From contig JANLSU010000053.1 in assembly GCA_031362565.1 (NCBI GenBank), positions 1 to 47,427 on the forward strand: a DNA stretch of 47,427 nt. The letters run 5' to 3'. The DNA is from a bacterium (lineage in GTDB: Bacteria > Krumholzibacteriota > Krumholzibacteriia > G020349025). The translations under genes and the position numbers were made by a program. Under the pieces are notes generated by a model, which made no database searches, was not told the DNA's origin, and was given only the letters and a program-made list of their open reading frames with translations. This document shows, in pieces, positions 1 through 47,427 of the stretch (positions within the stretch are counted from its first letter, which is position 1; each line of letters opens with the position of its first letter).

Positions 1-151
1 GCTCAAACCAGGGCGTGAGCTGCGTCGCAAGACGTTTCGTGACATCTCGCCACCGCGACAACCGCAAGCAGATCACCGATTCCCGGTCGCGACCGGCGGG
101 AAACGCCTGCCCACTCGCCGTTACTGGGACAGGCTCCTAGGCCGGGCCGTC

Positions 152-1231
152 TCAGTGATGGTTCGGATCCGAAATCACGAGATCTCCGACGTATATGGAG
201 TCCTCGGCTACGTTCTCGTAGGCGAGACTGTATCCCGTCCGCGAAGTTGCGACGGATCTGCCTTGTGGGGCGTGCTCGATCGGTACACGCCAGGTGGCCT
301 CGATATTTGCGGCATACAGCGTGATACTCAACAGATCCCCGCTACTGTCGTCGCGCTCGCAGAGCCCAATGACGTAGCGGGCGTCTGCAGTCGCCGCCTT
401 CGGAAGAAACGGGGGGTCCTCGCAGGGAAAGAACCGAGTGAGTACCCGACCTTCACGATCGACAACAGCGCTTTCTGGACAATCATACACCGGCAGCCAG
501 GCGACAAAGCGCTGGCCGTCCGCAAACACGTTGGTGGCAATTCGAATCGGTCCCAATTGACCTGGGTTCGAGTAGTCGAATGTGCCTTCTGCCTCCGGCG
601 AGGTCTGAAACCAGTGATGCCTATCTTGGAGAATCGGGGGAGCCCGGCGGTCCACCAGGAAGACCAGGTTGGTCCGGTCGGGGAACGGTCCAGGATTCGA
701 GCTCGCCCATTCAACGGGGGGTGCAAGACTACGCCGCTGCACGTCTTGAATGTCCCACCAGTAGATCCGACCGTTCGCACCCCAGATCCCCCAATTCACC
801 TCAGTCCGTGCCAGAACGACCCGCGGCAGCGCGCCCGTCTGCACGGGAAACGCCACCAGCGAATACAATTCGGTCGTGTAGTCCGCTGGCGCCTGCGACA
901 TGCACAACACCCAGTCGGAAGCGGGCGACCAAGTGATCACACGCGATAAATCACCGGCATGAATCTTGATCGGCAGGCCATTCGCTTGCGTCGCGTCGTA
1001 GACAAGCAGGTCATAGTTCACACCGTTCCATCGCTGGTATGCGAATCGCCTCCCGCTAGGAGACCACACGCCTTCATAATTGCTGGTCGCGAATTCCCCG
1101 GGGAGCGTCGCCAGTCGCACAAACGAGACTAGCGGCTGCGGAAGGATCGGGACAACAGGATCATCCCCACCACATCGGGCCGTCAGAACCACTCCGATCG
1201 CCCCACGAGTCAAGAGCCGTCGAACTCGCAT
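152..1231 (-). CDS. TolB-like/PD40 beta-propeller protein, putative lipoprotein
   Basis: 359-aa ORF. N-terminal MRVRRLL plus hydrophobic stretch and CGGDD; PD40-like repeats WSPSGRRFAY and WSPASDWV. Visibly less GC-rich than the rest of the window. Confidence 0.65.
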   Translation of the reverse strand: MRVRRLLTRGAIGVVLTARCGGDDPVVPILPQPLVSFVRLATLPGEFATSNYEGVWSPSGRRFAYQRWNGVNYDLLVYDATQANGLPIKIHAGDLSRVITWSPASDWVLCMSQAPADYTTELYSLVAFPVQTGALPRVVLARTEVNWGIWGANGRIYWWDIQDVQRRSLAPPVEWASSNPGPFPDRTNLVFLVDRRAPPILQDRHHWFQTSPEAEGTFDYSNPGQLGPIRIATNVFADGQRFVAWLPVYDCPESAVVDREGRVLTRFFPCEDPPFLPKAATADARYVIGLCERDDSSGDLLSITLYAANIEATWRVPIEHAPQGRSVATSRTGYSLAYENVAEDSIYVGDLVISDPNHH

Positions 1232-1362
1232 GTCGCACTCCGCGGCCTCAGCGCACCATCACGAATTTCTTCGTAACAGGCGGCTGCGAATTAATCAAGT
1301 GAAGTGCCTCCCAACTAAAGGATAGGTCCAGGCACAGTGGATGTCTATTTTCGCCGGTCGAA

Positions 1363-1391
1363 TTGACTCGGGCCTCCTTGGGGCCTAGAAT
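1363..1391 (+). promoter_or_regulatory. sigma70-type promoter of the secreted protein gene at 1445
   Basis: TTGACT-17 nt-TAGAAT. Confidence 0.65.
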
Positions 1392-1444
1392 CACGCATAG
1401 ACCACCGAGCATCCCGCCAATCGCGGCACCGAAGGGGGTCACCC

Positions 1445-3094
1445 ATGCGACACGTTCTTGGAATCCAGTCGATTCTCGCCGGTCTGCTGGTCCTGGCGAC
1501 GCCCATCCAGGCCGCCCAAGCGGGGGGCGGATGCGACCCGGCTGCGGCTACGAGCCCATCCCTCGGTCTCTTTGCGGATGCTGCGGGTACGCAAACCTGC
1601 GCGACCCTCGCGCCGGGCACGCTCACGACCCTTTTCCTCTACGCGTTTCCACGTGGCGACGTGGCGGACGGCATCAGCGGAGTCGAATTTCGCATCGTCG
1701 TGACCCATCCCGCCGGCTATCTGTTCTCATACACAGCACCCGCCGGAGCGGCGCTGACGTTCGGCGACCCGGTCGACGCTCTGCCGGACGACCAACTCGA
1801 CCCGGTTGGCCTCAACGTCGCTTTTTCGAACTGCCAACCCGGAGCGCGACTGCCCATGGGAACTCTCACGGTGATCAACCTCGGGAACGGCGGACCAACG
1901 GAACTGCGCGTGCAGCGGCGTGACCCGGCTGCGAACACCAGCTTCAATGCTCCACTTGTCGTGGGGTGCGACGAACCCTTTTTCTCCAAGACCTGTTTAC
2001 GCGCCTGCAGCTTCGACGAGCACGGTAGTGTCATTGCTGCACGCTTGCACCTCAACGACCCCCTCTGTGATCCGGCCGTCGACTGTCCTCCCGCGTGTGC
2101 GAGCGCCAACTGTGTAAGTCTATCCGCCGCCTCGTTCGTGATGGGGTGTATTGGCGAACCATTCACGGTGACCGGCACGGCGACGAACTGCAGCCAAAGC
2201 ATCGAGGACATCGACGTATTCGTCGAACACGCCCTCGCCGGGCACTTCACCGGGGTGGCTCCAGGGCAACACGTCGTCGCGTCGCGCACCTACACACTGC
2301 AGAACTGCCGGAGCGCGAGCATCGACATCGGAGCGCTGGCGCGATCGCACGGCTGCCTCTCTCCAGCCGGAGCGGAAATTGCCCGCGATCCAGTGTGCAC
2401 GTCCTGTGGTGTGAACACGCCACCGGACTGCAGCAACGCCGCGCTTTCGGTCAGCACCCTGTGGCCCCCGGATGGCCGCATGGTGCCGATCGAAGTGGGT
2501 GGAGTCGTCGATCCCGACGGTGGACCGATCGCATACGAAATCCAAGCCATCCTGTCCGACGAACCTGCGGGCCGGGCAAATTCCGCGCTGTGTCCTGATG
2601 CCTTGATCGACGGTCCCACGTCGTTCCGCCTGCGGGCGGAGCGCCAAAGCAACGGTGATGGCCGTGTGTACCGGTTGTTTCTTCGGGCCGCCGACACGCG
2701 CGGCGCGGAGTGCAACAGTACGATGGACGTGTGCGTCCCGCGCAAGCCGGGGGTCCTCTGCGGTTCCGAAGATCGGCTGGTGTACTCGGCGACGGCCTGC
2801 GAATCCTCACCACTCGGGAACCGCCGCGGCGGCGTCGTAGCATACCCTGCCAGTGCCGGTGCGTTGGACGTCATCGTCGAGGACATCGACGGACAAGAAG
2901 CACGCGTCGAAGTCTTCGACGTTCGCGGCCGCCGGGTCGCTTTGCTGGCGCAGAGCCGGTTCGGCGCCGGGCGCCATGTACTCCACTGGAACGGCACCGA
3001 TACCGCAGGTCACGCCGTGGCGGCGGGCATCTACGTGGTGCGAGTCCGCGCCGGCACAACCGAGATCACCACCAAGGCGGCGCTGCTGCGCTGA
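1445..3094 (+). CDS. Secreted Cys-rich multidomain protein with C-terminal FlgD-Ig/T9SS-type sorting domain
   Basis: Signal peptide ending AAQA; many paired Cys; LWPP...LRAERQSNGDGRVY Ig-like module; C-terminal VFDVRGRRV...WNGTD..G..VAAGIYVVR motif. SD GAAGGGG upstream. Confidence 0.8.
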   Translation: MRHVLGIQSILAGLLVLATPIQAAQAGGGCDPAAATSPSLGLFADAAGTQTCATLAPGTLTTLFLYAFPRGDVADGISGVEFRIVVTHPAGYLFSYTAPAGAALTFGDPVDALPDDQLDPVGLNVAFSNCQPGARLPMGTLTVINLGNGGPTELRVQRRDPAANTSFNAPLVVGCDEPFFSKTCLRACSFDEHGSVIAARLHLNDPLCDPAVDCPPACASANCVSLSAASFVMGCIGEPFTVTGTATNCSQSIEDIDVFVEHALAGHFTGVAPGQHVVASRTYTLQNCRSASIDIGALARSHGCLSPAGAEIARDPVCTSCGVNTPPDCSNAALSVSTLWPPDGRMVPIEVGGVVDPDGGPIAYEIQAILSDEPAGRANSALCPDALIDGPTSFRLRAERQSNGDGRVYRLFLRAADTRGAECNSTMDVCVPRKPGVLCGSEDRLVYSATACESSPLGNRRGGVVAYPASAGALDVIVEDIDGQEARVEVFDVRGRRVALLAQSRFGAGRHVLHWNGTDTAGHAVAAGIYVVRVRAGTTEITTKAALLR

Positions 3095-3214
3095 TATGAG
3101 CGCAACAACGGCTGCCGTCACCGGCTCCATCGGACGCCAACGCCGCGTGAACAACACGTCATGTGGTTTTCACCTCGGCTTCATCCGTGGCGTGCTACTC
3201 CTTGCATCGACTTT

Positions 3215-3271
3215 GAGAGTCCCGGGGGTCGCTGATTACGGATGATCGGGCACTCGGGACTCTCTTCTTTT
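3215..3271 (+). terminator. Long hairpin plus U-tract (terminator or attenuator) upstream of the OmpA gene
   Basis: GAGAGTCCCGGG (3215-3226) pairs with CTCGGGACTCTC (3253-3264); inner stem CTGATTA-CGGA-TGATCGG; followed by TTCTTTT. Confidence 0.55.
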
Positions 3272-3310
3272 GAATCGAAGCACTTCGAAGAGGATCGACC
3301 CGCTCCAACG

Positions 3311-4810
3311 ATGAGAGAATCCGCCGTGATCCACGCGCGCGTTGTTGCCTCGACACTCGCCCTAGGCATTCTTCTCGCCCACGGCGCAGCATCGGCACAA
3401 TCCTTCCCGACCTTCGGCAACATCGAAGCCCGGCTCGGCGTCGCCCATCCGGTCAAAGCGAAGCCCGGATTTTCCCAGGCGCTCGAGTCCGACTTGGGGT
3501 ATTTGGGTGCGCCGGTGGTGCGCGCCATTGCCGGACTGTCGCATTTCACCGCCAACATCGACCGGCGCACGGCTGCCGGTCCGGCCTCCGGATCGCTTGC
3601 GGCATGGGGCGCCCACGGCGGAATCCGCCTCGATCCCTGGGGCGGCCGCCTGGTTGCGCCGTATCTGATTGCGGTCTTGGCCGCCCAGAGCGTGCAAGCG
3701 AAAGCATCCGATCCCGCCGTCAAGGAACTCGTCGACGGATTCAATGTCGGGGCAGGATTCGGTGGTGGGGTGGCGGTTGCAATCAACTCGGCACGCACCA
3801 TCGCTGCGACGGGTGACATCCGGCGCGTGTTCATTTCGGACGCCGGCCAATGGACGTACGAAGTGGGGGTGCGCTACATGCCGCGCGGTCCCGACGCCTA
3901 TGCCGCCGATCTCAGCCGCGAATTGTTCCGCAATGCACAGTTGCGCCGTGACGATGAGACGCTGCGCCTGCAGCGCGAAAACGACACACTGCGCTTGCGC
4001 CGCGACGAAGAAGCCCAACGCTTGCGAGCTGCCGCCGCAGCGCCGGCGCCGGCAGCCGCAGCGGTCGCGGCGCCGACGTCCGAATCCGACCGGCTCAAAG
4101 CCGAGCGCGAGCGATTGGAGGCCGAGCGGCTGCGTTTCGAGCAGGATCGGCTCGAGGCCGAGCGGAAACGCGGCGAGGAATCGCGCCTCGCCGACGAACG
4201 CGCCAAAGGCGCGCAGCAGGCGAATGTGCTCCGCGCGCAAGCGGATTCCTTGGAAGCGGCACGCCAGCGGGAAGCGACGGCGCGTGCGGCCGCTGAACGC
4301 ACGGCGCGGATCGCGACCGCGCGAGCCGATTCCATCATCGCCGCGCAGCGACGCAAGACCTCGGACGAAGCGGACCTCTACAAGGCGTTCCAGGATCTCG
4401 ACACGGGGAGCCCCACCGGCGCGACAATTCGTGACACCGAGCGCGGCCTGGTGATCGTGCTGGGGCAGGGTCAATTCGCAACCGGGCGCGCCCCATTGCT
4501 GCCCGCCGGACGCGCCGAGATCGAGCGCATCGCGGCAGTTCTGAAGCGTGTTCCCGACCGCCACTTGCTCGTGGCCGGTCACACGGACGCCAGAGGTGCA
4601 GAGAGCGCCAATCAGAAATTGTCCGAGCAGCGCGCGCAAGCAGTTGCCGCGGCACTCGCCACGGCCGGCATCGACCCCGGCCGCATCGAGAACGTCGGCT
4701 ATGGTTCATCGCAGCCACTGGCCGACAACACGACCGTTGCCGGACGCGATCGCAACCGGCGCGTCGAGATCGTCGTGCTCGGACTCCGTCCTCACGCCGC
4801 TGGACAGTAG
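3311..4810 (+). CDS. OmpA family protein (N-terminal beta-barrel, coiled-coil linker, C-terminal peptidoglycan-binding domain)
   Basis: Signal peptide ASA-Q; amphipathic strands ending YEVGVRY; R/E/A-rich coil; OmpA_C motifs GHTD, NQKLSEQRA, GYG..P, NRRVEI. Start uncertain (3242, 3311 or 3326). Confidence 0.9.
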   Translation: MRESAVIHARVVASTLALGILLAHGAASAQSFPTFGNIEARLGVAHPVKAKPGFSQALESDLGYLGAPVVRAIAGLSHFTANIDRRTAAGPASGSLAAWGAHGGIRLDPWGGRLVAPYLIAVLAAQSVQAKASDPAVKELVDGFNVGAGFGGGVAVAINSARTIAATGDIRRVFISDAGQWTYEVGVRYMPRGPDAYAADLSRELFRNAQLRRDDETLRLQRENDTLRLRRDEEAQRLRAAAAAPAPAAAAVAAPTSESDRLKAERERLEAERLRFEQDRLEAERKRGEESRLADERAKGAQQANVLRAQADSLEAARQREATARAAAERTARIATARADSIIAAQRRKTSDEADLYKAFQDLDTGSPTGATIRDTERGLVIVLGQGQFATGRAPLLPAGRAEIERIAAVLKRVPDRHLLVAGHTDARGAESANQKLSEQRAQAVAAALATAGIDPGRIENVGYGSSQPLADNTTVAGRDRNRRVEIVVLGLRPHAAGQ

Positions 4811-4833
4811 GGCAGCGATCCCCCGCTCGCCCC

Positions 4834-4876
4834 AAGAGAAGCCGCTGGAGGCCCCGCTCCGGCGGTTTCTCTTTTT
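4834..4876 (+). terminator. Rho-independent terminator after the OmpA gene
   Basis: 17-bp stem AAGAGAAGCCGCTGGAG / CTCCGGCGGTTTCTCTT with two G-U pairs, 6-nt loop, T-run. Confidence 0.85.
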
Positions 4877-4941
4877 CCCACGGCGCAGTACTATGACGCG
4901 GGCGGCGCGACTTCTTGCAGTGCAATTGAATGGAGGCTCCA

Positions 4942-5673
4942 ATGGCGACGACCAACACGCAGTCGGGGACGCGGATCGACGAGATCGCAGCGGGCATCTA
5001 CCGCATCAGCACGCCGGTCCCGCCGAGCGCCATACCGGGTGGCTTCACGTTCAACCAATATCTCGTTGTGGACGACGAACCCGCGCTCTTTCACACCGGA
5101 CCGCGAAAAATGTTTCCGCTGGTGCGCGAAGCGATCGCTGCGGTCATGCCCGTCGAGCGGCTGCGTTGGATTGGTTTCTCGCACATCGAAGCCGACGAGT
5201 GTGGCAGCCTGAACGAATTCCTCGCGGCGGCGCCGCACGCCGCACCACTTTGCGGCCGGATCGCGGCCCTCGTGTCGATCAACGACATTGCGGACCGGCC
5301 GGCGCGCGCCCTCGGCGATGGCGAGACCCTCTCGCTGGGTCGCAAGAGCCTCACCTGGATCGATGCCCCACACGTGCCACATGGCTGGGAGTGCGGCTAC
5401 TTATTCGAGAGCACCACACGTACGTTGCTCTGCGGCGATCTCTTCACCCAAGGCGGCGCGGAGCATGCGCCGGTGACGGATCGTGACGTTCTCGAGCCTA
5501 GCGAGGCGTTCCGCAAGGCGATGGACTACCACTCGCATTCGCAGAACACCGGCGCGATTCTCCAGCGTATCGCTGCGACCGAACCGGCGACGCTGGCGTG
5601 CATGCACGGCAGTGCGTGGCAAGGCGACGGCGCGAAACTGATTCGCGAACTGGCCGTGGCGTTGACGCGCTGA
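4942..5673 (+). CDS. MBL-fold di-iron protein (FprA N-terminal/ODP-like), no flavodoxin domain
   Basis: FTFNQYL, HTGP, SHIEADECG, PHVPHGWE, CGDLF and CMHG motifs; SD GGAGG at 4932-4936. Confidence 0.85.
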   Translation: MATTNTQSGTRIDEIAAGIYRISTPVPPSAIPGGFTFNQYLVVDDEPALFHTGPRKMFPLVREAIAAVMPVERLRWIGFSHIEADECGSLNEFLAAAPHAAPLCGRIAALVSINDIADRPARALGDGETLSLGRKSLTWIDAPHVPHGWECGYLFESTTRTLLCGDLFTQGGAEHAPVTDRDVLEPSEAFRKAMDYHSHSQNTGAILQRIAATEPATLACMHGSAWQGDGAKLIRELAVALTR

Positions 5674-5694
5674 GACGGTGCCAAGTCCCGAAGG

Positions 5695-6978
5695 TTATTC
5701 GTAGCGCAGCGCGTCCACCGGGTCGAGGCGCGCCGCTTTGACTGCCGGGTAGATCCCAAAGAAGAGCCCGACGCTCGTCGCGACCGAAACGCCGAGCAGG
5801 ACCGCCCACGGCGGCACGAAGGCCGGCAAGCTCGGCATCAGATTGCGGATCGCAAAGCTGATGAGCGCGCCGCCCAGCACGCCGACCACCCCGCCCACCA
5901 AGGTCAGCACCATCGCTTCGATCAGGAACTGGCCGATGATGGCGCGCCGGGTGGCGCCGAGCGCCTTGCGCACCCCGATCTCGCGCGTCCGTTCGGTGAC
6001 CGAAACCAGCATGATATTCATCACGCCGACGCCGCCGACCAAGAGGCCGACGCTGCTCAAGGTCATCGTCACGAGCGCGACTACACCGACGATCGCATGG
6101 AATTCGCGGATGATCGACTCCGCGGTGTTGTAGCTGAAGGTGTCTTCCTTGTCGTAGGGCACCTTGCGGCTCCGGCGGAGTGCCGTGCGGGCCTCGTCGA
6201 CCGCGTCGGGAAGCCGTCCCGGGAACGCCTCGATGCGAATCCCGTGTTGGTCGTCGGACGGAAACGCCTTGCGGAACGTCCAGTAGGGGACGACGGCGCG
6301 CCGGTCTTCGCCGCCTGCACCCGGAGGACCCAGCGCACCATTGGGTTTCTCGAGAACTCCGATGACGTAGAACCCGTGGCCGTCCACCATGATCTCCTTG
6401 CCGATTGCATCGAGGGCCCCGAACAAGCCGCTCGCCAAGTCGGCGCCGACGACGATGACGTTCACGCGGTGCAGGTTCTCCGCCGCGGTGAACGGCCGGC
6501 CCTGCTTGATCACGGCGTTCGCATACACCGAGAAGAACTCCTCGGTGGCGCCACGGAAGTCCAACCCAACGACTTCCTCACCCTTGTAGCGGGCGCGGCT
6601 GACATCCTGGCTGCTGAAAACCGATACCGTGGCGTTGGCGCAGTCGGTGCACGCTTCACGCACCGCGAGGAAGTCGGCAAAGTCGAGTTTCTTGCGAGTG
6701 CGAAGCTCTTTGTTCATGCGGCCGACCCGGGGCCCGCTCGGCAAGTGCGAGAAGAACGCCGTGTTGGTGCCGAAGCTCTGGATGCCTTGCTGAATGTTGC
6801 GGTCGAATCCCACCAGGATGGCGACGACGGTGATGAGCGTCGTCACCGCCACGATGATCCCTAGCACGGCGAGTCCCGAGCGCATCTTGTGGGTGCGGAG
6901 CGTGTCGAGCGCCATCCACACGGTTTCGCGCCCGCCACCGTACGAACGCATCGTCGTCAGTGTGTCACGTAAAGCCAT
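5695..6978 (-). CDS. MacB/FtsX-family ABC transporter permease
   Basis: RSGLAVLGI TM1; GVMNIMLVSVTERTREIGVRKALGA; ends AARLDPVDALRYE; no Walker motifs. Confidence 0.93.
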   Translation of the reverse strand: MALRDTLTTMRSYGGGRETVWMALDTLRTHKMRSGLAVLGIIVAVTTLITVVAILVGFDRNIQQGIQSFGTNTAFFSHLPSGPRVGRMNKELRTRKKLDFADFLAVREACTDCANATVSVFSSQDVSRARYKGEEVVGLDFRGATEEFFSVYANAVIKQGRPFTAAENLHRVNVIVVGADLASGLFGALDAIGKEIMVDGHGFYVIGVLEKPNGALGPPGAGGEDRRAVVPYWTFRKAFPSDDQHGIRIEAFPGRLPDAVDEARTALRRSRKVPYDKEDTFSYNTAESIIREFHAIVGVVALVTMTLSSVGLLVGGVGVMNIMLVSVTERTREIGVRKALGATRRAIIGQFLIEAMVLTLVGGVVGVLGGALISFAIRNLMPSLPAFVPPWAVLLGVSVATSVGLFFGIYPAVKAARLDPVDALRYE

Positions 6979-6981
6979 CCG

Positions 6982-8280
<1,299 letters not shown>

Positions 8281-8311
8281 GTTCGCTCCAACTCCCCGGA
8301 CTGGCCCAACA

Positions 8312-9739
8312 TCACTTGGCGGGCTTGTTCTCTTCCGCCTTCACCTTGCGCACCCGGGCAAGATGCTTCAGTTCCCGCAGCACCTTGTAGCTGCCGGTGA
8401 CGATGGACTCGCCATCTTTCAGTCCGTCGAGGACTTCGATGTCCGTCACGCCGGTGATGCCGGTCTTCACGGGACGAAAGTGGGCCCGGCCGCCTTCGAA
8501 TACGAACACCCCTTGCACTTCTTTCTTGCCGGCGGCAGTAGCTTCGGGCCCGGCGTTCGCTTTCGCCGCCTCGGCGGCCTTGGCTTCGCCGCCCTTGGCG
8601 CCCTTGTTCTTGCCGCCGGTCTTTTCGGCCGCATCGATGTCGGCCTGGCGGCGCATCGTCAACGCCTGGATCGGAATGGCGAGCGCCTTGTCGCGGCTCG
8701 CAGTCGTGATGCGCACCGTGGCGGAAAGGCCCGGCCGCACGCCGGGGGGCGGTTTGCTGAGTGAAATGACGACTTTGAAGTCCTTCGCCTCTTGGCTGCC
8801 GCTCGTCAACTGCGTCGTGGATTGGCCCGTCGAACGCAGGAGAGCGGTCGTGCCGATCTCGGTCACGCTGCCATGGAAGACGCTGTCGGGATACGCATCG
8901 ATCATCACCTCGGCCGGCTCGCCGTTCTTCACGCCGAGCACATCCGATTCGTCGACGCGAACTTCCGCCGTGACCCCCGACATGTCGGCGACGGTCATGA
9001 GAAAGCTTCCCGGGCTGTTTTGGATGCCCGGCACCATCTGCTCGCCGACATGCACCGGCAGGCTCGTCACGATGCCGTCGATGGGCGACGTATAAATCGT
9101 TTTCTTGAGCTCGTCTTGTGAACGGCTCAAGCCGGCTTCCGTTTCCTTGAGTTGCGAGCTGCTGCGATCCAGTTCCGCATCGGCCTGGTTGACGTGCGCT
9201 TGGGCCACTTCGACCGCGGCCTTGGCGCTCTCGAAACCACTCTTGCGCGTATCGAACTCGGAGGTCGGAATGAGGCCGCGGCCGGAAAGTTGCTCGGCGC
9301 GATCCCAGTCGAGCTTGGCGCGCTCGAAGTCGGCGCGCGCCCGCGCCAGTTCCGCGGCCGTGGTGCGTTGATTGGCCGCCGCCGCGACCACGGCCGACTG
9401 CGCCGATCGCACCATGGCGTTCTGGGCCGCCACACCGGCCGTCGGCTGAACGGCCTCCATGCGAAGCAGCACTTGCCCGTGCTGGACGGTCTGCCCCTCG
9501 GCCACCTCGATGGCGATGATTTTCCCAAAGGTCTGCGAGGTGATGTTCACGAACTCTCGCGGCCGGATCTCGCCCGAGGCGCTGACGACGGACGTTAGAC
9601 TTTGACGTGTCACGTCGCCGACTTGGACGGCGATCGCCTGACCTTTCTTCGAGTTGGTGGCAATGATCGCGATGATGGCCAGCAGCAGGCCGGCGGCAAC
9701 GGCGAAAATGGTCTTGTGGCGGCGTGTCACTCTCGGCAC
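8312..9739 (-). CDS. Periplasmic adaptor (MacA/HlyD-type membrane fusion protein)
   Basis: N-terminal TM anchor; lipoyl halves GKIIAIEVAEGQTV and SPIDGIV around an alpha-hairpin; VDESD; C-terminal VKTG..IEVLDGL..G. Start set to GTG 9739 after SD AGGGAG. Confidence 0.92.
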   Translation of the reverse strand: MPRVTRRHKTIFAVAAGLLLAIIAIIATNSKKGQAIAVQVGDVTRQSLTSVVSASGEIRPREFVNITSQTFGKIIAIEVAEGQTVQHGQVLLRMEAVQPTAGVAAQNAMVRSAQSAVVAAAANQRTTAAELARARADFERAKLDWDRAEQLSGRGLIPTSEFDTRKSGFESAKAAVEVAQAHVNQADAELDRSSSQLKETEAGLSRSQDELKKTIYTSPIDGIVTSLPVHVGEQMVPGIQNSPGSFLMTVADMSGVTAEVRVDESDVLGVKNGEPAEVMIDAYPDSVFHGSVTEIGTTALLRSTGQSTTQLTSGSQEAKDFKVVISLSKPPPGVRPGLSATVRITTASRDKALAIPIQALTMRRQADIDAAEKTGGKNKGAKGGEAKAAEAAKANAGPEATAAGKKEVQGVFVFEGGRAHFRPVKTGITGVTDIEVLDGLKDGESIVTGSYKVLRELKHLARVRKVKAEENKPAK

Positions 9740-10058
9740 ACAGGCTCCCTTGCTGGCTCGTGGAACCCCGCCTGCCTCCGGGCCAGCGCGAGTGGCGTGG
9801 CTGCAGCAGGGTGGCATCGCGGTCGAGCCCACCGATGGTAGCCCAGGCCCGATCCACCGCCCAGGCGGGGCGCGGGCGCGCCCCGCCGAGCGGGCGCAAC
9901 GGGGCAAGGTCGACGGTGGTGCTGATCCAGGCTGCCAAGCCCAATACGCGGCAAGGCCGCTCCAGGATCCACGGGTTCCATGCCTCGAGGCGGCCGGGGG
10001 CGAGCTGTGGCAGAATCCGGCCCGGCCTCAGACGGCCTCATCCAAGGGCAGTTCTACG

Positions 10059-12089
10059 ATGCGCACCACTCGACCGGGTCCCGAGACCGCTGCCGCGACC
10101 GGCCTTCCCTGGTGGCGTGATTCGACGTGGCGCGTGGTGGCGCTCCTGGGCGCTTGTGGCGCGCTGGTCTATGGCAACACGCTCGGCAACCCCTTCGTGT
10201 TCGACGACGGGTTCGCGATCACCGGCAATCCGAACATCCGGCATCTGTGGCCCCTGGGTCAGGCGCTCGGCGCGCCGGCGGGGTCGGGCGCGAGCGGCCG
10301 GCCGGTCGTGGCGTTGTCGCTGGCGTTGAACTACGCGGCTGGCGGACTGCACGTTCTGGGCTACCACCTCTTCAACATTGCGGCGCATGTGGGCGTCGCC
10401 ATCGTGCTCTTTGGTCTCGCGCGCCGGACCTTTGCGAGTCCGCGTTTGGTGGCGCGCTTTGGCGGACGCCGGACACCGCTCGCGGTGGCGATCGCGCTCC
10501 TGTGGCTCCTGCACCCGCTGCAGACAGCGGCGCTCGACCACGTGAGCTACCGCAACGAGATCCTGATGGGCTTGTTCTACTTGCTCACGTTGTATGGCGT
10601 GGCGCGCGTCGCGGGCGGCACGGCGATCGCGGCGCGGCGTTGGTCGCTGTTGACGGTCGGCGCCTGCCTGCTGGGCATGGGCTCCAAGGAGGCCATGGTC
10701 ACAGCACCTTGCATTGCCGCGTTGTACGACCGGGTGTTCTGGTCGGCATCGTGGGCGGCTGTGTTCCGTGCCCGGCGCGGGCTCTACGCGGGACTTGCGG
10801 CGACCTGGATCGTGCTCGCCCTCTGCATCGGAGCGGGCAGCCGCGGCGATTCCGTGACCGTGCACAGTACCTTCTGCACGCCCGCCGACTACGCGCGGAC
10901 CCAGTTCGGAGTCGTGCTGCACTACCTGCAACTCGCCGTGTGGCCCCGGTCACTGGCGATCGACGTCGAGTGGCCGGTCGCCAAGAGCTGGGGAGCTGTG
11001 TGGCCGGCGGCTGGCTGCATCGTGGCACTTTGGATCGCCACCGTTTGGGCGCTCTGGCGCCGGCCGGTGTGGGGATTTCTCGGGGCCTGGTTCTTTGTCG
11101 TGTTGGCGCCGACTTCGAGCATCGTGCCGTTGACCGGCGCGATCGTCGGCGCGCACCGGATGTATGTGCCGCTCGTGGCCCTCGTCGCCGCCGTCGTTGC
11201 AGCCGGCAGCCTCCTGCTCGACCGCTGGGTGCCAGCGCGCGGTTCGCTCGCCCGCGTCGCAGGCACTGCGGGCGTCGCGTTGCTGGCGGTTGGACTCGGG
11301 ACTTGCACCTTCGAACGCAATCGGGTCTTTCAGAGCGACATCACGCTGTGGACCGACGCCGTCACGAAGTCGCCAGGTAACGCACGTGCCCACAACAACT
11401 TGGGGAGTGCACTTCTCAGGCAAGGTCAACTCGAGGCGGCCCAGGGGCACTTCGCGACGGCGCTCCGTCTCGATCCCAACAGTGCCGAGGCGCTCGGGAA
11501 CCGCGCCAGCGCTCTCATTCGCCAGGGCAATCTCGACGCCGCGGCGGTGGACTTGCGACGCGCGCTGCAATTGGCGCCGCGCAACGCACCGGCGCACTAC
11601 AACATGGGTCTCATCGCGTTGCGAAGAGGCGATCCAAACACTGCTGCAACCGCATTTCGGGCCGCGCTTGCCGCCGATCCGGGCATGGCGGAAGCGCACT
11701 ACAACCTCGGGCTTGCATGCCTGCAATCGCGCGATGAAAGTGCCGCGACGCAAGAATTCCGCGCCGCCATCGAACTGAACGCCGACCATGCGGGCGCGCT
11801 CAACAATCTCGCCTGGGTCCTGGCGACGAGCGCCAACCCGCGCCGGCGCGACGGCGCCGCCGCGGTCCGCTACGCCGAACGTGCGGTGCGACTCGGGCGC
11901 GACACGGATCCGGATTGGCTTGACACGTTGGCGGCCAGCTACGCCGAGGCGGGACGCTTCGATGCCGCGGTCGCGACCGTCGAGCGGGCGCTCCAACAGG
12001 CGGCGGCCTCGGGGCGGCAGCAGCTCGCACCGAAACTCACCGCCCGGCTCGCGCTCTATAAGGCGCACGAGCCCTACCGGATGCCGTGA
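10059..12089 (+). CDS. TMTC-like GT-C membrane glycosyltransferase with C-terminal TPR repeats
   Basis: FVFDD acidic loop, RP, YH..N..H, HP, SKE motifs, many TM helices, then TPRs (AHNNLG, AHYNMG, AHYNLG, ALNNLA). Confidence 0.85.
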   Translation: MRTTRPGPETAAATGLPWWRDSTWRVVALLGACGALVYGNTLGNPFVFDDGFAITGNPNIRHLWPLGQALGAPAGSGASGRPVVALSLALNYAAGGLHVLGYHLFNIAAHVGVAIVLFGLARRTFASPRLVARFGGRRTPLAVAIALLWLLHPLQTAALDHVSYRNEILMGLFYLLTLYGVARVAGGTAIAARRWSLLTVGACLLGMGSKEAMVTAPCIAALYDRVFWSASWAAVFRARRGLYAGLAATWIVLALCIGAGSRGDSVTVHSTFCTPADYARTQFGVVLHYLQLAVWPRSLAIDVEWPVAKSWGAVWPAAGCIVALWIATVWALWRRPVWGFLGAWFFVVLAPTSSIVPLTGAIVGAHRMYVPLVALVAAVVAAGSLLLDRWVPARGSLARVAGTAGVALLAVGLGTCTFERNRVFQSDITLWTDAVTKSPGNARAHNNLGSALLRQGQLEAAQGHFATALRLDPNSAEALGNRASALIRQGNLDAAAVDLRRALQLAPRNAPAHYNMGLIALRRGDPNTAATAFRAALAADPGMAEAHYNLGLACLQSRDESAATQEFRAAIELNADHAGALNNLAWVLATSANPRRRDGAAAVRYAERAVRLGRDTDPDWLDTLAASYAEAGRFDAAVATVERALQQAAASGRQQLAPKLTARLALYKAHEPYRMP

Positions 12090-12182
12090 CGATCTTGCGA
12101 GTCGTGGCGCGGTCCGGACGGCAAGCGCGTCTGGACGAAGATTGAGGCGTCGGCGCGCGCGGGTACCACGCAGCTTATTCGG

Positions 12183-13715
12183 GTGCGCCGCGACCGAGCG
12201 GCCACGCCGCCGGGGCGGCGCGGCGACTGTGGCCGCGAATTTGCAGTTCCACACTCCGTGCGCCCACGATCTTCCATCAGCCGCGGCCATCGCTCGCCCG
12301 CATTCGGGTTCTACTGCGCCTATGCGGCGTTCGTGGCCTACGCGACGTTGTTGCCGTTCCAATTCCAGTTTGGCTCAGCAGCGCTGCGCAGCAAGACGCA
12401 TTGGGTGAACTGGGACCCTCGCACCTTGACCACGGGCGAGCCGACACCGCTCACCGACCTTGTGGCCAACGTTCTCTTCTTCATGCCGTTGGGTTTCATC
12501 GGGGTGCACGGCCAACGGCGCCGGCGCAGCGCGGAACTCGTTTTCCGCAGCGCATTCGCCGGCTTCATGCTGAGCGCGGCGGTCGAGATCGCACAGTTCT
12601 TCACGCCGGACCGCAATCCGGCGACGAGCGACGTCATCACCAACACGCTGGGTGCGGCTCTCGGGGCGATGCTCGCGGTATGGGCTCGCACCCGGTTACA
12701 AGGCGCCGTTCTGCGGCGTGTGACCCGTTGGACGGCGGCCGAACCGATGTTGCCACTGTTCGTGGGCTTCGGTGTGCTCGTGGTTATTTCGGCACTCGCA
12801 CCGTTCGATGTGGCGGTTTCGTTGAGCTGGGTGCGGCACGGCCTGCGCGTCGCCCAATTGGATCCGCACGGCACCGTGCTCGACTGGGTGCACGAAATTC
12901 CTATTTTTCTGCAGTACGCGCTTCTGGCCAGCCTCGCGTGGAACGTCGGCCGGCGCCTGTTGCCCGGGAATGCGCTGTCGCGCGCCGCGTCCTGCTTCAT
13001 GGGGATCGGACTGCTGGCAGTGGGTCTCGAAGCGGCGCAGGTCCTCGTGCACTCGCATGTCTGCTCGGTGCGCGACGCCATGGGCGCATTGGCGGGGACC
13101 GGCGCCGGCATCTTGGCCGCCGCGTTCCTGATGGCGGCCGGGTGGTCGCGGGTGGGATGGACGCTCACCGGCGTAGCGCTCGCCGTGTCGCTCGCGGTAC
13201 GGGCGTTACAGCCGTTCGCTTTCCACTTCGATGCCGCGACGTTGGAGCATCGCGTCACCTTCACGACCCTCATCCCGTATTCGAGCTACTACTACAAGGC
13301 CACCGTCGAAGCCCTGGCCGATTTCATGGACGCGCTACTGGCGTACGTGCCGTTGGCCTTCGTCTTGGCGCGCGCCCAAGGCTTGGGGCGGAACGCGCGG
13401 CCGCGGACCGGGTTCGGCGTGGCGTGCTTGTGCGCCGGCGTGGCGCTGGTGCTGGAACTCCTGCAACTCGGACTGCCGTCGCGGCACCCCGAGGTTTCGG
13501 ACATTCTCACCGCCGCGCTCGGTGGCGGTCTGGGAGCCTATGCGTGGCGTTGGTATGCGTCGCTCGCGGGTGTCGCAGCCGCGGCCGCCGCCGGCGCGAT
13601 GCACGGTCTCGACCCGGCGCCGTTGCCCGAAGAAGCCGCCGCAATGCAGTTGCCGCCAAGCACCGGCCCGGAACTCGTCACCGTGCAGCCAACCGCGGCG
13701 CGCCCACCGGTCTGA
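12183..13715 (+). CDS. Polytopic membrane protein with three VanZ-like repeats
   Basis: NVLFFMPLG...EIAQ..PDR...SDVITNTLG; EAAQ...RDAMG; ELLQ..PSR..SDILT. Start uncertain (12183 or 12258). Confidence 0.8.
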   Translation: MRRDRAATPPGRRGDCGREFAVPHSVRPRSSISRGHRSPAFGFYCAYAAFVAYATLLPFQFQFGSAALRSKTHWVNWDPRTLTTGEPTPLTDLVANVLFFMPLGFIGVHGQRRRRSAELVFRSAFAGFMLSAAVEIAQFFTPDRNPATSDVITNTLGAALGAMLAVWARTRLQGAVLRRVTRWTAAEPMLPLFVGFGVLVVISALAPFDVAVSLSWVRHGLRVAQLDPHGTVLDWVHEIPIFLQYALLASLAWNVGRRLLPGNALSRAASCFMGIGLLAVGLEAAQVLVHSHVCSVRDAMGALAGTGAGILAAAFLMAAGWSRVGWTLTGVALAVSLAVRALQPFAFHFDAATLEHRVTFTTLIPYSSYYYKATVEALADFMDALLAYVPLAFVLARAQGLGRNARPRTGFGVACLCAGVALVLELLQLGLPSRHPEVSDILTAALGGGLGAYAWRWYASLAGVAAAAAAGAMHGLDPAPLPEEAAAMQLPPSTGPELVTVQPTAARPPV

Positions 13716-13717
13716 AT

Positions 13718-15214
13718 CTACCGGACCAGCATCATCTTGATGGACCAGCGCCCGCCGTCCGCGTCCATGCGGCAGAGGTACGCGCCGGAAGGCAACGGCG
13801 CCCCCGACCGGTCCCGGGCGTTCCAGGTCACATGCTGCGCCCCCGCCGGGTATTCACCATCGACGACATCCGCCACGAACGAACCGTCCGGCCGGTAGAT
13901 CCGCAACTTCACACGGCCCGCTTTCGGGACGTCGAAGTTGATCGTGGTCGTCGGGTTGAACGGATTCGGGACGTTTTGGCGCAGCGCCGGCACCACGGGC
14001 GCCGTTGCAACATCGGTCGGCTGAATCGTCTTGTCGATTCGCACGTAGTCCATCATCTGCCCGTTCATGCTGTCGAAGGTCAGGATGTAGAGCGTCTTGC
14101 CGAACACGAAGGCCTGGGTGAACAGGATGTGTTCGTCGACGAAGGCCGCCGTCGGTCCGCAAAGGCTCGTCGGCTCAGCCTCGTTGAACTTGCCGCCGCA
14201 TCCGGACACGATGTAGATCGTCCCCGTGGGGTCCACGTAGTGCGGGTTCTGGCTTTGGTTCTGCGGCACGCCGTTCACCAACGGATAGAGGCGTTCGTAG
14301 GTGTGCGCGTGCCCGTTGAACACCACATCCACCTTGAACTCGTCGAAGATCGGCCAGAGCAGCGCCGAAAGCGTTGGGATATTGCTCTTGTAGGTGCAAG
14401 TGAGCACCGGGTGGTGGTAGTACACGAAGGTCCAGGTCGCCTTGCCCTTCACGGCCTGCAGATCGGCCCGCAGCCATGCGAGCTGGGCCGCCTCGTTGTA
14501 GAGAAAACCGTCGGCGGTGTCGAGGGCGATGAAATGCGCGTTGCCGTGATCGAACGAGTAGTAGTGCTCGTTGTTTGGCAGAGCCCACTCGCGGCAATAG
14601 TTGGAATCGGGGTCCACATGCCAATCGTGGTTGCCGAGCGCCGGCCAGATCGTCGTGTTCGCCATGAGATTGCGCCATGGCGTCATGAGCTGCGGGTCGT
14701 AGTTCGCCGATTCGCCGTCGGGATAGACGATGTCGCCGCACAGCAGCCCGAACTCGGCGCGCGGCGATACATTGCGGATCATGTCGTCGGTGAAATGCTG
14801 TTTGGCGCGGGTCGGATCGGCCTCACCGATGTCGCCGCTCACGAAGAACGAGAACTGCGTGTCGTCACGCCCGAGGTCGGTGCGGAACCGGTAGAGATCG
14901 GTATCCTGCACGAGGATCGTCGCGCCCTCGCGCAGCCGGTAGCGGTATTCGGTGCCCGGCACGAGACCGGTGAGCGTGATCTCGTGCTTGGTGGTCGGCG
15001 CCGCTTCGGTGAACGACAGGTTGTAGGCGGTGCCCGTCCCATACTCGATGGTCTGCTGCGCCGGGGTCGCGGTGCGCCACATGAGGGTGATGCGATCGCG
15101 GCCGGGCGACTGGGGGTAGGGATAGCGGGTGAGAGTGGCCGCGGCGTGGGCGATAACGGGCAAGGCGCACAAAAACGCCCCTGCAAGGGACTGAACCCAG
15201 CGAGTGGAAGTCAT
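13718..15214 (-). CDS. Secreted purple acid phosphatase-like metallophosphoesterase with Fn3-like N-domain and FlgD-Ig/T9SS-type C-terminal domain
   Basis: Signal peptide AHA-A; motifs GDIG, GDIVY, GNHD, YHHP, GHAH; C-terminal QNVPNPFNPTT...SGAYLCR; SD GAGGAG. Confidence 0.9.
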   Translation of the reverse strand: MTSTRWVQSLAGAFLCALPVIAHAAATLTRYPYPQSPGRDRITLMWRTATPAQQTIEYGTGTAYNLSFTEAAPTTKHEITLTGLVPGTEYRYRLREGATILVQDTDLYRFRTDLGRDDTQFSFFVSGDIGEADPTRAKQHFTDDMIRNVSPRAEFGLLCGDIVYPDGESANYDPQLMTPWRNLMANTTIWPALGNHDWHVDPDSNYCREWALPNNEHYYSFDHGNAHFIALDTADGFLYNEAAQLAWLRADLQAVKGKATWTFVYYHHPVLTCTYKSNIPTLSALLWPIFDEFKVDVVFNGHAHTYERLYPLVNGVPQNQSQNPHYVDPTGTIYIVSGCGGKFNEAEPTSLCGPTAAFVDEHILFTQAFVFGKTLYILTFDSMNGQMMDYVRIDKTIQPTDVATAPVVPALRQNVPNPFNPTTTINFDVPKAGRVKLRIYRPDGSFVADVVDGEYPAGAQHVTWNARDRSGAPLPSGAYLCRMDADGGRWSIKMMLVR

Positions 15215-15296
15215 AGCGCTCCTCACCGGACCGCACGGTCCGGACCCTTGGTCGACAGCGATGTGTGTGGTGCCGGCTGGGGAGAGCACGTGCCTT

Positions 15297-15326
15297 ATAG
15301 TAGCATTGCAAAACACAATGTGACAA
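15297..15326 (-). promoter_or_regulatory. sigma70-type promoter of the phosphatase gene
   Basis: Minus strand TTGTCA-18 nt-TACTAT with extended -10 TG; AT-rich patch. Confidence 0.65.
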
Positions 15327-15344
15327 CTATTGAGGGCGATCGCT

Positions 15345-16379
15345 TCACGTAATGGGTGAAATGACGATCTTGCCCACGACGGAGCGTTCTTCGAGGCGGC
15401 GATGGCCGTCGGCGACCTGCTGCAGCGGCAGCACGTGGTCGATGACCGGATGCAGGTCGCCCGTTGCCATGAGCCCGGCGATGCGGAGCAGTTCGGCCTT
15501 GCTGCCCATCGTGGAGCCAAGGAGGGAAAGGTTCTTGAAGAAGAGCAGCCGCAGGTTGGTGCGCGCCTCGTAGCCGCTTGTCGCGCCGCAAATCACCAGG
15601 CGCCCGCCGGCGGCCAGAGACCGGATGTTGCCCTCCCACGTATCGGTGCCGACGTGATCCAACACCGCGTCGACGCCGCGTTTGCCGGTCAGGCGTCGCG
15701 CTTCGGCGGCGAAATCGACATCGCGGTACAGCAGCACTTCGTCGGCGCCCAAGGCGCGCACGCGTTCGACCTTGTCGGCTGCACCCACCGTGGTGAGGAC
15801 CCGGGCCCGATGCAACTTGGCAATCTGAATCGCGGCACTGCCGACGCCGCTCGCACCGGCATGAATGAGCACCGTTTCGCCGGGCAGCAGGCGTGCCCGG
15901 GTGACGGCCATGTGCCAGGCGGTGAGGAAGACGAGCGGGAAGGCGGCCGCCGACTCGAAGCTCAGACCGTCCTCTATCGGCATGACATTGGCGGCCGGCA
16001 CCGAGATGAATTCCGCCTGGGTGCCATCCCGGTGCTCGCCGAGGATGCCATAATGGCGGCACAGGAAGTCGTCGCCCGACGAGCAGGCGCTGCAGCGGCC
16101 GCAGGAGACTCCCGGCTGTAGCGCGACGCGCGTTCCGGGCGTCGGCCCGGTGACGCCGGCGCCCAGTTCCGCCACCACGCCGGCCCCGTCACAACCCGGA
16201 ATGAGCGGCAGCGGGTACTTCACGCCCGGGATGCCGCGCCGAACCCAAACGTCGAGATGGTTGAGACTTGCGGCCTTCATCTCGACCAGGATCTCGCCTG
16301 GTCCAGGGCTCGGCTTCGGGCACTCGGTCCACTCCAAGCGGTCGAGCCCGCCGTGTTCGCGGATGACAATGGCCCGCAC
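15345..16379 (-). CDS. Zinc-binding dehydrogenase / quinone oxidoreductase-like (MDR family)
   Basis: SLNHLD, PGCDGAG, structural Zn motif CGRCSAC..C, GASGVG; GTG start with GGAGG SD. Confidence 0.9.
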   Translation of the reverse strand: MRAIVIREHGGLDRLEWTECPKPSPGPGEILVEMKAASLNHLDVWVRRGIPGVKYPLPLIPGCDGAGVVAELGAGVTGPTPGTRVALQPGVSCGRCSACSSGDDFLCRHYGILGEHRDGTQAEFISVPAANVMPIEDGLSFESAAAFPLVFLTAWHMAVTRARLLPGETVLIHAGASGVGSAAIQIAKLHRARVLTTVGAADKVERVRALGADEVLLYRDVDFAAEARRLTGKRGVDAVLDHVGTDTWEGNIRSLAAGGRLVICGATSGYEARTNLRLLFFKNLSLLGSTMGSKAELLRIAGLMATGDLHPVIDHVLPLQQVADGHRRLEERSVVGKIVISPIT

Positions 16380-16440
16380 CGGATTCGCCTCCCAAACGCC
16401 CGGCCGGGCGGAGTGCCGAGCCGTCTGATGCCGAAGACCT

Positions 16441-17301
16441 TCAAGCGCCGAAAACTTCCGCCGCATTGTCGTAGAGAATGCGGCGCTTGGTTTCGTCCGA
16501 GAGCGCCGTGGCGTTGAACTCCGCGACGTTGCGGACCGGCGACGAGACGCCGGGGCTCGGCCAGTCGGTGCCCCACAGAACGCGATTGGCGATCTCCTCG
16601 AGCCGCGGGAAGTACTCGAGGAGCCGCCGCGGCGGCACGCCGCTCACGTCGATCCATACGTTGCGGTGGCGGCGCACCAAGAAGAAGCACGTCTCCATGT
16701 AGAGCGGCCGGCCGCCGTGTGCCATGACGATGCGCAGGTTCGGGAAGTCGCACGCCACGTCGTCGACCGCCATCGGGTCGGCAAACCGGTTGCGAGCGCC
16801 AGGGAAGACCGACGTTCCCGTATGCACCATGACCGGCAGGCCGCGCTCGGCGGCCCGCGCATACAACGCCGCCTGCGCCTCCAGCCCATGCACGTAGGCG
16901 TTGGCTTGGACGAGCTGATGCGGCGGGTGCACTTTGAGGGCGCGAACGCCGAGGTCCGCCACCCGGTCGACTTCGGCGGTGGCGGCTTTGGCGTCTACGG
17001 TGAGGCGGGGATGGACCGAACCCATCGCCACCAAACGCTTCTCCCGGCCGCGCACGTACGCCGCGACCCAGTCGTTGGCCTCCGCCGTAAAACCCATGAC
17101 ATCCGGGCTCACGTAGTTGACGAGCACGGCGCGTTCGATGTTCTCGCGATCGAGGAACGCGACGAAGGCGCCCGGATCCTTGGCCATGGCCACGACCGCG
17201 TCGCGATCCGGCTTGCCCTGCCACATGCGATCGAAGACGTCGGCATGCATCATGTGCCAGGGCTGCATGTGCATGTGGGCATCAAAAACGCGCGCCGTCA
17301 T
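16441..17301 (-). CDS. Amidohydrolase_2 family metal-dependent hydrolase
   Basis: DAHMH, KVHP, VHTG, AHGG, WGTDWP; ATG overlaps the upstream stop (TGATG). Confidence 0.9.
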   Translation of the reverse strand: MTARVFDAHMHMQPWHMMHADVFDRMWQGKPDRDAVVAMAKDPGAFVAFLDRENIERAVLVNYVSPDVMGFTAEANDWVAAYVRGREKRLVAMGSVHPRLTVDAKAATAEVDRVADLGVRALKVHPPHQLVQANAYVHGLEAQAALYARAAERGLPVMVHTGTSVFPGARNRFADPMAVDDVACDFPNLRIVMAHGGRPLYMETCFFLVRRHRNVWIDVSGVPPRRLLEYFPRLEEIANRVLWGTDWPSPGVSSPVRNVAEFNATALSDETKRRILYDNAAEVFGA

Positions 17302-18107
17302 CAGCGGCCCTTGAATTGCGGCGCGCGCTTCTCGAGGTAGGCCGCGATGCCTTCGCCGGCATCTTCGCTCGTGAAGAGCTGTTGCTGCAGCTCGCGCTCG
17401 AGCGCCAAGCCTTGCTCGAAGCCGACTTCGAGGCCGGTTTGCACGGCCCGCTTGATGAGCCCAACGGCTTTGGAGGCGCGCGCCGGCGGCACGAATTGCC
17501 GCGCGTAGTCGCGGACCTCGTCCCAGAAACGCTCCCGGTCGAAGACGCGATTGACGATTCCCAACCCGAGCGCCTCGTCGAAGTCCATGGTGCGCGCCGT
17601 CGCCATCATTTCGATGGCGCGCGATTTGCCGACCAGCCGTGCCAGGCGTTGCGTACCGCCGGTGCCGGGCAGCACGCCGAGCTGGACTTCGGGCAAACCC
17701 AGCTTGCCGGCGCCACGGCAGGCGACGCGGATGTCGGCCGCGAGTGCCACTTCGAGCCCGCCGCCGACGCAGTGGCCGTTCAGCGCGGCGATCACCAGTT
17801 TGGGTGTCTGCTCGAGCCGGTTCAGCGTCTCGTTGGCGTGCAGGCAGAAGTTGTATTTGAACTGCGGCGTGACGCGGGTCAGCATGTTGATGTCGGCGCC
17901 GGCACAAAAGAACTTCTCGCCGGCGCCGCGCAACACGATCACATGCACCGCGGTGTCGAACCGCGCTTGCAGAATGGCGTCGTCCAGTTCGCGCATCAAT
18001 TCGTAGCTGTAGCAGTTGGCCGGCGGCTCGTTGAGTTCGAGCCAGGCGATTCCGTCGTCGACCGAGAAGCGCACTCGGGACGGCGCGTCCGCGTTGGTCG
18101 GAGTCAT
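17301..18107 (-). CDS. Enoyl-CoA hydratase/isomerase
   Basis: FCAGAD, NGHCVGGGLE, LPEVQLGVLPGTGGTQRL; both catalytic Glu present. Confidence 0.95.
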   Translation of the reverse strand: MTPTNADAPSRVRFSVDDGIAWLELNEPPANCYSYELMRELDDAILQARFDTAVHVIVLRGAGEKFFCAGADINMLTRVTPQFKYNFCLHANETLNRLEQTPKLVIAALNGHCVGGGLEVALAADIRVACRGAGKLGLPEVQLGVLPGTGGTQRLARLVGKSRAIEMMATARTMDFDEALGLGIVNRVFDRERFWDEVRDYARQFVPPARASKAVGLIKRAVQTGLEVGFEQGLALERELQQQLFTSEDAGEGIAAYLEKRAPQFKGR

Positions 18108-18126
18108 GGCAGTGGCCTCCGCTTGG

Positions 18127-18984
18127 TCATTCGGTGTCGTATTCGTAGACCCCGCGCCCGGCCTTCTTGCCCAGACGCCCGGCCTTCACGTATTGCACGA
18201 GGAGCGGCGCCGGGCGGAATTTCTCGCCCAGCGACCGGTGCAGGTACTCCAGGATGGCAAGCCGCGTGTCGAGTCCCACGAGGTCCACCAGCTCGAACGG
18301 CCCCATCGGGTGGTTGAGTCCCAACTTGAGGGCGCGATCGATGTCGGGAGCGGTCGCGACGCCTTCTTGCAGCATGTAGAAGGCCTCGTTGCCGATCATG
18401 GCGTTGATCCGGGTGGTGACGAATCCTGGCGATTCGCGCACCACGACGGTCTCCTTGTGCATACGGTGGCCGACGTCGAGGGCGGTTTCGAGTGTTGCGT
18501 CATCGGTCTCGAGGGCGCGGACGATTTCGAGCAGTGCCATGCGCGGCACCGGATTGAAAAAATGCATGCCGAGAACGCGCTCGGGCCGGCGCGTCACACC
18601 GGCCATCTCGGTAATCGACAGCGACGAGGTATTGGACGCCAGAATGGCGTTCGCCGGACACAGACGGTCGAGGTCGGCGAAGAGCCGCAGTTTGAGATCG
18701 ATCTTTTCGGGTGCAGCTTCGATCACGAGGTCGGCACCTTGGGCCATTGCGGCGAGATCGGTCGTCGTCGACAAACGGCCGAGCGCCTCGTCCATTTCGG
18801 CCGGCGACAGTTTCTTCTGCTCGACGCGCTTGGCGAGTCCAGACCGCATCTGGGCGAGGGCCGTCTCCAGTTGGCGCGGTTCGGTGTCTTGCAAGACGGT
18901 CTCGAATCCGCCCTGGGCCGCGACTTGTGCAATGCCGCGTCCCATGATGCCGGCGCCGATGACGCCGACTTTCTTGACTCGCAT
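18127..18984 (-). CDS. 3-hydroxyacyl-CoA dehydrogenase
   Basis: GAGIMG, IEAAPE, SNTSS, GMHFFNP, PMGPFEL.D.VGLD, GRLGKKAGRG; SD GGAGG. Confidence 0.95.
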   Translation of the reverse strand: MRVKKVGVIGAGIMGRGIAQVAAQGGFETVLQDTEPRQLETALAQMRSGLAKRVEQKKLSPAEMDEALGRLSTTTDLAAMAQGADLVIEAAPEKIDLKLRLFADLDRLCPANAILASNTSSLSITEMAGVTRRPERVLGMHFFNPVPRMALLEIVRALETDDATLETALDVGHRMHKETVVVRESPGFVTTRINAMIGNEAFYMLQEGVATAPDIDRALKLGLNHPMGPFELVDLVGLDTRLAILEYLHRSLGEKFRPAPLLVQYVKAGRLGKKAGRGVYEYDTE

Positions 18985-19101
18985 GCGCGCTTGCCTCCCG
19001 ACTGGAGCCCCGAGGTGGATCCTGGCGGGCATGGTGCCACGGCCCTGCCCTGGGACGCCAGAGGGGGCCGACGAGGCTGCTGGGCTCCGGGCGGTGCCCT
19101 G

Positions 19102-19110
19102 TGCTATCTT
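19102..19110 (+). promoter_or_regulatory. Candidate extended -10 promoter for typA
   Basis: TG-C-TATCTT about 200 nt upstream of the typA start. Confidence 0.4.
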
Positions 19111-19311
19111 GTCCTGCTGCCGCCGATGGTGAGGCTGTGTGGGGCGGGGTGGCGGGCTGCGGGGGCTCACTCCGATCGTCTGACGATCCAAGGTGATTTC
19201 GAGGCAGTCCCTATTTGCGACGCCGCACGAGTGCGGGGCCGTCGCGCGCCGTTCGGGTCCGCACCAGGCCCGGCGTCGAGAAGCATTTCAACGTAGGAGC
19301 CGAGAGCACGC

Positions 19312-21159
19312 ATGCAGGACCCGAAGCCGACCCCGGAATTGCACGCCGTCCGGCGTCGCCAAGAAATTCGCAATCTCGCCATCATCGCCCACGTCGACCA
19401 TGGCAAGACGACGCTCGTCGACGCTTTGCTGTCGCAGTCGGGGTCTCTGCACCGCAAGGAAGAGGGCCAGACGCGCATCATGGACTCCATGGACCTGGAG
19501 CGCGAGCGCGGCCTGACGATCATGGCCAAGAACACCTCGGTGCGCTACCGCAACACCAAGATCAATATCGTCGACACGCCCGGACACGCCGACTTTGGCG
19601 GCGAGGTGGAGCGCACGCTGCGCATGGTGGACGGCGTCATGTTGCTCGTCGACGCGAGCGAGGGGCCGTTGCCGCAGACGCGCTTCGTGCTGCGCAAAGC
19701 CCTCGAACTCAATTTGCCGCCGATCGTCGTCATCAACAAGATCGACCGCAAAGATGCGCGGCCCGACGAAGTCCTGAACGAGGTCTATGACCTGTTCATC
19801 GACCTCGAGGCGACCGATGCACAGCTCGATTTTCCGGTCGTGTACTCGAACGCCCGCGCCGGGACGATGCGCCTGTCGCCGTCGGCGCCGGACACGCGCC
19901 TGGAACCACTCTTCGATGCCATCCTGCAGCACATTCCGGCGCCCGCCTACGAGGACGGCCACGGTTTGCAGTTCTTGGTTTCGAACCTGGACTGGAGCGA
20001 CTACGTCGGCCGCATGGCGATCGGCCGCGTTTGGAACGGTTGGCTGCGCCTCAAGGAAGGTGTCGCGATCTGCCGCGTCGACGGCCGCGTCGAGCCCGTC
20101 AAGCTGACCCGCTTGTACGGTTTCGAGGGCCTCGAACGCGTCGAGATCGAAGAGGCCGGGCCCGGCGACATCGTGGCGCTGGCCGGTATCGATCCCATTT
20201 CGATCGGTGAAACGTTGGCGGATCTGCAAGACCCGCGGGCCATGCCGGTGACCGCCGTCGACGAGCCGACGGTGTCGATGCTCTTCAGCGCCAACACCTC
20301 GCCCTTCTCGGGGCGCGAAGGCAAGTTCGTGACTGGGCGCCACCTGAAGGAGCGCCTCTACAAGGAAACGCTCACCAACGTCAGCCTGCGCGTCGAAGCG
20401 ACGGCGTCGATGGACACTCTCAAAGTCAGCGGTCGCGGCGAATTGCAGCTCGCGATCCTGATCGAAATGATGCGCCGCGAAGGCTACGAGATGGAGGTCG
20501 GCAAGCCGACCGTCATTACCAAGGAGATCGACGGCAAACGCAGCGAGCCGATGGAGCAACTGCTCGTCGATTGCCCGCAGGACTACATCGGCGTCATCAC
20601 GCAAAAAATGGCGCAGCGCCGCGGCCGCATGACCAAGATGATCAATCACGGCACCGGGCGCGTGCGTCTCGAGTTCCGCGTGCCCTCGCGGGGGCTCATT
20701 GGCTTCCGTGGCGAGTTCCTGACCGACACGCGCGGCACCGGCATGCTCAATCACTTGTTCGATGGCTGGGAGCCCTGGCAGGGGGAAATCCCGTCGCGCA
20801 TCAACGGCGCGTTGATTTCGGACCGTTCGGGGCCGGTCACGTCCTATGCGGTCGAGCATCTGCAGGACCGCGGCGAGATGTTCGTGCGCCCGACCGACCA
20901 GGTCTACGCCGGCATGGTCATCGGCGAGAGCAGCCGTCCGGGTGACATGGAAATCAACATCACCAAGGAAAAGAAGCTCACCAACATGCGCGCCTCCGGT
21001 TCCGACGCCTTTGCGCTACTCAAGCCGCCGCGGCTTCTGTCGCTCGAACAGGCGCTCGAATTCCTGGCGGACGACGAACTCCTGGAAGTGACTCCGGCTT
21101 CGTTCCGGATCCGGAAGCGTTACCTGGATGCGAATCAGCGCAAGAAGACCGGCGGCTGA
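19312..21159 (+). CDS. typA: Translational GTPase TypA/BipA
   Basis: [51 protein letters not shown]. Confidence 0.98.
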
Positions 21160-21228
21160 GAAGCGCTGTCCGGCCCCATCGCCGTGCCCACGAAGGCTCG
21201 ACCCAAGCCCCAGCGGCCCGGGCTTTGC

Positions 21229-21258
21229 TTGACCAGGCCCGGCGCGGCGATTTAGCGT
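21229..21258 (+). promoter_or_regulatory. Candidate sigma70 promoter of the acyl-CoA dehydrogenase cluster
   Basis: TTGACC-18 nt-TAGCGT. Confidence 0.4.
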
Positions 21259-21304
21259 CCCAGGCGGAGCCGCGGTGGAGCTTGGTCGAGCCCTTGGGAG
21301 AACC

Positions 21305-22450
21305 ATGATCGATTTCAATTTGAGCGACGAACAGCGCGCATTGCGCGACCTAGCGCATGACTTCGCCCTCAACGAAATTCGCCCCAAAGCGCCGCATCAC
21401 GACCAGACCGGTGAGTTCCCGATCGAGATCCTCCGCAAAGCGTGGGAACTGGGGCTTCTCAACACGCACGTTCCACAGGAATACGGCGGCCTGGGGCTGG
21501 GCGTGCTGGAAGGCTGCTTGTTGGCCGAAGAAAACGCCTGGGGTTGCACGGGAATCGGCACGCCCCTCGAAGCCAATTCGCTCGCCGAGGCGCCGGTCAT
21601 CGTCGCCGGGACGGACGCCCAAAAGCGCCAGTGGCTGCAGCCCATGACCGAAGAGTTCAAGCTGGCTGCGTACTGTGTCACCGAACCCGATGCGGGCAGT
21701 GATGTTGCGGGCATCAAGACGATGGCCCGCAAGGTCGGCGAAGACTATGTCGTGCACGGCCAGAAGATGTGGATCACCAACGGCAGCGTCGCCGATTGGT
21801 ACTTCGTGCTGGCCTACACCGATCCGTCGCAGAAGCATCGCGGCATGTCGGCCTTCGTCGTGCCGCGCGATTCGCCCGGCATCGAAGTCGGCAAGAAGGA
21901 AAAGAATCTCGGGCAGCGCTGCAGTGACACCCGCGCCGTGACCTTCAACGACGTGGCGGTGCCGGCCGCCAATCGTCTCGGCCAGGAAGGCGACGGCTTC
22001 CGGATCGCCATGTCGGCCTTCGATCACACGCGTCCAGTGGTTTCGGCCGCGGCGGTCGGATTGGCACGCGCCGCCATGGAACACGCCATCGGTTACGCCA
22101 AGGAACGCAAGTCGATGGGCGTGCCGATCTCCCGGCACCAGGCGATCGCCTTCATCATCGCCGACATGGCCAAGGACATCGAAGCGGCGCGCCTGCTGGT
22201 GTGGTTGGCGGGCTGGACCATCGACCAGGGGCGGCGCAACACACGCGAGGCGGCGTATGCCAAGGCCTTCGCCGCCGACACGGCGATGCGCGTCGCGCTG
22301 GACGCCGTGCAGGTGTATGGCGGCTACGGCTTCAACGTCGAATACCCCGTCGAAAAACTCATGCGCGACGCCAAGGTCTTCCAGATCTACGAAGGCACGA
22401 GCCAGATCCAGCGGCTCATCATCGCCAAGGAAATCTTCGACCGGGCGTGA
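21305..22450 (+). CDS. Acyl-CoA dehydrogenase (MCAD-like)
   Basis: YCVTEPDAGSD, GQKMWITN, VYGGYG, RDAKVFQIYEGTSQIQR; SD GGGAG. Confidence 0.95.
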   Translation: MIDFNLSDEQRALRDLAHDFALNEIRPKAPHHDQTGEFPIEILRKAWELGLLNTHVPQEYGGLGLGVLEGCLLAEENAWGCTGIGTPLEANSLAEAPVIVAGTDAQKRQWLQPMTEEFKLAAYCVTEPDAGSDVAGIKTMARKVGEDYVVHGQKMWITNGSVADWYFVLAYTDPSQKHRGMSAFVVPRDSPGIEVGKKEKNLGQRCSDTRAVTFNDVAVPAANRLGQEGDGFRIAMSAFDHTRPVVSAAAVGLARAAMEHAIGYAKERKSMGVPISRHQAIAFIIADMAKDIEAARLLVWLAGWTIDQGRRNTREAAYAKAFAADTAMRVALDAVQVYGGYGFNVEYPVEKLMRDAKVFQIYEGTSQIQRLIIAKEIFDRA

Positions 22451-23296
22451 ATGGGCGGACAGATGCGCAGCCTGGACATCCTGCAACAGTACGACGTCGT
22501 TTTGTGCGACATCGACGGCGTGCTGCACAATGGGCGCCATAGCATCGAGGGTGTGCCGGCGCTGCTCGAATCCCTGCGGGCTTCCGGTCCATGGGTTTTC
22601 TTTCTCACCAACAACGGCAGCGCGCTGCCCGAGCATATTGCGAGCTGGCTCGAGCAAATGGGGCTTGGAATTCCGGCCGCAAGCTTGATCACGGCCGGTG
22701 AAACGCTGGTTGCAGCGTTCCGGGAGCACGGCCTGGTGGGCCAGCCCGTGCTCAACGTCGGCAACGAAGCCGCCGCCGAGTACATTCGCCGCGCCGGCGC
22801 CGTGCCGATTGCCGATACGGAAGCCCGGCGCCGTTTTCGCGACGCCCAGGCGGTCATCATCGGCAGCACCCAGCACTTGAAAAAAGACGTATTGGATGCG
22901 GCCTGCAACGCCGTGTACCACGGCCCGTTGCCAGTTCTCTGCACCAACCCGGATGTCTTTGCGCCGGCCGCGAACGGCGAAATCGTGCTGGTCGCCGGCG
23001 GCATCGCCAATCTGTTCGAACGCGAGTTGGGCGCCACCGTCGTGCGCTTGGGCAAGCCGCACCGGCCCATTTTCGACCTGGCCGTGGCGCGGATGCGGGA
23101 GGTCGTGAAAACCGAATCGCCGCGCGTGTTGGTCGTCGACGACAACCTGGAAAGCGGCATTCGCGGTGGCGCCGATCTCGGCTTCGATACGCTGCTCGTA
23201 CTTTCCGGCTGGCACCGTTCACGGGACGAGGCGGAGCGGATGATGGCAAGCTCCGGCGTGCGCCCGACCTACATCCTCGACTCGGTGGTGAGCTGA
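22451..23296 (+). CDS. HAD-IIA family hydrolase (NagD-like)
   Basis: CDIDGVL, LTNN, TNPD, GKP. Confidence 0.88.
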   Translation: MGGQMRSLDILQQYDVVLCDIDGVLHNGRHSIEGVPALLESLRASGPWVFFLTNNGSALPEHIASWLEQMGLGIPAASLITAGETLVAAFREHGLVGQPVLNVGNEAAAEYIRRAGAVPIADTEARRRFRDAQAVIIGSTQHLKKDVLDAACNAVYHGPLPVLCTNPDVFAPAANGEIVLVAGGIANLFERELGATVVRLGKPHRPIFDLAVARMREVVKTESPRVLVVDDNLESGIRGGADLGFDTLLVLSGWHRSRDEAERMMASSGVRPTYILDSVVS

Positions 23297-24196
23297 ATGG
23301 GTTTGGCGCTCGAGTGCGTGGTGCAGATCAACCGGCTCTTTCCCAAGCCGCGCGTCGGCGGCCGCGAATCGGACGACGCCTATTCGCAGTGGGAATACGA
23401 CATCGGCCGGCAAATCTTCCTGGAGCATTTCGGCGCCGACCTGTTGCAGGGCGCACGGCTGCTCGATGTGGGATGCGGCTTGGGCGGCAAGACCGTGTGG
23501 TATGCCGAGGCCGGGGCGCGCGACGTCGTGGGCGTCGATTTGGCGTGGAAGCACGTGCAGCAGAGCGCGCGGTTTGCCGCGGCGCGCGGCCAAGCCGATC
23601 GCATTCGGGTGGCGCGCGCCGACGCCATGCGCTTGCCGTTCAAGGATGCGACGTTCGACGTCGTGACCGCCAACGATTCGATGGAGCATTTCGCCGACCC
23701 CGCCGGCGCCCTCGCCGAACTGGCGCGCGTCGTTCGTCCGGGGGGACGGTTGTGCTTGTACTTCACGCCGTATCGCTCGCCGCTCGGCTCGCATCTGTAC
23801 GACCATGTGAAGATCCCTTGGTGCCAGATCGTGCTTTCCCGCTCGTTGCTCTATGGCACCCTTGAGCGCTCGGTGCAGGACGAAGAGCGGGCCCGCGGCG
23901 GCGCGGACGCAGCGGCACGCGCCGACGAGCGCTATCGCGAGATCGTCCGCTACTTCGAGAACGACGTGAACGGCATCACGGTGCGGCGCTTCGAAGAAAT
24001 CCTTGCCGCGACGCCGGTGCTCAGGACCCGGCGCATCCACTGCGAGCCGCCCAAGTTCAAATTCTTGCGCCCCTTGCTGCGCCTGCCGCCGCTCCGCGAA
24101 TACCTGGCCGGGCTGGTGTTTGCCGACCTCGAGCGGGTTGCAGGCCCCGGGCCGGCCGTTCCAGGCGCGGCGCTTTCCGCCCCGGGCGCGCATTGA
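23297..24196 (+). CDS. Class I SAM-dependent methyltransferase
   Basis: LLDVGCGLGG, GVD, ADAMRLPF...FDVV, EH, RVVRPGG. Confidence 0.92.
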   Translation: MGLALECVVQINRLFPKPRVGGRESDDAYSQWEYDIGRQIFLEHFGADLLQGARLLDVGCGLGGKTVWYAEAGARDVVGVDLAWKHVQQSARFAAARGQADRIRVARADAMRLPFKDATFDVVTANDSMEHFADPAGALAELARVVRPGGRLCLYFTPYRSPLGSHLYDHVKIPWCQIVLSRSLLYGTLERSVQDEERARGGADAAARADERYREIVRYFENDVNGITVRRFEEILAATPVLRTRRIHCEPPKFKFLRPLLRLPPLREYLAGLVFADLERVAGPGPAVPGAALSAPGAH

Positions 24197-24208
24197 TATA
24201 TTGAAGGG

Positions 24209-25189
24209 GTGGGCCCGCCGCGGCCGCGCCGTGCCGTGCCGCGCGGCGCCGAGACGAGAGGTGCGCCGATCGCTTCCGAAACAGCTCGGGTCGAGCGTCC
24301 CGTCACGGAGCGAGTGCTCTGGGGCCTGGGTTTTTCAGTACTGCTCCACATCCTCCTGCTGCTGCTCGGGGTGACGCTCTTGCCTGTGCTGGCGCGCCGG
24401 TGGGCGAGCGCCGAGCCGCCGTTGCCGCCGCAAGTGCTGACATTCAAGTTCAAGGACAACACGGCAGACGTGGACGAGGCGAGCCGCGTCCAACAGGCGC
24501 CGCCGACGCCGTTGCAGGGCAAATTCGCGTCGCAGGCGCGGGATCGTGAGCCGGGCCCGAATGACACGCCGATTCCGGCCGGTGGCGTCACGGGACCGGA
24601 AAACTCTTTGGCCAAGGGTGCGCCAAGTCAGAATGCGGCAGTGGCCAGCGCGCCGCCCCCCACGGACGCCGACATCGCGCCTCCCAACCGCGATGCCGCG
24701 CGCGCTGTGGTGCGCGATGCGGTGCGTTCCGAAACCGCGATGTTGACCGGCCGCCAGGACCCGCCGGGGCGCGTCTCGGGAACCACGCCGCAACCGCGGA
24801 CGCAGGAAAATGGCGCCAACGGTGCGCTCCAGTTCGGCGATTTCTCGTTCAGCACGACGGCGTGGGAATTCGAGCCCTATTGGACCTACATGCGCTCGCG
24901 TCTGTACGCGAACTGGTATCCGCCGGCCGCGTATCGCGACTACGGCATCATCAATGGTGGTTGGACGGTGGTGCGTACGGTGCTCGACCGGCAAGGGCGC
25001 ATCCTGAATTGCAAGATCATCGGCCAAAGCGGCCACACGTCGCTGCATCCGGCGAGTTTTGCCGCCATGCAGGGGGCGGCACCTTTTCGGCCGCTGCCGC
25101 CGGACTTTCCGGACGATAGCCTGGTGGTCACGGTGCGCTTCATGTACCTGCCGCCGGGCGTGGCCGCGGACCGCGATGGCCGGCCTTGA
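24209..25189 (+). CDS. TonB/TolA C-terminal domain protein
   Basis: TM with SVLLH (TonB SxxxH-like), Pro-rich linker, C-terminal WYPP...SG.....AA....APF.PLP. Start uncertain. Confidence 0.75.
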   Translation: MGPPRPRRAVPRGAETRGAPIASETARVERPVTERVLWGLGFSVLLHILLLLLGVTLLPVLARRWASAEPPLPPQVLTFKFKDNTADVDEASRVQQAPPTPLQGKFASQARDREPGPNDTPIPAGGVTGPENSLAKGAPSQNAAVASAPPPTDADIAPPNRDAARAVVRDAVRSETAMLTGRQDPPGRVSGTTPQPRTQENGANGALQFGDFSFSTTAWEFEPYWTYMRSRLYANWYPPAAYRDYGIINGGWTVVRTVLDRQGRILNCKIIGQSGHTSLHPASFAAMQGAAPFRPLPPDFPDDSLVVTVRFMYLPPGVAADRDGRP

Positions 25190-25268
25190 ACGGCAGCGCG
25201 CTTGACGGCCCGCCGCAGAGCGTGTTGACTGCCCAGAGCGCCGACCTGGAAGGGGACCCTCCCGTCAC

Positions 25269-26588
25269 ATGATCCACAACACTCGGACCTCCATTCGAGC
25301 AACATCCCGCTGGATGGCGTCCCATCGTGGGCTTTTCGGACTCGCAATCGCCGCCATCTTCGGCGCCTGGCTTCTCGGCTGCGGCGGCGACGACCCGACC
25401 GACGTCGGCAGCGGGACGCGGACGCCGCCCGACACGCTGCGGTCGGTCGACCTCACGGTGGTGCGAGTGGCTTCGGTCTTCGCACTGCCGGGCTCGCTCG
25501 GGCGCTCGACGGTCGTGCAGATCGGCCAGCAGTTCCCGTATACGGCCGCGGCTCTCATCGCCTTTCGGATTCCCACCCGCACTTTCGATTCGCACGACGG
25601 GATTGTCGACACCGTCTACGTCGACTCGTTGAATCTCGTCCTTGCAACCGACAAGGTCGAGGCCGCGCCGTTTGCCGGCACGATGACGGTTGGAGTGCAG
25701 GAAGTGGCGCCGGCGGCGCGCGGCTGGATCGCGGCGACGTTCGTCGACTCGGTGCTCCTGCATGTGCCGACCCTCGAACCCGAGGCGCTGGCGCCTGACG
25801 TGTCGCTTGCAGACACGAGCTTCGTGAATCACGACGGCAAGATCACCTTCAGGTTGAATCCAAACTTGCTCGCCGGCTGGGACTCGGTGCGGACGCGCGG
25901 CGACAGCGTGGACGTCAACGTGGCGGTCAAGTTCCGGGCTTTCGTGCTGCCGGGGCGTGGTTTCCTCGAGGTTCCTTTGACCCGCAAGGACGGCACGGCG
26001 GCAGTCCATCTGAACGGTTTTTCCGCCGATATCAGCCGCCCCGACGCCATCGTTGCCGCGACCTCGATTCGCAGCCGCGCCGTGGTCGAGTTCAATTCGA
26101 GCTACCGAGCCGGGACCAAACTCGTGGTGAGCGATGGGTTCCGCATGCACACGTACTTGCGATTCGCGCCCATCAGCACTGTACTGCCCGAGTCGGCACT
26201 GGTGTACCGGGCGGATTTGATCGTCACCCAAATCGACTCACTTCCGGCCCGGAGTTTTGGCGACGGCCCGGCGCTCGGTGTGGTGATTCCGGCCGACACG
26301 GTGCTGGCGAGTATTGTCGCGGACTCTACCGCCCGGCGCGTTCTGGCGTTCAAGACGCTGTTCAATGCCGCGCCGGGCAACCTGACATCCATCGCGGTGA
26401 CGCCTTACATCTTCGATATTCAGGAAAAGCGCGTCACCGATCACGGCATGATCCTGCGGCTCTCGAACGAAGGCACGAAGGCGCGGCATTTCGAGTTCTT
26501 CGGCAGCGATGCGGCCAACCCGGTCTTCCGGCCGCGGCTCCGCATCCTCTATAGCCTGCCGGCACGCTTCGAGAGGGGCAAGCGATGA
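25269..26588 (+). CDS. Hypothetical lipoprotein
   Basis: Lipobox LLGC followed by GGDD; beta-rich; ends RPRLRILYS; ATGA overlap with the next gene. Confidence 0.7.
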   Translation: MIHNTRTSIRATSRWMASHRGLFGLAIAAIFGAWLLGCGGDDPTDVGSGTRTPPDTLRSVDLTVVRVASVFALPGSLGRSTVVQIGQQFPYTAAALIAFRIPTRTFDSHDGIVDTVYVDSLNLVLATDKVEAAPFAGTMTVGVQEVAPAARGWIAATFVDSVLLHVPTLEPEALAPDVSLADTSFVNHDGKITFRLNPNLLAGWDSVRTRGDSVDVNVAVKFRAFVLPGRGFLEVPLTRKDGTAAVHLNGFSADISRPDAIVAATSIRSRAVVEFNSSYRAGTKLVVSDGFRMHTYLRFAPISTVLPESALVYRADLIVTQIDSLPARSFGDGPALGVVIPADTVLASIVADSTARRVLAFKTLFNAAPGNLTSIAVTPYIFDIQEKRVTDHGMILRLSNEGTKARHFEFFGSDAANPVFRPRLRILYSLPARFERGKR

Positions 26589-27829
26589 ACCGCGCCGAAC
26601 AGTCTGCACGGCGGGCGGCAATCGGCCTCGTTTTGGGGCTCGCGCTCAACCTCATCCCTTGCCGCGCACGGGCGCAGGAATCCTTCTTCTCGCTCAATTT
26701 TCTCGGCGTCAACGAGGAGACGGGCGACGTCCGGGCGCGTGGTTTGGGCTTGCTGGGGATCGCGCTGCCGGACAACAAGACGGCGATCACGCTCAATCCG
26801 GCCGCCACCGCCCAACTGCCGCGCATGACGCTGTCGGTCATGGGACTGGCGGGATCGCGGCTATCGCGCGACGCCGATGGCGAAATCCGGCAAGGCGTCG
26901 CCCGCTTCCCGCACCAACGCTTCGCGCTGCCGATTCCCGGCCACTTCGTGATTTCGGCGGGTTTTGTCGGGCTCCGCAATCTGCGGTCCGATTTCCAACT
27001 GTCCGACCGGGTTTTGGACGGTCTCACCTACCATCAGCGTTTCGATCGCAATGGCACGTTGTACACGATGCCGCTTGGCATCGCACACAATCTCGGGCCG
27101 CGCGTGCACCTTGGCCTGACAGTCGATTTCCTGCTCGGCACGGTCGACGAATCGTGGACCGTGGTCGGGGATTCGCTGATCGCATTGCGCACCCGCCGGC
27201 GCGACACCTTCAGTGGCCAGAATGTGACCTTGGGCGCGCTTGTCGAGCCGCTCGACTGGTTGCACGTCGGCGCGACGGTGAGCCCGGAAGCGAATGCGGA
27301 TCGCAGCGCGCGAACGACGAGCGAGGACTCCCGCATCACCAACGGCGCAAACGCGGTGCGTGAAACGGCGGTGCTCTCCAAGGTGCGCTTCCCGGCGACG
27401 TGGCGTTTGGGTGTGACGGCAGACGCCGGGCGCCATCTGCTCGTGAGTGCCGATGCCATGCGGCGCGATTGGGCGGCCTATGACGGCCGGCTCTATGAAG
27501 CGGAATCGGTGGGGCTCGAGTCGCGGCTGGGCGGCGGGCTGGAATACCGGCCGTTGTCGCGGCCGTGGTGGGGCCGGCTCGCGTATCGAGCCGGTGTGTC
27601 GCGCACCACGTGGCCGCAGCGCGTCGGCGGCAACCCGTTGCGTGAGACGACGCTTCACTTGGGCACCGGATTCGACCTCAAGAACAGCCTGGGCCGTCTC
27701 GATCTGGGCTTCGAGTACGGCAGCCTGGGAAGCTTCGGCCAGAATGGCCGCGAGGAGCGCACCCTGCGCTTCATGCTCGGGTTCTCGGGCCAGGAAATCT
27801 GGTCGCGCCGGTCGCCGCGCTCGCAATAG
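26585..27829 (+). CDS. Outer-membrane beta-barrel, FadL/OmpP1-like
   Basis: Signal peptide ARA-Q; RARGLG..G.A and NPAA plug motifs; alternating beta-strands. Confidence 0.7.
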   Translation: MNRAEQSARRAAIGLVLGLALNLIPCRARAQESFFSLNFLGVNEETGDVRARGLGLLGIALPDNKTAITLNPAATAQLPRMTLSVMGLAGSRLSRDADGEIRQGVARFPHQRFALPIPGHFVISAGFVGLRNLRSDFQLSDRVLDGLTYHQRFDRNGTLYTMPLGIAHNLGPRVHLGLTVDFLLGTVDESWTVVGDSLIALRTRRRDTFSGQNVTLGALVEPLDWLHVGATVSPEANADRSARTTSEDSRITNGANAVRETAVLSKVRFPATWRLGVTADAGRHLLVSADAMRRDWAAYDGRLYEAESVGLESRLGGGLEYRPLSRPWWGRLAYRAGVSRTTWPQRVGGNPLRETTLHLGTGFDLKNSLGRLDLGFEYGSLGSFGQNGREERTLRFMLGFSGQEIWSRRSPRSQ

Positions 27830-27935
27830 GCGGGCCCAGTCGCCCCATGCCGCTGTTTCGTCTATACTGGCCGGACCGGACGTCCTGCGGGACGCCCTTC
27901 GTATGTTGGGCCGATTTTGGGGGAGTACGAGTCGC

Positions 27936-28607
27936 ATGCGCTTCGATCGCCAGCCCGCAACACGTTGGGCCGCAGCAGCTGCCCTCCTCATGCTTCTTGC
28001 GGGCAGCCTTGCCGTTGCTGCACCTAAAAAGCCGCCCGTCAAAGAGACTCCGGATGCGTTGCGCACCCAACTCGACGGCAAGACCCCGGCGCAGAAGATC
28101 GAGCTCCTGGACAACCTCATCGAGGACGGCAAGCCGAGCAAGGACGTGTACTTCCACCTCGGAAACGCCAAGTACGAGTCGGGCGACGTGCCGGGCGCCG
28201 CGGTGGCGTTCGAGAAGGCCGTTGCCATGGACAGCACCTTCTTCAAAGCGGTCGTGAATCTGGGCCTCATGTACGACGAACAGCAGTTGTTTCCCAAGGC
28301 CATCGAGGCGTTCGAGTTGGCCTCGCGACTCGACCCGAAGAATCCAGACGTGTGGAGCCATCTCGGCAACACCTACTACACGCAGCGCGACTATCTGAAG
28401 GCGATGGAGCTGTACAAGAAGTCACTGGCGCTCGACCCGAAGTCGCAGCAGGCGATGTACAGCATCGCGGTCGCATTCGCCGACGCCGGCATCTTCCGCG
28501 AGGCCGTGAAGTATTGGACGCGCGTCGTCGAAATGGATCCCGCCAGTGAACACGGCAAGAACGCCAAAGAAAATATCGACCTGGTGAAGAAGTACCTGAT
28601 CCCCTGA
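27936..28607 (+). CDS. Exported TPR-repeat protein
   Basis: Signal peptide AVA-A; TPRs YFHLG, VVNLG, WSHLG, MYSIA; SD GGGAG. Confidence 0.85.
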   Translation: MRFDRQPATRWAAAAALLMLLAGSLAVAAPKKPPVKETPDALRTQLDGKTPAQKIELLDNLIEDGKPSKDVYFHLGNAKYESGDVPGAAVAFEKAVAMDSTFFKAVVNLGLMYDEQQLFPKAIEAFELASRLDPKNPDVWSHLGNTYYTQRDYLKAMELYKKSLALDPKSQQAMYSIAVAFADAGIFREAVKYWTRVVEMDPASEHGKNAKENIDLVKKYLIP

Positions 28608-28619
28608 AGGACGATCGCC

Positions 28620-29729
28620 ATGCTCGCGCTCCACGACCCGTGGGCGCACCCCGACGCGCTCCGCGGCCGCCGCGTCCTGCTCGCCATGAGCGGTGGCGTC
28701 GACAGCAGTGCAGCCGCAGCGCTCCTGCAAGAGCGCGGCGCCCTTGTTGTGGGCCTCACGATGAAGAATTTCTGCTACTCGGAGGCCGGCGCCGGCCCCA
28801 CGAGTTGCTGTTCCGTGTCGCACTTGCACGATGCGCGGCAGGTCTGCGACCAGATCGGCATCGAGCACCACGTCATCGACACCAGCAAGCTCTTCGAGCC
28901 GCGCGTCATGGGACGCTTCGTCTCGGAGTACGAGGCCGGGCGGACGCCGAATCCATGCGTCGACTGCAACCGCGACGTGCGCTATCCCGAATTGTTGCGA
29001 CAGGCACGCCTGTTCGAAGCCGAACTGGTGGCGACGGGCCACTTCGCGCGCCTCGGGTGCGATGCCGCCGGCCGGCCGTTCATTCGGCGCGCCCAATATC
29101 TGCCCAAGGACCAGTCATATTTCCTGCACGGCGTACCCGAGGAGTGCCTGCGCCGCACGATATTTCCACTCGGTGAACTCGACAAAGAGACGTCGCGCGC
29201 GGTAGCGCGGGACGCCGGCTTCGGCGCCGTCGCCGAAAAGCCCGAAAGCCAGGAGATTTGTTTCATTCCGGACGGCGATCGCGCCGGCTTTCTTGCTGCC
29301 CGCTCGGTCGCACGTCCCGGGCGGATCGCGAACCTGGGCGGCGAAACACTGGGGCAGCACGATGGCATTGGGCATTTCACGGTGGGTCAGCGCCACGGAC
29401 TCGGCTTGGGCGGCGGCCGCACGTGGTACGTGCATCACATCGAGCCCGTGTCACACACCGTGGTGGTCGCAGAGGCCGATGCACTCGGCACGAGTGAATT
29501 CGACCTGGACGAGTTTTGGATTCGCGTCGCGCCTGACATCGAGGCTCTCGAAGTGCAGGTTCGGTACCGGCATGCACCGGCGGCGGTCGCACGGCTCGAG
29601 GTCACGGGCGCTGGGGCGCGCGTTTGCCTGGCGGCGCCGGAACGCGCCGTCGCGCCTGGACAAGCGGCGGTGTTCTACGTCGGAGATGCGGTCGTGGCAG
29701 GCGGGCGAATCGTCGCGACGCGGTCGTGA
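28620..29729 (+). CDS. mnmA: tRNA 2-thiouridine(34) synthase MnmA
   Basis: SGGVDS PP-loop, PNPCVDCN, ATGH, KDQSYFL, ESQEICF, TVGQR, PGQAAVFY. Confidence 0.97.
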   Translation: MLALHDPWAHPDALRGRRVLLAMSGGVDSSAAAALLQERGALVVGLTMKNFCYSEAGAGPTSCCSVSHLHDARQVCDQIGIEHHVIDTSKLFEPRVMGRFVSEYEAGRTPNPCVDCNRDVRYPELLRQARLFEAELVATGHFARLGCDAAGRPFIRRAQYLPKDQSYFLHGVPEECLRRTIFPLGELDKETSRAVARDAGFGAVAEKPESQEICFIPDGDRAGFLAARSVARPGRIANLGGETLGQHDGIGHFTVGQRHGLGLGGGRTWYVHHIEPVSHTVVVAEADALGTSEFDLDEFWIRVAPDIEALEVQVRYRHAPAAVARLEVTGAGARVCLAAPERAVAPGQAAVFYVGDAVVAGGRIVATRS

Positions 29730-30745
29730 ACGCACGCCGTGTGTGGTCGGGGGTTTGGCTGGCGTGCCTTCTGGCGGTGTGCGCCGCGCCCGCGTGCCGC
29801 GCCCAGACCGACTTCGATCTGCGCGGTACGCCCGAAGGGCCGTGGCTCCTCAAACACTACTTGGGTGCCGACTCGGTCGTGGTGCAAAGCGCCGGAACCG
29901 TGCGCGCGTACGCCACGCCCGAGTGGGAGCCGGAAGCAAAAGGCGGTGCGGCGGCGGCGCGTGACGTCCTGCCGGAAATCGCCGCCATGCTCGGTATTTC
30001 GCAGCATGCGCTGGCGCCGGTGTGGATCATCGTCTCACCTGGCGGCGGTTCGCTCGCCCGCGAAGCGCCGTCCTGGAGTGCCGCGATCGCGCAACCGGAT
30101 CGTCACCTCATTGTGCTCTCGGGCCCGGCGCTCCGCGGCGGGCGCGCCGGGTTGTCGGAAACGGTCGCGCACGAAGTCGCCCACCTGGCCCTGCACGCCC
30201 GGCTCGGCACGATCGGCTGGGTGCCGCGTTGGCTCGACGAAGGCGTCGCAATGTATGTCGCGGGTGCCGTCGGCTGGCGCGACCGGCTCTGGGCGCTCGG
30301 GCGCGGCCCCGTGCGTCTCGGCGAACTCGTCGACCAATTCCCGCGCGATGACCAGACGGCGCGCTTCGCATACTTGGAGAGCGAGGCCGCCGTCCGGCGG
30401 CTCGTGGCGCGCGGTTCGTTGGCACCGCTCTTCGACCGGCTCGAAGCCGGCGCCGAGTTCGACGACGCGTTCAAGGCCGTGTACGGCGAGTCGGCGCGTG
30501 AATTCGCCGATCATGTGCACGCCGAGGTCGCGAACCGTTGGCGCTGGCTGGCGGCGTTCGGCAGCGCCGCATCGGTGGGCGGGTTCATGGCGTTCCTGGC
30601 GATCGTTGCCGCAGCTCGAACGCGGCTGCGGAATCGCCGCCGGATGGGCGAATGGGCGGTGGCCGAATCGCTGGCCCCACCCGAAGACGAATCCGAAATC
30701 GCGCCGGACGGCGCCGACGATACACCGGCGGATTCGCCACGGTGA
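29726..30745 (+). CDS. Peptidase MA-like (gluzincin) metalloprotease with C-terminal TM helix
   Basis: AHEVAH (HExxH), PRWLDEG; signal peptide; GTGA overlap with mnmA. Confidence 0.8.
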   Translation: MNARRVWSGVWLACLLAVCAAPACRAQTDFDLRGTPEGPWLLKHYLGADSVVVQSAGTVRAYATPEWEPEAKGGAAAARDVLPEIAAMLGISQHALAPVWIIVSPGGGSLAREAPSWSAAIAQPDRHLIVLSGPALRGGRAGLSETVAHEVAHLALHARLGTIGWVPRWLDEGVAMYVAGAVGWRDRLWALGRGPVRLGELVDQFPRDDQTARFAYLESEAAVRRLVARGSLAPLFDRLEAGAEFDDAFKAVYGESAREFADHVHAEVANRWRWLAAFGSAASVGGFMAFLAIVAAARTRLRNRRRMGEWAVAESLAPPEDESEIAPDGADDTPADSPR

Positions 30746-30782
30746 TCGAGGCTCGACGCCCACGGGCTCGGTGCGAGAGGGT

Positions 30783-30812
30783 TTGACATGCCGAGCCGCG
30801 ATCCAGGATACT
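30783..30812 (+). promoter_or_regulatory. sigma70 promoter of the E1-alpha gene (near-leaderless)
   Basis: TTGACA-18 nt-GATACT, 9 nt before the ATG at 30822. Confidence 0.55.
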
Positions 30813-30821
30813 GCCACGCCT

Positions 30822-31994
30822 ATGGTCTTTCGCTCTGCTGCATTCGATCCGCCGGAGTACGTGAACTGGCAACCCGTGCCCGCCGTGATGGCGGAATGGG
30901 ATGCGACGCTCAATGCCTCCAAGCCGCGCCGCGCGCTCGTCGATGCGCTGGGCCCGGCGGAGCATCTGGATTTGTTCGCCGGCTTGTTGCGCACCCGCTT
31001 CATGGATATCGGACTCAAGCGCTGGGTGAAGCAGGGCGTCATTTCGAAGGCGTGGCTGGGGACGGGCGAGGAAGCCGCCACCGTGGGTGTGGTTGCGGCG
31101 CTCCGCAAAGGGGCCCGCGGCGACGTCGTGGGACCGGTGATCCGCAATGCCGGTGCATGCCGCGAAATGGGCATGCCCATGGATTCGATCCTCAAGGCCT
31201 ACTTGGGCACGCACGACCAAGTGAGCAAGGGCCGCGATTTCCACACCGGCGATTTGCAGCTCGGCGTCATCCCGCCCATCAGCATGCTGTCGACGCTGGT
31301 GCCGGTTTGCGCCGGCGTCGCGCTTTCCTTCAAGCAGCGCGGCGAAGATCGCGTCGCGATCACCTGGGTTGGTGACGGCAGCACGCGCACCGGCGACTTC
31401 CACGAGGGCATGAGCATGGCGGCGGCACTGGCGGTGCCGCTCGTCGTCATCGTGCAAAACAACCAGGTCGCACTCGGGACCCGGGTCGAGGTGCACACGC
31501 GGGCGCCGCTCGACAAACTGCACGTGGCCTATGGCGTCAAAGGGTACAACTGCGACGGCAACCACGTGCTCGACACCTATGCGTGCGCGATGCAAGCCGT
31601 GACCGACTGCCGCAAGGGCCGCGGGCCGGTCATGATCTCCACCACGACATTTCGGATGGGCGGCCACGCGACGCACGATGAGGCCGAAGCGCGCGCCAAT
31701 CTGCCGAAGGCACTCTTCGAGTACTGGGGCCAACGCGATCCCATCGGCATGTACGAAGCGTGGCTGACGCAATCGCAAATCCGGCTCGAAGACGGTGCGG
31801 CGCAGTACGGCATCTCGACCGATGGACTGCCCGCCGAGCGCGCGGCGCGCAATCGACTGCTTTTGGATCGCGTCGGCGAGGCCGCGCAGGCCGAAGTCGA
31901 ACGCGCCGCCGAGCAGTCGCTCGAGAGCCGCGCCCACCGCATGCCGGACGGCTTCGACGTCGATCACGACACGTACGCCGAGTCCGCGGAATGA
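30822..31994 (+). CDS. TPP-dependent 2-oxoacid dehydrogenase E1 alpha subunit
   Basis: GEEA, GDG...HE...VQNN TPP motif, DGN, RMGGHATHD. Confidence 0.92.
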   Translation: MVFRSAAFDPPEYVNWQPVPAVMAEWDATLNASKPRRALVDALGPAEHLDLFAGLLRTRFMDIGLKRWVKQGVISKAWLGTGEEAATVGVVAALRKGARGDVVGPVIRNAGACREMGMPMDSILKAYLGTHDQVSKGRDFHTGDLQLGVIPPISMLSTLVPVCAGVALSFKQRGEDRVAITWVGDGSTRTGDFHEGMSMAAALAVPLVVIVQNNQVALGTRVEVHTRAPLDKLHVAYGVKGYNCDGNHVLDTYACAMQAVTDCRKGRGPVMISTTTFRMGGHATHDEAEARANLPKALFEYWGQRDPIGMYEAWLTQSQIRLEDGAAQYGISTDGLPAERAARNRLLLDRVGEAAQAEVERAAEQSLESRAHRMPDGFDVDHDTYAESAE

Positions 31995-32632
31995 AACGAC
32001 GACAACTTCATCGCCGGGTGGCCGCGGTCGCGAAGGCGAGCGTGGCGGTGGTGGCTTTGGTGCCGGCGTTGGTGCTGGCACCGTGGCGGGACGCTGCGGC
32101 GGAGCCTGCCGGTCCATCGCGGTGGAGTCTCGACGTTGGCGCGGTCGTGGGGTTCCCGGCGGCGCCGGCGGCGTTCCAAGACAATTGGAATTCGGCGTGG
32201 GGACTCGAGGGTGGCCTGCAGCGGCGCTTTGGCTCGCGCTTCGAGTGGGGACTGCGCGGACAATTCGTCCAGTTCGCGCTCGGTGATTTGCCGGGCGAAG
32301 AAGTGTTGGGCGGCGCGCGGCGTTTCGGCCGTATCGCGAGCCCGGTCACGATGCGGGTGTGGAGCAACCGCGGGAACGCCGCGGTCGTGATCGACGGCGA
32401 TGCGGGTTACGTGCACCAGTCCATCGAACAAGTGTCGCATGCGCTGCAGCCGCCGAAACCGGGCCCCACGGACGGTTTCTCGGCCGGCTGCGGTGTGGCG
32501 TGGCGGCGGCGGCTCTACGCCGCGACCGACATCGTTCTGGGCGTCCGCCAGACGTGGGCATTCCTGCCGGACGCAACGGCGCGTTACACGACTTTGCTCG
32601 TTGGGGCGCGCGCGCCGCTTGGCGCGCGCTGA
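31991..32632 (+). CDS. Small outer-membrane beta-barrel protein (hypothetical)
   Basis: Signal peptide AAA-E; about 8 amphipathic strands; ATGA overlap. Confidence 0.55.
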   Translation: MKRRQLHRRVAAVAKASVAVVALVPALVLAPWRDAAAEPAGPSRWSLDVGAVVGFPAAPAAFQDNWNSAWGLEGGLQRRFGSRFEWGLRGQFVQFALGDLPGEEVLGGARRFGRIASPVTMRVWSNRGNAAVVIDGDAGYVHQSIEQVSHALQPPKPGPTDGFSAGCGVAWRRRLYAATDIVLGVRQTWAFLPDATARYTTLLVGARAPLGAR

Positions 32633-32670
32633 GCGGTGCCGGCGCCGAAGCGTTGCCGCCGTGGAGTGTG

Positions 32671-34005
32671 ATGCCGGTGAATCCGATCCAAACGGCTCCG
32701 CACCTGTACAACTTGTTTCCGCGCTTGGCGGGCGATCTGCGCGCCTGGCCGGCGCATGCCGCGCGCGCCGCCGCGATGGGATTTGACTGGCTGTATCTGA
32801 ACCCGGTGCATTTCCCCGGCTTCTCGGGAAGCTGTTATGCCGTGAAGGATTTCTTCCGCGTCGATCCGTTGCTGTTGCCGGAAGGGCATCCGGACAAGCA
32901 CTGGGACGATGTGTTGCGTGGCGACGGCGGGCTTGCAGCGCTCGGGGAAGCGCTGGCGGCGGTGCGCGCCGCGGGGCTCCGGCCCGTCATGGATCTCGTG
33001 CTCAACCACACGGCGCGCGATTCGCCGCTCGTGGCCGCGCACCCCAAGTGGTATGCGCACGATGCGACCGGGGCGGTGCAGAGTCCTTCGGCCATCGATC
33101 CGGCGGATGCACGCAATGTCACGGTGTGGGGCGATTTGGCGGAAATCGACAACGCCGGGTCGAGCGACCGCGAAGCGCTGTGGGCGTTTTGGAAGCGCGT
33201 CGTCGAGACCTACGCACGGCTCGGATTCGAGGGTTTCCGGTGCGATGCGGCCTATAAAGTGCCGGCGGCCTTGTGGCGCGAGCTAATTGCGACGGCGCGG
33301 CGCCATCGGCCGGAGGCGCTCTTCTTTGGTGAAACGCTCGGCGCGCGTCTCGAGGAAGTCGAAGCGCTACGCGAATCCGGCCTGCCGTTTTCGTTCAATA
33401 GTTCGAAGTGGTGGAACTTCGATGCACCCTGGTGTCTCGACCAGCAGCGCGACTTGCCACCCGGGACACGCTCGATCAGTTTTCCCGAGTCGCATGACAC
33501 ACCGCGTCTGTGGTCGGAGTCCGGTGGCAATGTGCTGGTGCAACGCCAGCGCTACGCCTTCGCCGCGGCGTTTGCGAGCGGTGTGCTGTTGCCCGCCGGG
33601 TACGAGTTCGGCTTCACGCGCCGCATCGATGTCGTCGAGACGCGCGCCGAACACTGGGAAACGCCGCCGGCAGATCTCACGGCGTTCGTAACGCGCGTCA
33701 ACACGCTGCGCCGCCAATGGCCGGCGCTCTGCACGGAGGCGATCGCGGCGGTTACGCCGCTCGATCAACCGGCGCTCGGGCTCGAGAAGCGCGGCGCCGA
33801 AGGCGTCGCCTGGGTGGCCATCAACAAGGATCTGACTGCAGCGCAGAACGTCGACCTGCCGGCGGAATCGCACGGCCGGCAAGTGCTGCGCCCGTGCCGC
33901 GATACTGCGGCGCATTCGAGCCTGGACCGCGAGGTCGACACGGACGATGCCGGCGCGCCGGCCCGGCTGCGGCTTGGGCCGGGCGAAGTCGCGTACGTCG
34001 TGTGA
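32671..34005 (+). CDS. GH13 alpha-amylase family glycoside hydrolase
   Basis: DLVLNH, GFRCDAA (nucleophile), GETL (acid/base), SHD; no signal peptide. Confidence 0.92.
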   Translation: MPVNPIQTAPHLYNLFPRLAGDLRAWPAHAARAAAMGFDWLYLNPVHFPGFSGSCYAVKDFFRVDPLLLPEGHPDKHWDDVLRGDGGLAALGEALAAVRAAGLRPVMDLVLNHTARDSPLVAAHPKWYAHDATGAVQSPSAIDPADARNVTVWGDLAEIDNAGSSDREALWAFWKRVVETYARLGFEGFRCDAAYKVPAALWRELIATARRHRPEALFFGETLGARLEEVEALRESGLPFSFNSSKWWNFDAPWCLDQQRDLPPGTRSISFPESHDTPRLWSESGGNVLVQRQRYAFAAAFASGVLLPAGYEFGFTRRIDVVETRAEHWETPPADLTAFVTRVNTLRRQWPALCTEAIAAVTPLDQPALGLEKRGAEGVAWVAINKDLTAAQNVDLPAESHGRQVLRPCRDTAAHSSLDREVDTDDAGAPARLRLGPGEVAYVV

Positions 34006-34072
34006 CGTCCGAAGGCAGGCGGGTCCAGGCCGGCGGCGGGAAATCCACTCGTAGGCCCTGGCCCAGGCACTG

Positions 34073-34081
34073 TGGCATAAT
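34073..34081 (+). promoter_or_regulatory. Extended -10 promoter upstream of the transaldolase-like gene
   Basis: TG-G-CATAAT, 6 nt before an in-frame ATG at 34088. Confidence 0.45.
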
Positions 34082-34162
34082 CGCGGCATGCCGCCGGGAC
34101 CGTCGCGTCCTTGGCTCTGCGGGCGCGCGTACCGCCGCCCCGAAACCGGCGAAGGGATTCTC

Positions 34163-35446
34163 ATGACCTCGGCGACGACGAGCCAGATCGCGAGCGCGCT
34201 CGATCGCGAAGTGCGCGAGTGGACATTGCAGGGGTTCAAGCCGGCATTTGGGCAGCGGACGAATTCGTTCGAATCGGGCCCGCGCTGGAAAGCGCTGCGT
34301 GACACCGGCACGGCGCTGTGGCTTGATACCGGCGACATCGCCGGCATCAAGGGCATGTGGACGCGCGAATTCTCGGCGCTCACGACCAATAACACGCTTC
34401 TCAACAAGGAAGTGCAGCGCGGCCAGTACGACGATCTGGTCAAGCGCACGGCAGCACGGCTGCGGGAACTCGAGCCCAACATCCCGTCGCAACTTCTGGT
34501 GCTCGAAATCGCTTTCGTTCTGAACGCCTACCACGGGCTGCGGTTGGTCGAGCAATTCGATGCCATGGTGAGCGTCGAGGAACACACGGACTTGGCGCAC
34601 AATGTCGACCTGGCCGTGCTCTACGGCAAACGCTTTCACGCGATTTGCCCGGAGCGTTTCATCGTCAAGTTGCCGCTGACGCCGGCGGGACTGCTCGGCA
34701 TGCGCAAGCTGCGCCAAGCGGGCATCCCGATCAACTTCACGCTTGGTTTCTCGGCGCGCCAGAACTACTTGGCAGCCCGGGTCGGCGATCCGAACTGGGT
34801 CAACGTTTTCTTGGGACGCCTGAACGCGTTCGTGATGGATTCCAAGATCGGCAGTGGCGAGGGCGTGGGCGAGAAGGCGACCGCCGCGAGCCATGAAGCG
34901 CTTGCCGAGTTGCGCCGCACCGGCCGGGCATCGACGCGCCAGATCGCCGCCAGCTTGCGGAGTGGCGAGCAGATTTGGACTTTGGCGGGCGTCGACGTGA
35001 TGACGATTCCGCTCGCCGCGGCGCAAGAGTATCGCGACGCGGCGCGGCCGCCGGTTGCGGCCCGTGGGCCCGAGGCCGCGGCGATTCAACCTGGGATCGA
35101 CGCGGATGCACGCCAGAAACTGCATCTCGATTGTCTGTGGGATGTGACGCCGGAGTTCCGCTCGGCCGTCGACCGGCTCGTGCAGCAAGATTTGGATCAC
35201 ATGACGCCCGATCAACTCGTGGCGTTCTTGCGCACCAACGGCGCCGGCGATGTCTTCCCCGAGTGGTCGAAGGCGGATCTCGATGCAATCGGCGCCGACG
35301 GCAAGATCCCGAAGCTCGATCGCTGGCGGCCGCGGCTCGAATCGGGTGCGGTGGGCTTCGACGCGCTGATCAATATGGCAGGACTCTTGTCGTTCTCGCA
35401 GGACGAGAAGGCGCTCGACGACCGCGTCCGCGGCCTCGTCGGCTGA
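34163..35446 (+). CDS. Transaldolase family protein
   Basis: LWLDT, TTNN, IVKLP (Schiff-base Lys), NFTLGFS, FLGR, AASLR; SD GAAGGGA; alternative start 34088. Confidence 0.88.
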   Translation: MTSATTSQIASALDREVREWTLQGFKPAFGQRTNSFESGPRWKALRDTGTALWLDTGDIAGIKGMWTREFSALTTNNTLLNKEVQRGQYDDLVKRTAARLRELEPNIPSQLLVLEIAFVLNAYHGLRLVEQFDAMVSVEEHTDLAHNVDLAVLYGKRFHAICPERFIVKLPLTPAGLLGMRKLRQAGIPINFTLGFSARQNYLAARVGDPNWVNVFLGRLNAFVMDSKIGSGEGVGEKATAASHEALAELRRTGRASTRQIAASLRSGEQIWTLAGVDVMTIPLAAAQEYRDAARPPVAARGPEAAAIQPGIDADARQKLHLDCLWDVTPEFRSAVDRLVQQDLDHMTPDQLVAFLRTNGAGDVFPEWSKADLDAIGADGKIPKLDRWRPRLESGAVGFDALINMAGLLSFSQDEKALDDRVRGLVG

Positions 35447-35457
35447 CGCGCGCGCCG

Positions 35458-37692
35458 ATGCGCCGCAAGGGTACGAAGCAGCCTGCGGCGGCCGTCGCGG
35501 CCAAGGTCCCCACGCCGACTCGTGCCAGTTCTCGGCAGCCGGCAGCCACCGGTCTCGGGTGGCTGCAGGGCGGTGCGGTACGCGCGCCATGGATCGCGGG
35601 ATTCGTGTTGGTCGCAGCGACGCTGCTCGTCTACGCACCAGGACTCCGCAACGGTTTCGCCTACGATGACTACTGGCTTGTCGAGACGAATCCAGCGCTC
35701 CGCGCGCCAGGGTCGATGGCGCACTATCTTGGGACGGCTCTTTTCGCCGGCACGCGAGAGGCCGCCGACGGCGTCTGGGCGGGCGGTTCCGTCGACTATT
35801 GGCGGCCGTTCATCAAGCTGGCGCTACTCCTGCAGTTTCGTGCCTTCGGCGCCAATGCGAGCGGTTATCACGCGGTAAGCCTCATTGTCCACGTCGCGAC
35901 GGTCCTGCTTGCCTTTGTTTGGCTCAGAAGACGGGTGATGGCGTTGTGGCCGGCCGCGCTGGGCGCCGCACTCTTCGCATTGCACCCGGCGCGAGTGGAA
36001 TCGGTGAGCTGGGTTTCAGGCTCGACCGACCTGTGGATGGCGTTCTGGGTGGTGCTGGGCCTCGTGGTTTGGGAACGTGGGACGCGCGCGGCGGCGATTG
36101 CTACGTCGATTGCGTTCGGGATCGCGGTGCTCGCGAAGGAAACCGCGCTTGTTGTTCCAGTCTGTCTCGCAGTCGACGCATGGGCGAGCGGTGCGACGCC
36201 TCGACGCGCCGTGCGCGCGGTCTTGGGGCCGGCACTCGCGCTCGGGTTTTTTGTCGTGCTCTGGATCGCCCTCTTGCATCCTGCGGGCGGGAGAGCCTTC
36301 GGGCGCGCGCCGCGCATTCTCGCGAGCGTTGGCTCGTACGTGGCACAGACGTTCTTTCCCCTTCACCCGTCGTCGCAGGTCGGGCTGGTGAGCGCGGATG
36401 GGCACTTCGAGTTTGGCATCGGGCTTCTTGCTCTGGGTGCCGTGACGTTGCTCGGCGGGGCGTTCGTCGCGGTGGCGGCGGCGCGAAAGCCGGTGCTTCG
36501 CCCCTGGTTCGCGGACGCAGCTTGGTTCGCCGTGCCGCTCGCACCGGTCTCGAACGTCGTGGCGATCGGCTATACGACGCTGATCGCCGAACGCTTTCTG
36601 ACGTTGCCGCTCTTGGGTGGCGCCGCACTCGTGGCACGTGCACTCCGTACGATGTTCGTGGCGGTGCCGCGGCTGCGAGTTGTGGTTGGCGCCGGAGCGT
36701 GTGTTGTCTGTGGCGGTCTCGCACTCGTGTCGGCGTCGTACGTACCGCAGTGGCGCGGCAACGACACGTTGTGGAGGTACGAAGCGCGCTTACACCCCGA
36801 CAGTCCAAACTTGCAGCTCTATTTGGCGCGCGCCGAAATGATGGCTGGCCGCACTGAAGCCGCGATGCGGGCAGCCGGCGCGGCGTATGCGCGCGCCCGC
36901 ACGCCGGACATGCGCGCCTGGGCGGCGGTAGCCTGGGCGGCGTCGTGGTTGCGCACCTTGCCGGATGCCGAGCAGGAGCGCCTCACAGCGCTGCGCAGTT
37001 TCTACGACGACCTCTCGGAACGGGGGACTGCGACGCTGGATGCAAATGGAACTGCGTGGCCGATCGCGCCGACGTCCGTGATTCGCGGCCAGGTGCGCAA
37101 CGCTGTTGCGAACGCCCGCGCGATGACCCATGCGCGTACCGGAAGTCTCGCGACTGCCGAAGCGTTGTTCGCCGACATCGCGCGGCATGATTCGAATCCA
37201 GCGAACGTCGCTAACTGGGCGCGCGTGGTGGCGTTGCAGGGTCGCTGCGACGAAGCGCTCGCGGCGCTCGCACCGGTGCGGCGCGCCAACCCGAGCGATG
37301 CCGAACTCGCGGCACTGGACACCGCGATTCGGCGTGCCCAAGTGTGGGCGAACGAGGGCGAAACGAAGGAGCCACGCGCCGTTGCAGCCCGTGCTGTCGC
37401 GGCGCGCGCCCGACTCTGGCTCGACGTCGGCTCGCTGCCGCTCGCGCTGCGCACGCTCGAGACTCTGGATGCCGCAGCAGCACAGGCCCCCGAGGTCACC
37501 GCCGTGCGCGCATTGACTCGGGCCGCTGACGGCCGCCCGGACGAAGCGCGCACGCTGCTCGTCGCGGCGCGTACCCAGGATCCAAGCCATGCCGCACTCT
37601 ACGACCGGGCGCTCGCGGAACTCGAAGGTGCAGCACCCGTCGCGCCCAAAGCGGCGAACGTGCGCGGCAACGTCGACGCACTGTTTCACTAG
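35458..37692 (+). CDS. Second TMTC-like GT-C membrane protein with helical/TPR-like C-terminus
   Basis: FAYDD, YWRP, YH..S..H, HP..VESV.W, AKE, AERF..P; multiple TM helices. Confidence 0.8.
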   Translation: MRRKGTKQPAAAVAAKVPTPTRASSRQPAATGLGWLQGGAVRAPWIAGFVLVAATLLVYAPGLRNGFAYDDYWLVETNPALRAPGSMAHYLGTALFAGTREAADGVWAGGSVDYWRPFIKLALLLQFRAFGANASGYHAVSLIVHVATVLLAFVWLRRRVMALWPAALGAALFALHPARVESVSWVSGSTDLWMAFWVVLGLVVWERGTRAAAIATSIAFGIAVLAKETALVVPVCLAVDAWASGATPRRAVRAVLGPALALGFFVVLWIALLHPAGGRAFGRAPRILASVGSYVAQTFFPLHPSSQVGLVSADGHFEFGIGLLALGAVTLLGGAFVAVAAARKPVLRPWFADAAWFAVPLAPVSNVVAIGYTTLIAERFLTLPLLGGAALVARALRTMFVAVPRLRVVVGAGACVVCGGLALVSASYVPQWRGNDTLWRYEARLHPDSPNLQLYLARAEMMAGRTEAAMRAAGAAYARARTPDMRAWAAVAWAASWLRTLPDAEQERLTALRSFYDDLSERGTATLDANGTAWPIAPTSVIRGQVRNAVANARAMTHARTGSLATAEALFADIARHDSNPANVANWARVVALQGRCDEALAALAPVRRANPSDAELAALDTAIRRAQVWANEGETKEPRAVAARAVAARARLWLDVGSLPLALRTLETLDAAAAQAPEVTAVRALTRAADGRPDEARTLLVAARTQDPSHAALYDRALAELEGAAPVAPKAANVRGNVDALFH

Positions 37693-38038
37693 CGCGGGCG
37701 CGTGGCCGGGTGCGCTCCGCTCAACGGGCTCGACTGGTGCCCGGTCGAATGAATTCTCGCAAGAGGTGAGCCACGAGATCTTGGTCAGCGAGTGTGGCGC
37801 TGCAGGCTTGGTTGTTCGAAATGGCTGCACACTGTTCGTCAACGAGAGTGACGAACACGTGTTGGTTGCGTTGACAGGGACCGGGCTCCCGCCGAACTCG
37901 CCCGCGCGGTCGTGATCTCGCGAGGGCTCGTTCCAGAACGAGTGTTTGCAAGAGAACAAGGCCACGAGTGTGTCACAAAGTTTGCTTCGTTCTTCTGGAG
38001 GCTCGGCGCCCGCGTCCCCTGAAAAACGAAGCCGACTC

Positions 38039-38067
38039 TTGACAAAAAGTTCTGCGTCTGGTAAATT
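38039..38067 (+). promoter_or_regulatory. Strong sigma70 promoter with no credible downstream CDS
   Basis: TTGACA-17 nt-TAAATT with extended -10 TG. Confidence 0.7.
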
Positions 38068-38072
38068 GAGGT

Positions 38073-38334
38073 CGTGAGTTCGTGGCCCGCGACTCCGTGC
38101 GGGTGGCTCCTCCCAGGGCCGAGAAGATTCCATTGGAACTCGTGAACGTTGCGAGTGCCGGCACCGCATTGCCGGCTGCCTGCCGCCGCGAGCCTCGCCG
38201 ACAGCCACTGTTGGGGAGCGCCACATCATATTTCTGCGTGTACGCGCTTGAACGTCCCAGCCGGTTGTTCGCGCGCACGTCGCCGCGGCGCCCCGGCTGG
38301 TCTCGATCGCGATTCACTTGCGAATACCCAAGTG
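38073..38334 (+). ncRNA. Candidate structured non-coding RNA of unknown family
   Basis: Begins at the expected TSS; stems 38073-81/38136-44, 38157-63/38170-76, 38257-64/38293-300, 38315-20/38329-34. Confidence 0.3.
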
Positions 38335-38441
38335 TCCCGACGTTATCCGTCGCGCGAGCGGGAGCCGAAGGTTCGGGTGTCTCGACGTGATCCGTCGAAG
38401 GGGCGCGAGGCCAGAGTTCGAGTGTCCCGACGTGATCCGTC
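38332..38441 (+). repeat. Three 20-bp hairpin repeats at exact 45-bp period
   Basis: GTGTCCCGACGTTATCCGTC (38332), GTGTCTCGACGTGATCCGTC (38377), GTGTCCCGACGTGATCCGTC (38422); 25-nt spacers. Confidence 0.9.
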
Positions 38442-38494
38442 TCGGGCGTAAGGCGAGGCGGGGCGGGGCGAAGAGCGGTCAGACTTGAACTTGG

Positions 38495-40042
38495 CTAGCG
38501 CACGTTCAGGTACATGAACGGCGGGATGCTGAGGCCGACGACGTTTTCGCCGCCGGTGAGCTCGCGGGCTTGGCCGAGGGCGTGTTTGAGGTTTGGTGCC
38601 CAGGATACACCCAGGCGTTTGGCCGAGACATCGTTCGGCGGCCCTACCAGGATGACGCGCGACAGATACTTCATCGGGTAGGTGGCCCAGTACCAAACCG
38701 TGAATGGATGGAAGCCGTGGTGTGCCCAGTGGTTGCGGTACGCATCGACCAACTGCGGGTCGCGCGCGAACTTGTCCTGGAACTGCCGCTGCATTTCGAA
38801 CGGGTCCTTGGTCGCCGGCAAGACCTCGTCCCAGAAGCGCTTGTAAGCCACATGGTACTCGGGGTGGAAGAATTCGAGGACCGGGTTCAGGATGATGGCG
38901 ACCCCACCCGGTTTCACGAACGGCTTGCCCCAGAACCAGTTGAAGACGTACCCGAGAACGTCACTCACGACGAGCACGGGATTGATTCGCGTCCCGACGG
39001 AATACGGTGAGAGATCCGGGAGGCCAAATACCATGGTGTCGAACTGCCGGTCGACATTCACCTCGAGCTGCGGCCGGAGTGCCGCCAAAGTGCGATCGTG
39101 CACGGCGTCGATATCGCCGGCATTGAACTCGAGCGCCCGGTATTCCGACTGCAAGCCTTTGAAGATGGAGAAACGCGTCGATTCGGGCAGCAAGCTCATG
39201 GCGGCCGGTGCCACGTTCTGGAGAAGGCGCTCGAGGCCGTTCGACTTCTCGGCGGGCCGCGACAGGAAGCTCATGTGGGGCGGATAGGTCGCGCCGTTCA
39301 TCGGGGCTTCCAGCACCATGATGCGCGTCTTGCGCTGGATGACGCGTGACAGGCGTTCGATGCTCGAGTGCATGTGCGACCCGTCAGGCTGCATGACATG
39401 CGGGCTGTCCTGGGTCATTTGCGGCGCATGGTGCGTGCGGATGCTGTCGTACGTCCCGAGCCCGACGGCGACCGACTTGTGGCCACCGTTCAACGGAATG
39501 GAGATCGTGTCGACGTAAATCACCAGATCGCTGTCGAGCACGGCGCGGGAGGTCTCGACCAGTTCGCCCTGCTCGGTCGTGCCCATGTTGACGATGTCGT
39601 CGCGGTCTTCGGCGTCGAAGTTGCGCAACTGATGGGGGTGGTATTCGGCGAAAATCCGCTTGCCCACCATGAACTCGAGTTCGGCGGGCTTCATCTTGCG
39701 GTGTAACGCCACCGCGCACATGAGCTGCAGGTTCTTTTTCTGCACGCCGTAGGAGTCGAGCATGGCGAGCAATGCCTCGAGGCAGAGCTCGCGGATGTCC
39801 GGCGGCCGGAGCGGCGGAAAAGGCTGGCAGTTGTCGTCGAAGCAAATGAGGATTTTGGAGTCTCGCGCCACGAGCTCGCGAAGCGGCGGCATGCCGAGGG
39901 GGTTTTCGAACGCCTTGCGGACCGCGGCGGCGACGTCGCGATTGGCGATGCCGGGCAAAGCCGGCGGCGGAAACAGCACCCGCGCGGTGGGGGGCAGCTC
40001 GGCATGCACGAGGCTGTTCCCTGAATACGTGAGGTAGCGCAT
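38495..40042 (-). CDS. LarA-superfamily (DUF2088, lactate-racemase-like) protein
   Basis: ENPLGMPPL, FDDNCQP, ALHR, GGHKS, RTHH, GDIDAVH, KPGGVAI; SD GGAG. Confidence 0.85.
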   Translation of the reverse strand: MRYLTYSGNSLVHAELPPTARVLFPPPALPGIANRDVAAAVRKAFENPLGMPPLRELVARDSKILICFDDNCQPFPPLRPPDIRELCLEALLAMLDSYGVQKKNLQLMCAVALHRKMKPAELEFMVGKRIFAEYHPHQLRNFDAEDRDDIVNMGTTEQGELVETSRAVLDSDLVIYVDTISIPLNGGHKSVAVGLGTYDSIRTHHAPQMTQDSPHVMQPDGSHMHSSIERLSRVIQRKTRIMVLEAPMNGATYPPHMSFLSRPAEKSNGLERLLQNVAPAAMSLLPESTRFSIFKGLQSEYRALEFNAGDIDAVHDRTLAALRPQLEVNVDRQFDTMVFGLPDLSPYSVGTRINPVLVVSDVLGYVFNWFWGKPFVKPGGVAIILNPVLEFFHPEYHVAYKRFWDEVLPATKDPFEMQRQFQDKFARDPQLVDAYRNHWAHHGFHPFTVWYWATYPMKYLSRVILVGPPNDVSAKRLGVSWAPNLKHALGQARELTGGENVVGLSIPPFMYLNVR

Positions 40043-40057
40043 CCGCTTCTCCAAGGG

Positions 40058-41248
40058 TCAGGGCGCGAAGACGGTTTTCATGATGCCGGCGCGGCCGGCG
40101 TTCAGAGCGCCGTGAATAGCCTCACGGTAACGCTCCAACGGATAACGCGCGCCGGTGACGGTCGCCAGCGGTTCGACGAGTCCCTGCACGACGTCGATGG
40201 CGCGGCGGAACGTTGGTGTCGTGCTGGTGTATGCGCCGCGGACCACGAGTTCCTTGTGCCAGATCGAAGTCCAGTCGATGCCGCGTGGAATCGACGGCAT
40301 GCCGACCAAGATAACGGAGCCGTGATGGCGCGTAAAGCGGAGCGCGTCATCGAGGCTGCGGTCGGAGCCGACGCAGTCGAAGGTCACATCGGTGCCGCCG
40401 ATGAGCACCGGTCGTCCGAGCTCGGGCTTGAAGAGCCGCGCCCCGAGTAGCGCGAGGAGGCCTTCGAGCATGTCGCGCGGTGCAAGCACATGATCGGCGC
40501 CCAAGGCGGCCGCGAGCCGCTGTTGGTGCGGGTACTTGGCGACCGTGATGATGCGCGCCCGTGAACCGACGGCGCGGATGGCGGCGATGGTGAGCGCGCC
40601 GATGGTGCCCGCACCCAGCACGAGGGCGGTCGCTGTGTCGGCGGGCGGTGCCAACTGGACCGCGTGCAGGCAACAACTAAAGGGCTCGACGAGGACCGCG
40701 ACTTCGTTTGGAACTGCAGCGGGCACCGGGTGCAACTGCCGCGGGTGGGCGACGAAACTGTTGCTCCAGCCGCCGCCGGTATCGCGGCAGAATCCGGTTT
40801 GAATGCCCGGCGCCAAGCAGCCGTCCATGACGTTGTGGCAATGCGAGCGGTGCCCCTCGGCGCAGGCCGGGCAAAGCGGTGTGATACCGCGGAGCGCGCA
40901 GTGCAAGGGTGGCTCGAGGACGACACGATCGCCGACTTTGACCCCGTCGGCTTCGGGCCCCAGTTCAGCCACTTCGCCCACGACCTCGTGGCCGAAGGTA
41001 AATGGACAGGAGGTGAACGGCGAGAAATAGGTCGAGCCCTGAGCCGTGAGTGTTGCGAGATCCGAACCGCACACGCCGGCCAGGAGCGGCCGCACTCGCA
41101 CCCACGAGGGCGCCGGGAGCTTTGGTGGCGCGGCATTCGACAGGCGCAACGTGCCGAACGGCGAAGTATAGAGCGCCGGGAATCGCGGCCCCGCAAGCCG
41201 CGCCGTCAGGTACCGCGGCACGCTGCGTAAATACTCGAGGGCCATCAT
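40058..41248 (-). CDS. Zinc-dependent alcohol dehydrogenase (MDR)
   Basis: GVCGSD, GHE, C..CPAC..C, EP, GAGTIG; start overlaps the HAD stop. Confidence 0.92.
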   Translation of the reverse strand: MMALEYLRSVPRYLTARLAGPRFPALYTSPFGTLRLSNAAPPKLPAPSWVRVRPLLAGVCGSDLATLTAQGSTYFSPFTSCPFTFGHEVVGEVAELGPEADGVKVGDRVVLEPPLHCALRGITPLCPACAEGHRSHCHNVMDGCLAPGIQTGFCRDTGGGWSNSFVAHPRQLHPVPAAVPNEVAVLVEPFSCCLHAVQLAPPADTATALVLGAGTIGALTIAAIRAVGSRARIITVAKYPHQQRLAAALGADHVLAPRDMLEGLLALLGARLFKPELGRPVLIGGTDVTFDCVGSDRSLDDALRFTRHHGSVILVGMPSIPRGIDWTSIWHKELVVRGAYTSTTPTFRRAIDVVQGLVEPLATVTGARYPLERYREAIHGALNAGRAGIMKTVFAP

Positions 41249-41919
41249 CGTGAGGGGCTCCAACGCAAAATATCCCAGCCACGCGTCGTGGCGATGTGAG
41301 CCAGACGCCGGCTCGGATTCACGACGCCGGCGTGGCCGACGCTGCCCAACATCGGTACGTCGTCCATACTGTCGGCGTAGGCCCAACAGATGCTGGGGTC
41401 GAGCCCACGGCGCGTGACGCACTCGGTCACGGCGGCCGCCTTGCGTGCATGGGCGATGGGCCCATCGACCAGACGGCCCGTCAACCGTCCATCGCGTTCT
41501 TCCATGTCGGGGGCGAGTAGTTCGGTGGCTCGGAGCCGCGCCGCGAGCGGCGCGACGACTGTTCGCAGTGAACCGGTGACGAGGACGACGGCATCGCCAC
41601 GCTCTTGGTGCAGGCGCACGCGCGCCTCCGCCCCCGGGAACAAGCGTGGCTGCAAGAACCGTTCGGCATGGATGCGCGCCCGGCGCTCCAACTCGGCAAC
41701 GCTGAAACCGCGATAGTTGCCGTAGAGGGCACGCTGAAAGCGCGGCCGGCTCCAGGCATCGAGGGCGAGATAGTAAGGGACACGCAACGCGAACAGCGCG
41801 GTCCACAGGGCGCGCCTGGTGGGCGAGAACTCCAACGTTCGCAGGTTGACGTAGTAGCGCACGATATTGCCCGCGACGAGTGTCCCGTCGACGTCGAAGA
41901 ACGCCGCGGCGCCGCTCAT
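41245..41919 (-). CDS. HAD-IB family phosphatase
   Basis: FFDVDGTL, VTGS, conserved K, YADSMDD; ATGA overlap with the upstream gene. Confidence 0.92.
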   Translation of the reverse strand: MSGAAAFFDVDGTLVAGNIVRYYVNLRTLEFSPTRRALWTALFALRVPYYLALDAWSRPRFQRALYGNYRGFSVAELERRARIHAERFLQPRLFPGAEARVRLHQERGDAVVLVTGSLRTVVAPLAARLRATELLAPDMEERDGRLTGRLVDGPIAHARKAAAVTECVTRRGLDPSICWAYADSMDDVPMLGSVGHAGVVNPSRRLAHIATTRGWDILRWSPSR

Positions 41920-44900
41920 TCGGGCCGGGACGCGAGCGCGGCGATGCGCTCGCGCACGTCCTGGGCAATGCGGCGGTACAGCTCTTCCTTGGAACCGTTG
42001 GCGTTCAAGCGATAGCGTTCCATCGGCATCGGTGTCCCGAAGCGCACCCGCACGCGGCCCGGCTTGGGGAACATTTGGCCGGCCGGCAGCACTGCATACG
42101 TGCCGTCGATGCGCGCCGGCACGACAGCCGTGTTGGTCTCGTAGGCGAGCAACCCGAGCCCGGCCTTGAAAGCCTGCATTTCGCCGCTCCGTGAGCGCGT
42201 TGCTTCCGGAAAGATGAGAACCGGTTCGCCGGCCGCCAGAATGCTCTTGGCGACCCGCAGTCCATCGAGCCCGGTCTGGTCGCGCCGAATCGGCACGACA
42301 TTGAAACAGCGGCTGAAGAACCAGCTCTTGGGTTTCGTGTCGAAGAAGTAGTCACGCGCGCCCAGCACGTGCAGGCGTGCGGCGGCATCGCGGCCGTGCG
42401 TCGCGGCGACCGCCGAGAACACCGCCCCCACATCCAAGTGGCTGGTGTGATTGGCGGCGATGATATAGGCGCCCGTTGCCGGCAGCATGCCGTCCACCTG
42501 CGGCGGGTCGAGCTTGAGATACGTGCGGTAGAACGTCCCGAGCCCCGAGATCGAAGTGCGCAAGAGCGCCAAATCCATCGGCGAGCGCTGATGGGTCGGG
42601 AACGACGACGGGAAGGACTCGACCCGCGCTGCCTGCGTGCCGGCCCGGGCCGCGGCCACCTCTTGGAACAAATCGCCGACCGTGCGCACCGCTTCGATCC
42701 GTTCGTCCGAAACCGCGACCCCAAAGTGCGCTTCCATGAAGAGCAGGAGTTCGACCGCTTCGAGAGAATCCAATCCCAGGTCGCCGAAGATCTGGCTGTC
42801 GGACCGGATGTCGCTTGCGGGCACACCCGAAAGGCGCGCCAACTCGTCGACCAGTGCACCGTCCTGCGCGCCATCGACCACCGCTGCCGCCGGCGCTGCG
42901 CCACTCGGGGCGCGCCGGCCGACTTCGCCGAGCACTTTCTGCAACACGACGTCGCGGCGCAGTTCGCCCTCGGCATCGCGTGGCAACGCCTCATGCCAAA
43001 GGTGAACTTGTTGCAACCGGTGGTAGCTCGGCAGTTCCTTGCCGAGGGCCTGCAAATCGCGCTGCAGCTGTTTGCGGAGGTCGGCGGCGGGCATCTCGCC
43101 GAGCGCCGATTCCTCCGGCACCACGGCCGCATGCACCTCTTCGGTGAGCCCGCTCTTGACCCCGACGACGCAGATCTCTCGCACCCCCGGCACGCGCGCG
43201 TAGATGCCCTCGAGATCGCCGGGGTACACATTCTTGCCCGCGCCCGTAACGATGACGTCCTTGATGCGGCCCGAGATGTACACGTAGCCTTCTTCGTCGA
43301 CCCACCCCAAGTCGCCGGTATGGAACCAGCCGGCGCGCACGACCTTGGCGGTCGCCTTGGGATTCGCCCAGTACTCGCGCATCAAACTCGGGGTGCGAAC
43401 GACGATTTCGCCGATCCCGTCGCGGTCCGGATGCGACAGGCGTAATTCGACCCCGGGCAGCGGCTTGCCCACCGAGCCGGCGCGCGACTTGCCGTCCGGA
43501 TTGAACGTCAGCACCGGCGCCGTTTCCGTCAGCCCATAGCCTTCGTAGATTGGAATGCCGAGAGCGTTGAAGTCGTCGTACAACTCTTTGCCGAGCGCCG
43601 AACCGCCGCTGACGACAAACCGCAGCCCCGCCCCGATCTCGCTTCGCACTCGCCCGATCGCCGCCCGGTTCCAGCGCCGCGCCGGCCGTGGACTCGGCTT
43701 CGCGGTCGCGCCAGTCGCCGCGCCCGCGCCATTCGCGCCGTTCATCGTCGCGCCGCCGCGGGCCACCGAGCGCTCCACCTTCATCACCCGCCGCTCGAGG
43801 TCCTCGCGCATGAGCGCATACAGCGTCGGCACGCCGAGCATCATCGTCGTGCCGGTCTCGCGCATCGTCTCGAACATGGCCTTGGGCTTGAGCGCTCCCG
43901 CATAGGTCACCGTGGCGCCGAGCCACAAGGGCGTCAAGAAACCGCACGTGAACTCGAGGGCGTGATACAAAGGCAGCACCGACAACACTTGATCGCGCTC
44001 GTCGAGCGGTGGCGTATAGCGCAGCACGCCGAACACATTGGCGAGGAAGCTGCGATGCGTGTGCACCGCACCCTTGGGATCGCTCGCCGTGCCACTCGTG
44101 AAGATGATCGATGCCGCATCATCGGCACCGATGATGCTGTCGTCCGCCGGACGCATCACGGCCGCGGCGCCGCGCGCCACCGGCGTGTAGCCTTCGATCT
44201 CGAGCGGCGCCGCGCTGCGGTTGACGCTCAGAATCTGCACCGGCTCGGGGGTGGCGTCGTTTTCGGCGAGCGCCTCGGGCGTCAGCCGTTTGGCACACAC
44301 GTCCGAGACGACGAGGGCCCGCGCGCCGGTGAAACGCGCAATCGCCCAAACCTCCGGCGGCCACGCCTGCCAATCGAGCGGCACGACGATGACACCCAAA
44401 AGGGCCGCACCGAGCGCCGTCATGCCCCACTCCGGCTGATTCTCCGACCACAGAACGATGCGGTCGCCCTTCTGCAAGCCAAGCGCCCGCAACCGTTCGC
44501 ACACCGCATCGGCGCCGCGCTCGACATCCTGGAACGAGTGCCGTTCCCAGACCCCACCGCGGCGCATTTGCAGCGCCGTCTTGGTGCCGAAACGTGCCGC
44601 GCTGCGCCGCAGCAATTCGCCGATCGTCGCTGGCCGGGCGGCGCCGTCCGCGGTCTCCGGAAGTTCGCCGTTGTCCCCTTCGATCTTGAGGATGTAGCGC
44701 TTCATTCCCGGGATGTGCACGTTTTGGATGTAGTGCCGCCAATTGAGCCGCGTCACGTCGAACGGGAAGGCGCGCTTCTCGTCCTCGTCCATCGACTCGA
44801 ACAATTCCATCAACCGGTCGACTTCGAAACGGCATTCGATGTTCAAATACGGTTCGTAGATCTCGCCGTAGTAGTACAGCTTGTCGAACGCCGCGCGCGT

Positions 44901-46277
44901 CGCCGACACGCGCCGCTTGGCCTTGGTCGCGGCATCGAGCCCCGGGAAGCGGTCGAGCGCCTTCTCCGCCGATTCGAGCGGCGCGCGCCGTAGCCGGTGC
45001 TGCAAGCGAAACGCGCTCTTGCTGGGGAAGCGCAGGTACTTGATGCGGATCGGCTGTCCCGCCTTGTCGGTCATCGGATTGCGAATGAAATACCGGTAGA
45101 TGAGATCGTAGAGGTCGCCGAGCGTGATCGGATTGCGCGATCCGGTCGCCACTTGATAGCAGGCGACCCCGCCGCGCTCTGCCAGACGCGGGATCGCGGC
45201 GAGCAGTGCGTTGACCACCATGTCGACCGGCACCAAGTCCAGGTTGACGTCGGGCTTGAGCGGCAACGCCCGCAACCGCCCCTTGCCGATGGCAACGATG
45301 AGCGGATCCGCCATGCGGAGCCCGTCGAGCCAGCCCGGAATCGGCTCTGAAAGGCTGCTCTCGATGACCGACGGGCGCACGATCGCGATCGGGATGTCGC
45401 CGCGCGCTCGCACCACGACCTGCTCGCCGAGCGCTTTCGTGTACGTGTACGTGTCGTTCCAGCCGCGCTCACGCGCCCAAGCCATGCCTTCGGCGACCAG
45501 TTTGTTCTGCAGCCATTTCTTGCGCAGACTCTCGATGGCCTTGCGGCGCCCTGACGACTTGCCGCTCTTCGCACTGCGCGACCGCTCGACCAGCACGCGC
45601 AAGAGCGCCCGCTCGACCTCCGGGTCCTGCGACTCGGCCTCGCAGCGCGCAATGATCTCGCGAATGCGGGCGACGTCGCGCGCCGGGTCGCCGATGTAGC
45701 CGCGCGGAAATTCTTCGACCGAGCCGGCCGGCGCCGTGTGGTAGAGCGTCTCCGGAGCGATCGCATGCGAGGCGCCGGCGACATAAGCGGTCGACACATG
45801 CACCAGAACCGCTTTGCGGCAGGAGGCCGCGAACGCCGCGACGCGTTCCGCGCCCATCACATTCAATTGCAGGGCCTCGTCGAGCGCCGCGTCGAAGCTC
45901 ACGACCGCGGCACTATTGATGACGATGTCGACGCTCGACCGCAGGCGGGCTGCCGTCTCGGGATCCAGCCCGAGGCCGTCCATGGAGATGTCCCCGCCGA
46001 CCGCCACCAGGCGGGACCGGATGAAGGCGTCGAATTCCGCTCCATAGATGGAGCGCAGGGGGTCGAAGACGCTCGACTCGTAGAGTTCCTTCTCGAGCCG
46101 CTTTTCGGGCGTCAGAACGACCCCGGGCGATTGACGCTTCGGACGGATCAAGACATGGATCCGCGCCACACCAGGTGCCGCGTGCAGGATCTTTTCGACG
46201 AGAGGCTGGCCCAGGAACCCGGTTGCTCCGGTGATGAGCAGGGTCTTCCCGTCCAGGTAGACGGAGGTCCTATTCAT
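41916..46277 (-). CDS. ElbD-like multidomain enzyme: fatty acyl reductase (NAD_binding_4 + Sterile), AMP-binding acyl-CoA/ACP synthetase, ACP, PlsC-type acyltransferase
   Basis: TGATGFLG and YTYTK (FAR); FTSGTASDPKG, YGLTET, TGDLG, GR.KD (AMP-binding); LGLDSL (ACP Ser); NHTSHLD and FPEATRS (acyltransferase); 1453 aa. Confidence 0.93.
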   Translation of the reverse strand: MNRTSVYLDGKTLLITGATGFLGQPLVEKILHAAPGVARIHVLIRPKRQSPGVVLTPEKRLEKELYESSVFDPLRSIYGAEFDAFIRSRLVAVGGDISMDGLGLDPETAARLRSSVDIVINSAAVVSFDAALDEALQLNVMGAERVAAFAASCRKAVLVHVSTAYVAGASHAIAPETLYHTAPAGSVEEFPRGYIGDPARDVARIREIIARCEAESQDPEVERALLRVLVERSRSAKSGKSSGRRKAIESLRKKWLQNKLVAEGMAWARERGWNDTYTYTKALGEQVVVRARGDIPIAIVRPSVIESSLSEPIPGWLDGLRMADPLIVAIGKGRLRALPLKPDVNLDLVPVDMVVNALLAAIPRLAERGGVACYQVATGSRNPITLGDLYDLIYRYFIRNPMTDKAGQPIRIKYLRFPSKSAFRLQHRLRRAPLESAEKALDRFPGLDAATKAKRRVSATRAAFDKLYYYGEIYEPYLNIECRFEVDRLMELFESMDEDEKRAFPFDVTRLNWRHYIQNVHIPGMKRYILKIEGDNGELPETADGAARPATIGELLRRSAARFGTKTALQMRRGGVWERHSFQDVERGADAVCERLRALGLQKGDRIVLWSENQPEWGMTALGAALLGVIVVPLDWQAWPPEVWAIARFTGARALVVSDVCAKRLTPEALAENDATPEPVQILSVNRSAAPLEIEGYTPVARGAAAVMRPADDSIIGADDAASIIFTSGTASDPKGAVHTHRSFLANVFGVLRYTPPLDERDQVLSVLPLYHALEFTCGFLTPLWLGATVTYAGALKPKAMFETMRETGTTMMLGVPTLYALMREDLERRVMKVERSVARGGATMNGANGAGAATGATAKPSPRPARRWNRAAIGRVRSEIGAGLRFVVSGGSALGKELYDDFNALGIPIYEGYGLTETAPVLTFNPDGKSRAGSVGKPLPGVELRLSHPDRDGIGEIVVRTPSLMREYWANPKATAKVVRAGWFHTGDLGWVDEEGYVYISGRIKDVIVTGAGKNVYPGDLEGIYARVPGVREICVVGVKSGLTEEVHAAVVPEESALGEMPAADLRKQLQRDLQALGKELPSYHRLQQVHLWHEALPRDAEGELRRDVVLQKVLGEVGRRAPSGAAPAAAVVDGAQDGALVDELARLSGVPASDIRSDSQIFGDLGLDSLEAVELLLFMEAHFGVAVSDERIEAVRTVGDLFQEVAAARAGTQAARVESFPSSFPTHQRSPMDLALLRTSISGLGTFYRTYLKLDPPQVDGMLPATGAYIIAANHTSHLDVGAVFSAVAATHGRDAAARLHVLGARDYFFDTKPKSWFFSRCFNVVPIRRDQTGLDGLRVAKSILAAGEPVLIFPEATRSRSGEMQAFKAGLGLLAYETNTAVVPARIDGTYAVLPAGQMFPKPGRVRVRFGTPMPMERYRLNANGSKEELYRRIAQDVRERIAALASRPE

Positions 46278-46286
46278 GGTCGGGGG

Positions 46287-46295
46287 AAGGTAGCA
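46287..46295 (-). promoter_or_regulatory. Extended -10 promoter of the lipid operon (near-leaderless)
   Basis: Minus strand TG-C-TACCTT, 9 nt upstream of the ATG at 46277; no SD. Confidence 0.5.
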
Positions 46296-46422
46296 CGTGC
46301 CCCGGGGGGGTGGCTACCGGTGCCGGTCGGCCGGGGGGTGGGGGGGGCGTGTGGGCGCCCGGCCGCCCTACACCCCGTGGCCTCGCCCCTTGGGGCGCAA
46401 CCTCGGTGTCTGGAATCTGGGC

Positions 46423-46452
46423 TCGGCCACAACTGGGGGTTCGGCCACAACT
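46423..46452. repeat. 12-bp direct repeat (2 copies, 18-bp period)
   Basis: TCGGCCACAACT at 46423-46434 and 46441-46452. Confidence 0.8.
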
Positions 46453-46801
46453 AGCGCAACGTCACATAATCCAGCAGGTCGAGCATTTTCAGCACGCTCA
46501 GGATATCGGGCGACACATCGCACAGGGCCACGTCGCCACCCAGCTCCCGGGCCTCGCCGATGAGCGCGATCAGGCTGCCGACCCCCATGCTGCTGATGAA
46601 CGGCACTTCCCGGAGCTCGATCTCGACGTTCCGCTGCCCCTGCTTGAGCAGGCCGCGGACGCACTCGATCAAGATGGGGCCGCTATCGACGTCCAAGTGC
46701 CCCGTCACAGCGAGCCGTATGCCGCCGCCGGCCGGTGCGGGGCCCCGCACGATCCCGAACGTTGCGCCTTGATGTAACACCTGTTCGTCCGGAGTACTCA
46801 C
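46451..46801 (-). CDS. STAS-domain anti-sigma factor antagonist (RsbV/SpoIIAA-like)
   Basis: GHLD, FISSMGVGSL, GGDVALC, VLKMLDL; GTG start after SD AAGGAGG, overlapping the upstream stop. Confidence 0.88.
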   Translation of the reverse strand: MSTPDEQVLHQGATFGIVRGPAPAGGGIRLAVTGHLDVDSGPILIECVRGLLKQGQRNVEIELREVPFISSMGVGSLIALIGEARELGGDVALCDVSPDILSVLKMLDLLDYVTLR

Positions 46802-47427
46802 TGGGACACCTCCTTCCCGAAGGTCAAACAGTTGCCGGTGCCGTCGAACGAGTGGTCGAACGTTCCCAAGATCTTCCCCACGAGATGCATTCCATACCCG
46901 CGCACGCTGTGGCCGGCAACAAGATCCGGCACCGGGACCGGCCGCCAGGCGGCGGGATCGAACCGCGCGCACTCATCGCGGATCCAGCCTCGCACACCGC
47001 GTGGGTCGAGCACGAGCCCGACTTCGACCTCGGTGGCGGCCCGCAACGGCCGGCCGTGCTCGAGCACGTTGGCGAGCAGCTCGTAGAGGGCAAGTCGAAC
47101 GTGCAGCAGTGGTTCGTTCCAGTTGGGATGGGTCGCGAGTGCGAGTGCGACAAAAGCCGACAGCGGCCGCAAGCTCTCCAGAGAGTGCGGGACCCGCAGG
47201 CGGTATTCCGCCCGGTCGTCGAGCGCCAAGCTTTGTGGACAGAGAAGCGCGCCGCGTTCACTGCCGAACGGGTTTTGCACCGCGAACACGCGCGTCGCGC
47301 CCGCTGCATCCAGAACACGAATCTCGCTCAACGCGAGGGCGCGCGCCAGGCCGATCGAGCGCTCGATCGGCGCCGCGACGGAATCAAAACTGTCGGCACC
47401 ATCGACGACGAACTCGGCGCAGGCGCG
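46798..47427 (-). CDS. Anti-sigma factor Ser kinase (RsbW-like HATPase_c), 5'-partial
   Basis: ELLANVLEHG (N-box), RD...FDP, RGYGM; frame stays open from 47331 to the window edge. Confidence 0.85.
   Translation of the reverse strand, partial: RACAEFVVDGADSFDSVAAPIERSIGLARALALSEIRVLDAAGATRVFAVQNPFGSERGALLCPQSLALDDRAEYRLRVPHSLESLRPLSAFVALALATHPNWNEPLLHVRLALYELLANVLEHGRPLRAATEVEVGLVLDPRGVRGWIRDECARFDPAAWRPVPVPDLVAGHSVRGYGMHLVGKILGTFDHSFDGTGNCLTFGKEVSQ

What the first reader, a model, noticed from the sequence alone, without database searches (positions are those of the whole stretch)
38495..46277. Elb-like ether/alkyl-lipid biosynthesis operon in a probable non-myxobacterial lineage
Seen: four tightly coupled minus-strand genes (two start/stop overlaps, one 15-nt gap) encoding a FAR-AMP-binding-ACP-PlsC megaenzyme with intact motifs, a HAD-IB phosphatase, a Zn-ADH and a LarA/DUF2088 protein. 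Known: this domain combination defines Myxococcus xanthus ElbD, which is involved in bacterial ether-lipid synthesis. Inference: the operon could form a self-contained route of acyl activation, reduction to fatty alcohol, acylation of G3P/DHAP, redox steps and dephosphorylation, giving alkylglycerol lipids. Surrounding genes point to an FCB-group candidate phylum, which would make it an unrecognised source of bacterial ether lipids. No AGPS-type FAD enzyme or radical-SAM enzyme is in the window, so the ether-forming step is unexplained.
Basis: partly seen in the sequence, partly recalled or inferred. Interest (0 to 1): 0.85.

Follow-up and report, generated by a model that had tools for sequence, protein, structure and literature searches.

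The report
Nickel-linked ether-lipid operon variant
This is a real four-gene variant of the known bacterial ether-lipid (elb) operon in an uncultured bacterium, and its make-up points to a nickel-cofactor protein as the still-unidentified enzyme that forms the ether bond.

Summary
The four coupled genes are real. They form an elb-type operon: ElbD-like megaenzyme, HAD phosphatase, Zn-dehydrogenase and a LarA-family protein. The LarA-family protein is a homologue of ElbC, because M. xanthus MXAN_1529 (elbC) is LarAH group 15. The host is most likely Krumholzibacteriota, not a myxobacterium. That is little news: elb genes are already reported outside myxobacteria, and this gene order occurs in 15 of 51 related loci.

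The value is mechanistic. ElbC keeps the nickel-pincer (NPN) anchoring Lys/His in 120 of 120 close homologues but lacks the racemase's second His. Of 50 ElbC-bearing genomes, 48 have LarC and 39 have neither AGPS nor Ger. The Zn-dehydrogenase (39) and the ElbE-type SDR (7) never co-occur. ElbD's adenylation lysine is missing in 19 of 19 dehydrogenase-type copies, so its motifs are not all intact.

Best model: ElbD supplies the reduced chain, NPN-ElbC makes 1-O-alkyl-DHAP, the dehydrogenase reduces C2, then acylation and dephosphorylation follow. No chemistry was shown.

The parts
41916..46277 (-). ElbD-like megaenzyme, 1453 aa: fatty acyl reductase (aa 15-531), adenylation domain (556-1104; A10 Lys replaced by Glu1105), ACP (1142-1203), PlsC/GNPAT-type acyltransferase (1264-1390)
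   Evidence: Pfam; motifs; 52.6% identical over 1467 columns to a Gemmatimonadota ElbD (L051) and 31.5% to an ElbD in myxobacterial gene order (G143); acyltransferase domain matches PDB 5kym PlsC
41245..41919 (-). HAD-IB phosphatase (ElbB-like), 224 aa, DxD motif; ATGA overlap with elbD
   Evidence: PF12710 E 5e-38; TIGR01490 over cut-off; junction
40058..41248 (-). Zn-dependent medium-chain dehydrogenase, 396 aa; proposed NADPH-dependent alkyl-DHAP (C2 ketone) reductase standing in for ElbE
   Evidence: Pfam; Zn-ligand-type residues C60/H87/E88 and C117/C126/C129/C137 conserved in at least 95% of 30 aligned orthologues; closest solved relatives are mostly polyol/ketose/threonine dehydrogenases, and Ala237-Lys238 aligns with Ala-Arg of the NADP(H) ketose reductase 1e3j; never found with ElbE in 50 genomes
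38495..40042 (-). ElbC homologue, 515 aa: LarA-superfamily protein with NPN anchors (D70, K189, H205) and one catalytic His (H114); proposed ether-forming enzyme
   Evidence: PF09861; NF052592 full length, 515 bits, under the 740 cut-off; alignment to 9Q2U; conservation; model pLDDT 96, best fold match 9Q3K TM 0.81; MXAN_1529 = LarAH group 15

Best explanation
The operon makes 1-O-alkyl glycerolipids by an Elb route that needs neither AGPS nor Ger. (1) An acyl chain is loaded on the ElbD ACP, probably from acyl-CoA made elsewhere because the adenylation lysine is lost (inferred). (2) The FAR domain reduces it with NADPH to fatty aldehyde or alcohol (inferred from family). (3) ElbC, carrying a covalently tethered nickel-pincer nucleotide made by the unlinked larB/C/E, joins the chain to a triose phosphate in a redox-neutral step giving 1-O-alkyl-DHAP. 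It does so either by lending a hydride from C2 of G3P to a hemiacetal formed with the fatty aldehyde, or by AGPS-like exchange of acyl-DHAP with fatty alcohol (inferred; no chemistry shown). (4) The Zn-dehydrogenase, in place of ElbE, reduces the C2 ketone to 1-O-alkyl-G3P (inferred). (5) The ElbD acyltransferase acylates sn-2 (or makes the acyl-DHAP), and the HAD removes the phosphate to give alkyl-acyl-glycerol (inferred). Shown here: genes, domains, residues, fold and co-occurrence. My odds are about 0.8 that the product is an ether lipid, 0.65 that ElbC binds NPN, and 0.5 for the whole assignment.
For: ElbD domain order is as described for M. xanthus ElbD, whose loss strongly reduces ether lipids (PMC9131029 passages). 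elbA-E = MXAN_1531-1527, so elbC = MXAN_1529, listed as LarAH group 15 with D72/H108/K184/H200 and no H174/K298 (PMC7583248 Dataset S2). Proteins over the NF052592 cut-off align full length with the window protein at 33-37%. K189, H205 and H114 are invariant in 120 of 120 close homologues and D70 in 117 of 120; the Arg75 position is Gln in 120 of 120. The His174/Asn185 position is Ile182, while Tyr307 and His401 of holo LarA_Sp map to Y347 and H445, invariant in 67 of 67 rows. The closest fold is the one-His LarA_Sp (TM 0.81, against 0.64 for canonical LarA), which lies beside triose-phosphate isomerase and carries a covalent 316.5-Da ligand (PMC12611868). G000 has larB, larC and larE over cut-off and a single Lar_N gene, this one. 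LarC is in 48 of 50 ElbC genomes (24 of 24 Gemmatimonadota-labelled) against 104 of 151 in a Gemmatimonadota sample. An ElbD-type FAR is in 41 of 50, with a split FAR + ACP-AMP cluster in the three Bryobacterales neighbourhoods opened. A Ger-like gene is in 10 of 50 and a strong AGPS-like gene in 1 of 50; 14 of the 15 full-operon genomes show neither. The Zn-ADH is in 39 of 50 and the ElbE-like SDR in 7 of 50, with none holding both. G143 has elbC-elbD-elbE and no ADH hit. Published contexts agree: group 14 has COG1063 in 7 of 8; group 15 has COG0451 and no COG1063.
Against: No lipid, enzyme or cofactor data exist for this locus. No elbC mutant is mentioned in the review passages read. Frankia LarAH14 was inactive in seven racemase assays, which fits a non-racemase but shows no activity. 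LarC is common without ElbC (74 of 155 genomes of the host phylum, 4 of 4 of its family; 102 of 149 in the Gemmatimonadota sample), so larBCE is permissive rather than proof, and the genomes are related, so the Fisher p-values overstate. All 7 ElbE genomes are Acidobacteriota/Bryobacterales, so the exclusion rests on few independent events. G000 itself has a 1366-aa DUF2229 (Ger/PlsA-like) gene that could make ethers. Many MAGs are 1.3-3 Mb with completeness not shown, so absences are weak. In Poribacteria, Bryobacterales and one Phycisphaerae locus ElbC is not next to elbD. The loss of Arg75, which binds the NPN phosphate in LarA, could mean weaker cofactor binding. Many more distant relatives have lost K184/H200 altogether. 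Pontiella carries elbD hits yet makes no ether lipids (PMC11868695).
Confidence: 0.5

Rival explanations
1. The operon makes ether lipids, but ElbC is accessory, for example a one-way NPN epimerase or isomerase supplying a triose or hydroxy-acid precursor. The ether bond is formed by ElbD itself or by an unlinked enzyme such as the host's Ger/PlsA-like protein.
For: elbD alone rescued elbD insertions. G000 has a Ger-like gene. One-His LarAHs were proposed to be unidirectional epimerases in sugar metabolism. ElbC is unlinked from elbD in several phyla. Relatives in the host's own family have a FAR/HAD/ligase/acyltransferase cluster with no LarA-type gene.
Against: 40 of 50 ElbC genomes have no Ger-like hit, including all 15 with the full operon. 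ElbD has no domain known to form ethers, and no acyltransferase or alcohol product was seen in vitro. elbB insertions were only partly rescued by elbD, as expected if downstream elbC/elbE matter (the inference is mine).
Confidence: 0.25
2. The cluster makes wax esters or other neutral ester lipids: FAR and the Zn-ADH give fatty alcohol, which is then acylated, and HAD yields diacylglycerol.
For: FAR plus an alcohol dehydrogenase plus an acyltransferase is formally enough. elbD carriers without ether lipids exist.
Against: The acyltransferase is PlsC-type, not a wax synthase. The dehydrogenase resembles secondary-alcohol/ketose reductases. A wax route leaves ElbC unexplained. The only member studied genetically makes ethers.
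Confidence: 0.12
3. The pathway makes ether lipids as above, but the ElbC clade has lost NPN use and acts as a cofactor-free enzyme or scaffold, and/or the Zn-ADH reduces fatty aldehyde to alcohol rather than the C2 ketone.
For: Arg75 and Lys298 equivalents are lost. Degenerate family members are frequent. 2 of 50 ElbC genomes gave no LarC hit. Only aldehyde, not alcohol, was linked to ElbD in M. xanthus.
Against: The Lys that tethers NPN and the His that binds nickel are invariant in 120 of 120. The LarC association is 48 of 50. The ADH swaps with an epimerase-type SDR and matches ketose reductases best.
Confidence: 0.13

Closest known systems
Myxococcus xanthus elbABCDE ether-lipid operon (MXAN_1531-1527; MIBiG BGC0000871)
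   Same: ElbD with FAR-ACS-ACP-acyltransferase in one chain; a HAD gene (elbB); a LarA-family gene (elbC, MXAN_1529, LarAH group 15); an NAD(P)-dependent oxidoreductase slot.
   Different: Order is elbD-HAD-ADH-elbC. There is no elbA/elbE SDR (best G000 hit 29%); a Zn-dehydrogenase stands in its place. ElbC belongs to a sister clade (under the NF052592 cut-off; separate branch). The adenylation A10 lysine is missing. The M. xanthus ElbD sequence itself could not be fetched for direct alignment.
LarAH groups 14/15 (Desguin 2020, PMC7583248; NCBIfam NF052592)
   Same: D72/H108/K184/H200 kept, H174/K298 lost. The group 14 context (acyltransferase, HAD, COG1063, thioester reductase) is the same four-part set.
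   Different: 33-37% identity to members over the cut-off; score 515 against a cut-off of 740; Gln rather than an aliphatic residue at Arg75. The paper passages read do not link these groups to ether lipids. 'LarAH15' of PMC11770544 is a different, Phytophthora enzyme.
One-histidine LarA_Sp / LarA_Bw (PDB 9Q2U, 9Q3K, 9Q3J; PMC12611868)
   Same: Best sequence and fold match among solved structures (E 7e-36; TM 0.81); shares H115, K195, H211, D73, Y307 and H401 equivalents.
   Different: About 21% identity; Asn185 is Ile, His306 is Pro and Lys76 is Gln here; their neighbours are glycolytic, not lipid, genes.
AGPS route (animals; M. xanthus MXAN_1676-1674)
   Same: Proposed logic: fatty alcohol or aldehyde, alkyl-DHAP, C2 reduction, acylation, dephosphorylation.
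   Different: No FAD-dependent AGPS is encoded: the only FAD-oxidase_C gene of G000 is GlcD beside GlcE. The ether step is assigned to a nickel-pincer protein by inference.
elb-like clusters of sponge Poribacteria and Acidobacteriota (PMC9426513; 10.64898/2026.06.23.733905)
   Same: ElbD plus HAD outside myxobacteria, including split elbD forms.
   Different: Those reports describe many clusters with only elbD and elbB. Here the Poribacteria genomes carry the ElbC and Zn-ADH orthologues elsewhere on the chromosome.

Membership tests
elb ether-lipid operon | ElbD with FAR, acyl-CoA synthetase, ACP and acyltransferase domains in that order | tested here: met
   Pfam against the description in PMC9131029
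elb ether-lipid operon | Catalytically complete adenylation domain | tested here: inconclusive
   YGLTET, GDLG and GRIKD motifs present; A10 Lys is Glu1105 and absent in 19 of 19 ADH-type proteins; activity not testable
elb ether-lipid operon | HAD phosphatase (elbB) in the cluster | tested here: met
elb ether-lipid operon | elbC homologue in the cluster | tested here: met
   MXAN_1529 is LarAH group 15; the window protein matches NF052592 over its whole length and aligns with members over the cut-off
elb ether-lipid operon | elbE (NAD-dependent epimerase/dehydratase SDR) | tested here: not met
   None in the operon; best G000 hit to ElbE-like queries 29%; a Zn-ADH is present instead and excludes ElbE in 50 genomes
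elb ether-lipid operon | Direct sequence grouping with M. xanthus ElbD | tested here: inconclusive
   M. xanthus ElbD was not available; 31.5% full-length identity to an ElbD in elbC-D-E order (G143); no ElbD tree was built
elb ether-lipid operon | Production of alkyl-ether lipids dependent on the genes | not testable with these tools
   needs lipid analysis
LarA superfamily (NPN enzymes) | LarA two-domain fold and Lar_N domain | tested here: met
LarA superfamily (NPN enzymes) | NPN-tethering Lys184, Ni-binding His200, Asp72 | tested here: met
   K189 and H205 in 120 of 120, D70 in 117 of 120
LarA superfamily (NPN enzymes) | larB, larC, larE in the genome | tested here: met
   (contigs C90, C75)
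LarA superfamily (NPN enzymes) | Cofactor actually bound | not testable with these tools
   needs mass spectrometry and metal analysis
2-hydroxy-acid racemase (canonical LarA) | Second catalytic His174 and carboxylate-binding Arg75 | tested here: not met
   Ile182 and Gln73
NCBIfam NF052592 LarAH14/15/16 equivalog | Score above 740 bits | tested here: not met
   514.9 bits; separate clade in the FastTree
AGPS-dependent ether-lipid route | FAD-dependent alkyl-DHAP synthase in the genome | tested here: not met
   (G000 is 100% complete by markers)

The most novel reading that the evidence does not exclude
ElbC is a nickel-pincer-dependent ether synthase: the first NPN enzyme that is not a racemase or epimerase, and a third enzymatic way (beside FAD-AGPS and Ger/PlsA) to form the alkyl-glycerol ether bond. 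It would shuttle a hydride between a triose phosphate and a fatty-aldehyde hemiacetal. This four-gene operon would be the minimal set, with a Zn-dehydrogenase replacing ElbE, and would make Elb-type ether-lipid synthesis depend on nickel.
Probability: 0.35. Interest if true: 0.9.

Novelty: new variant of a known kind. Interest (0 to 1): 0.62.

Why it matters
[quoted passage not shown] This compact operon, in genomes mostly without AGPS or Ger, leaves one gene with no assigned step, and that gene carries nickel-pincer anchors. This turns the open question into simple genetics in a cultured organism (elbC, larC/larE, nickel). It also gives better markers than an elbD BLAST hit (ElbC plus ADH or ElbE plus larBCE) for finding environmental ether-lipid producers. 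The occurrence in one more candidate phylum matters little.

Tried and rejected
Novelty from a non-myxobacterial host: rejected. AGPS elsewhere in G000: the single PF02913 hit is GlcD, and an AGPS-like query from G226 finds nothing better. A CarF/PEDS1 search (PF10520) gave 0 of 5 genomes but rang in no control either, so it shows nothing. Mis-binning or very recent transfer: not supported; GC3 is 0.80-0.85 against 0.86 for typA and the tetranucleotide distance is at the 10th percentile of 628 genome windows, although 1 of 155 genomes of the phylum has this ElbC. larBCE as proof of NPN use: downgraded after the controls. The plasmid collection gave only canonical LarA-like hits at 21-30%. No sigma-70 promoter on the operon strand and no terminator excess. 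No RNA holder was listed; this is no evidence. Four-genome RpoB comparison: Eisenbacteria 81%, Latescibacterota and Gemmatimonadota 78%, Poribacteria 68% on 7 shared segments, with no Krumholzibacteriota reference and a frameshifted Eisenbacteria gene, so it was superseded. The TypA comparison was uninformative. The Lorenzen 2014 paper and a 2023 Rubrobacterales lipid paper were not held. No complex prediction was run.
Full report
OBSERVATION. The four genes are in the sequence as described: 46277-41916 (1453 aa), 41919-41245 (224 aa), 41248-40058 (396 aa) and 40042-38495 (515 aa), all on the minus strand. They are joined by two ATGA overlaps and a 15-nt gap with GGAG. Pfam gives FAR (NAD_binding_4 + Sterile), AMP-binding, PP-binding and Acyltransferase in the large protein, then HAD, Zn-ADH and Lar_N. 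Each gene is single-copy in the 5.4-Mb genome G000, apart from weak paralogues. One correction applies to 'intact motifs'. The last adenylation motif reads Gly-Glu1105 where ANL ligases have Gly-Lys (role of this lysine recalled). None of 19 aligned ElbD proteins from dehydrogenase-type genomes (the window, 15 from the L001-L051 loci, 2 Poribacteria, G203) has Lys there. The ElbD of G143 and the Bryobacterales ACP-ligase, both from ElbE-type clusters, keep it. The FAR, ACP and acyltransferase motifs are intact.

HOST. G000 is 65% GC, 100% complete by markers. Of the 120 best RpoB hits, 12 carry an organism label: 5 Krumholzibacteria/-ota, 5 Latescibacteria/-ota, 1 'bacterium' and 1 Bacteroidales, at 67-70% identity. 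The 7 nearest hits (84-92%) have no organism label. The host is therefore an FCB-affiliated candidate phylum, most likely Krumholzibacteriota; two earlier scan notes on this genome say the same. Only G000 among 155 genomes of its phylum has this ElbC at E 1e-40, yet composition is genome-typical. An old transfer, or loss in relatives, is likely (inference).

DISTRIBUTION. The LarA-like protein fetched 51 loci at 53-68% identity, labelled Gemmatimonadota, Poribacteria, Acidobacteriota, Eisenbacteria, Latescibacterota, Phycisphaerae or unassigned. The full chain elbD-HAD-ADH-elbC is present in 15 of 51 (14 Gemmatimonadota-labelled, 1 unassigned). Eight more show part of the chain up to a contig end (L001, L024, L028, L030, L031, L032, L038, L043), and two Eisenbacteria loci have ADH-elbC with HAD and a stand-alone FAR upstream. 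The operon is patchy: 2 of 151 sampled Gemmatimonadota genomes have an ElbC hit at 1e-60.

WHAT THE FOURTH GENE IS. elbA-E are MXAN_1531-1527 (PMC13012113, passages) and elbD is MXAN_1528 (PMC11980068, passage), so elbC is MXAN_1529; a review calls it a protein of unknown function (PMC9131029, passages). Dataset S2 of PMC7583248 lists MXAN_1529 as LarA homologue group 15, with D72, H108, K184 and H200 kept and H174 and K298 lost (supplement rows). Table S1 gives group 15 the neighbours epimerase-type SDR, HAD and acyl-CoA synthetase, and group 14 acyltransferase, HAD, COG1063 and thioester reductase (supplement 2, part 1). The table labels COG1063 a phosphatase; I recall it as Zn-dependent dehydrogenases. 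[quoted passage not shown] The window protein matches NF052592 over its whole length at 515 bits, under the 740 cut-off. Proteins over that cut-off align with it full length at 33-37%, one from a cluster labelled Myxococcales. In a FastTree it lies in a sister clade to them. Among 120 close homologues, H114, K189 and H205 are invariant, D70 is kept in 117, and the Arg75 position is Gln in 120. Against holo LarA_Sp (9Q2U), D73/H115/K195/H211/Y307/H401 map to D70/H114/K189/H205/Y347/H445, and Asn185, which stands where His174 would be, maps to Ile182 (alignment; residue roles from PMC12611868, parts 1-3 of 5 read). The model (pLDDT 96.3) matches 9Q3K best (TM 0.81) and canonical LarA less well (0.64). 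LarA_Sp lies beside triose-phosphate isomerase and carries an unidentified covalent ligand.

CO-OCCURRENCE TESTS. These used the genomes behind 50 of the 51 loci; L024 was left out to meet a size limit. LarC: 48 of 50, and 24 of 24 Gemmatimonadota-labelled. Controls: 104 of 151 sampled Gemmatimonadota and 74 of 155 genomes of the host phylum, including 4 of 4 of its family, which lack ElbC. The cofactor pathway is thus nearly always present with ElbC but also common without it. G000 has larB, larC, larE and one Lar_N gene. ElbD-type FAR: 41 of 50 at 1e-30. Five of the nine misses were retested; four gave Sterile hits under the cut-off, and the three neighbourhoods opened are split elb clusters. 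Zn-ADH orthologue: 39 of 50. ElbE-like SDR, queried with the gene after elbC-elbD in G143: 7 of 50. None has both, four have neither (two of them cut at contig ends), and G143 has no ADH hit. All seven ElbE genomes are Acidobacteriota, so the exclusion rests on few independent events. Ger/PlsA-like DUF2229: 10 of 50, and also G000. AGPS-like: one strong gene, in G226, confirmed against PDB. Used as query, it found only itself and 13 weak Poribacteria hits (30-32%, 462-495 aa); the one checked is closer to GlcD. So 39 of 50 genomes, and 14 of the 15 with the full operon, show neither known ether-forming enzyme; many are small MAGs, so absences are soft.

THE DEHYDROGENASE. Zn-ligand-type residues are conserved in at least 95% of 30 orthologues. 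Its 15 best PDB matches are mostly threonine, sorbitol/ketose, idonate, galactitol-1-phosphate and butanediol dehydrogenases, which act on secondary alcohols. After the second Rossmann strand it has Ala237-Lys238, aligned with Ala-Arg of the NADP(H) ketose reductase 1e3j, where threonine dehydrogenase has Glu and idonate dehydrogenase has Asp nearby. This suggests an NADPH-dependent ketone reductase (inference).

MECHANISM. Shown: genes, domains, residues, fold and distributions. From literature: elbD loss strongly reduces ether lipids; ACS and ACP activity were confirmed in vitro; an aldehyde but no alcohol was linked to ElbD; elbE inactivation lowers ether lipids; elbB insertions were only partly rescued by elbD (all via the review; the primary paper was not held). 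Inferred: chain reduction by FAR; ether formation by NPN-ElbC to give 1-O-alkyl-DHAP; C2 reduction by the ADH or ElbE; acylation; dephosphorylation. Both candidate reactions for ElbC are redox-neutral (G3P + fatty aldehyde, or acyl-DHAP + fatty alcohol). That suits a tethered, non-exchanging hydride carrier with one catalytic base and no carboxylate site. The first version also fits the aldehyde finding. I put the whole assignment at 0.5; the rivals are an accessory ElbC (0.25), a cofactor-free ElbC or aldehyde-reducing ADH (0.13) and wax/ester products (0.12).

NOVELTY. elb genes outside myxobacteria are in print. elbD BLAST hits are reported in Latescibacterota (50 of 92 MAGs), AABM5-125-24 and others, by a loose 30% criterion (PMC11868695, passages; no mention of Krumholzibacteriota or Gemmatimonadota in its main text). 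Clusters are reported in Poribacteria and Acidobacteriota (PMC9426513 passages; 10.64898/2026.06.23.733905 parts 1-3 of 6; its supplements are closed and may show these variants). I did not find the ElbC-NPN link in print: 'lactate racemase' + 'ether lipid' gave 0 papers, 'nickel-pincer' + 'ether lipid' one haloarchaeal annotation paper (listing only), and 'elbC' + 'elbD' only the review. Subscription papers, including the primary elb work and papers on Acidobacteria and Rubrobacter lipids, were not searchable. The scan itself noted the ElbC-LarA link four times on other DNA. I had reached it before looking (note); these notes are not independent support. Other papers seen: PMC11770544 (passages and a supplement row: larAH genes in 15 of 17 Myxococcota) and PMC10087280 (passages).

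VERDICT. A new variant of a known kind: elb operon, Zn-dehydrogenase type, with a degenerate adenylation lysine. The lineage claim is ordinary. The interest (0.62) lies in making the open ether-forming step of the Elb pathway directly testable, with the practical point that larBCE and nickel must be supplied.

Noticed in passing
L162:5362-16509 (G008), L163:5214-16941 (G006), L164:5141-16687 (G010); same family as the host: A different FAR lipid cluster with no ElbC or Zn-ADH: HAD-FAR fusion, second thioester-reductase/SDR, polysaccharide-pyruvyl-transferase-like protein (PF04230), AMP ligase, enoyl-CoA hydratase-like protein, ACP, second ligase, acyltransferase. It is absent from G000. It may be yet another way to link a fatty alcohol to a C3 unit, using PEP (speculation).
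   Followed up: partly
L131:7619-15018 (G049), L132, L133 (Bryobacterales): Split elb-like cluster: FAR, ACP-AMP ligase, PlsY, HAD, ElbE-like SDR, DAG kinase, with the ElbC orthologue elsewhere in the genome. This is of interest because Solibacter usitatus is said to lack ElbD (PMC10087280 passage).
   Followed up: partly
L136, L137 and L006-L020, L044 (Poribacteria): elbD-HAD sit alone, while ElbC and Zn-ADH orthologues lie elsewhere in the chromosome. This may complete the 'elbD + elbB only' sponge clusters.
   Followed up: partly
L007:2116-12453, L010:1996-12438 (Eisenbacteria-labelled): Stand-alone FAR, unknown ORF, HAD, unknown membrane-like ORF, ADH, ElbC, DAG kinase; no adenylation or acyltransferase hit in the locus.
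   Followed up: partly
G000:C55:42319-46416 (L139): 1366-aa open frame with DUF2229, a Ger/PlsA-like candidate for a second ether or plasmalogen route in the host.
   Followed up: partly
window 38332-38466: Three imperfect 45-nt direct repeats in tandem just downstream of the elbC stop.
   Followed up: no
window 46451-47427: STAS anti-anti-sigma and anti-sigma (HATPase_c_2) genes on the same strand directly upstream of elbD; possible stress-linked regulation, untested.
   Followed up: no
P0146 (cluster of 13): ElbC-type LarA protein fused to a chlorophyll a/b-binding domain, probably a eukaryotic gene model or a fusion artefact; hints at algal ElbC homologues.
   Followed up: no
proteins P0121-P0269: Many distant ElbC-family representatives lack the NPN lysine and histidines (Lys in 39 of 77 full-length rows), suggesting pseudo-enzyme partners like LarAH group 16.
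   Followed up: no
G000, G046 phylum samples: LarC is present in 104 of 151 Gemmatimonadota and 74 of 155 host-phylum genomes, mostly without this ElbC; their NPN client enzymes were not looked for.
   Followed up: no
G000 whole genome: About 200 ORFs match the window's FlgD-like C-terminal domains.
   Followed up: no

Follow-up and report, generated by a model that had tools for sequence, protein, structure and literature searches.

Why does a bacterial operon for making ether lipids end in a gene for a LarA-like protein? The operon lies within the window that we analyzed, a stretch of 47,427 nucleotides from the contig JANLSU010000053.1 of a Krumholzibacteriota genome (which we call G000). 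Aerobic bacteria make alkyl and vinyl ether lipids mainly through the elb pathway, whose products include Myxococcus signalling lipids, the acidobacterial ether lipids that are relevant to brGDGT proxies, and lipids of sponge symbionts. The portions of the elb literature that we drew on (PMC9131029, PMC13012113, and PMC13159169) assign no enzyme to the ether-forming step and no function to elbC. Nickel-pincer enzymology, for its part, seeks a role for the LarA homologs that have a single catalytic histidine, as portions of two recent papers describe (PMC12611868, PMC13524815). The protein from G000 joins these two questions.

The gene is at 38495..40042 on the minus strand and encodes 515 amino acids. 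(The open reading frame spans 38495..40054, and the start codon ATG at 40042 agrees with the N-termini of the homologs.) An earlier note on this DNA, made from the letters alone, had described a divergent LarA-like gene here and had left out its strand. The gene is real, and Pfam, matches to the PDB, and the fold all bear out its membership in a divergent branch of the LarA superfamily. Lar_N (DUF2088) is the sole Pfam domain detected (E = 7.5e-33; 113.9 bits, with a cut-off of 23.3), so the protein does not have the FAD_binding_4 and FAD-oxidase_C domains of AGPS. Its closest solved relatives are LarA_Sp from Streptococcus plurextorum (9q2u, E = 7.2e-36) and then LarA_Bw from Blautia wexlerae (9q3j). 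An AlphaFold2 (AF2) model (pLDDT 86.8, pTM 0.89) predicts the two-domain LarA fold: the top match by Foldseek is 9q3k_A (E = 8.4e-38, TM 0.81/0.87), and the best 17 PDB entries listed are all LarA-family proteins or the homolog from T. maritima. The model also matches LarA from L. plantarum (5HUQ; TM 0.65/0.76), although our protein is about 90 residues longer and the C-terminal domains are not alignable by sequence. The top match in NCBIfam is NF052592 (LarAH14/15/16), with 513.9 bits, which is below the cut-off of 740; the next family scores 96 bits. Scores for the equivalogs NF033504 (LarA), NF052593/5 (Mar), and NF052525 are just 65–96 bits, as against cut-offs of 460–540 (65 against 460 for NF033504), so the protein belongs to none of these.

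We identified equivalent residues in L. plantarum LarA (5huq) from alignments of the family's profile to the PDB, and we assessed conservation from an alignment of 25 family members. The protein contains the motifs DDNCQP (residues 69–74), ALHR (with H114), GGHKS (with K189), and HH (H204 and H205). These motif residues are invariant in the 25 sequences, except that D70, the second aspartate of DDNCQP, is conserved in at least 90%. K189 corresponds to the tether lysine K184 of 5huq, H205 to the nickel ligand H200, H114 to the catalytic H108, and D70 to D72; all four had been picked out in the earlier note. H205 is 16 residues downstream of K189, which is the same spacing as in 5huq. Furthermore, K189 and H205 align with the corresponding lysine and histidine of 9q2u, and they are invariant in a set of 21 sequences as well as in the set of 25. 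The second catalytic histidine, in contrast, appears to be missing: the family's profile has a 4-residue gap where 5huq has H174, which fits the previous suggestion of a loop that is shorter by about 4 amino acids. And Arg75, which binds both the substrate's carboxylate and the phosphate of the NPN cofactor, aligns with Q73, again as first noticed; this glutamine is invariant in the family, and a sister subfamily (see below) has leucine instead. That both H174 and Arg75 are missing from the aligned positions upholds the original argument against a two-base racemase. Overall, the alignments support a divergent LarA-type protein that has the residues for holding the nickel-pincer cofactor but lacks the two-base racemase set.

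LarA_Sp (9Q2U/9Q3K) and LarA_Bw (9Q3J) are one-histidine homologs that were described, in the portions of a 2025 paper in Protein Science that we drew on, without a known substrate (PMC12611868). They resemble our protein in being of the long form (about 500 amino acids) and in lacking the second catalytic histidine, and they are its best matches by sequence (profile E = 4.9e-59) as well as by fold. The tether lysine, the nickel-binding histidine, the first catalytic histidine, and the aspartate that contacts the ribose are common to our protein and LarA_Sp. Also, our protein has Y347 and H445 at the positions of Tyr307 and His401 of LarA_Sp, which are reported to line the ligand density in the holo structure (in the same portions of PMC12611868). 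However, our protein is only about 20% identical to either of them. Asn185 of LarA_Sp and LarA_Bw has no counterpart in our family because the loop is 3–4 residues shorter; and Lys76 and His306 of LarA_Sp are replaced by Gln73 and Pro346. Our protein therefore falls outside of their His-to-Asn subfamily. The gene neighborhoods differ as well: the genes for LarA_Sp and LarA_Bw lie near glycolytic or sugar genes, and our protein is encoded in an ether-lipid operon.

The operon is on the minus strand and is tightly coupled, with the gene for the LarA homolog at its end. That this is a lipid operon had been noted before, and Pfam domains show that it is a set of elb-type genes for ether lipids. 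It begins with an ElbD-like multidomain enzyme of 1453 amino acids (41916..46277, minus strand), whose Pfam domains are, in order, a fatty-acyl reductase (NAD_binding_4 and Sterile), an acyl-AMP ligase, a carrier protein, and a glycerolipid acyltransferase. None of these domains is known to form ether bonds. Along its whole length, this protein shares 50–57% identity with ElbD-like proteins from other phyla whose genes have the same neighbors. Next is an ElbB-like HAD-family hydrolase of 224 amino acids (41245..41919, minus strand; PF12710, E = 5e-38), whose ATG overlaps the stop codon of elbD. The third gene encodes a zinc-dependent medium-chain dehydrogenase (MDR) of the polyol/threonine-dehydrogenase type, with 396 amino acids (40058..41248, minus strand; ADH_N and ADH_zinc_N). 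ATGA overlaps of start and stop codons couple elbD to the HAD gene and the HAD gene to the MDR gene, whose ATG is at 41248; the gap from the MDR gene to the gene for the LarA homolog is about 15 nucleotides. The operon does not encode a partner of the ElbE type, which belongs to the NAD-dependent epimerase/dehydratases (SDR); the MDR takes its place. (We fixed the start of the MDR by aligning 11 orthologs and by reading the DNA. This rules out a 636-amino-acid MDR with an N-terminal extension of 240 amino acids, as the stretch upstream is the HAD gene in another frame.)

We do not count the open reading frame at 36790–38229 (minus strand, 479 amino acids) as a fifth gene of the operon. It has no match in Pfam or NCBIfam and no homolog in 80 related loci, it overlaps a TPR-bearing reading frame on the plus strand, and it is 265 nucleotides from the stop codon of the LarA homolog. 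A scan of 37600–38600 for terminators and promoters found nothing useful on the minus strand. A search for PF10520 (CarF/PEDS1) found no match in G000, nor in any control genome.

Homologs that are 33–37% identical to our protein form a sister subfamily, which is found in clusters with the order HAD, LarA homolog, ElbD, epimerase. The published order in Myxococcus is elbB-C-D-E, and elbC has no assigned function in the portions of PMC9131029 and PMC13012113 that we drew on. Since the sister clusters mirror this order, we place our protein in the ElbC class, and it does share an operon with ElbD and an ElbB-like HAD. The sister subfamily probably includes ElbC of M. xanthus itself (MXAN_1529 in the published numbering), judging by gene order and by its members from Polyangia and Myxococcales. 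(A look-up in Atlas gave a Myxococcota-rich cluster of Lar_N proteins, with a score of 0.92, which is a lead only.) A protein of the sister type, from locus L098, scores 798 bits on NF052592 (cut-off 740), and we read LarAH14/15/16, which are among the groups without His174 in Desguin 2020, as the ElbC class of elbB-C-D-E-type clusters. Both subfamilies have the shortened loop, invariant H114, K189, H205, Y347, H442, and H445, D70 in at least 90% of sequences, and adjoining genes for ElbD and HAD. They differ at the DDNCQPFP of our protein (DDISLPLP in LarAH14/15/16), at its N185 (Asp in LarAH14/15/16), in the partner (MDR as opposed to the SDR "epimerase" ElbE), and in gene order (ElbD-HAD-MDR-LarAH in our case). 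Each of these divergent subfamilies adjoins its own divergent type of ElbD. The HAD orthologs lie between ElbD and the MDR in loci with ElbD of our protein's type (A1), and next to the LarA homolog in loci of the ElbC type. The co-variation of the HAD phosphatase and the zinc dehydrogenase with this gene, and the match to the published elbC class, were absent from the earlier note.

Across 460 genomes (151 Acidobacteriota, 101 Gemmatimonadota, and 208 from the same phylum as G000), all 19 genomes with a member of this LarA family also contain ElbD. The family is present in 16 Acidobacteriota, which all have ElbD, and in none of the 127 Acidobacteriota that lack ElbD. Among the Gemmatimonadota, the LarA family and ElbD are confined to the same two genomes. 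Within its own phylum, only G000 has the family; in the other genomes of the phylum, no protein matches across all four domains of ElbD, and the best match covers residues 580–1132. Orthologs of the MDR are found in exactly four of the 151 Acidobacteriota, the ones with a LarA homolog of the A1 type, and always beside ElbD. As for linkage, we considered 59 related loci with over 6.5 kb of upstream DNA. ElbD is upstream and the MDR adjoins the LarA homolog at 17 of these loci, with the HAD between ElbD and the MDR. Most loci are unlinked, with the LarA homolog away from ElbD at the other 42, but nine of ten genomes with an unlinked homolog have ElbD elsewhere. (The exception, G471, has no ElbD at E ≤ 1e-100.) Related genomes do not count as separate cases, and the pattern rests on a few clades. 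The best explanation is that the LarA homolog works only together with the ElbD megasynthase for ether lipids.

If a genome has ElbD but not the LarA homolog, what does it have instead? All seven acidobacterial genomes with full-length ElbD and no LarA homolog encode AGPS. (Our AGPS query matches PDB entry 4bby at E = 7e-160. One more genome, G237, has a partial ElbD and neither the LarA homolog nor AGPS.) Conversely, AGPS is present in just 1 of the 16 Acidobacteriota with the LarA homolog and in 0 of the 9 genomes with the homolog from G000 and other phyla, or 1 of 25 in total. On a tree of ElbD, the AGPS-partnered and the LarA-partnered proteins are interleaved, with at least two changes required by its starred branches. 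Thus, the partner of ElbD is either the LarA family or AGPS, and the two replace each other, but their exclusion is not absolute: G332 carries both, and according to the literature, M. xanthus has both AGPS (MXAN_1676) and elb. The idea that this protein is an analog of AGPS came from the earlier note, and it gains comparative support from these replacements.

Any similarity to AGPS (4BBY, 2UUU) would be functional, with the same place beside ElbD in gene content. AGPS is a FAD-binding protein of the PCMH type, and our protein has the LarA fold and a predicted NPN, so the folds and cofactors are unrelated. The flavin's N5 and the C4 of the NPN's pyridinium could both act as electrophilic centers. 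The accompanying genes differ too: the LarA route comes with the HAD and with the MDR or ElbE, whereas AGPS comes with an SDR (beside it in the one AGPS-type ElbD locus that we scanned) and without the HAD (0 of 4 such loci). Since the HAD accompanies the LarA route and not AGPS, the two routes do not differ by a plain exchange of one enzyme for another.

Our leading candidate is that a nickel-pincer enzyme fills the slot of AGPS in ether-bond formation, with the MDR as the backbone reductase; we consider this close to an even bet, and somewhat under it. The ether lipids that Myxococcus makes via elb are reported to be largely independent of AGPS (portions of PMC9131029 and PMC13159169), so the ether bond must be the work of one of the Elb proteins. 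The genes mutated in that work, as given in the portions of PMC9131029 that we drew on, do not include elbC. One-histidine LarA homologs are already suspected of hydride chemistry other than racemization (as stated in part of PMC13524815). Against our candidate, LarAH14 from Frankia, of the nearest named group, was inactive in seven assays (as stated in part of PMC7583248). Among the papers listed, our literature search found no link between ElbC or elbD and LarA, DUF2088, or lactate racemase.

The more specific form of the proposal is tentative, and we would sooner doubt it than assume it: that ElbC-class LarA homologs are flavin-independent ether-bond synthases, in which the tethered NPN activates a glycerol/DHAP backbone for exchange of an acyl group for a fatty alcohol. 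The protein would be loaded with NPN by the genome's LarB, LarC, and LarE. The acyltransferase domain of ElbD would make the glycerol or glycerol-phosphate backbone, oxidized at C2 or transiently so, and on that backbone the nickel-pincer enzyme would enable the sn-1 acyl group to be exchanged for the fatty alcohol from ElbD's reductase domain. One histidine could suffice if the enzyme takes the hydride from one face and gives it back to that face, or if the pyridinium C4 is an electron sink like the N5 of AGPS's flavin; neither variant needs an inversion. The final C2 alcohol would be set by the co-inherited MDR (or by ElbE in the sister clusters, or by the SDR beside AGPS in the one locus scanned), and the HAD would remove the phosphate. 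If this is correct, then it would be the first case of the LarA fold forming a C–O bond instead of racemizing, and a new type of reaction for a rare organometallic cofactor. It would also fill the missing step of the aerobic elb pathway, as present in Myxococcota, Acidobacteriota, Gemmatimonadota, and Poribacteria, among other phyla. And the LarA homolog with HAD and a dehydrogenase, as opposed to AGPS, would be a genomic marker for producers of ether lipids.

We also considered that the NPN enzyme might be a redox helper that switches C2 of the backbone between alcohol and ketone (such as acyl-G3P or monoacylglycerol to the level of DHAP), while ElbD or another enzyme makes the ether bond. 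This is unlikely in our view, although it deserves to be taken seriously. The known chemistry of NPN is hydride transfer at C-OH (in the portions of PMC12611868 and PMC13524815 that we drew on), one catalytic histidine is kept, the nearest solved relatives are thought to act on phosphorylated sugars or polyols, and the family is confined to ElbD-positive genomes in our sample. However, such a step is already covered in the operon by a dedicated NAD(P)-type dehydrogenase (MDR or ElbE), no domain of ElbD is known to make ethers, and a redox helper does not explain why AGPS is present whenever the LarA homolog is missing.

A one-way epimerase that sets or inverts the configuration at C2, either in the glycerol backbone or in a 2-hydroxy precursor of the lipid, seems rather improbable. 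It would suit the LarA superfamily and the name of the nearest NCBIfam model ("NPN-dependent hydroxyacid isomerase, LarAH14/15/16"), and the authors of 9Q2U and 9Q3J proposed, in the portions of their paper that we drew on, that homologs with the His-to-Asn change are unidirectional racemases. But in our family the second base is deleted rather than substituted, and the arginine for carboxylate and phosphate is glutamine (or leucine in the sister subfamily). The portions of the ether-lipid pathway literature that we drew on mention no role for an epimerized backbone, and this explanation too would leave the complementarity with AGPS unexplained.

Is the cofactor available? The earlier note saw no larB, larC, or larE in the window; they are indeed on other contigs (C90 and C75) of the same genome, and all three score above the curated cut-offs. 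All 16 Acidobacteriota with the LarA homolog have LarC, as compared to 92 of 135 others. But larC is common regardless (108 of 151 Acidobacteriota and 102 of 208 genomes from the phylum of G000), and it is present in all six relatives from the same family as G000, of which five of five tested lack any Lar_N protein. So the larBCE genes of G000 are not explained by this gene, which weakens them as specific support for its use of NPN. (We looked for an AKR-type NPN enzyme beside larBC in G000, but the neighbors are Dus and unassigned reading frames.)

The lineage-wide inheritance of larBCE, which would serve something else in the relatives, fits another explanation: that this is a LarA-fold protein which has given up NPN and whose part in the ElbD pathway is that of a scaffold, a partner that binds lipids, or an enzyme with a different cofactor. 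Q73 replaces a ligand of the NPN phosphate (arginine in 5huq, lysine in LarA_Sp), and the loop beside the tether lysine (residues 186–188) is modelled with pLDDT under 50, so cofactor binding might differ or be lost. We give this explanation only a slim chance, as it is hard to see why K189, H205, and H114 would be invariant, and D70 at least 90% conserved, across subfamilies that are just 33–37% identical if there were no cofactor; the presence of LarC in G000 and in every family-positive acidobacterial genome also speaks against it.

Finally, that this is a carbohydrate or hydroxy-acid enzyme which sits beside lipid genes by chance in some genomes would fit the 42 of 59 unlinked loci, including the L008 group with its sugar-type and hydroxy-acid-type neighbors (an RraA-like aldolase, GFO/IDH/MocA, and Ldh_2), but we consider it very improbable given ElbD in 19 of 19 family-positive genomes from the 460 sampled, two divergent subfamilies that each adjoin their own type of ElbD, and the translational coupling of the operon's genes in G000.

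The operon lies on the minus strand of the window. An ElbD-like protein with acyl reductase, acyl-AMP ligase, carrier protein and acyltransferase domains (41916-46277; Pfam) is followed by a HAD hydrolase (41245-41919; PF12710, E = 5e-38), a Zn-dependent medium-chain dehydrogenase (MDR; 40058-41248; Pfam) and the LarA homologue (LarAH; 38495-40042). The stop of elbD is overlapped by the start of the HAD gene, whose stop is overlapped by the start of the MDR gene (ATGA), and the gap between the MDR and LarAH is about 15 nt. (We rejected a 636-aa version of the MDR: a long open frame running across the HAD gene gave a false extension.) The closest NCBIfam models to the MDR are polyol or threonine dehydrogenases, with all scores far below the cut-offs. 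The LarAH reading frame spans 38495-40054 (minus strand), and its ATG at 40042 gives 515 amino acids whose N-terminal residues agree with the family consensus, which bears out the gene as the earlier note placed it. On the 3' side of the operon (34975-38229), two ORFs on opposite strands share about 900 nt: one of 905 aa (plus strand; weak TPR matches) and one of 479 aa (minus strand; no matches). Over the shared stretch no more than one can be genuine, and neither is conserved beside LarAH in the other loci examined.

The sole Pfam match of the window's LarAH is Lar_N (E = 7.5e-33; 113.9 bits versus a cut-off of 23.3). In a PDB sequence search, the solved one-histidine homologues LarA_Sp and LarA_Bw outrank malate racemase and L. 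plantarum LarA (LarA_Lp) as relatives. An AlphaFold2 model built with 25 homologues has a pLDDT of 86.8 and a pTM of 0.89, with residues 186-188 as a low-confidence exception. Its top Foldseek match is LarA_Sp (9q3k_A; E = 8.4e-38, TM 0.81/0.87); for LarA_Lp (5huq), TM is 0.65/0.76.

We assigned equivalent residues by aligning the family profile to PDB sequences, that is, at the sequence level rather than from coordinates. The cofactor tether of LarA_Lp (K184) corresponds to K189, its nickel ligand (H200) to H205 (16 residues past the lysine in both proteins), its first catalytic histidine (H108) to H114, and its ribose-binding aspartate (D72) to D70. The manual alignment in the earlier note was thus right throughout. 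This includes its claims that H174 has no counterpart, in a loop about 4 residues shorter (the profile has a 4-residue gap at that site), and that R75 is replaced by glutamine (Q73). Further conserved histidines of the protein are H188, H204, H442 and H445, one of which might reach the H174 position in three dimensions. Mean column identity across phyla is 74%, and K189, H205, H114 and Q73 are invariant in the 25-sequence alignment; the exception is D70, which is kept in at least 90% of sequences. As for LarA_Sp, its Asn185 sits in an insert relative to our family, its Tyr307 and His401 align with Y347 and H445 in the profile alignment, and its His306 is replaced by Pro346. Tyr307 and His401 are reported to line unidentified ligand density in holo LarA_Sp (PMC12611868). 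In the loop before the tether lysine (DTISIPLNGGHK), residue 181 of the window's protein (39500-39502) is serine; 23 of the 24 other aligned sequences have glutamine there (DxIQIPLNGGHK).

Among 8000 proteins scored, 561 match LarAH at E ≤ 1e-10. The best 120 are 60-83% identical to it, are about 515 aa long, are annotated as "DUF2088" or "lactate racemase domain", and come from Acidobacteriota, Gemmatimonadota, Latescibacterota, Planctomycetota and others. A relative is encoded in 261 species genomes, and we examined 80 loci. The MDR is directly 5' of LarAH at 22 of the 67 loci with over 1.3 kb upstream. At 17 of the 59 loci with over 6.5 kb upstream, ElbD is upstream and the MDR adjoins LarAH; in ElbD-linked loci, the HAD sits between ElbD and the MDR. 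At the remaining 42 loci, LarAH is unlinked from ElbD and its neighbours vary. Of 10 genomes with an unlinked LarAH, 9 have an ElbD-like gene elsewhere, and in the four such genomes that we inspected, the distant ElbD is followed by HAD and MDR (4/4 ElbD loci). One clade (L008:6281-16045 and about 18 related loci) has its unlinked LarAH amid RraA-like aldolase, GFO/IDH/MocA, Zn-ADH, Ldh_2 and NAD-epimerase genes. This neighbourhood looks sugar-like or hydroxy-acid-like, yet ElbD-HAD-MDR is elsewhere in the genome.

LarAH also co-occurs with ElbD. Among 151 Acidobacteriota genomes, 16 have the LarA family and 24 have ElbD; all 16 have ElbD, and the family is absent from the 127 ElbD-negative genomes. 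In Gemmatimonadota (101 genomes), both are present in the same two genomes. Among 208 genomes of the window's own phylum, the family and an ElbD spanning all domains are present only in the window's genome, a pattern suggesting that the module was acquired horizontally; elsewhere in the phylum, the best ElbD match spans only residues 580-1132. Separately, four relatives from the same taxonomic family as the window's genome (G004:C1:746084-754757, also G001, G003 and G006) have a separate FAR-like gene that is 33-34% identical to ElbD residues 8-535, with an acyl-AMP ligase within about 8 kb in G003, G004 and G006. Together these genes might form a split module for fatty alcohols or waxes that has no connection with the acquired operon.

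The 16 acidobacterial hits to the family profile are 4 orthologues (about 970 bits) and 12 proteins scoring 296-467 bits. An MDR orthologue is present only in the 4 genomes (of 151) with window-like clusters, each time adjoining ElbD. In the inspected loci of the 12, LarAH adjoins a divergent ElbD, with 31-42% identity to that of the window, and 3 of the 4 inspected have the order HAD-LarAH-ElbD-NAD-epimerase. This is the same as the published order in M. xanthus, elbB-elbC-elbD-elbE (PMC9131029). Annotated sources of the sister family include Polyangia and Myxococcales MAGs, and we infer that it is ElbC of M. xanthus. A sister-type protein reaches 798 bits on NCBIfam NF052592, "LarAH14/15/16", for which the cut-off is 740. 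With 513.9 bits, the window's LarAH falls short and so belongs to a sister clade instead. At 33-37% identity, the two types have in common the shortened loop as well as H114, K189, H205, Y347, H442 and H445. The window's LarAH thus represents an additional sister subfamily that has no name and differs in its partner dehydrogenase and gene order.

All seven Acidobacteriota genomes with full-length ElbD but without the LarA family encode alkyl-DHAP synthase (AGPS); our query, from locus L095, matches PDB 4bby (E = 7e-160). AGPS is present in just one of the 16 LarAH-positive Acidobacteriota (G332), in none of nine LarAH-positive genomes from G000 (the window's genome) and at least five other phyla (positive control, G319); it is also absent from all 127 ElbD-negative Acidobacteriota. 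The AGPS-type genomes either have no Lar_N gene or have canonical LarAs distant from ElbD. The acidobacterial cluster L095:7595-15818 (G319) contains, in this order, ElbD, a 249-aa ORF without a Pfam match, AGPS and an adh_short SDR, with no HAD, MDR or LarAH, and so forms a "eukaryote-like" set of ether-lipid genes in a bacterium. The HAD is found at the LarAH-type ElbD loci examined and at 0 of 4 AGPS-type loci. In a quick maximum-likelihood tree of 28 ElbD proteins (including 4 of the 7 AGPS-type genomes; L034 and L101 are one gene), AGPS-partnered ElbDs fall among LarAH-partnered ones. For instance, L096 is sister to L088 and L089 (SH-aLRT 99). At least two changes of partner are required by branches with good support.

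By its domains, ElbD covers several functions of the eukaryote-type pathway (FAR, acyl activation and a GNPAT/AGPAT-like one), without AGPS or alkyl-DHAP reductase, and it is accompanied by one of three sets: AGPS and SDR; LarAH, ElbE and HAD; or LarAH, MDR and HAD. The most economical proposal is that LarAH would carry out the ether-forming step and the dehydrogenase would set the C2 alcohol. With a single base, the hydride might be given back to the face of origin, or C4 might act as an electron sink. The substrate may lack a carboxylate, given that the arginine that would bind one is replaced, and with a HAD in the set, some of the route may proceed via dephosphorylated intermediates.

The putative cofactor, nickel-pincer nucleotide (NPN), could be supplied from elsewhere in the genome. 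The earlier note saw no larBCE in the window and called for a genome search: LarB (280 bits; cut-off 175), LarC (434 bits) and LarE (334 bits; cut-off 150) are all encoded on other contigs of this genome, whose sole Lar_N gene is LarAH. The larBC genes (G000:C90:12695-14676) have no AKR beside them; their neighbours are a Dus gene and ORFs without an assignment. For the co-occurrence that the note proposed as a check, LarC is in 16/16 LarAH-positive Acidobacteriota, against 92/135 others. As specific support for LarAH, larBCE is weak: larC is in all six relatives from the same taxonomic family (G001-G006) and Lar_N in none of the five tested, so NPN there would serve a non-LarA client. Such a client agrees with reported non-LarA NPN enzymes (PMC13524815).

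There are earlier records of one-histidine LarA homologues, of the LarAH14/15/16 family and of elbC; in the literature searched, we found no published link among them. Among the matches listed, no publication combined elbD with lactate racemase, DUF2088 or LarA. For elbC with ether lipid we found only a review, and for the locus tag MXAN_1529 no publication. The main text of a sponge-symbiont preprint does not mention elbC, LarA, DUF2088 or "lactate racemase".

We also noticed two unusual neighbourhoods. On a Phycisphaerales chromosome (L072:9259-19703), a small PlsC-type acyltransferase and a GT4 glycosyltransferase directly precede LarAH, and downstream of it is a 2730-aa ORF that matches nothing in Pfam at E ≤ 1e-5. 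In an acidobacterial window-like cluster (L101:5445-6371; G260), a YegS/diacylglycerol-kinase-like gene (DAGK_cat and YegS_C) is directly upstream of ElbD; this kinase might re-phosphorylate an alkylglycerol intermediate.
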